From UHGV virus genome UHGV-0129090: a stretch of 34,582 bases of DNA. The stretch is one strand, 5' to 3'. Source of the DNA: a virus. Position numbers and translations under genes: made by a program. This document shows positions 1 to 34,582 of this stretch, one piece after another; the first letter of the stretch is position 1, and every line of letters starts with the position of its first letter. The notes below the pieces were generated by a model that was given only the letters and a program-made list of their open reading frames with translations, was not told the DNA's origin and ran no database searches.

Positions 1-1
1 C

Positions 2-676
2 GTGTTTATTGGTTTTGATTACGGTACAGCAAACTGTTCAGTGGCGGTCATGCGTGACGGTAAACCGCATTTGCTAAAAATGGAAAACGACAGCACGCTG
101 CTGCCTTCAATGCTTTGCGCGCCAACGCGTGAAGCGGTAAGCGAATGGCTGTACCGCCATCATGATGTTCCGGCAGACGACGATGAAACGCAGGCGCTGT
201 TACGTCGGGCGATTCGTTATAACCGCGAAGAAGATATCGATGTTACGGCGAAAAGCGTGCAGTTCGGTCTTTCCTCACTGGCACAGTACATTGATGATCC
301 AGAAGAAGTGTGGTTTGTGAAATCACCAAAATCGTTCCTCGGTGCCAGCGGCTTAAAACCGCAGCAGGTAGCGCTGTTTGAGGATCTGGTCTGCGCAATG
401 ATGTTGCACATTCGCCAGCAGGCGCAGGCACAGCTGCCAGAAGCGATTACTCAGGCGGTGATTGGTCGTCCGATCAACTTCCAGGGGCTGGGCGGTGATG
501 AAGCAAACACCCAGGCGCAAGGGATTCTGGAACGCGCGGCGAAGCGTGCCGGATTCAGGGACGTGGTATTCCAGTACGAGCCGGTCGCGGCTGGGCTGGA
601 TTACGAAGCCACCTTGCAGGAAGAAAAACGGGTGCTGGTGGTGGATATCGGCGGTGGTACGACTGACTGTTCGTAG
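2..676 (+). pseudogene. yegD: yegD 5' fragment (actin/Hsp70-fold ATPase family protein), truncated by prophage insertion
   Basis: The ORF translates to MFIGFDYGTANCSVAVMRDGKPHLL...VLVVDIGGGTTDCS. I recognise this as the N-terminal half of E. coli YegD (DYGT and DIGGGTTD phosphate-binding motifs). The frame is closed by a TAG at 674-676 supplied by the inserted DNA. The rest of the protein resumes at 33844-34532. Confidence 0.9.
666..672. repeat. attL core: 7-bp identity ACTGTTC shared with attR
   Basis: ACTGTTC occurs exactly at both host/phage composition breaks (666-672 and 33844-33850). Joining 672 to 33851 restores ...GGT ACG ACT GAC TGT TCA TTG CTG CTG ATG..., which reads GTTDCSLLLM, an uninterrupted yegD frame. 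Confidence 0.75.
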
Positions 677-719
677 TTGGTAAAGTATGTACGCCACGGA
701 AAACGAAGCAAATCACCCA

Positions 720-1013
720 CTAAATGCCACCAATCAAGACCATTAAGATCCTGAAAATTGGTTCTAATGGTAACTGTATTAGTGCGATCCCTAACCAGTC
801 GGCAAAAGGGATAATTATATAAGAATATAAAATAATTAGCGTTAAAACCATCCCCAGCACATTACGCCAATGAATACTATTTCTCTCTACTTCTATTTTG
901 TTTAGTTCTATTTGTCCATCTTCTTTTTTTACTTCTACTTCATGCTCTACTATCTTCGTTTTAGTAAAATAACCTACGGCGACCTTTACTAATTCTACTA
1001 TGACATTAATCAT
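720..1013 (-). CDS. Small membrane protein, possible holin (3-TM, GTA/HK97-cluster type)
   Basis: 97 aa. A charged N-terminal segment (HEVEVKKEDGQIELNKIEVERNS) is followed by an HWRN motif and two to three hydrophobic spans (VLGMVLTLIILYSYIIIPF, IALIQLPL, ILMVLIGGI). It is the last gene before attL and overlaps the upstream gene by 4 nt. The family assignment is from memory only. Confidence 0.35.
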   Translation of the reverse strand: MINVIVELVKVAVGYFTKTKIVEHEVEVKKEDGQIELNKIEVERNSIHWRNVLGMVLTLIILYSYIIIPFADWLGIALIQLPLEPIFRILMVLIGGI

Positions 1014-1330
1014 TTTTTTACTCCTATTACGTATTGGAAGAATTTTCTACCCTTTACACTTAGGAAGTGAGAGCCTAATAGAACTACTTCAAATGGAACA
1101 CCCTTATAAGTCCATGTAAGAGTATCGCCATCTTTCCATTGATCTTGTTTATAGCAAAATACTACATTCATATAAGACAATATATCCGGTGCAAAGGCTT
1201 TTATATTCTTTTTTATTTTTTTATTATCTAGCTGAAAAAGTTCGAACTGGTAGGAGTTACCAAAAGGGGTAACTCCATCAAGTGTAATTTCTGATACTTC
1301 TTCGCCATAGTGATGATCTTCTAAATTCAT
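1010..1330 (-). CDS. Hypothetical protein (106 aa)
   Basis: The ORF is in tight operon spacing: a 3-nt gap to the upstream gene and a 4-nt overlap with the downstream gene. I recognised no motif. Confidence 0.6.
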   Translation of the reverse strand: MNLEDHHYGEEVSEITLDGVTPFGNSYQFELFQLDNKKIKKNIKAFAPDILSYMNVVFCYKQDQWKDGDTLTWTYKGVPFEVVLLGSHFLSVKGRKFFQYVIGVKK

Positions 1331-1333
1331 TTA

Positions 1334-2839
<1,506 letters not shown>

Positions 2840-2848
2840 GAAATAATG

Positions 2849-2877
2849 AAGGGGCAAAACGCCCCTTTATTTTTTTT
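2849..2877 (+). terminator. Rho-independent terminator after the endolysin gene
   Basis: AAGGGGC-AAAAC-GCCCCTT (stem 2849-2855 / 2861-2867) is followed by a long T-run to 2877. It lies at the convergence point with the minus-strand 88-aa gene. Confidence 0.7.
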
Positions 2878-3133
2878 CTAATATTGCTATCACACGTTCA
2901 ATCTTTAGATCCATTGAATGAATCTGAGAACGTAAATCATTAAGTGCGAACTCTAGATCGTCCTGACCCTTTTCTAACCTTTCTACATCTGATTTAGTAT
3001 GTACTAAGTCGGACTCGATTTTAGCTAGTCGTGATTCAACTGATTTTAAGTCTGCTGATTTATCTCTAATGATATTCCAGACAAAAGCACCTAACGCTAT
3101 TATGACGGCAATAATACTTTCCCATCCTGCCAT
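2867..3133 (-). CDS. N-terminally membrane-anchored coiled-coil protein (88 aa); possible i-spanin-like or holin-related lysis factor
   Basis: MAGWESIIAVIIALGAFVWNII is a single TM segment. It is followed by heptad-like charged sequence (LKSVESRLAKIESDLVHTKSDVERLEKGQDDLEFALNDLRSQI). The gene converges on the endolysin gene. I found no embedded or adjacent lipoprotein (o-spanin) ORF. Confidence 0.4.
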   Translation of the reverse strand: MAGWESIIAVIIALGAFVWNIIRDKSADLKSVESRLAKIESDLVHTKSDVERLEKGQDDLEFALNDLRSQIHSMDLKIERVIAILEKK

Positions 3134-3160
3134 ATAATAGACCCTATTTTTTATATTTTA

Positions 3161-3189
3161 TAGTTACTATTATTTAGTATTAGTTACTA
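3161..3189. promoter_or_regulatory. Two copies of the 9-bp palindrome TAGTTACTA spaced 20 bp apart, upstream of the 88-aa gene
   Basis: TAGTTACTA occurs at 3161-3169 and 3181-3189 in the 67-bp gap between the 215-aa and 88-aa genes. The same palindrome (TAGTnACTA) recurs in the 28.7-kb divergent promoter region. Confidence 0.3.
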
Positions 3190-3200
3190 ATCGAATTATA

Positions 3201-3848
3201 TTAATAGCCAGTAAATGAAGCTAGAGCAATCTGTACTTGTGCTGACCCCATCGCCTGAGCGTAAGTCATTTGGTTTTTGTTAACGTACTGTAAAGTGAAA
3301 GACGTAGAACTATTTCGCCTAATCATAATCCCACTATAACCAGTAGTTGCCCCGTCATCCGATAAGTTGCCAGGACACTGACTAATACAGATCCACGGAT
3401 CGGCAAACGGTGTAGTTAGTGTCAATGCCGTACCTAAGTTATGACCAGCCGGAATAGTAAAGAAGCCACGAATACGCGGCATTGTTGCAGCACTTGCCGC
3501 CGACCATATAAGAGTACCAGCACTATTACGTACATCTAGATAACCAGATGTAAGAGCCGTAGTATTATTACTGAGCATGAATCTACCGCTACCTGCTTCA
3601 TACATCGATGCACCCGGAAAACAATATTTTCCATTCGTTTGCAATTGAAACCAGCGTAATCCAGTATTGGGGAAAAAGTTTAAAGCGAGATAGCCCAATG
3701 TTGAGCCATTACCAAATGATGAGTTTATTGTATAGTAACCAATATCGGATAAACTACCCATTGCTTTGACAGAAGACATAACAATAGCTCTATTATCTGA
3801 ATCTATTGTTAGTTTACCTGCTGAGTTGTAACATTGAAAACCTGACAT
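3201..3848 (-). CDS. Hypothetical protein (215 aa), paralogous at its N-terminus to the upstream 98-aa protein; probable tail-tip accessory
   Basis: MSGFQCYNSAGKLTIDSDN can be compared with MAQGLQCWNASGVLVVDLGD in the neighbour. Both also have a later C(F/I)PG motif. The gene lies downstream of the J-like gene. Confidence 0.5.
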   Translation of the reverse strand: MSGFQCYNSAGKLTIDSDNRAIVMSSVKAMGSLSDIGYYTINSSFGNGSTLGYLALNFFPNTGLRWFQLQTNGKYCFPGASMYEAGSGRFMLSNNTTALTSGYLDVRNSAGTLIWSAASAATMPRIRGFFTIPAGHNLGTALTLTTPFADPWICISQCPGNLSDDGATTGYSGIMIRRNSSTSFTLQYVNKNQMTYAQAMGSAQVQIALASFTGY

Positions 3849-3857
3849 TATTAATCC

Positions 3858-4154
3858 TTATTCAAATGCGTATATATCGAAAGTTAAAGTTTGTGCCATT
3901 ACATATCCAGTAGGAATATGACGTACTGAAAAAGAGTTAGTGCCAGGAATACAATAGAAATCCGTCCAATATTGAGAAGTACGGGCAATTGCTAACCATC
4001 CAGTCGGACGCATACCATTAAAAGCTACACTCCATGTAGTCGTAGTACCTGCTGCAATAGCTAATGACGCAGTACCCATATAACGCATATTATAATCGCC
4101 TAAATCTACTACCAGTACACCGGAAGCATTCCAGCATTGTAGACCCTGAGCCAT
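3858..4154 (-). CDS. Hypothetical protein (98 aa), paralog of the N-terminal part of the 215-aa protein
   Basis: It shares the G(F/L)QC(Y/W)N(S/A)(A/S)G.L..D opening and the CxPG motif. It overlaps the upstream gene by 1 nt. Confidence 0.5.
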   Translation of the reverse strand: MAQGLQCWNASGVLVVDLGDYNMRYMGTASLAIAAGTTTTWSVAFNGMRPTGWLAIARTSQYWTDFYCIPGTNSFSVRHIPTGYVMAQTLTFDIYAFE

Positions 4155-4339
4155 TATTCACTATCTCCCTGCTGTTGTTCTTCTTCATCTGTCTGTACTA
4201 GTAATTGTGGTAATTCATCCCACGAACAATGACCAGCTTTTAGAATTAAAAAACCTTCTGCCTCTGCCATTTGTACATCGTCGGCAGTTAGCATCAGTCC
4301 CATGATTTGATGATCTGAATTGTAAATAAATTGATACAT
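4154..4339 (-). CDS. Hypothetical acidic protein (61 aa from MYQFIYN)
   Basis: I chose the ATG at 4339 because GGAGA lies 8 nt upstream and the terminator-like hairpin after the J gene sits upstream of it. The C-terminus is acidic (TDEEEQQQGDSE). Confidence 0.5.
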   Translation of the reverse strand: MYQFIYNSDHQIMGLMLTADDVQMAEAEGFLILKAGHCSWDELPQLLVQTDEEEQQQGDSE

Positions 4340-4352
4340 TATTATTATCTCC

Positions 4353-4390
4353 AATAAAAAGGGGGAAGAGATTAATTTCACTTCCCCTTT
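4353..4390 (-). terminator. Hairpin plus T-run immediately after the J-like gene
   Basis: On the minus strand, AAAGGGGAAG-(loop)-CTTCCCCCTTT (10-bp stem with one bulge; plus coordinates 4358-4368 / 4381-4390) is followed by TTTTTATT. Confidence 0.55.
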
Positions 4391-4395
4391 ATTTA

Positions 4396-8089
<3,694 letters not shown>

Positions 8090-8090
<1 letters not shown>

Positions 8091-8725
8091 TAGTTCATCT
8101 TCCATGTTTGGTTAGCTTGGTTTACCTGTCCTAGTAGTGACATAAACTCATCGCCTGGGTAATATGATTGATATACGCTATTACTTGCAATAGTACGTGT
8201 CTGAACGTCTAGTTTTTGGAATATACTATTTACGTTTACTGTCATCTCTGTTTTTCCATCAATTGGGTTAGCTACTGCCTGACAGTAGTCAATGAATCCA
8301 GAGAACATCAACATTTGATAGAGTGGTGTAGTAGTATAGGGATCAAGGATTACCATATAGATATTAATTTTAGCTTTGAATAGACCACCTGAGAGAGCAA
8401 GCATCTGTACTGAGTTATCAATATTACTTACTTTAAAAGAGATGGCATTATTACTAATTCCTTTTTCTTCGCTAAATGCTGGTAGTGAGTCCTGCACAAT
8501 ATCGGGGAATGATAGATAAGTTACACTATTCATATTGATATTAATAAAAGCATCAGTCCAGTGAATGCCATTTGCATTTTTTGGGAATACATCAAAACAT
8601 GTTACGTGTTGCCCCATACTCATAATCTCTTGATCTGATAATTTAGTTTTTGGTGCACCACTATTACGGGTTAAATTCCAATACTTTAGAAGATTGGCAT
8701 TAGTCGAGATTGTATCAAGTGCCAT
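8090..8725 (-). CDS. Minor tail protein, lambda gpL-like (tail tip hub component)
   Basis: About 211 aa, sitting after the M/Dit-like gene. The sequence pattern (TYLSFPDIVQDSLPAFSEEKGISNNAISFKVSNIDNSVQMLALSGGLFKAKINIYMVIL) is consistent with the gpL family as I remember it. A TAATG overlap with the upstream gene marks the start. Confidence 0.55.
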
Positions 8726-9279
8726 TAGAGATTCTCCCATACTGTTAATTTTTGGGTAGTAACGTTAGTAACTGGACAAACGTATGTATTCTCGGCTTTA
8801 AGGATGCCTGTCATTGTAATATTGCTGTACTTGATGATCTCACCACTTGCCACGCTCTGGCGTAATGCTGGGAAGATAGTAATGCTAGTATTAGTACGGT
8901 CAATAATGGAATAGATCTTTGTATGGTTGGTAAACTGGATACGGTCACCCACACGTAAAGACTGAGTAGATGTATTGATAGTTGCACTACCTGCCGCTTT
9001 CGCTGCGGTACTGGTAACTGCTGCCGATTGAGTACCCGTATAGGTTGATAGGTGTCCTAAATCCATTTGAAATGGTTTACCCAATGAATGGAGTGCTAAA
9101 AACTGGTCTACTTCGTGACGATCTGAAATATTATAGGTTAGTGTAAATTCTGCTTCATAGTATTGTATTCCAGTCCCACGCTGTAAAACTTTACCTGTCC
9201 ATGATTGGTGTTCATACATTGGCTGCGTAGATTTCAAACTGAATCCAGATACTTTAATTGCTTTAGTAAAGTTAATCAT
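8725..9279 (-). CDS. Distal tail / minor tail protein (gpM-position, 184 aa)
   Basis: This is the first gene after the tape measure gene. The C-terminal pattern RVGDRIQFTNHTKIYSIIDRT...ITIFPALRQSVASGEII is typical of distal tail proteins of HK97/GTA-like clusters. Confidence 0.5.
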   Translation of the reverse strand: MINFTKAIKVSGFSLKSTQPMYEHQSWTGKVLQRGTGIQYYEAEFTLTYNISDRHEVDQFLALHSLGKPFQMDLGHLSTYTGTQSAAVTSTAAKAAGSATINTSTQSLRVGDRIQFTNHTKIYSIIDRTNTSITIFPALRQSVASGEIIKYSNITMTGILKAENTYVCPVTNVTTQKLTVWENL

Positions 9280-9346
9280 TTTAAATTCCTTTTATAGATT
9301 TCTATTATATTTATACGAATAAAGGGAGCCTAAGCCCCCTTTATAA

Positions 9347-11545
9347 TTATGAGTTACGTTTCTGTGAATCACGCACCGCCTGTACAATACTGTTTTGATG
9401 TTTCTTCAATTTTTCTTGGAATTGTTTATCATCATCACTACCATATACATATAATGGGGCATTGATAATAGTATCACCACCCATAGTACCGCCGCCTTTT
9501 TCCTGATTATCTAGGAAGTTAGTTAGCTTTTTGTTAGCTTCTGGTTGTACTACGCGTTCACCTGCTTTCAGTACGAAAGACTTATTATCTAGAGATGAGT
9601 CTAGCTCGTCTACGCCGCCGTGGAATTGTCCTGCACTTGCACCCTTTGCGGTACTAATGATAGACATACCCATAGCTGCAATCTGTGCGTATGCTGGTAT
9701 GTTCTGTGGGAATCCTAGAGCCAATGCACCCGCTAGAGCCTCTTGTATCTTCATTATGGTCATACTAATGGTGATACCCTTCTGTACTGCAAATGCTGCC
9801 TGTGCTGCCCCGCTAGACTCACCAAAAGCCGCCGCCATACCGTTACCTATTTCTGTAAATGCAGATTCAGTACCTTCTAGTAGTTGCATAGTTTCTTGGT
9901 GCTGGATTTCTACGGCACGTTGTGCATATTTGGCAGTGATTGCCGCTTTACGCTTTTCGAATGATTCCTTATCCTGAATTAGTAGTTCGTTCTGCTTTAA
10001 TAGTGCATCACGTTCTTTATTCATTGCTTCCATATCATATGAAGTAGTATCTAGTCCTAACTGTTGGTCTAGTTGATTACCAATAAAGGCTTGTCCTGCT
10101 GCCCCAACTTGTCCACTAGCTAATAGAGCGTTCTGATCATTGATAGTCTTATTTGGATCACTAAATCCCAACATATCATTAATCATTTTTAAACGTCCGG
10201 CTGCACCTGCTGTAACTTGATCGTTAAGTATCTGGCGTAGTTTCTCGTCTGATAGTCCTAGTGTTTTTGCACTCTTCTTGATAGTTTCTACTATCTCTTT
10301 TTGCTGGCGTTCAAACTCTGCTAATTGACGCTCATTAGTACCGGTAGTCTGATCTACTAAGATTTTATCTAGTGCTTTCTGTGCGGCTATTTGCTCATCT
10401 GCTGCTTTCTTACGTGCGGCTGCTGCTGCCTTTGCTGCTGCGTCGGCTGCCTTCTTCGCTTTGTCTGCTGCTTCCTGAGCTTTTTTCTTCTGCTTCCACT
10501 CATCTTCATTTTTTGGGCCGAATAATAATGAGTAGTTTCTATCACCTTCTTCTTTATTCTTTTTAAGCCATGCTTCATTACGTCGCTGTTCTTCTGCTGC
10601 TGCTTTTTCTGCTGCTGCATCACCGGACGCCCACTTATAAGCATTCTCAACCGCCCCTAATGGTGTAATTAGTTTTAGTACGTCATAAGCCGCCCATGAC
10701 TTTTTAATAAGTGAGTCAAAAAAGTCTGTAGGTGCTTCTTCACCAAATGCATCAACTAAATTAACCGTAGCTTGTACGATGGGGGTTAGTACATCTACTA
10801 GGTAATTTTGACCAGTAGTAGATAGTTTATCTAAATTATCATCCAGCTTTTTAAATGCCTTTGCTTGGTCTTCGGTAATTGCGGTTTGTTGATCCTGAAT
10901 ATGCTGTAGTGCTTCTGCTTCATTACTATAATCTGACAGTACCGTAGCTAGTCTAGATCCATTACTCGCTACAGCTTCCATTGCGTAGGTTATCTCGGCC
11001 TGAGTTTTTCCAGCTTCACGTAGTTTATAGTAAAGGGATATCATTGCTTCAATACCACCATTAGCTTTACCTACGTATTTTGTAAAGTCATTAACGTTTA
11101 AGCCCATTTCTTCGATTACTGTTACAAACTCACCAGTACCGGCAGCATAGCCTTCACCCATTTTATCAGATGTATCTTGTGAAATATCCGCTAGACCTTC
11201 GGCATCAATACCAGTTGCTCTAAATGCCTTCTGTAATTTCTGTAGTTGAGTGATTGATATACCACTACGCGTTGAAAGTTGGTTTAATTCACTTACTAGT
11301 CCATTAACCTTTAGTGTTAGTGCTGCTACGGCAGTTCCTGCTGATACTGCAACACCTGCTACACCTAAGATACCTTTACTTAGAGTACCGAATACTTGAC
11401 TAGTATTTGAAGCAACACCACCCAAAGCACCACCAGTTTTCTTACCAAACTGATTAATCTTATTTTCTGCTTCCTGTAGTGATTTCGATAATCCGGTACT
11501 GTCACCAGTTATCACTACTTTAATTTCATCGTCCTTCTTTGCCAT
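9347..11545 (-). CDS. Tail tape measure protein (732 aa)
   Basis: It lies directly after the G/G-T chaperone pair. It has long Ala/Lys/Glu/Gln-rich helical regions (AAEKAAAEEQRRNEAWLKKNKEE...KAKKAADAAAKAAAAARKKAADEQIAAQKAL) and hydrophobic Gly/Ala segments. Confidence 0.85.
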   Translation of the reverse strand: MAKKDDEIKVVITGDSTGLSKSLQEAENKINQFGKKTGGALGGVASNTSQVFGTLSKGILGVAGVAVSAGTAVAALTLKVNGLVSELNQLSTRSGISITQLQKLQKAFRATGIDAEGLADISQDTSDKMGEGYAAGTGEFVTVIEEMGLNVNDFTKYVGKANGGIEAMISLYYKLREAGKTQAEITYAMEAVASNGSRLATVLSDYSNEAEALQHIQDQQTAITEDQAKAFKKLDDNLDKLSTTGQNYLVDVLTPIVQATVNLVDAFGEEAPTDFFDSLIKKSWAAYDVLKLITPLGAVENAYKWASGDAAAEKAAAEEQRRNEAWLKKNKEEGDRNYSLLFGPKNEDEWKQKKKAQEAADKAKKAADAAAKAAAAARKKAADEQIAAQKALDKILVDQTTGTNERQLAEFERQQKEIVETIKKSAKTLGLSDEKLRQILNDQVTAGAAGRLKMINDMLGFSDPNKTINDQNALLASGQVGAAGQAFIGNQLDQQLGLDTTSYDMEAMNKERDALLKQNELLIQDKESFEKRKAAITAKYAQRAVEIQHQETMQLLEGTESAFTEIGNGMAAAFGESSGAAQAAFAVQKGITISMTIMKIQEALAGALALGFPQNIPAYAQIAAMGMSIISTAKGASAGQFHGGVDELDSSLDNKSFVLKAGERVVQPEANKKLTNFLDNQEKGGGTMGGDTIINAPLYVYGSDDDKQFQEKLKKHQNSIVQAVRDSQKRNS

Positions 11546-11546
11546 T

Positions 11547-12229
11547 TTATTTCTTTCCTTGTTTTGCTAGGTTTTTAATGTATTCCCCCATGCGATCAAT
11601 ATCAGATGATTGCTTTTTGACAGAATTTTGTTTTCTCTTTTCCGCACGTTCTTTCGTAGTTAGAGAATCATCAAGTATATCTAGAAAATCAAAATCAGAA
11701 TAAGATAGACCCTTTTTATAGTCCGGTGATAGCTGCGAGTACATAGCCATTAGATAGCATGTATGAGTATGATATAACATTTGCATTCTTTCGGCCTTAC
11801 TACTCATACAGGTTTTATAGACCCTGATAGCCATAAACAAATCAGGATCTAAATCTTCCATCTCACTAATACTAATTCCGTTAGTAGTGATTAATTCTAG
11901 ATATGTGCGTAGCTCGTGATCCTCGATTATTTTTTTTCGATTTCGTCCTGAATATCTTCGGGATCTTTATAGAGTTCGATGATTGCGAGATAGATTTTTG
12001 ATACGTGTTCGGAATCTAACGCATTGAGGTTAATACGTCCTTCGATATCTTCGGTACTGAAAATTGGATCGCCATTTTCATCGCAAGTACATACTACTAC
12101 TGCTTTTAGTGGGTTGTTTAGTGCTTCGATATCCTTTGAACGTGCACGATGAATATAGATAATCTCGCCTTCAATTTCGTATGCGTGTTTTTTTGGAGAT
12201 AGTTTTTTTAGAATGTTCTGTAGATTCAT
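11547..12229 (-). CDS. Tail assembly chaperone G-T analogue made by programmed -1 frameshift
   Basis: I translated this by hand. After a -1 slip on A AAA AAA, the reading continues ATA ATC GAG GAT CAC GAG CTA CGC ACA TAT CTA GAA TTA ATC ACT ACT AAC GGA ATT AGT ATT AGT GAG ATG GAA GAT... There is no stop, and it runs straight into the 104-aa ORF (MEDLDPDLF...), which ends at 11547. Confidence 0.7.
11927..12229 (-). CDS. Tail assembly chaperone, gpG analogue (100 aa)
   Basis: It sits between the major tail and tape measure genes. It ends ...GAA ATC GAA AAA AAA TAA, so a slippery run lies at its 3' end. Confidence 0.75.
   Translation of the reverse strand: MNLQNILKKLSPKKHAYEIEGEIIYIHRARSKDIEALNNPLKAVVVCTCDENGDPIFSTEDIEGRINLNALDSEHVSKIYLAIIELYKDPEDIQDEIEKK
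11930..11937 (-). promoter_or_regulatory. Slippery sequence (8 consecutive A on the coding strand; A AAA AAA heptamer) for the G/G-T -1 frameshift
   Basis: The plus strand has T8 at 11930-11937. On the minus strand the run is in frame as GA[A AAA AAA] TAA. Confidence 0.7.
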
Positions 12230-12249
12230 GTTTATAATTCCTGTGTAAA

Positions 12250-12284
12250 ATAAAAAAAAGAGTGTGGATCACTCCATCACTCTT
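12250..12284 (-). terminator. Rho-independent terminator/attenuator after the major tail gene
   Basis: On the minus strand, AAGAGTG-(13 nt)-CACTCTT (plus 12258-12264 / 12278-12284) is followed by TTTTTTTTATTTT. Confidence 0.65.
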
Positions 12285-12292
12285 ATTTATTC

Positions 12293-12751
12293 TTAAGCAT
12301 TAATACCGGATTGAATAGGACCGCCATCTACCGCTAGTGTGAATGCCTTAGTAACTACTTCATCTTTACTACCTGCAATCAAGTTAGCAGATACGAAAGC
12401 GTTATAGATTACAAAGAAGCCACTAGAACGGGTAGCGTTTTCGTAGTAGGTGATTTTAACCTGAGTACGTACCTGATCGTCTGCGAGTCGTTCTAGCTTC
12501 TGGTGTACTGCGTTATCTGCTAGATAGTTAACAGTTAGTTCGATATCTGGGATTGATTTAGTACCTAGTAGCTTACGGTTATAAGCGGAGTTATAAGTAA
12601 CAACATCAATAACAGTAGATTCAAAACCACTGGTAGCAAAGGTTGCCACTTCTGGGATTTCTTGAAAATCTGCGGCAGCGGTAGAGCTACCAGCGGTATA
12701 AGTGCCTAACTCTACTTTTAGGTTAGCACCAGTCATAATAGACATAGCCAT
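12293..12751 (-). CDS. Major tail tube protein (152 aa)
   Basis: It lies immediately upstream of the G/G-T chaperones. Size and beta-rich sequence are typical of siphovirus tube proteins. A terminator follows, which fits a highly expressed gene. Confidence 0.75.
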   Translation of the reverse strand: MAMSIMTGANLKVELGTYTAGSSTAAADFQEIPEVATFATSGFESTVIDVVTYNSAYNRKLLGTKSIPDIELTVNYLADNAVHQKLERLADDQVRTQVKITYYENATRSSGFFVIYNAFVSANLIAGSKDEVVTKAFTLAVDGGPIQSGINA

Positions 12752-12809
12752 ATTTTTTATTTCCTTATATAAGTTGGATTAGTAGGGAAGTCCATTCCCT
12801 ACCGTTTAT

Positions 12810-15800
12810 TTATTTATTCTGTGCAATTAGTAATTGAGTTACTACAGCACGTAGTTCATCTAGTTGTAGCTGTTGGTCTGCAATTTGTGCTTTTAGAGTA
12901 TCATTTTCTTTAGATAGTTCTTGGATTGCCGCAAGTCCGTCTAATAGCATTGGGGTTTGATCTAGATGATACAATTCACCAATTTTATTAACGTACTGTG
13001 GATCAATAGTCCTAATCTGTTGGCTAATTACACCGCGACGGGCTTTATCAGGGGTATCATTGAATGTAAAATCCTTAAATTCCATTCTATTGATATTTGA
13101 TAGAGCTACCTTAGTGTCTAAATCACTCTGGATAGTTTTAACAGACTGGTCAGATACTGCCGACATGGTTATTTGGTTCCATGCACTCCATGAGCTGTTG
13201 TTAGTCTGGATACGTGAGAATATACGGTTTGACGTATCATAGAAACGTTGTTGATACCATTGACCAGATACACCAGTTGCAGCACTAGGACCAGCATCTA
13301 GACCCTGCGTACATTGAGTGAATAGAGAGCCGTAAACACTACCCGACGTTGGGGCGTTAGACATAACACCGCCAGTATTTTTCCATCCTTGATACTGAAT
13401 GTTAAAATCATTACCAGACCCACCGTCTGTACTGTTACCGTTTGGTGCTAGGCCGCCATTATAGCCGACATACATCACTGTATTTGCCGATGGTTTGGCA
13501 AAACGTATAGTTTTACGGTTGGTAGTTGATGTATGACCATCCATAAAGAGATATAGACCATCCTCACCATTATTTTCAAAATATACACGTTTCCCAATAG
13601 TACCGTCGCCTACTCGGTTAGAGATAAGATAAACTCCGGGATAGTTGGCTTGTGCAACCAGTTTACTAGAAGAAATAATATCACCACTTGCCGTAACAGT
13701 ACCGGTAGATATTGATCCAGACGTTACAGTACCTGTTGTAGTCAATGATGCAGCATTAATACTATCAGTTGCTACAATAGATTCAGCATTTACACTACCT
13801 GTTGTAGTTAGTGATGCGGCGTTCAAACTACCTGTTGTAGTCAATGTACCCGTACTGGATAGATTACCCGTAACAGATAGATTTTTTAGAGTGGTATTTG
13901 CTGCTGCTGTACTAAGTGTATCCGTACTAGCTGTATATTTAATTACATCAAATGTATCATTTTTAGATAATGTAATATTACCAGCCGTTCCAATTAGTGA
14001 ATATTTTGTAGCACCTGTTCCCGTTTGATTGAGAATAAATGCAGGTGATCCACCTTCAATTGTAATTGGTGATGTTACTTTACCAGTGATTGATAGATTA
14101 CCATTAAATGATTGAGTACCTGCCCATGTATTAGCTAGATTCAGTGCTGGAATCTGATTCCATGTTCCATGTGTGCCAGCTTCGATAGTACGGAAGAATG
14201 CTTTATTCTGTCGGCCTACAATCTGGAAACCATAATTACCACTAAAGCCAGTATGAGTACCACCATAAACGTTAGCACCGTCTGGACCATTCACACTACC
14301 AGCCAGAAATCTACTACGGTTAATAATGGACGTTTGACCGTTCCAGTCCTGACCAGTTGAAGATAAAAATCCATTTGGTGAACTAAATGTACCATCGCTA
14401 TTAAAGTTGAAGAATTGAGTAGTATCACTTGAAGTAACGCCACGCCATACTAATTGAATTGCACCGTCGCTAGTTCTAAATTCTGATTGAGATTTAGTAG
14501 TTTTATCTGCATTCAATTGTTTTGATACAAAGGTAAAATCATTTACACCAGTACCGGAAGCAATAAAACCGTTACCCGCTTCAATATTACCACTAAAGGT
14601 TAATTTAGGAGATGTAATTGTTAGGTTATCGCCAATATTCATCCCATTTGAAAGTACAGCACGACCGCCACCACCGATATAATAGTTTGGTGTAGTAGTA
14701 GAACTATTGGACATATAAAAGCCAGGACGAGCTTGTCTAAAATCGAATAATGCACGTGTTCCGTTTGCTACTGCGGTACTCATTGGATCTTCTACGCCCC
14801 ACGGATAAACTACATCAGTCCCAGCGGTATATGATGCCGTTGGTGCAAATGCGGTACAGAATGCGGGTATCCTCATACGTACTGGGAACGCTCGACCCTC
14901 TACATATACTGCCATCTTATCTTCTGCAATCTTCGCACTAACTAGAATACAGTTAAGTGCTTTTTCAGTTGGTGCATAGCAGTTATAGTAACCATAGCCA
15001 GCATCACCGCGATCTGTCCATCCACCAGCACGTACGAAGCCGTTAAACTGTGCGGAGTTCATTGGATCACCACCAGAAGACGATTTAGTATATAGGTCGA
15101 TATGTGCACCAGTAGAAGAAATATTTTCATAGGATAGATCAATAATTACTGGATAGTATTTGTCTGCTTCCACTCCCGGAGGTGCCGGAATTGCGATTAT
15201 TTGACCACTACCAACGGTAGGGGCTTTAATATTATTTCTAGCAGTAGTAACGTCTGCTACATCACTTAGATTACTTGCAATTTTCAATTGTGCATCATTG
15301 GTTACATTACTTAGTCCTACATCACCTTTAGTGATTGAGATATTACCAGTAAGTGCTTTGCCATTAATAGTAGTAGTTTTTGGTACATATAGATTACTAA
15401 CTTCGGAAGAAGAAAGAATACCTAAGTTTGTTCTCGCCTGTGCTGCCGTACTTGCACCAGTACCGCCCTGTAGAATTGGTAATGCGTATGGTGCGTTGGC
15501 TGTGCCGTTCCATACTCCCCAGGTGCCATCGTTCTTAACAAATAAACGCATATTACCATCACCGGATACTACGCGAGTTTCTCCAACTGGATTAGCGTAT
15601 TCTTGGAAACGGCTTAAACCTAAGTTAGTACGGGCAACTGATTTATCAGCCACATCAGCAAGGTTACTTGCAATTTTCAACTGTGCATCATTGGTTACAT
15701 TACTTAGTCCTACATCACCTTTAGTGATTGAGATATTTGTAGTAAGTGGTCTACCGTTAATAGTACGGGATAATGGCACATACTGATCACTAATCTGAGT

Positions 15801-16511
15801 TGCAGTAAGTATACGCGTCCATGCTGTATTCTGGTTCTTTGCATAGATTGCCAATGTACCGGATTTAGTCATTGCAATACTGGAGAATGTACCGGAATCG
15901 ATAAGACCAATACCCATTAGATCCGCACTAGCTGGGTTATCATTGCGTGCTGCTGGTACTTTGATAAAACTGTTGCCATTTGGTAACTGTGGTTCGTACT
16001 GTGGTACGTCTACGCCGTTACTACCTACGCCATATGATCCTACAACTAGTCCGGTACTCAATGGTGCTTGACCATCACGTACTAGAACGTCGGTAGGGGT
16101 AAAGGTATATGATTTAGTAACTACTGAGTCTTTATCACCAGCAAGGCGAGCGGAACTAATCATACCATTCACCATACTATAGGAGATGATACCATCAGTT
16201 ACGGCGTACTGTAGTGTTAGCTGGAACTCGGTCTGATCTTCGGTCGCTTGGTCTAAAAATGCGTGAGCGGTGCAATCTGGTACGTAGTTAACAACAATAT
16301 CAATATCGTTTACGTTCTGTTCTGCGAGTAGTTTCTCTGAAAATTCACTGTTATATACTTCAATAGATTGTACTTGGCTATCAATACCGAATGAAGGCAT
16401 CGCCGCCAATTCATTTACTAGTTCATTCCCTGCGTTATCGGGGATACGGTTTGCGGTGTCGTCATTATAGAATAATTTAAAACCACTCCCTGTAAAAATT
16501 TGATCTGCCAT
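12810..16511 (-). CDS. Tail-tube-paralog::long fibre fusion protein with C-terminal S74-type intramolecular chaperone (1233 aa)
   Basis: Residues ~1-145 align with the 152-aa tube protein. Compare SIEVYNSEFSEKLLAEQNVNDIDIVVNYVPD with [33 protein letters not shown], and ARLAGDKDSVVTKSYTFTP with NLIAGSKDEVVTKAFTLAV. The middle carries fibre repeats (TING(R/K)xLTxNISITKGDVGLSNVTNDAQLKIASNL, twice; GGTGASTAAQARTNLG). The C-terminus (SDQSVKTIQSDLDTKVALSNINRMEFKDFTF...RRGVISQQIRTIDPQYV...LDGLAAIQELSKENDTLKAQIADQQ) looks like the auto-cleaving chaperone of T5 pb1 and endosialidases. Confidence 0.7.
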   Translation of the reverse strand: MADQIFTGSGFKLFYNDDTANRIPDNAGNELVNELAAMPSFGIDSQVQSIEVYNSEFSEKLLAEQNVNDIDIVVNYVPDCTAHAFLDQATEDQTEFQLTLQYAVTDGIISYSMVNGMISSARLAGDKDSVVTKSYTFTPTDVLVRDGQAPLSTGLVVGSYGVGSNGVDVPQYEPQLPNGNSFIKVPAARNDNPASADLMGIGLIDSGTFSSIAMTKSGTLAIYAKNQNTAWTRILTATQISDQYVPLSRTINGRPLTTNISITKGDVGLSNVTNDAQLKIASNLADVADKSVARTNLGLSRFQEYANPVGETRVVSGDGNMRLFVKNDGTWGVWNGTANAPYALPILQGGTGASTAAQARTNLGILSSSEVSNLYVPKTTTINGKALTGNISITKGDVGLSNVTNDAQLKIASNLSDVADVTTARNNIKAPTVGSGQIIAIPAPPGVEADKYYPVIIDLSYENISSTGAHIDLYTKSSSGGDPMNSAQFNGFVRAGGWTDRGDAGYGYYNCYAPTEKALNCILVSAKIAEDKMAVYVEGRAFPVRMRIPAFCTAFAPTASYTAGTDVVYPWGVEDPMSTAVANGTRALFDFRQARPGFYMSNSSTTTPNYYIGGGGRAVLSNGMNIGDNLTITSPKLTFSGNIEAGNGFIASGTGVNDFTFVSKQLNADKTTKSQSEFRTSDGAIQLVWRGVTSSDTTQFFNFNSDGTFSSPNGFLSSTGQDWNGQTSIINRSRFLAGSVNGPDGANVYGGTHTGFSGNYGFQIVGRQNKAFFRTIEAGTHGTWNQIPALNLANTWAGTQSFNGNLSITGKVTSPITIEGGSPAFILNQTGTGATKYSLIGTAGNITLSKNDTFDVIKYTASTDTLSTAAANTTLKNLSVTGNLSSTGTLTTTGSLNAASLTTTGSVNAESIVATDSINAASLTTTGTVTSGSISTGTVTASGDIISSSKLVAQANYPGVYLISNRVGDGTIGKRVYFENNGEDGLYLFMDGHTSTTNRKTIRFAKPSANTVMYVGYNGGLAPNGNSTDGGSGNDFNIQYQGWKNTGGVMSNAPTSGSVYGSLFTQCTQGLDAGPSAATGVSGQWYQQRFYDTSNRIFSRIQTNNSSWSAWNQITMSAVSDQSVKTIQSDLDTKVALSNINRMEFKDFTFNDTPDKARRGVISQQIRTIDPQYVNKIGELYHLDQTPMLLDGLAAIQELSKENDTLKAQIADQQLQLDELRAVVTQLLIAQNK
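15271..15344. repeat. 74-bp direct repeat, copy A (inside the fibre gene)
   Basis: TTACTTGCAATTTTCAATTGTGCATCATTGGTTACATTACTTAGTCCTACATCACCTTTAGTGATTGAGATATT matches 15664-15737 except for one base (15288 T versus 15681 C). Confidence 0.9.
15664..15737. repeat. 74-bp direct repeat, copy B (inside the fibre gene), 393 bp from copy A
   Basis: See copy A. The offset is 393 bp, or 131 codons, so the repeats are in frame. Weaker similarity extends on both sides. Confidence 0.9.
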
Positions 16512-16524
16512 CTTTTAATTCCTT

Positions 16525-16917
16525 TTATTTTAAAGTTGCTACAATATTTATTGCAAAAGATAGCGATTGATAACCAGTTGACGGATCTGTTACTAGTTCA
16601 CTGTCGGCTACGTCATAGCTATGGAGTTGTACGCCATTATTACCAAATTCCATAATAGTATTAGTACGGAAGTAATCAAAAATAGTACCGAAGGTGTCAG
16701 CGGGTAAATTGATTGAAGGTTCTGGTACTAATAGGAATTGAAAGGTAAAATTACCCATTTGATTTTGATTATTATAGTTTACTGATTGGTATGTTTGATT
16801 GGTTGAAACAAGAATAAAGATATCTCGACCTGCTGCAATATTCATTGCCTTTCGAATTGGAATGATATTATTTAAACTGTCTCTAATAGTTTTCTGTACT
16901 TGTGTTAGTAGATTCAT
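16525..16917 (-). CDS. Neck / tail-completion protein (gpU or DUF3168-like position), about 130 aa
   Basis: It sits between the head-tail adaptor-like gene and the tail genes. I moved the start to the ATG at 16917 (MNLLTQVQKTIRD), 1 nt after the upstream stop codon, with GGGTGG upstream. I have no firm motif. Confidence 0.4.
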   Translation of the reverse strand: MNLLTQVQKTIRDSLNNIIPIRKAMNIAAGRDIFILVSTNQTYQSVNYNNQNQMGNFTFQFLLVPEPSINLPADTFGTIFDYFRTNTIMEFGNNGVQLHSYDVADSELVTDPSTGYQSLSFAINIVATLK

Positions 16918-16918
16918 A

Positions 16919-17239
16919 TTACCACCCGTAATTATTAATTGTTGATGGTCTAATGTAAACTTCACTAACACCACTTAAATCATTATAGATATTGAATACA
17001 GTGTAGTTAGTACCCTGTACGCCTACTACGGAATCAATAGCGATACTGTAAGTAGATAGATCATCAGTCTTTACTGATAGAAATGTTTCTGTACTCTCTA
17101 CTAGTCCTTCAGTCCCGCTATCAATGACAACGGGGCGATTATCTACAATTGCTGTAAACGTCGCCCCGTTAATTGTGATAGGTTCACCAAAGGCATTTAG
17201 GAAAGTAGAATCAATTTGATTGCTAGTAAAATGCCTCAT
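16919..17239 (-). CDS. Head-tail joining / head-closure protein (gpFII or SPP1 gp16-like), 106 aa
   Basis: This is the first gene after the capsid gene. The pattern FLNAFGEPITINGATFTAIVD...TFLSVKTDDL...VGVQGTNYTVFNIYNDLSGV resembles small head-tail joining proteins. Confidence 0.5.
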   Translation of the reverse strand: MRHFTSNQIDSTFLNAFGEPITINGATFTAIVDNRPVVIDSGTEGLVESTETFLSVKTDDLSTYSIAIDSVVGVQGTNYTVFNIYNDLSGVSEVYIRPSTINNYGW

Positions 17240-17252
17240 AGTGGTTTTATCC

Positions 17253-19115
17253 TTATGGTTTTAGTTGTAGTTGTACAAATGCTTCTTCGTGTGCAATTGC
17301 TACGTCTAGGTACTGGAAGCTACGAATTGCGATAGTCTGAGCTGCACGGTAGGTAGTATCATCAAAATCTAGTTCTTGGCCTTCGTTCCAGTTAGCAAAG
17401 ATTAGTTCGGAAAAATCACCGATGAGAATAGTATCTGCTGCTACAAATGTGCTCTCCAAAACGCGGATCTCGTCGTTCAACCACATATCATAACGATGGC
17501 CTGCTACCATTGCGACGGCTGCGGTGTTATTCAATACTGCGGTTTGACGTAGTTTAGCGAGCATAGAAGGATGGACAATAGCTACACAACGATTGATATC
17601 TACGTTTTTAGCGGAGATAACTTCGATAGCTTTCTGTACGTCTGCTTCGGATACTTGACCAGATACTGCGGTTTGTTGTACTGGAACGGTAGTAGCGATT
17701 TGTGCAAATACTGCTGATTCTAGACCGTTAGAACATTGGCGTAGTAGCTCGTCGGTAACATAACGTTCGGTTGCTGCGTTGCTTAGTAGCATTGCTTTAG
17801 TGATCTTGATACCTGCTGCGAACATGCGAGGCTTTAGAGTGATCTTATCAAAGGTTTCGAAGCCGTCGGTTACTGCTTCATCTTCGTTATAGAATTTAGC
17901 TGCTGGGTTCATACCTTTAGCACGCGGGATAGAGAAGTTGCCACGACCAGCAAGGCCACCAAATACAGTCACTGGTAGTTGACCTAGTACGGTTTGTGCT
18001 AGTAGTTGGCGAATATACGCGTCGGATAGTTCTTCTTTTACTAGACCTGCCGCAGTTACGGTAGAAGTGGTATCAGCGGTGCTACGTACCATTGCGTTTA
18101 GGTCTGCATTATAACCGCGAGCACCTTTTTCGAAAGTTTCTAGATCGTGTGCTTCACCTTTTAGACTGCGTAGACCTTCGTTAATTAGAGATTTCTTTTC
18201 CATTTTTTTGATATCCTTATCAATTGATTTATTATCTGTATTTAGTGAGCGTTTAAAGTCTTCTACGCTTACACCGTTTTTAATTGCTTCTTCTGTACTA
18301 ACACCTAGTACCGAAGAGATAGATTGAAGTTCGCGAATACGATTTGCTTCTACTTCTTTATTTATACTTTCTTGAATATCAGTTACTGCAATAGAACGTT
18401 CTTCTACTAATTCCGGTTGTACTTCTTCTTGTACTTCCTCGATCACTTCGGGTTCTTCTACTACTTCTACTGATTCTTCACTTTCGACTACTACGGATTC
18501 TTCAATTACTTCTGGTTGCACTTCTTCTACTGGTGCTTCTTCAATAATTTCTACTTCCGGTACTAGTTCTTCTTTTTGTTCTGGTTCCATTTGGGGTTGA
18601 TCCTCTAAAGTAATTTCATCATTACTATTTAGTGATCTTCCAACACCAACACTATTATCTGCGGGAGTGGATACGCTAGATACTTCATATGGTTGCCATT
18701 TGGAAACAATGAGATCATTACCATCTAGATAATAGTCTAGGATGTTATAACCTACGGACACTTTAGGGCGAATACCTTCTACGATCATTCCGAAGATAGT
18801 ATTTGCGGTTCCTAGTGCACTAAAACGTACAGTAGCACGACATACCTTATCCATATCTACGCGAGCATTTTCTACTATACCAACCTGACGCATAGCATCA
18901 TGTTCTACTAGTACAGGTGCACCGTCATTGAGGCGGCTTAAGTCTACGTTTTCAGGACTGCATAAAAGGATCTCATTATAGAGAGTTCCTTTAATATCGC
19001 GTACTACTGGAATCTCGGAGGCAAAAGAGAGTTCTACTGTTCTATCGGTTTCATCAATTGCATTATTGATTTGCGTTAGATTGATCGCCCTCGTCTGGTT
19101 CTTGTTTAATTCCAT
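17253..19115 (-). CDS. Prohead protease (HK97/S78 type) fused to scaffold-like linker and HK97-fold major capsid protein (620 aa)
   Basis: The N-terminal ~160 aa carry protease landmarks (APVLVEHD..., KVSVGYNIL, YEVSSVSTPADNSVG). Next comes a very acidic E/V/P-rich linker (EPEQKEELVPEVEIIEEAPVEEVQPEVIEESVVVESEESVEVVEEPEVIEEVQEEVQPELVEE). A helical segment follows. The last ~300 aa are typical of HK97-like capsid proteins (ITLKPRMFAAGIKITKAMLL..., AIVHPSMLAKL, ILIGDFSELIFANWNEGQELDFD). Confidence 0.8.
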   Translation of the reverse strand: MELNKNQTRAINLTQINNAIDETDRTVELSFASEIPVVRDIKGTLYNEILLCSPENVDLSRLNDGAPVLVEHDAMRQVGIVENARVDMDKVCRATVRFSALGTANTIFGMIVEGIRPKVSVGYNILDYYLDGNDLIVSKWQPYEVSSVSTPADNSVGVGRSLNSNDEITLEDQPQMEPEQKEELVPEVEIIEEAPVEEVQPEVIEESVVVESEESVEVVEEPEVIEEVQEEVQPELVEERSIAVTDIQESINKEVEANRIRELQSISSVLGVSTEEAIKNGVSVEDFKRSLNTDNKSIDKDIKKMEKKSLINEGLRSLKGEAHDLETFEKGARGYNADLNAMVRSTADTTSTVTAAGLVKEELSDAYIRQLLAQTVLGQLPVTVFGGLAGRGNFSIPRAKGMNPAAKFYNEDEAVTDGFETFDKITLKPRMFAAGIKITKAMLLSNAATERYVTDELLRQCSNGLESAVFAQIATTVPVQQTAVSGQVSEADVQKAIEVISAKNVDINRCVAIVHPSMLAKLRQTAVLNNTAAVAMVAGHRYDMWLNDEIRVLESTFVAADTILIGDFSELIFANWNEGQELDFDDTTYRAAQTIAIRSFQYLDVAIAHEEAFVQLQLKP

Positions 19116-20559
19116 TTTCCTTATCTTCCTTGTTGATTTCTTCCATGACGATAACCGGATCGTATCCCATCTCCGAAATTACCATTGCCTTACTCTTTAA
19201 ACCGTTCTCAATTGCTAATACTTCGGTTTGAAGGTCTTTATATGGATCTAGGGAGATTTGACGCGTCTGTACATATTGTGCATGAGTCAATTTATTAAAA
19301 TCACTAAAATTTAAATTGCTTAATGTACTACTATTTAGCATTGCAGATTTTAGCCATGCAATATAAAGAGGTTTCAGTACAGATACAATTAAAGCATTAG
19401 TACGGCTTTTAAATGTTGATTGCTGTAATTTATCAGTTAACTTTGCAGCACTGAATGAAGCATTACTAGTATCAGAAGTTAGAGATTGTTTTGTAATATC
19501 TAATCCCATTGCAATCATCATCATTTGGTTATCAATAAACTCCTGAATACCGTCGGTAGTTTGAGATGGGTTTACTGTTTTAATATCCTGACCTGCCTGT
19601 AGTTCTACGATTGCAGCCGGATTTAGATAGTCCTGATCATAATAAGATACACTGTCATCAGTTAGTAACTGTACGTCATCACTATCAGGATTGGTAATGA
19701 AGGCCATTGCAGACGCTGCAACCTTACGGGAAGTAATTGCTGCCGCCATAAATTCCTCTAACTCTTTTAACTTTTCAGTACCGGAATGAACATCTGGTAT
19801 CCCGCGTTGCTGCGTTGGATAGTCCTGTTGAAACAGGTGTAGGATCTCGTCTGCTGGTACGCGTTCACGCTCACCAATCATATAGTTGTACATGATGGGG
19901 TTATAACGTGTTACCCAATAAGCTACAGGACGGTTATTATTAATATCAAATTCAATACCATTACTAATATAGTTACCACTTGGTAGTAATTGGTTCTCAT
20001 AGGTCGAGATACGCATTGAATCGATAATCTCAATCTGTGGTAGCTCTCCTGGCTTACTGTGAACGCGAATGAAACAATCACCATCTACTGATCGAGTACG
20101 TTCTACCAGACGTTGGAAGGTACTGATATCTAGAGTACCGCAACGTGAGAAGGCTTTAGGATCTTCGGCCCATGCGTAAAAAGCATCTTCAATCTGTTTA
20201 TCGATTGACTGATTAACTTGCTCGTCGTCGGAGCTATGGGTACAAGGGCGAATATATAGGCCATCTGCACCCGTTACGCCTGCACTATTCGTACTGACAT
20301 ATTTCTTTACAATACCGTTCTTAATTGAGAGTTCACGACTTACTGCAACCATTACGGGTAGAGTACGGTTAATAATGGCGTTAATATTACCAGCCTGATT
20401 ACCACCAGTGAATCCAAATGAGATAACAGGACTAGATGATCCCAAATTGAGGGAAGTCATCGCTCGTTTCATTGGGTTGTTTTTCATTAGCTTTACTGGC
20501 TTCTGTACTAATACCTTCTGTTTTGGTTCTTCTACTTTCTTTTTATTCCATCCGAACAT
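19063..20559 (-). CDS. Portal protein (lambda gpB-family-like), 498 aa
   Basis: Size and position fit (between the terminase/gpW-like genes and the protease-capsid gene). The C-terminus is acidic. I could not verify the family from a diagnostic motif. Confidence 0.7.
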   Translation of the reverse strand: MFGWNKKKVEEPKQKVLVQKPVKLMKNNPMKRAMTSLNLGSSSPVISFGFTGGNQAGNINAIINRTLPVMVAVSRELSIKNGIVKKYVSTNSAGVTGADGLYIRPCTHSSDDEQVNQSIDKQIEDAFYAWAEDPKAFSRCGTLDISTFQRLVERTRSVDGDCFIRVHSKPGELPQIEIIDSMRISTYENQLLPSGNYISNGIEFDINNNRPVAYWVTRYNPIMYNYMIGERERVPADEILHLFQQDYPTQQRGIPDVHSGTEKLKELEEFMAAAITSRKVAASAMAFITNPDSDDVQLLTDDSVSYYDQDYLNPAAIVELQAGQDIKTVNPSQTTDGIQEFIDNQMMMIAMGLDITKQSLTSDTSNASFSAAKLTDKLQQSTFKSRTNALIVSVLKPLYIAWLKSAMLNSSTLSNLNFSDFNKLTHAQYVQTRQISLDPYKDLQTEVLAIENGLKSKAMVISEMGYDPVIVMEEINKEDKENGIKQEPDEGDQSNANQ

Positions 20560-21050
20560 TATCGTGATCTCCTAAATGTAGTAATTGATTTAATAGGACA
20601 ACCAGTATTGAAGCCTTTCATATCCGAAAGTAAATCATTTGCACGACTGACATATACGGGGCGTAGTTTCATAAGTATTTCGCTACTTTCATATGTTAAT
20701 GATTTATTCTGGATTGATTGACTTAATACACCACCGCCCTTAATTCGATCCATGATGATTTGATCAATATCTTTGATGATTTGCATCAGGTCATTGTATT
20801 CTGACGCCTTTGAGGTTGGATCTACTACTTCGAATTGCTGTACTCCATATGCTACGGTACTGTTAATAATTGCAGTCCATACACCCGCTACCCAATTGCT
20901 AGTATCAATATCGGGGAAGGGATATGTATATGAGGTCTTTACCCCGTTTGGATCAATCAAGTCTACTTCTGATCCTGCGGGGTAATCGAAAGTAATAGTT
21001 TCGCCTTTAAAGATATCGCCTTTTAAAGTTACTTTGCGAACTATTGCCAT
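20559..21050 (-). CDS. Possible gpW-like head-tail joining protein with extra N-terminal domain (163 aa from MAIVRK)
   Basis: It occupies the gpW slot between TerL and portal. The C-terminal segment IDQIIMDRIKGGGVLSQSIQNKSLTYESSEILMKLRPVYVSRAN loosely parallels lambda gpW ([37 protein letters not shown]). I chose the ATG at 21050 as the start (AAGGA upstream). Confidence 0.35.
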   Translation of the reverse strand: MAIVRKVTLKGDIFKGETITFDYPAGSEVDLIDPNGVKTSYTYPFPDIDTSNWVAGVWTAIINSTVAYGVQQFEVVDPTSKASEYNDLMQIIKDIDQIIMDRIKGGGVLSQSIQNKSLTYESSEILMKLRPVYVSRANDLLSDMKGFNTGCPIKSITTFRRSR

Positions 21051-21063
21051 TTTATTTTTTTCC

Positions 21064-22977
21064 TTATTTAAAGAATCCACCACCTTTACGCGGCCTTATT
21101 ACTCGTTTTGGAGTTGGCTTAGTTGGTGCTTCTTCTGTATTTACTTCTTTATTTAGTCCTGCTTTCTCTTTTTGTTTCGCGTTGTATTCCCTTAGTTGTC
21201 GGAATGGTTGACTACCTAACTTAGATAGATACCACTGGAAACATATAAGCGAGTAATTAAGACAATCGAGAGTTTCATTCCTCGCACTACTAACCTTTTT
21301 CACCCATACCCAGGCACCAGCCTTTATCACTCGTTTCTCGGATGTAATCTGAATAAAGTAATCATCTGGTAATGAATGGCTGAAATGTATTTGTACTTCC
21401 TTACTATTTTCACTATCGGATACAGCACGGTTTAACAATTGTCTAACGTTCGTTTTACCTAAGTTTACATTAAGGTTAATCAGGGAGTGACCACCAGCGG
21501 TACTACCTTTGAATAGTGGGTTTGAGTTAGACGTACCACCCTTAATAGGTTTAAAGATAGTAGAGTTACTGCAATAACGATATACGGTACTGGTTGCGTT
21601 GCCATTACTACTATCGACGAATCCAGCTAATACTTTAAGTGGTTTACCCGAATGTGTTTTCAATGGGGAATTGGCAAAGGCCGTTAGTTTATTCCATGCT
21701 GGGGCTTCGATTTTAGTACAGTCAATTGCGTATATACTGCGATGATCTAAAACATAGAGATTCTTCTCACTTACTCCTAGTGTAGTTACCTCCAACCTGT
21801 CGAGCTGCTGATCGACGCCGTATACCACCCCTAGTACATCGTCGGGTATATTATTAATATCTATTTCACTATCTCTTAGGTTCTCTAACAGTACCAAATC
21901 ATGGTCGGTATTCTCTTTATCAATATATGGTAGTCCTAAGACGTTGTTATAGAATGATGCTAGGTCAAAGGTATAATGTGCTTCGGCAAAGTCTGCCACA
22001 ATTGATTTTATGGAATTGATGGGGGAATAGAGTCTAGATATGTGATAGCCCATTATATCGGTTACTTCTGGTGCTGTTACTATCCATTCACCTTTACGGA
22101 TCATTCGTACGCGTTCTGCTTCGGTGATTACATTATTACACTTAGGACATTCTAGTCTTGCAGTGTCTGCATCAGGTATACGACGGCGACCGCCTTCAAT
22201 AATTTTCCATTCGAATTTAACATTCTCAAATACCATTTCGTGAGAGTGGTTACAGTGAGGGCAAGGTACATAAAACTTTTGTTTATTACTTTGTTCGTAC
22301 TGTTGGGTAATCAGGTCATGTTCATCAAGTGGAGTAGAACAGCACATAATAAGGGGGTTACTAAATGCCTTAGTACGCTGTTCGGCGAGTTTTAAGGGGT
22401 TGCCTTCTTCGCCTAAAGCGTCAACGTTCGAAATTTCATCCAAAAATACGCGAGGGGCCGTTAGACCACGTAGTGAAGCACTACTACCCAATGACAGGAA
22501 GTAGGTAAACGTACCATCTAAATTTTGTTGTGTCTTATCGTTATTAGTATAGTTCTTGTCGTTCTTATTACTAACGAGATTCTTTAGTACCGGACACGCT
22601 TCTATCACTGCCTGCCATTTACCAGTACGGAACTTACTAGTAGTACCACCAGTAGCACCGCCAAATATCATGTTACTTGGATCATTGGCTAGGAAGTAGT
22701 ACATACTATTCTGTAGTACCGTTGTCTTGAGAAGTTGAGCACTGCTCATGAGGACCACTTTGCGGACGCGTGGATTCACGATATCGTTAATGGGTTTATG
22801 CTGGAAGGCGAATAATTTAACACGCTGCCCCTGTAGTTCGCCGTCCGGGAAGACTAGATTACTCTCTACCCAATCCGCTGGTAGTTGTTTCTTCGGAGGT
22901 AGGATTGACTTCGCCGCCCTCGTTAGGATCTTCATCATCTTCTGGTAGTTGTTCTTCATATGTTCCCTCATATTCAT
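21064..22977 (-). CDS. Terminase large subunit, lambda gpA-like (637 aa)
   Basis: Size and position fit. There is a Walker-B-like VFLDEISNV and paired Cys motifs CPHCNHSHE...CPKCNN, which are typical of gpA-family terminases. The start overlaps the TerS 3' end, so the true start may be an internal Met. Confidence 0.8.
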   Translation of the reverse strand: MNMREHMKNNYQKMMKILTRAAKSILPPKKQLPADWVESNLVFPDGELQGQRVKLFAFQHKPINDIVNPRVRKVVLMSSAQLLKTTVLQNSMYYFLANDPSNMIFGGATGGTTSKFRTGKWQAVIEACPVLKNLVSNKNDKNYTNNDKTQQNLDGTFTYFLSLGSSASLRGLTAPRVFLDEISNVDALGEEGNPLKLAEQRTKAFSNPLIMCCSTPLDEHDLITQQYEQSNKQKFYVPCPHCNHSHEMVFENVKFEWKIIEGGRRRIPDADTARLECPKCNNVITEAERVRMIRKGEWIVTAPEVTDIMGYHISRLYSPINSIKSIVADFAEAHYTFDLASFYNNVLGLPYIDKENTDHDLVLLENLRDSEIDINNIPDDVLGVVYGVDQQLDRLEVTTLGVSEKNLYVLDHRSIYAIDCTKIEAPAWNKLTAFANSPLKTHSGKPLKVLAGFVDSSNGNATSTVYRYCSNSTIFKPIKGGTSNSNPLFKGSTAGGHSLINLNVNLGKTNVRQLLNRAVSDSENSKEVQIHFSHSLPDDYFIQITSEKRVIKAGAWVWVKKVSSARNETLDCLNYSLICFQWYLSKLGSQPFRQLREYNAKQKEKAGLNKEVNTEEAPTKPTPKRVIRPRKGGGFFK

Positions 22978-23428
22978 AACCGCCGATTTCTTCTAACTGG
23001 CGGTCTATCTTGTCCTGTAATTTAATTTTTAGTTCTAGAGCGTCCTGTGATTCAAATAGTTCTACATAACTTGCCGCCGGAATACTTCTTAGTACCTGAC
23101 GTAGTTGATAGAAATATTGTGATAATGTTTGCTGTACTACTGCTACCGGAATTAGTTCTCCAGATTGCTGGCGTAGTTCTAATTCTTTTAGGTCTGCTTC
23201 TGCTTCCAGTTTGCGTAGGGTTGCTTTATGAATCATTCCCTTTACATCACCATTACGCATGGGTTCGATTACGTTCGCCAATAGCCAGTCGTCTACTAAT
23301 TTCTTAGGCCAGCTAATATCCAGTCCTTTACCAGACCAGATACGGGATACTGTGGAATGTTCTACCCCGAATCTGTCGGCAATTTCTTGCCATGAATAGC
23401 GGGTTCCATCGTCTTTATTTTTTGCCAT
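22859..23428 (-). CDS. Terminase small subunit (HTH N-terminus), about 189 aa
   Basis: It lies directly upstream of TerL. MAKNKDDGTRYSWQEIADRFGVEHSTVSRIW is an HTH-like DNA-binding start, followed by a coiled coil and an acidic tail. I chose the ATG at 23428 as the start (AGGAAATCAC ATG). Confidence 0.65.
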   Translation of the reverse strand: MAKNKDDGTRYSWQEIADRFGVEHSTVSRIWSGKGLDISWPKKLVDDWLLANVIEPMRNGDVKGMIHKATLRKLEAEADLKELELRQQSGELIPVAVVQQTLSQYFYQLRQVLRSIPAASYVELFESQDALELKIKLQDKIDRQLEEIGGYEYEGTYEEQLPEDDEDPNEGGEVNPTSEETTTSGLGRE

Positions 23429-23559
23429 GTGATTTCCTATGCATATTTTATTCACTTTTGATTGATTGGTATTTTCTATCTATTTCGGTACTGATAGATT
23501 TTATCTATAGATTTGTTTGTTTTATGTAAAATTTCTCACGTATTTTTATTATAACTCGC

Positions 23560-23583
23560 GGCCAAACTTCGCATAGTTTGGCC
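23560..23583. repeat. Perfect 9-bp inverted repeat GGCCAAACT-N6-AGTTTGGCC upstream of the terminase operon
   Basis: Read directly from the sequence. It is followed on the minus strand by GCGAGTTATAAT (a perfect TATAAT at plus 23548-23553). It could be a packaging (cos/terminase-binding) or late-promoter element. The function is unknown. Confidence 0.35.
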
Positions 23584-23743
23584 TATTCAGGAGAACCTAC
23601 CTAAAGTCAAGGGAGTGATTCCATTTTTTTATCTTTTATTTAATATAAAGCACAAATTGCACAAAATCTTGATAGCTTTTACATATCAGTACCGAAGTAT
23701 ACCATCATTCTATTATTCACTGTTTATGCATTGTCTATGCAAT

Positions 23744-24130
23744 CTACTTGAGTATCACCATATTACTAACGATTACATCACAACGATAAGAGATAGGCAG
23801 ACCATCTACGGTACGGTACTGTAAGATCTCGTCGCGTAGTTCCCTTAGTCGGGTTAAGTGTGGTAGCTCACTACCGCTGAATGTATCTAGTGCATTGATA
23901 GGGTAATTAGTACGGCCTATGGTGAAGCGTGAGTAGTTTAATGTAATGTATTTATACTTAAGCGTTAGTGTATAGGTATCTATGAATAGCTCGTAACCGT
24001 CCTGTGTGATGATATGAGCGGTTATTAGCTTATCCTTGCGTGATGGTATGTATCCTGATTCCTGTCGGCCTGTGGTGCTTTCTATGGCCTTATACGTTCC
24101 ATCAGGGAAGTGTAGGTAGATTGTATTCAT
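23744..24130 (-). CDS. Hypothetical protein (128 aa)
   Basis: A long ORF co-oriented with the neighbouring genes. No motif recognised. Confidence 0.6.
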   Translation of the reverse strand: MNTIYLHFPDGTYKAIESTTGRQESGYIPSRKDKLITAHIITQDGYELFIDTYTLTLKYKYITLNYSRFTIGRTNYPINALDTFSGSELPHLTRLRELRDEILQYRTVDGLPISYRCDVIVSNMVILK

Positions 24131-24176
24131 GGTGTGATACTCCTATAGCATGTATAGGAGTATTTAGGGGATGGGA

Positions 24177-24833
24177 TTACTTGAAGTGGCGTTTACCAGT
24201 ATAGCTAGTTACGTATTCAGTATAGCCAGGTATATGTACTGGTGATTGATCTTGTAGCTGTTCTGCCGTTCCATCTGTGAATACTACACGATTTGGATGT
24301 GGGGCACATGGTTTATAGTGTTGTAGGATAAATTCTTTATTATCACTATATTGTAATGAGTCATAAGCTACTACACGTTTGCGATCTTTTAGATATACAT
24401 CATACTTCATTTCTTCCTGTACATCTGGCGGTAGATCTTTGAACAATAAGTTTTCATCAGTAGATATAGTTACGGTTATCTTTGATTTTAGTTCTAATGC
24501 GTAGTGAACTAATACACCGCCAAAATAACGATTAGTACAGCCATGATAATCACCATATAGAGAAGAATAGATAATTGAATCTAGTGCCTCTATTGGATCG
24601 TCTAACCGTTCTGATACTATTTTACGATGTTCATGACGTAAGCGGGATAGATTATCACGGATTTCTACGCAGTCTTCGCTGAGATAGAAACGATAACCTT
24701 TACCTAAATTGAAATGACCTACCCCGATTAGTTCGAATCCCGGCTTACTGGAAGGACGAATATCAATAGTACATGTAAGTCCTTTGCGGTGATCGTGCAT
24801 AATAAATTCTTCAAATAGTTCTTTACCTGTCAT
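24177..24833 (-). CDS. Hypothetical protein (218 aa)
   Basis: A long co-oriented ORF with GAGGAAAAA upstream of the ATG. No motif recognised. Confidence 0.65.
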   Translation of the reverse strand: MTGKELFEEFIMHDHRKGLTCTIDIRPSSKPGFELIGVGHFNLGKGYRFYLSEDCVEIRDNLSRLRHEHRKIVSERLDDPIEALDSIIYSSLYGDYHGCTNRYFGGVLVHYALELKSKITVTISTDENLLFKDLPPDVQEEMKYDVYLKDRKRVVAYDSLQYSDNKEFILQHYKPCAPHPNRVVFTDGTAEQLQDQSPVHIPGYTEYVTSYTGKRHFK

Positions 24834-24857
24834 TATATTTTTCCTCGTTAGATTGAA

Positions 24858-24881
24858 TAGCCCACTGTGAGTAGTGGGCTA
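24858..24881. repeat. Palindrome/hairpin TAGCCCACT-N6-AGTGGGCTA (member 1 of the AGCCCAC family)
   Basis: A 9-bp perfect stem in the 53-bp gap between the 157-aa and 218-aa genes. No T-run follows on either strand. Confidence 0.6.
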
Positions 24882-24886
24882 GATTA

Positions 24887-25360
24887 TTAGTTGGTTACTG
24901 TCATTGATAGAAGGCGAACTATAATTTCTGCTGCATCGCCTGTAATAGTGGTTGGTGGGTTATTATTTGGATCATATACCGTCACACTATTATAATCAGT
25001 GGGTACTACACGACCTATACCGGATAACCTTGCAGCATGGTAATCAGTGTTTTCAAATACACGATCTTCTTCTAATACATTATGAAAGCAAAACGTACCT
25101 AATGCTAAATCACTAATTTGATCTGGTTTAGTAGTGGGATTAGTACAGCGATTCTGTGCGAAGCTATGAAAAGCTGCTGCATCATCGATATGATCACCCC
25201 AATGTGATTTTTTATCGGTGTTTCCCTCATACCATGAATCATTATTCTCTACTACTGTATGACCAGTTTTAGTATTGTGTACTAATACAATTTCATTAGT
25301 ACGGCTACTTAGTGTCACTTCTACATCTGGAAGTGAAGGAATGTTTTTTATAATTTTCAT
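24887..25360 (-). CDS. Hypothetical protein (157 aa)
   Basis: A long co-oriented ORF with AAGGAAAG upstream. No motif recognised. Confidence 0.65.
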   Translation of the reverse strand: MKIIKNIPSLPDVEVTLSSRTNEIVLVHNTKTGHTVVENNDSWYEGNTDKKSHWGDHIDDAAAFHSFAQNRCTNPTTKPDQISDLALGTFCFHNVLEEDRVFENTDYHAARLSGIGRVVPTDYNSVTVYDPNNNPPTTITGDAAEIIVRLLSMTVTN

Positions 25361-25383
25361 TTACTTTCCTTATTAGATTAAAA

Positions 25384-25405
25384 AGCCCACTAATAAAAGT
25401 GGGCT
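25384..25405 (-). terminator. Hairpin AGCCCACT-N6-AGTGGGCT (member 2 of the AGCCCAC family); possible minus-strand attenuator
   Basis: An 8-bp perfect stem. On the minus strand it is followed by TTTTTAATCT. It lies between the 69-aa and 157-aa genes. Confidence 0.5.
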
Positions 25406-25411
25406 ATATTA

Positions 25412-25621
25412 TTAGTTAGTATCGAATAATGGCGGTATTTGTGGTATTTCTACTTCCCCTTCAATTGGTTTGCCGTATTGGTCTGCTACCTTTATTACAG
25501 TTTCCTTATAAGGATTAATACTATAATAGTGTTGATGGTCTTCGGTACTAACAATGATACGCTCAATACTCATATTATATTCCGTGATATTACGGATTGC
25601 TTTAATTAGTTTCTCTGACAT
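25412..25621 (-). CDS. Hypothetical protein (69 aa)
   Basis: A co-oriented ORF in tight spacing. No motif recognised. Confidence 0.5.
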   Translation of the reverse strand: MSEKLIKAIRNITEYNMSIERIIVSTEDHQHYYSINPYKETVIKVADQYGKPIEGEVEIPQIPPLFDTN

Positions 25622-25630
25622 ATATATCCC

Positions 25631-26017
25631 TTATTTTATTTTAACGCAGTTTTGAAAGTAGTAATTACGAGTATCAGATCTCAATAAGAAGATAAAAGTA
25701 ATATCGTTTTGCTCTTTACTTCCCATTGTTGCAAGGAAGTATCGCTGCCTATCATTATCATAAGCCATTGTCATTGAATCATTAGATTCTATTGGTCCGG
25801 TGGCGTGAGTCATTGCACCGAAGTTAAGGATAAAACCATCACTATTAACTTTAGCGTGACCTGCACCAGAATAAGAAGATTTTTCTACTGGAGTATCACC
25901 CAGCATTTCAACTACTTTCACATCACATTGATACAATCCCTGCTCTGGTAGAGAGTGAGTGTTAGCCAGTACCGAAGGAGCTACTAACAGTAATGCAGAT
26001 ACGATAACCTTTTTCAT
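25631..26017 (-). CDS. Secreted (periplasmic) protein, paralog 1 (128 aa)
   Basis: It has a Sec-type signal peptide MKKVIVSALLLVAPSVLA|NT. Two conserved Cys (LYQCDV near the N-terminus, FQNCVKI at the C-terminus) suggest a periplasmic disulfide. Confidence 0.7.
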   Translation of the reverse strand: MKKVIVSALLLVAPSVLANTHSLPEQGLYQCDVKVVEMLGDTPVEKSSYSGAGHAKVNSDGFILNFGAMTHATGPIESNDSMTMAYDNDRQRYFLATMGSKEQNDITFIFLLRSDTRNYYFQNCVKIK

Positions 26018-26026
26018 TTCTATTCC

Positions 26027-26407
26027 TTATTCAATAATACAATTGGAGAAGTTCAAAAATACGGGATTATTCTCATTGCTGACCATATACTGTGTTTTAC
26101 CATCGATTGCACTAATAATAATATCGTACTGGTCAGTATCTACGGCATAGGCCATCAGGCGACCGCTTTTAAGTTTTGAAACAGGGCTGAATGAAATATT
26201 CACATCCCTAAACTTCACACTAACAGCACGGTTATCAATACTCACATAACCAGTCATACCATAATAACCAGTCTTTACTACTCGCTTTCCTACCTGTTCC
26301 CACGATTCAACACCGCAACGATACAGACCATCATCAGGGAGTATTACATTTACTGCCAGTACCGAAGGGGCTACTAACAGTAATGCAGACAGTACAATCT
26401 TTTTCAT
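26027..26407 (-). CDS. Secreted (periplasmic) protein, paralog 2 (126 aa from MKKIVLS)
   Basis: Its signal peptide is nearly identical: MKKIVLSALLLVAPSVLA|VN. The same two-Cys framework is present (LYRCGV ... FSNCIIE). I set the start at 26407 by homology with paralog 1. Confidence 0.7.
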   Translation of the reverse strand: MKKIVLSALLLVAPSVLAVNVILPDDGLYRCGVESWEQVGKRVVKTGYYGMTGYVSIDNRAVSVKFRDVNISFSPVSKLKSGRLMAYAVDTDQYDIIISAIDGKTQYMVSNENNPVFLNFSNCIIE

Positions 26408-26500
26408 AAATTCATCCATTCGGGATTATCTACTTTATCAGAATCAATGGCATTGTTGATGCCAGATAATGACAGTGTTTTTGATTACGGCGACTGCAAT

Positions 26501-26587
26501 TTAATAAGTAGGGTTAATGTATTTTATTATATCATAGTAATATGCAGTCCCCATAACTAAAAGTACGGCAAATATTGTTTTCTTCAT
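26501..26587 (-). CDS. Unannotated 28-codon hydrophobic micro-ORF (MKKTIFAVLLVMGTAYYYDIIKYINPTY), coupled to the lipoprotein gene
   Basis: I translated this by hand. Its ATG shares one base with the TGA of the lipoprotein gene (TGATG). It has a signal/TM-like N-terminus. At 28 aa it is too short for the supplied ORF track. There is no strong SD, so it would rely on termination-reinitiation. Confidence 0.35.
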   Translation of the reverse strand: MKKTIFAVLLVMGTAYYYDIIKYINPTY

Positions 26588-26967
26588 CACAGATTATCGT
26601 CTATATAATTAGTTGGTTTCGAGAACTCAAATTCTGTACCGTAATTATTTGAACGATCAACTATCTTAGTGGTGTTTTTGTGGGGGCCGTGGGCTTTATG
26701 TTCTTCGAAGCTATGAATATTTGTAAGTCGGTCGGCGGCAATAATACAGCTACCAGTAGATGGGCGTTCTTCACCCAATAGCATAGGCTGACAATCACTA
26801 CTGAATTGTGGGCGATACTCTTTACCACCATTTACGGGGAATAATACTAGTGTACGACCGTTAATATCACCTACTACGGCTTCATTCATAAAAGCAGGCG
26901 TTATAGTAGTACAGCCAGTAGTGATTGTAGCCGTAGCGAGTACAGCTAGGGCAAAGAGATGTTTCAT
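26587..26967 (-). CDS. Prophage lipoprotein (126 aa)
   Basis: MKHLFALAVLATATITTG|C is a signal peptide ending in a lipobox-like TTGC with Cys19. The mature part is hydrophilic and has one more Cys pair. Confidence 0.65.
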   Translation of the reverse strand: MKHLFALAVLATATITTGCTTITPAFMNEAVVGDINGRTLVLFPVNGGKEYRPQFSSDCQPMLLGEERPSTGSCIIAADRLTNIHSFEEHKAHGPHKNTTKIVDRSNNYGTEFEFSKPTNYIDDNL

Positions 26968-27075
26968 TAGTAAATCCTTGTAGTGATTGTGTGGAGTGAT
27001 GCTTGATGTGAATTATTATAGCTATGATATTTAGTAATAGCTACTACTTTATTTGTGTAGTAGCTATTATTATTC

Positions 27076-27729
27076 TTATACTACCTTATAGGCTTTAGTA
27101 ACAAGCTCTTTGAAGTCTTGCTCGTCGGCCTGTTTAGGATACTGCTGCTTGTACTCGGCGTAGTATTCTTGTGCTTTCGCGTTCATCTTCCCTTTCTGGT
27201 TTAGATGGAACTCATGACCGTTCCACTTCGCATTAAGCGGGTATTTTTTGCGATAGTCCTCACTATACGCCCGTAAAAACTCGTCAACGTCCGATAGTTC
27301 GGGATTCTTCTTAACCAACTGAATGTATACTTCATCCTTGAGTAATGCCGCTGGTAACTTCTTATTGATTACATTATAGGTTCTTCTTTCGTCCTTCTTG
27401 CTATCAACTATGACTACTTCGAATATCTTATTACCGTTTGGCTTCGATGCTTTTTGTGGTATGGAAGCAGGAGAAGATACGGCAAGTGTAGAAAGCAGTT
27501 CCTCTACACTAGAGAAGCTACCAGACTCTTGTACAAGTGATTCTAATAGCTTCTTAGCTTCGTTTAGTCGCTCGGTACGTAGTGTGCTTACATAGTCCTT
27601 CACTTCGCCCAGGCGTTGAATAAGTGTATCTATATCTTCTTCGTTGACGTTTGCCAGTGCATTGCGGCCTGTTGCGTCGGCAGTCAACATACCTACATTA
27701 AAATCATCATTCAGAATCGTACTGATCAT
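27076..27729 (-). CDS. Hypothetical protein (217 aa from MISTILND); faint H-NS-like layout
   Basis: I chose the start at 27729 because of an ATGA overlap with the upstream 73-aa gene. The segment IDTLIQRLGEVKDYVSTLRTERLNEAKKLLESLVQESGSFSSVEELLSTL recalls the H-NS oligomerisation region plus its ELL linker. A Lys-rich middle and a 100-aa C-terminal region with no match follow. The evidence is weak. Confidence 0.25.
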   Translation of the reverse strand: MISTILNDDFNVGMLTADATGRNALANVNEEDIDTLIQRLGEVKDYVSTLRTERLNEAKKLLESLVQESGSFSSVEELLSTLAVSSPASIPQKASKPNGNKIFEVVIVDSKKDERRTYNVINKKLPAALLKDEVYIQLVKKNPELSDVDEFLRAYSEDYRKKYPLNAKWNGHEFHLNQKGKMNAKAQEYYAEYKQQYPKQADEQDFKELVTKAYKVV

Positions 27730-27947
27730 TTTTGCGGTAATGCTTTTAATGCTTCCCATAATACAGCCTCATTTGGTTTTAACAGTAACTGAGTACAATC
27801 GGTTAGTTTATCTAGATTTGCAAGTGGGATCTCCTTCAAAGTGTTTATCATCTCACTGGTAAGACCAAATTCACTTAGTAGATCTTCTTCGGAAAGTTTC
27901 CGTACTGTATCTATATAGAGCACGTTTAGCTCATTAAGATCATTCAT
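27726..27947 (-). CDS. FlhD-like small helical protein (73 aa)
   Basis: SEFGLTSEMINTLKEIPLANLDKLTDCTQLLLKP aligns by eye with E. coli FlhD [34 protein letters not shown], about 10 identities in 34 positions from memory. It has ATGA overlaps with both neighbours. Confidence 0.35.
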   Translation of the reverse strand: MNDLNELNVLYIDTVRKLSEEDLLSEFGLTSEMINTLKEIPLANLDKLTDCTQLLLKPNEAVLWEALKALPQK

Positions 27948-28141
27948 AGCTTAATGTTCACGCGTTTTCTAGTTAGTAAGTTCAATAGTGCTTCGTTATA
28001 GGTAGTGTGCCACGTCTTACCATCACTAAAAGGCTTATTGATGTGTCGGGGATGCTTAGACATAGTGACCGCCCCTACCTTTCGGTTGTGATCGTCGAAA
28101 ACTTCGGTTATAAGTCCACCAGCAATACAACTAATACGCAT
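27944..28141 (-). CDS. Hypothetical protein (65 aa from MRISCIAGG)
   Basis: This uses the first in-frame ATG. The longer version starts at a GTG and looks non-protein-like. It has an ATGA overlap with the downstream gene. Confidence 0.45.
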   Translation of the reverse strand: MRISCIAGGLITEVFDDHNRKVGAVTMSKHPRHINKPFSDGKTWHTTYNEALLNLLTRKRVNIKL

Positions 28142-28264
28142 GTAAAGATCCCAGCAATGAAGAAAAAGAAATTTGCAGCCGCAAGGTAAGTAAAGGTTAA
28201 TTTTTTCATAGAGTGTCCATATTAACACTACCAGTATATTTCCGGTACTAGTAGTGTAAATTGA

Positions 28265-28558
28265 TTAATGTACGTTAGTAATTTCTTCGGATACTACTTC
28301 TAGTAATGAAGCGAAAGCACGTTCACCATCGAATCGGGCAATAGTGATCTTATCGGTTACACTCTTAGGTAGATTGATGTTCTTTTCCCAATGGAACAAG
28401 CCACCAGACATAAGAAACATACTGAATAATTCACGCTCATTATGACGGGAACTAATTACTACATGAAACATTCCCGTTACACGATTATCAATCTCGTTAA
28501 TCTTGAATCCTAAATCATGTGCCTTAATGATCAAATCAGTAGATACACCCTTAGACAT
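28265..28558 (-). CDS. Hypothetical protein (97 aa)
   Basis: A co-oriented ORF and the first sizeable gene downstream of the predicted minus-strand promoter at 28667-28695. No motif recognised. Confidence 0.6.
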   Translation of the reverse strand: MSKGVSTDLIIKAHDLGFKINEIDNRVTGMFHVVISSRHNERELFSMFLMSGGLFHWEKNINLPKSVTDKITIARFDGERAFASLLEVVSEEITNVH

Positions 28559-28637
28559 TTTCGATACTCCCTACGATTAGTAACAAGGTTATGATGACTA
28601 CAAATAGTACATGCTCTTTAGTGATAGTGAACGTCAT
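28551..28637 (-). CDS. Unannotated 28-codon single-TM micro-ORF (MTFTITKEHVLFVVIITLLLIVGSIENV)
   Basis: I translated this by hand. GAGGA lies 6 nt upstream of the ATG at 28637. Its end overlaps the start of the 97-aa gene by 8 nt (ATGTCTAA). It is the first ORF after the predicted promoter. Confidence 0.45.
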   Translation of the reverse strand: MTFTITKEHVLFVVIITLLLIVGSIENV

Positions 28638-28666
28638 GTTGTGTCCTCGTTGTATTGACACCACTG

Positions 28667-28695
28667 ATACTAGGATCATTAGTATCTAACGTCAA
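28667..28695 (-). promoter_or_regulatory. Sigma70-like promoter on the minus strand (TTGACG-17 nt-TAGTAT)
   Basis: The -35 TTGACG is plus 28690-28695 (cgtcaa). The -10 TAGTAT is plus 28667-28672 (atacta). The spacer is 17 nt. It would drive the micro-ORF, the 97-aa gene and onward. Confidence 0.45.
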
Positions 28696-28698
28696 CAC

Positions 28699-28744
28699 TA
28701 GTTACTAAAATAATTTATTAGTAGAAAACGCTTGATAGTAACTA
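28699..28744. promoter_or_regulatory. Two copies of the palindrome TAGTnACTA (28699-28707, 28736-28744) between and over the divergent promoters; candidate operators
   Basis: TAGTTACTA sits just upstream of the minus -35. TAGTAACTA overlaps the plus -35 (TTGA[TAGTAACTA]). A looser palindrome TACTAAAATAATTTATTAGTA lies between them. Confidence 0.35.
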
Positions 28745-28759
28745 ACGGTAGTGTATACT
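28732..28759 (+). promoter_or_regulatory. Sigma70-like promoter on the plus strand (TTGATA-16 nt-TATACT)
   Basis: The -35 is at 28732-28737 and the -10 at 28754-28759, about 40 nt upstream of the 60-aa plus-strand gene. Confidence 0.5.

Positions 28760-34582: not shown

Follow-up and report, generated by a model that had tools for sequence, protein, structure and literature searches.

T5 Llp, the Cor proteins of phi80, N15 and T1, and T4 Spackle are among the closest described counterparts of the proteins reported here; Llp and Cor are outer-membrane lipoproteins with a mature length of about 60 aa which block FhuA from the periplasmic side, and Spackle is a helical protein. For Llp, the mechanism is set out in bioRxiv 10.64898/2026.03.26.714494. 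Spackle is made by the phage, acts in the periplasm, where the tail lysozyme gp5 is its target for inhibition, and causes superinfection exclusion (PMC7677548). Among barrel proteins, the nearest are the lysozyme inhibitors MliC/PliC (PF09864) and Neisseria ACP, periplasmic or surface proteins with eight-stranded barrels; ACP carries a cysteine in its first and another in its last strand, which are joined by a disulfide (PMC5507604). With respect to gene arrangement, the closest precedents are the morons of HK97 and lambda and the P2 hotspots (old, tin, fun), in which, as at the present locus, variable genes stand between conserved flanks.

Here we describe a cluster of four adjacent ORFs, all on the minus strand, in a rare, undescribed E. 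coli prophage (Table 1). It is flanked on one side by the non-structural genes near the integrase and on the other by terS. The window, that is, the whole stretch of DNA analysed, is 34,582 nt (34.6 kb) long; the carriers are E. coli and Shigella sonnei isolates, among them one complete genome from human stool and one from lettuce. A check of ORFs and translations recovered all four genes of the preliminary description of this DNA at the coordinates first reported; its placement of the cluster in an 'early region' we replace by the position between the two flanks just named. That description had proposed exported products, namely a lipoprotein with a signal peptide ending in TTG↓C (the arrow marks cleavage) and two tandem secreted two-cysteine paralogs with nearly identical signal peptides, together with a hydrophobic ORF of 28 codons overlapping the lipoprotein stop codon (TGATG). 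Each of these elements was borne out, by the lipobox ITTG↓C, by the paralogy, signal-peptide DNA and cysteine positions of the two paralogs, and by the overlap itself; the export signals suggest that the products are localised in the envelope or periplasm. An N-terminus of the signal-peptide type (Met-Lys followed by a hydrophobic stretch) was found in 4 of the 45 prophage ORFs, which are contiguous and constitute this cluster; by simple combinatorics, if 45 genes were shuffled at random, any four specified ones would end up side by side with a probability of ~3e-4.

Table 1. Features of the cluster and its surroundings (positions in the window)
Feature	Position	Strand	Evidence or remarks
Hypervariable slot	24169..26309	.	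blastn mosaic; chimeric P0004; loci L002, L003, L005, L008, L010, L014, L016
Intrinsic-terminator-like hairpin	25384..25405	-	AGCCCAC-loop-GTGGGCT, then UUUUU; closes cassette
69-aa ORF without export signal	25412..25621	-	travels with paralog B; last gene before terminator
Barrel paralog B, 128 aa	25631..26017	-	signal peptide, paralogy; replaced in L002
Paralog B signal-peptide coding segment	25965..26017	-	89% DNA identity over 53 nt to paralog A 26355-26407
Barrel paralog A	26027..26407	-	126 aa from conserved MKK start; 130 aa from upstream ATG at 26419
Hydrophobic micro-ORF, 28 codons	26501..26587	-	MKKTIFAVLLVMGTAYYYDIIKYINPTY; ATG overlaps lipoprotein TGA by 1 nt (TGATG)
Lipoprotein precursor, 126 aa	26587..26967	-	lipobox ITTG↓C; homologues P0010-P0015 keep lipobox; pN/pS
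Putative upstream control region	27015..27072	-	hairpin and TATAAT

A hypervariable slot between conserved flanks

Comparison by blastn revealed a mosaic in which prophages with flanks 86-97% identical, some of them 95-97% identical outside this region, differ in the content of one slot. On its left side the break in similarity lies within the first third of paralog A, counted from the N-terminus. Cluster genes are present or absent between otherwise close phage genomes (L001, L002, L003, L005, L008, L014, L016), and this hypervariability between conserved flanks supports their accessory nature. What sibling prophages carry in the slot ranges from different lipoproteins and secreted proteins to a defence nuclease of the P2 Old type: an unrelated 152-aa lipoprotein stands in place of paralog B in L002, secreted proteins of 113 and 109 aa occupy the slot in L010 and L016, respectively, and L003 holds the nuclease (PADLOC Old, E 1.4e-74), a further likeness to the P2 hotspots. 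The lipoprotein of L002 and the secreted proteins of L010 and L016 were considered as divergent relatives of paralogs A and B, but hhalign probabilities were below 1%, and thus no relation to that family is detectable. The prophage lineage, an undescribed one of E. coli and Enterobacter, thus has a hotspot for defence and accessory genes at this locus. Unlike prophage defence hotspots with cytoplasmic defence systems, however, it carries mostly exported proteins, which make up the cargo in most members examined, with the Old nuclease in one.

The cluster resembles morons also in being closed by a terminator, and in L005, as in the divergent L008, the variable cassette likewise finishes distally with this stem and a U-run. 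The 69-aa ORF that precedes the terminator is present in L001, L012 and L013, is absent in L002, and had no family match in Pfam or PHROGs. In L014 the lipoprotein gene forms a stand-alone, moron-like unit with a promoter-like site (10/12 matches) and its own terminator, adjoined by a divergently oriented gene. Unlike morons, the cluster shows no compositional difference (GC 0.383 versus 0.394 in the rest of the prophage), and a consensus scan of the window, with a count no higher than chance, gave no convincing sigma-70 promoter upstream of it. A perfect TATAAT (27020-27015), which the scan did not flag, lies ~48 nt before the lipoprotein ATG with a weak -35 element and, on our reading of the sequence, is a putative promoter. 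A hairpin with a 13-bp stem (27032-27072; dG -16.5, z -6.0) directly follows the stop codon of a 227-aa gene; an Rfam scan of the window found no RNA family. The cluster may be expressed from the prophage.

The cluster had been described as a module, a term that did not hold, since the lipoprotein and the barrels are not an obligate unit: they assort independently, the lipoprotein occurring without the barrel in L014 and the barrel without the lipoprotein in L008. In two divergent prophages (L008 and L010) a barrel homologue occupies the same syntenic slot, and so fixed a place might point to a function in the life cycle of the phage rather than to an accessory one.

The lipoprotein and its coupled micro-ORF

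The lipoprotein begins with MKHLFALAVLATATITTG↓CTT, which fits a PROSITE-type lipobox rule, and is the sole ORF with a lipobox in the six frames of the window. The lipid-bearing residue would be Cys19, and the mature part of 108 aa contains two further cysteines (41 and 56). Because the +2 residue is Thr, not Asp, the +2 rule predicts sorting to the outer membrane. Homologues retain the lipobox (LVG↓C, ITG↓C), and pN/pS between near-identical copies is 0.07-0.25; by these sequence measures the lipoprotein is a real gene under constraint. In a small, phage-encoded lipoprotein with predicted outer-membrane location and extra cysteines that could form a disulfide, it resembles T5 Llp and Cor. It is, however, longer than either, and without sequence similarity to them (PHROG, Pfam, NCBIfam, PDB, and tblastn of 50,697 phage records); no match was found in Pfam, PHROG, NCBIfam, PADLOC or the PDB sequences at all. 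Its AF2 model is poor (pLDDT 55), too poor for structural comparison.

The micro-ORF product has no evident signal-peptide cleavage site. It is conserved in L001, L002, L006, L007, L012 and L013 and absent in L003. In L005, where the first 17 codons differ at ~40% of nucleotides (counted from the alignment), the ORF nevertheless remains in frame and hydrophobic; there it encodes 55 aa and is coupled at both ends (TAATG). Frame and hydrophobicity kept across so diverged a segment mark the micro-ORF, as judged from these alignments, as a real gene. Fusion of the lipoprotein and the micro-ORF by programmed frameshifting was also considered; it is unlikely because the overlap contains no slippery heptamer.

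The position of the cluster raises the question of whether it serves the phage's own lysis or envelope disruption, with the lipoprotein either acting alone as an o-spanin or forming a split unimolecular spanin with the coupled membrane peptide as its C-terminal part, and the barrels as periplasmic lysis regulators. Lambdoid phages keep their lysis genes just upstream of terS, where this slot lies; the lipoprotein is the only lipobox ORF of the prophage, an 88-aa product encoded at 2867-3133 resembles an i-spanin in having a coiled coil and a transmembrane segment, and the barrel homologues of L008 and L010 are membrane-anchored. However, a distance of ~24 kb separates the cluster from the GH24 endolysin (PF00959, 2387-2839) and the candidate holin-like and i-spanin-like ORFs (720-3133), which lie near the opposite end of the prophage, and the lipoprotein is flanked by the 28-aa ORF and the barrels rather than by an i-spanin gene. 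Nor is it conserved in all relatives, being absent in L008, frameshifted in L016 and reduced to a remnant in L003, while the barrel is absent in L014. Its 108-aa mature length is long for an o-spanin, and a slippery site that could fuse it with the micro-ORF is lacking. We consider a lysis function highly unlikely.

The two-cysteine barrels and their possible targets

Paralog A has the signal peptide MKKIVLSALLLVAPSVLA↓VN and a mature part of 108 aa with Cys13 and Cys105; paralog B has the signal peptide MKKVIVSALLLVAPSVLA↓NT and a mature part of 110 aa with Cys13 and Cys106. The two proteins are 32% identical (BLASTP, E 5e-19), and their mature parts, unlike the signal-peptide segments (Table 1), do not align at the DNA level. 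Both cysteines are invariant in all family members, two distant ones included, and cysteines and core residues alike are invariant from the E. coli to the Enterobacter homologues. Confident models predict an all-beta fold of nine strands with one cysteine in the first and one in the last. Paralogs A and B are thus predicted to be soluble periplasmic proteins of ~12 kDa that fold into small, closed beta barrels, in which a disulfide probably ties the first strand to the last. In alignments A1 and A6 the family has no invariant polar residue, and its C-terminal half is hypervariable (notably residues 58-95), with a mean pairwise identity of 0.29 versus 0.49 in the N-terminal half; for these two reasons the barrels are most likely binding proteins, not enzymes. 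One family member, P0004, is a chimeric barrel.

The barrels are a new family. Scans of the four cluster proteins and their neighbours with Pfam, PHROGs, NCBIfam and PADLOC gave nothing credible (one chance-level PADLOC match, E 0.016), in keeping with the preliminary description, which had recognised no family. In 50,697 phage genomes, searched by megablast and tblastn, neither the DNA nor the barrel had a match, and what the lipoprotein returned was noise. A profile HMM run against 1.84 billion representatives gave 7 hits, one of which, a 1709-aa protein without any aligned stretch, was treated as spurious; searches of JGI metagenomes and the GTDB genome set found nothing, and IMG/VR yielded only two near-identical UViGs. 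The family is extremely rare. A search of PDB sequences weakly matched botulinum HA33 (E 6.5e-4 overall, domain i-E 0.05); since the protein is confidently modelled as a barrel, not a beta-trefoil, we attribute this match to composition and reject it. When the fold was compared with viral proteins by Foldseek, phage proteins of uncharacterised function ranked highest, a few of which carry a lipoprotein annotation. Literature searches, whether by accession or by subject, turned up no publication on these proteins.

The comparisons with Llp, Cor and MliC/PliC drawn earlier fared less well: there is no sequence relation to any of them, and no match to any defence model either. For MliC/PliC the likeness lies in the models and in the cysteines. 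The predicted barrel appears to belong to the fold class common to PliC, MliC and ACP (PMC5507604), its cysteine placement in first and last predicted strands is that of ACP, and E. coli MliC (checked against 2f09) has the same local cysteine context, with Y-x-C in an N-terminal strand and N-C near the C-terminus. In a fold comparison with MliC, PliC and ACP, however, other unrelated barrels scored as high or higher, and the barrels described here differ from all three in length (108 aa versus ~85) and in having nine predicted strands versus eight. They have no hit to PF09864 (MliC/PliC) in Pfam at E<=1, and homology was rejected when hhalign of family alignment A6 against an MliC/PliC alignment (verified E. 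coli MliC with Pseudomonas and Brucella sequences) gave a probability of 0.2%. The lysozyme-binding motifs SxSGAxY and YxxxTKG are not conserved in alignments A1 and A6; paralog B does have YSGAGH in the beta2-beta3 region, but this is not common to the family.

These results bear on the possibility of lysogenic conversion, in which the barrels would, like MliC/PliC and ACP, inhibit a c-type lysozyme of the host animal or else have a different host factor as their ligand, and the lipoprotein would act like lambda Bor (serum/envelope resistance), the outcome being better gut colonisation. Fold class and cysteine context are as this explanation would have them, the carriers and their human stool and lettuce sources fit it, and the accessory, moron-like layout does as well. 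Against it stand the hhalign result, the missing inhibitor motifs and the lack of any invariant polar residue; moreover, E. coli already has its own MliC, and the barrel family is rare in the extreme. We consider lysogenic conversion unlikely.

Another possibility is that the barrels are orphan immunity proteins against toxins acting in the periplasm (T6SS amidase/muramidase effectors, colicin M, pesticin-type bacteriocins), collected and diversified in a prophage slot. Orphan immunity arrays are typically tandem, diversified paralogs with signal peptides, which is what A and B are, and a slot that holds Old in L003 is a defence hotspot. However, no cognate toxin gene lies near a barrel in any locus examined, the array would consist of two copies only, no sequence matches known immunity families, and the fixed syntenic position of the homologue in divergent prophages is unlike typical immunity islands. 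Taken together, this makes orphan immunity quite improbable.

Proposed role of the cluster

Our best explanation, still a tentative one, is that the cluster consists of moron-type accessory envelope genes in a recombination-prone slot, most likely serving superinfection exclusion or envelope protection; the protective function and the targets named below are what we infer. The lipoprotein would bind an outer-membrane component from the periplasmic side, by analogy with T5 Llp and Cor, and the 28-aa membrane peptide would be translated by coupling to the lipoprotein gene. The barrels would bind partners, with specificity exchanged by recombination behind a constant signal peptide, and their partner may be a periplasm-exposed component of an incoming attacker, most concretely a peptidoglycan-hydrolase (tail lysozyme) domain. 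A lysogen or an infected cell would thereby be protected at the envelope, that is, by superinfection exclusion, a role that the preliminary description had also suggested; its further proposal, that the duplicated barrels have diversified against more than one target, is likewise conjectural.

By analogy, the barrels would act like T4 Spackle, but on a PliC/ACP-like scaffold. With Spackle (PMC7677548) they share the character of a small, phage-encoded periplasmic protein with a signal peptide, and the role proposed for them is the same. Unlike Spackle, they are all-beta by prediction, and the two have no sequence relation. A bolder proposal, to which we give little credence, is that the barrels are an unrecognised family of phage proteins that inhibit peptidoglycan hydrolases in the periplasm, be these lysozymes of external origin or the endolysins and tail lysozymes of rival phages, and which would exert the Spackle function on a disulfide-clamped PliC/ACP-like barrel with specificity in the swapped C-terminal half, in a lineage that keeps an 'envelope-protein slot' refilled with unrelated small secreted two-cysteine proteins and lipoproteins.

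The cluster is a well-defined set of hypothetical exported proteins, in which the barrel fold is confidently modelled and function is putative. Should the barrels and the lipoprotein indeed stop lytic enzymes or phages from entering, they would be new, structurally distinct exclusion factors acting at the envelope, a class catalogued much less than cytoplasmic defence systems, and would show that specificity can be swapped in units of half a gene while the signal peptide in front stays fixed. The hotspot itself is useful for mining.

The exported-type genes and their prophage

The preliminary description had claimed a lipoprotein gene, a 28-codon micro-ORF and two genes for exported paralogs (A and B) side by side, and all four ORFs were found in place, on the minus strand. 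Just these four of the 45 prophage ORFs, which are contiguous, combine a Met-Lys start with a hydrophobic N-terminal stretch of signal-peptide type. Across all frames of the window, the lipobox rule was satisfied by the lipoprotein ORF only; the lipobox is retained in six database homologues, and near-identical copies, when compared, gave pN/pS values of 0.07-0.25. The micro-ORF does overlap the lipoprotein gene, starting at the A of its TGA (TGATG). In the related prophage L005, about 40% of the nucleotides differ over the first 17 codons, and despite this divergence that part stays in frame and hydrophobic (MKKFLFIIALVCGIAYNY versus MKKTIFAVLLVMGTAYYY); the final 11 codons are identical, and the L005 version is longer, at 55 aa, with TAATG junctions coupling it to both neighbours. 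We take the micro-ORF to encode a genuine small membrane protein.

Upstream of the lipoprotein gene lie a perfect TATAAT and a weak -35, and a consensus promoter scan of this region gave no signal exceeding chance. The cassette ends in a terminator-like hairpin, and an identical stem and U-run end it in L005 and in the otherwise unlike L008. This intergenic hairpin occurs in three copies in the prophage, two of them inside direct repeats of 56 nt (80% identical) on either side of a 157-aa gene, and also in relatives, usually with a U-run after it. Since the stem is identical across copies and phages, a role beyond that of a generic terminator is suggested: the hairpin may be recognised by a protein or RNA, or be a junction at which cassettes recombine. 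Another hairpin, with a 13-bp stem, lies just 3' of the 227-aa gene stop.

The window is a piece of E. coli chromosome carrying a ~33-kb prophage (about 673-33850), with nearly all transcription on the minus strand and a low GC content (0.39, versus 0.45-0.48 in the host-like flanks). Integration was into an Hsp70/actin-like host gene, presumably yegD, via the large serine recombinase; the left part of the split gene ends ...GGTTDCS and the right part restarts LLLMGPQW... The gpA-type terminase gene is followed by genes for a lambda-type portal, by a capsid gene and by the tail genes. This temperate phage lineage is undescribed: against 50,697 phage records the prophage DNA gave no megablast match and the nearest TerL was 37% identical, and among 5,426 complete E. 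coli genomes two carry the locus. Replication genes and a classical repressor were not recognised in the prophage; only a ribbon-helix-helix ORF turned up. Two homing-endonuclease-like genes are present, one abutting the oppositely oriented endolysin gene and one near the integrase end. A 60-aa ORF adjoining the integrase gene, almost wholly two hydrophobic helices and without a family match, could encode a small membrane toxin, holin or exclusion protein.

Positions of features (in the window unless a related prophage locus, L-number, is named)
Feature	Position	Strand	Detail
Lipoprotein	26587-26967	-	N-terminus MKHLFALAVLATATITTG/CTT
Paralog A	26027-26407	-	from conserved MKK start
Paralog B	25631-26017	-
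Terminator-like hairpin, cassette end	25384-25405	-	AGCCCAC-loop-GTGGGCT, then U-run
Hairpin copies	24840-24895, 25365-25420, 28995-29013
Hairpin in relatives	L005 7129-7149; L008 2902-2921
227-aa protein	27076-27759	-
Large serine recombinase	32206-33804
gpA-type terminase	21064-22977
58-aa ribbon-helix-helix ORF	31562-31738
SegE-type GIY-YIG gene	1909-2397	-	Pfam E 2.6e-16
GH24 endolysin	2387-2839	+
HNH-type gene	30886-31491	-
60-aa ORF	31900-32082	-
OLD-family ATPase-TOPRIM nuclease, 606 aa	L003 6795-8615	- (of locus)	convergent to barrel gene; best PADLOC model P2 'Old', E 1.4e-74
Short tandem repeat	L003 6563-6703
Frameshifted lipoprotein homologue	L016 6001-6362		ORFs of 76 and 66 aa
Other slot fillers	L010 5678-6019; L016 6381-6710; L002 5369-5827

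A variable slot

Blastn against sibling prophages showed conserved flanks (window 26310-28300, 94-97% identical; 22800-24168, 86-92%) around a variable stretch, 24169-26309. The slot contents tabulated below lie between two conserved genes, the 227-aa gene on one side and the 125/128-aa gene, with terS, on the other; the 227-aa gene itself is absent from L003 and L014. The 227-aa protein, encoded directly upstream of the slot, is 31-39% identical among the Escherichia and Enterobacter prophages carrying it; its N-terminal part appears helical or coiled-coil, its pN/pS is 0.03-0.12, and Pfam, PHROG and PDB gave no match.

Slot contents in the window and in related prophage loci
Locus	Contents
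Window, L001, L012, L013	lipoprotein, micro-ORF, A, B, 69-aa ORF
L002	lipoprotein, micro-ORF, chimeric barrel, then unrelated 152-aa lipoprotein
L005-L007	lipoprotein, micro-ORF, other barrel allele, then 232-aa protein
L003	225-aa lipoprotein, 177-aa membrane protein, 126-aa-lipoprotein-gene remnant, one barrel gene, convergent P2 Old-type nuclease
L008	membrane-anchored barrel, nothing else
L010 (Enterobacter)	113-aa secreted two-Cys protein, anchored barrel, 47-aa membrane ORF
L014	lipoprotein homologue, nothing else
L016	frameshifted lipoprotein, unrelated 109-aa secreted two-Cys protein

These contents indicate that the lipoprotein and the barrel (the domain of A and B) assort independently; judged by gene content, neither is essential to the lineage, nor do they form an obligate system. 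The L014 homologue of the lipoprotein adjoins a divergently oriented gene and has a promoter-like site (10/12 matches) and its own terminator. The frameshifted homologue in L016 is a probable pseudogene, showing that the gene can be dispensed with. A part in the phage's own lysis is disfavoured, and very improbable, because the lipoprotein is dispensable in relatives and the lysis-type ORFs (GH24 endolysin, holin-like and i-spanin-like) lie ~24 kb off. The slot housing the cluster also takes a known anti-phage gene, the Old-type nuclease of L003, which identifies it as an anti-phage hotspot. The spacer between barrel and Old genes contains a short tandem repeat whose translation repeats 'HYSLLIT'. 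The preliminary observation is confirmed. Its interpretation, a possible superinfection-exclusion or envelope-modifying module, is supported in part: the proteins have export signals and the genes are accessory, with varying slot contents and an Old gene in a sibling, and the lipoprotein and the barrels occur without each other.

Other slot fillers, from L010, L016 and L002, are likewise small exported proteins rich in beta structure, and each has a Cys close to either terminus. These proteins have no hhalign-detectable relation to the barrel family and may represent one fold diverged extremely, or convergent design.

The barrel family

A and B are 32% identical (E 5e-19). Their signal peptides are near-identical, as first noticed, the coding DNA being 89% identical over 53 nt; beyond this segment there is no DNA-level alignment. 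The conserved Cys pair also holds, with mature Cys13 and Cys105/106 invariant throughout the family. The cluster proteins matched nothing in Pfam, PHROGs, NCBIfam or PADLOC. When 5.8 billion proteins were searched by word index, A had eight relatives, the lipoprotein six and B only itself, and seven hits came up when 1.84 billion representatives were scanned in full with a HMMER profile. These include two distant members of 164-165 aa, P0016 and, from Enterobacter hormaechei, P0018, in which an N-terminal membrane anchor and a ~35-residue linker precede the barrel domain with both Cys. Family members are a 'hypothetical protein' in every source annotation.

The homologue P0004 is chimeric, joining the N-terminal half of the window's A to the C-terminal half of allele P0005. 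Blastn breakpoints fall in or just past the signal-peptide region, those of L002 and L005 within the barrel gene (window 26189-26310), indicating that recombination swaps half-domains and not whole genes alone. Invariance is confined to Gly, Tyr, Cys, Val and Phe residues, none polar, and mean pairwise identity is 0.29 in the C-terminal half (residues 58-95) versus 0.49 in the N-terminal half. The absence of an invariant polar residue and the variable C-terminal half favour a binding function, by way of a variable surface, over an enzymatic one.

Structure prediction and Foldseek, proposed in the preliminary description, were run on the barrel. AlphaFold2 modelled the mature domain (pLDDT 91.5, pTM 0.84) as nine consecutive strands forming a small closed up-and-down barrel, with Cys13 in strand one (9-21) and Cys105 in the final strand (96-107), a register compatible with a disulfide closing the barrel. 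Foldseek gave weak calycin matches and nothing else against the PDB; among viral models the top matches were uncharacterised proteins of phages, some of which carry a lipoprotein annotation. The family is new and very rare, and its predicted fold is confident.

The Cys context of E. coli MliC (2f09-verified sequence; Y-Q-C towards the N-terminus and N-N-C towards the C-terminus) resembles that of the barrels. Membership of MliC/PliC, a relation raised at the outset, was nevertheless rejected: hhalign of the family against the MliC/PliC alignment gave a probability of 0.2%, and the SxSGAxY and YxxxTKG motifs of MliC are missing. Neisseria ACP, an eight-stranded barrel with a first-to-last-strand disulfide, inhibits lysozyme without MliC motifs (PMC5507604). 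Because the fold is generic, the case that the modelled barrels 'work like' PliC/MliC is weak.

Proposed role

The best-supported reading is that the cluster consists of moron-type accessory genes sending proteins to the envelope. Its general role is, tentatively, most likely envelope-level protection (superinfection exclusion). The lipoprotein would act like Llp or Cor on the periplasmic side of the outer membrane, and the barrels would be periplasmic binders, whose most concrete candidate target is the peptidoglycan-hydrolase domain of incoming phages. PliC and ACP provide a scaffold precedent and T4 Spackle (PMC7677548) a functional one. The specific hydrolase-inhibitor mechanism is conceivable, if unlikely. 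That the genes are instead host-fitness conversion factors, conferring for example lysozyme or serum tolerance, is similarly doubtful, and orphan immunity against periplasm-acting toxins is quite improbable.

The main point that a pure 'moron' reading leaves partly unexplained is that barrel homologues keep one syntenic position even in divergent prophages. The arrangement is of a known kind, a prophage accessory or defence hotspot; the novelty is the barrel family.
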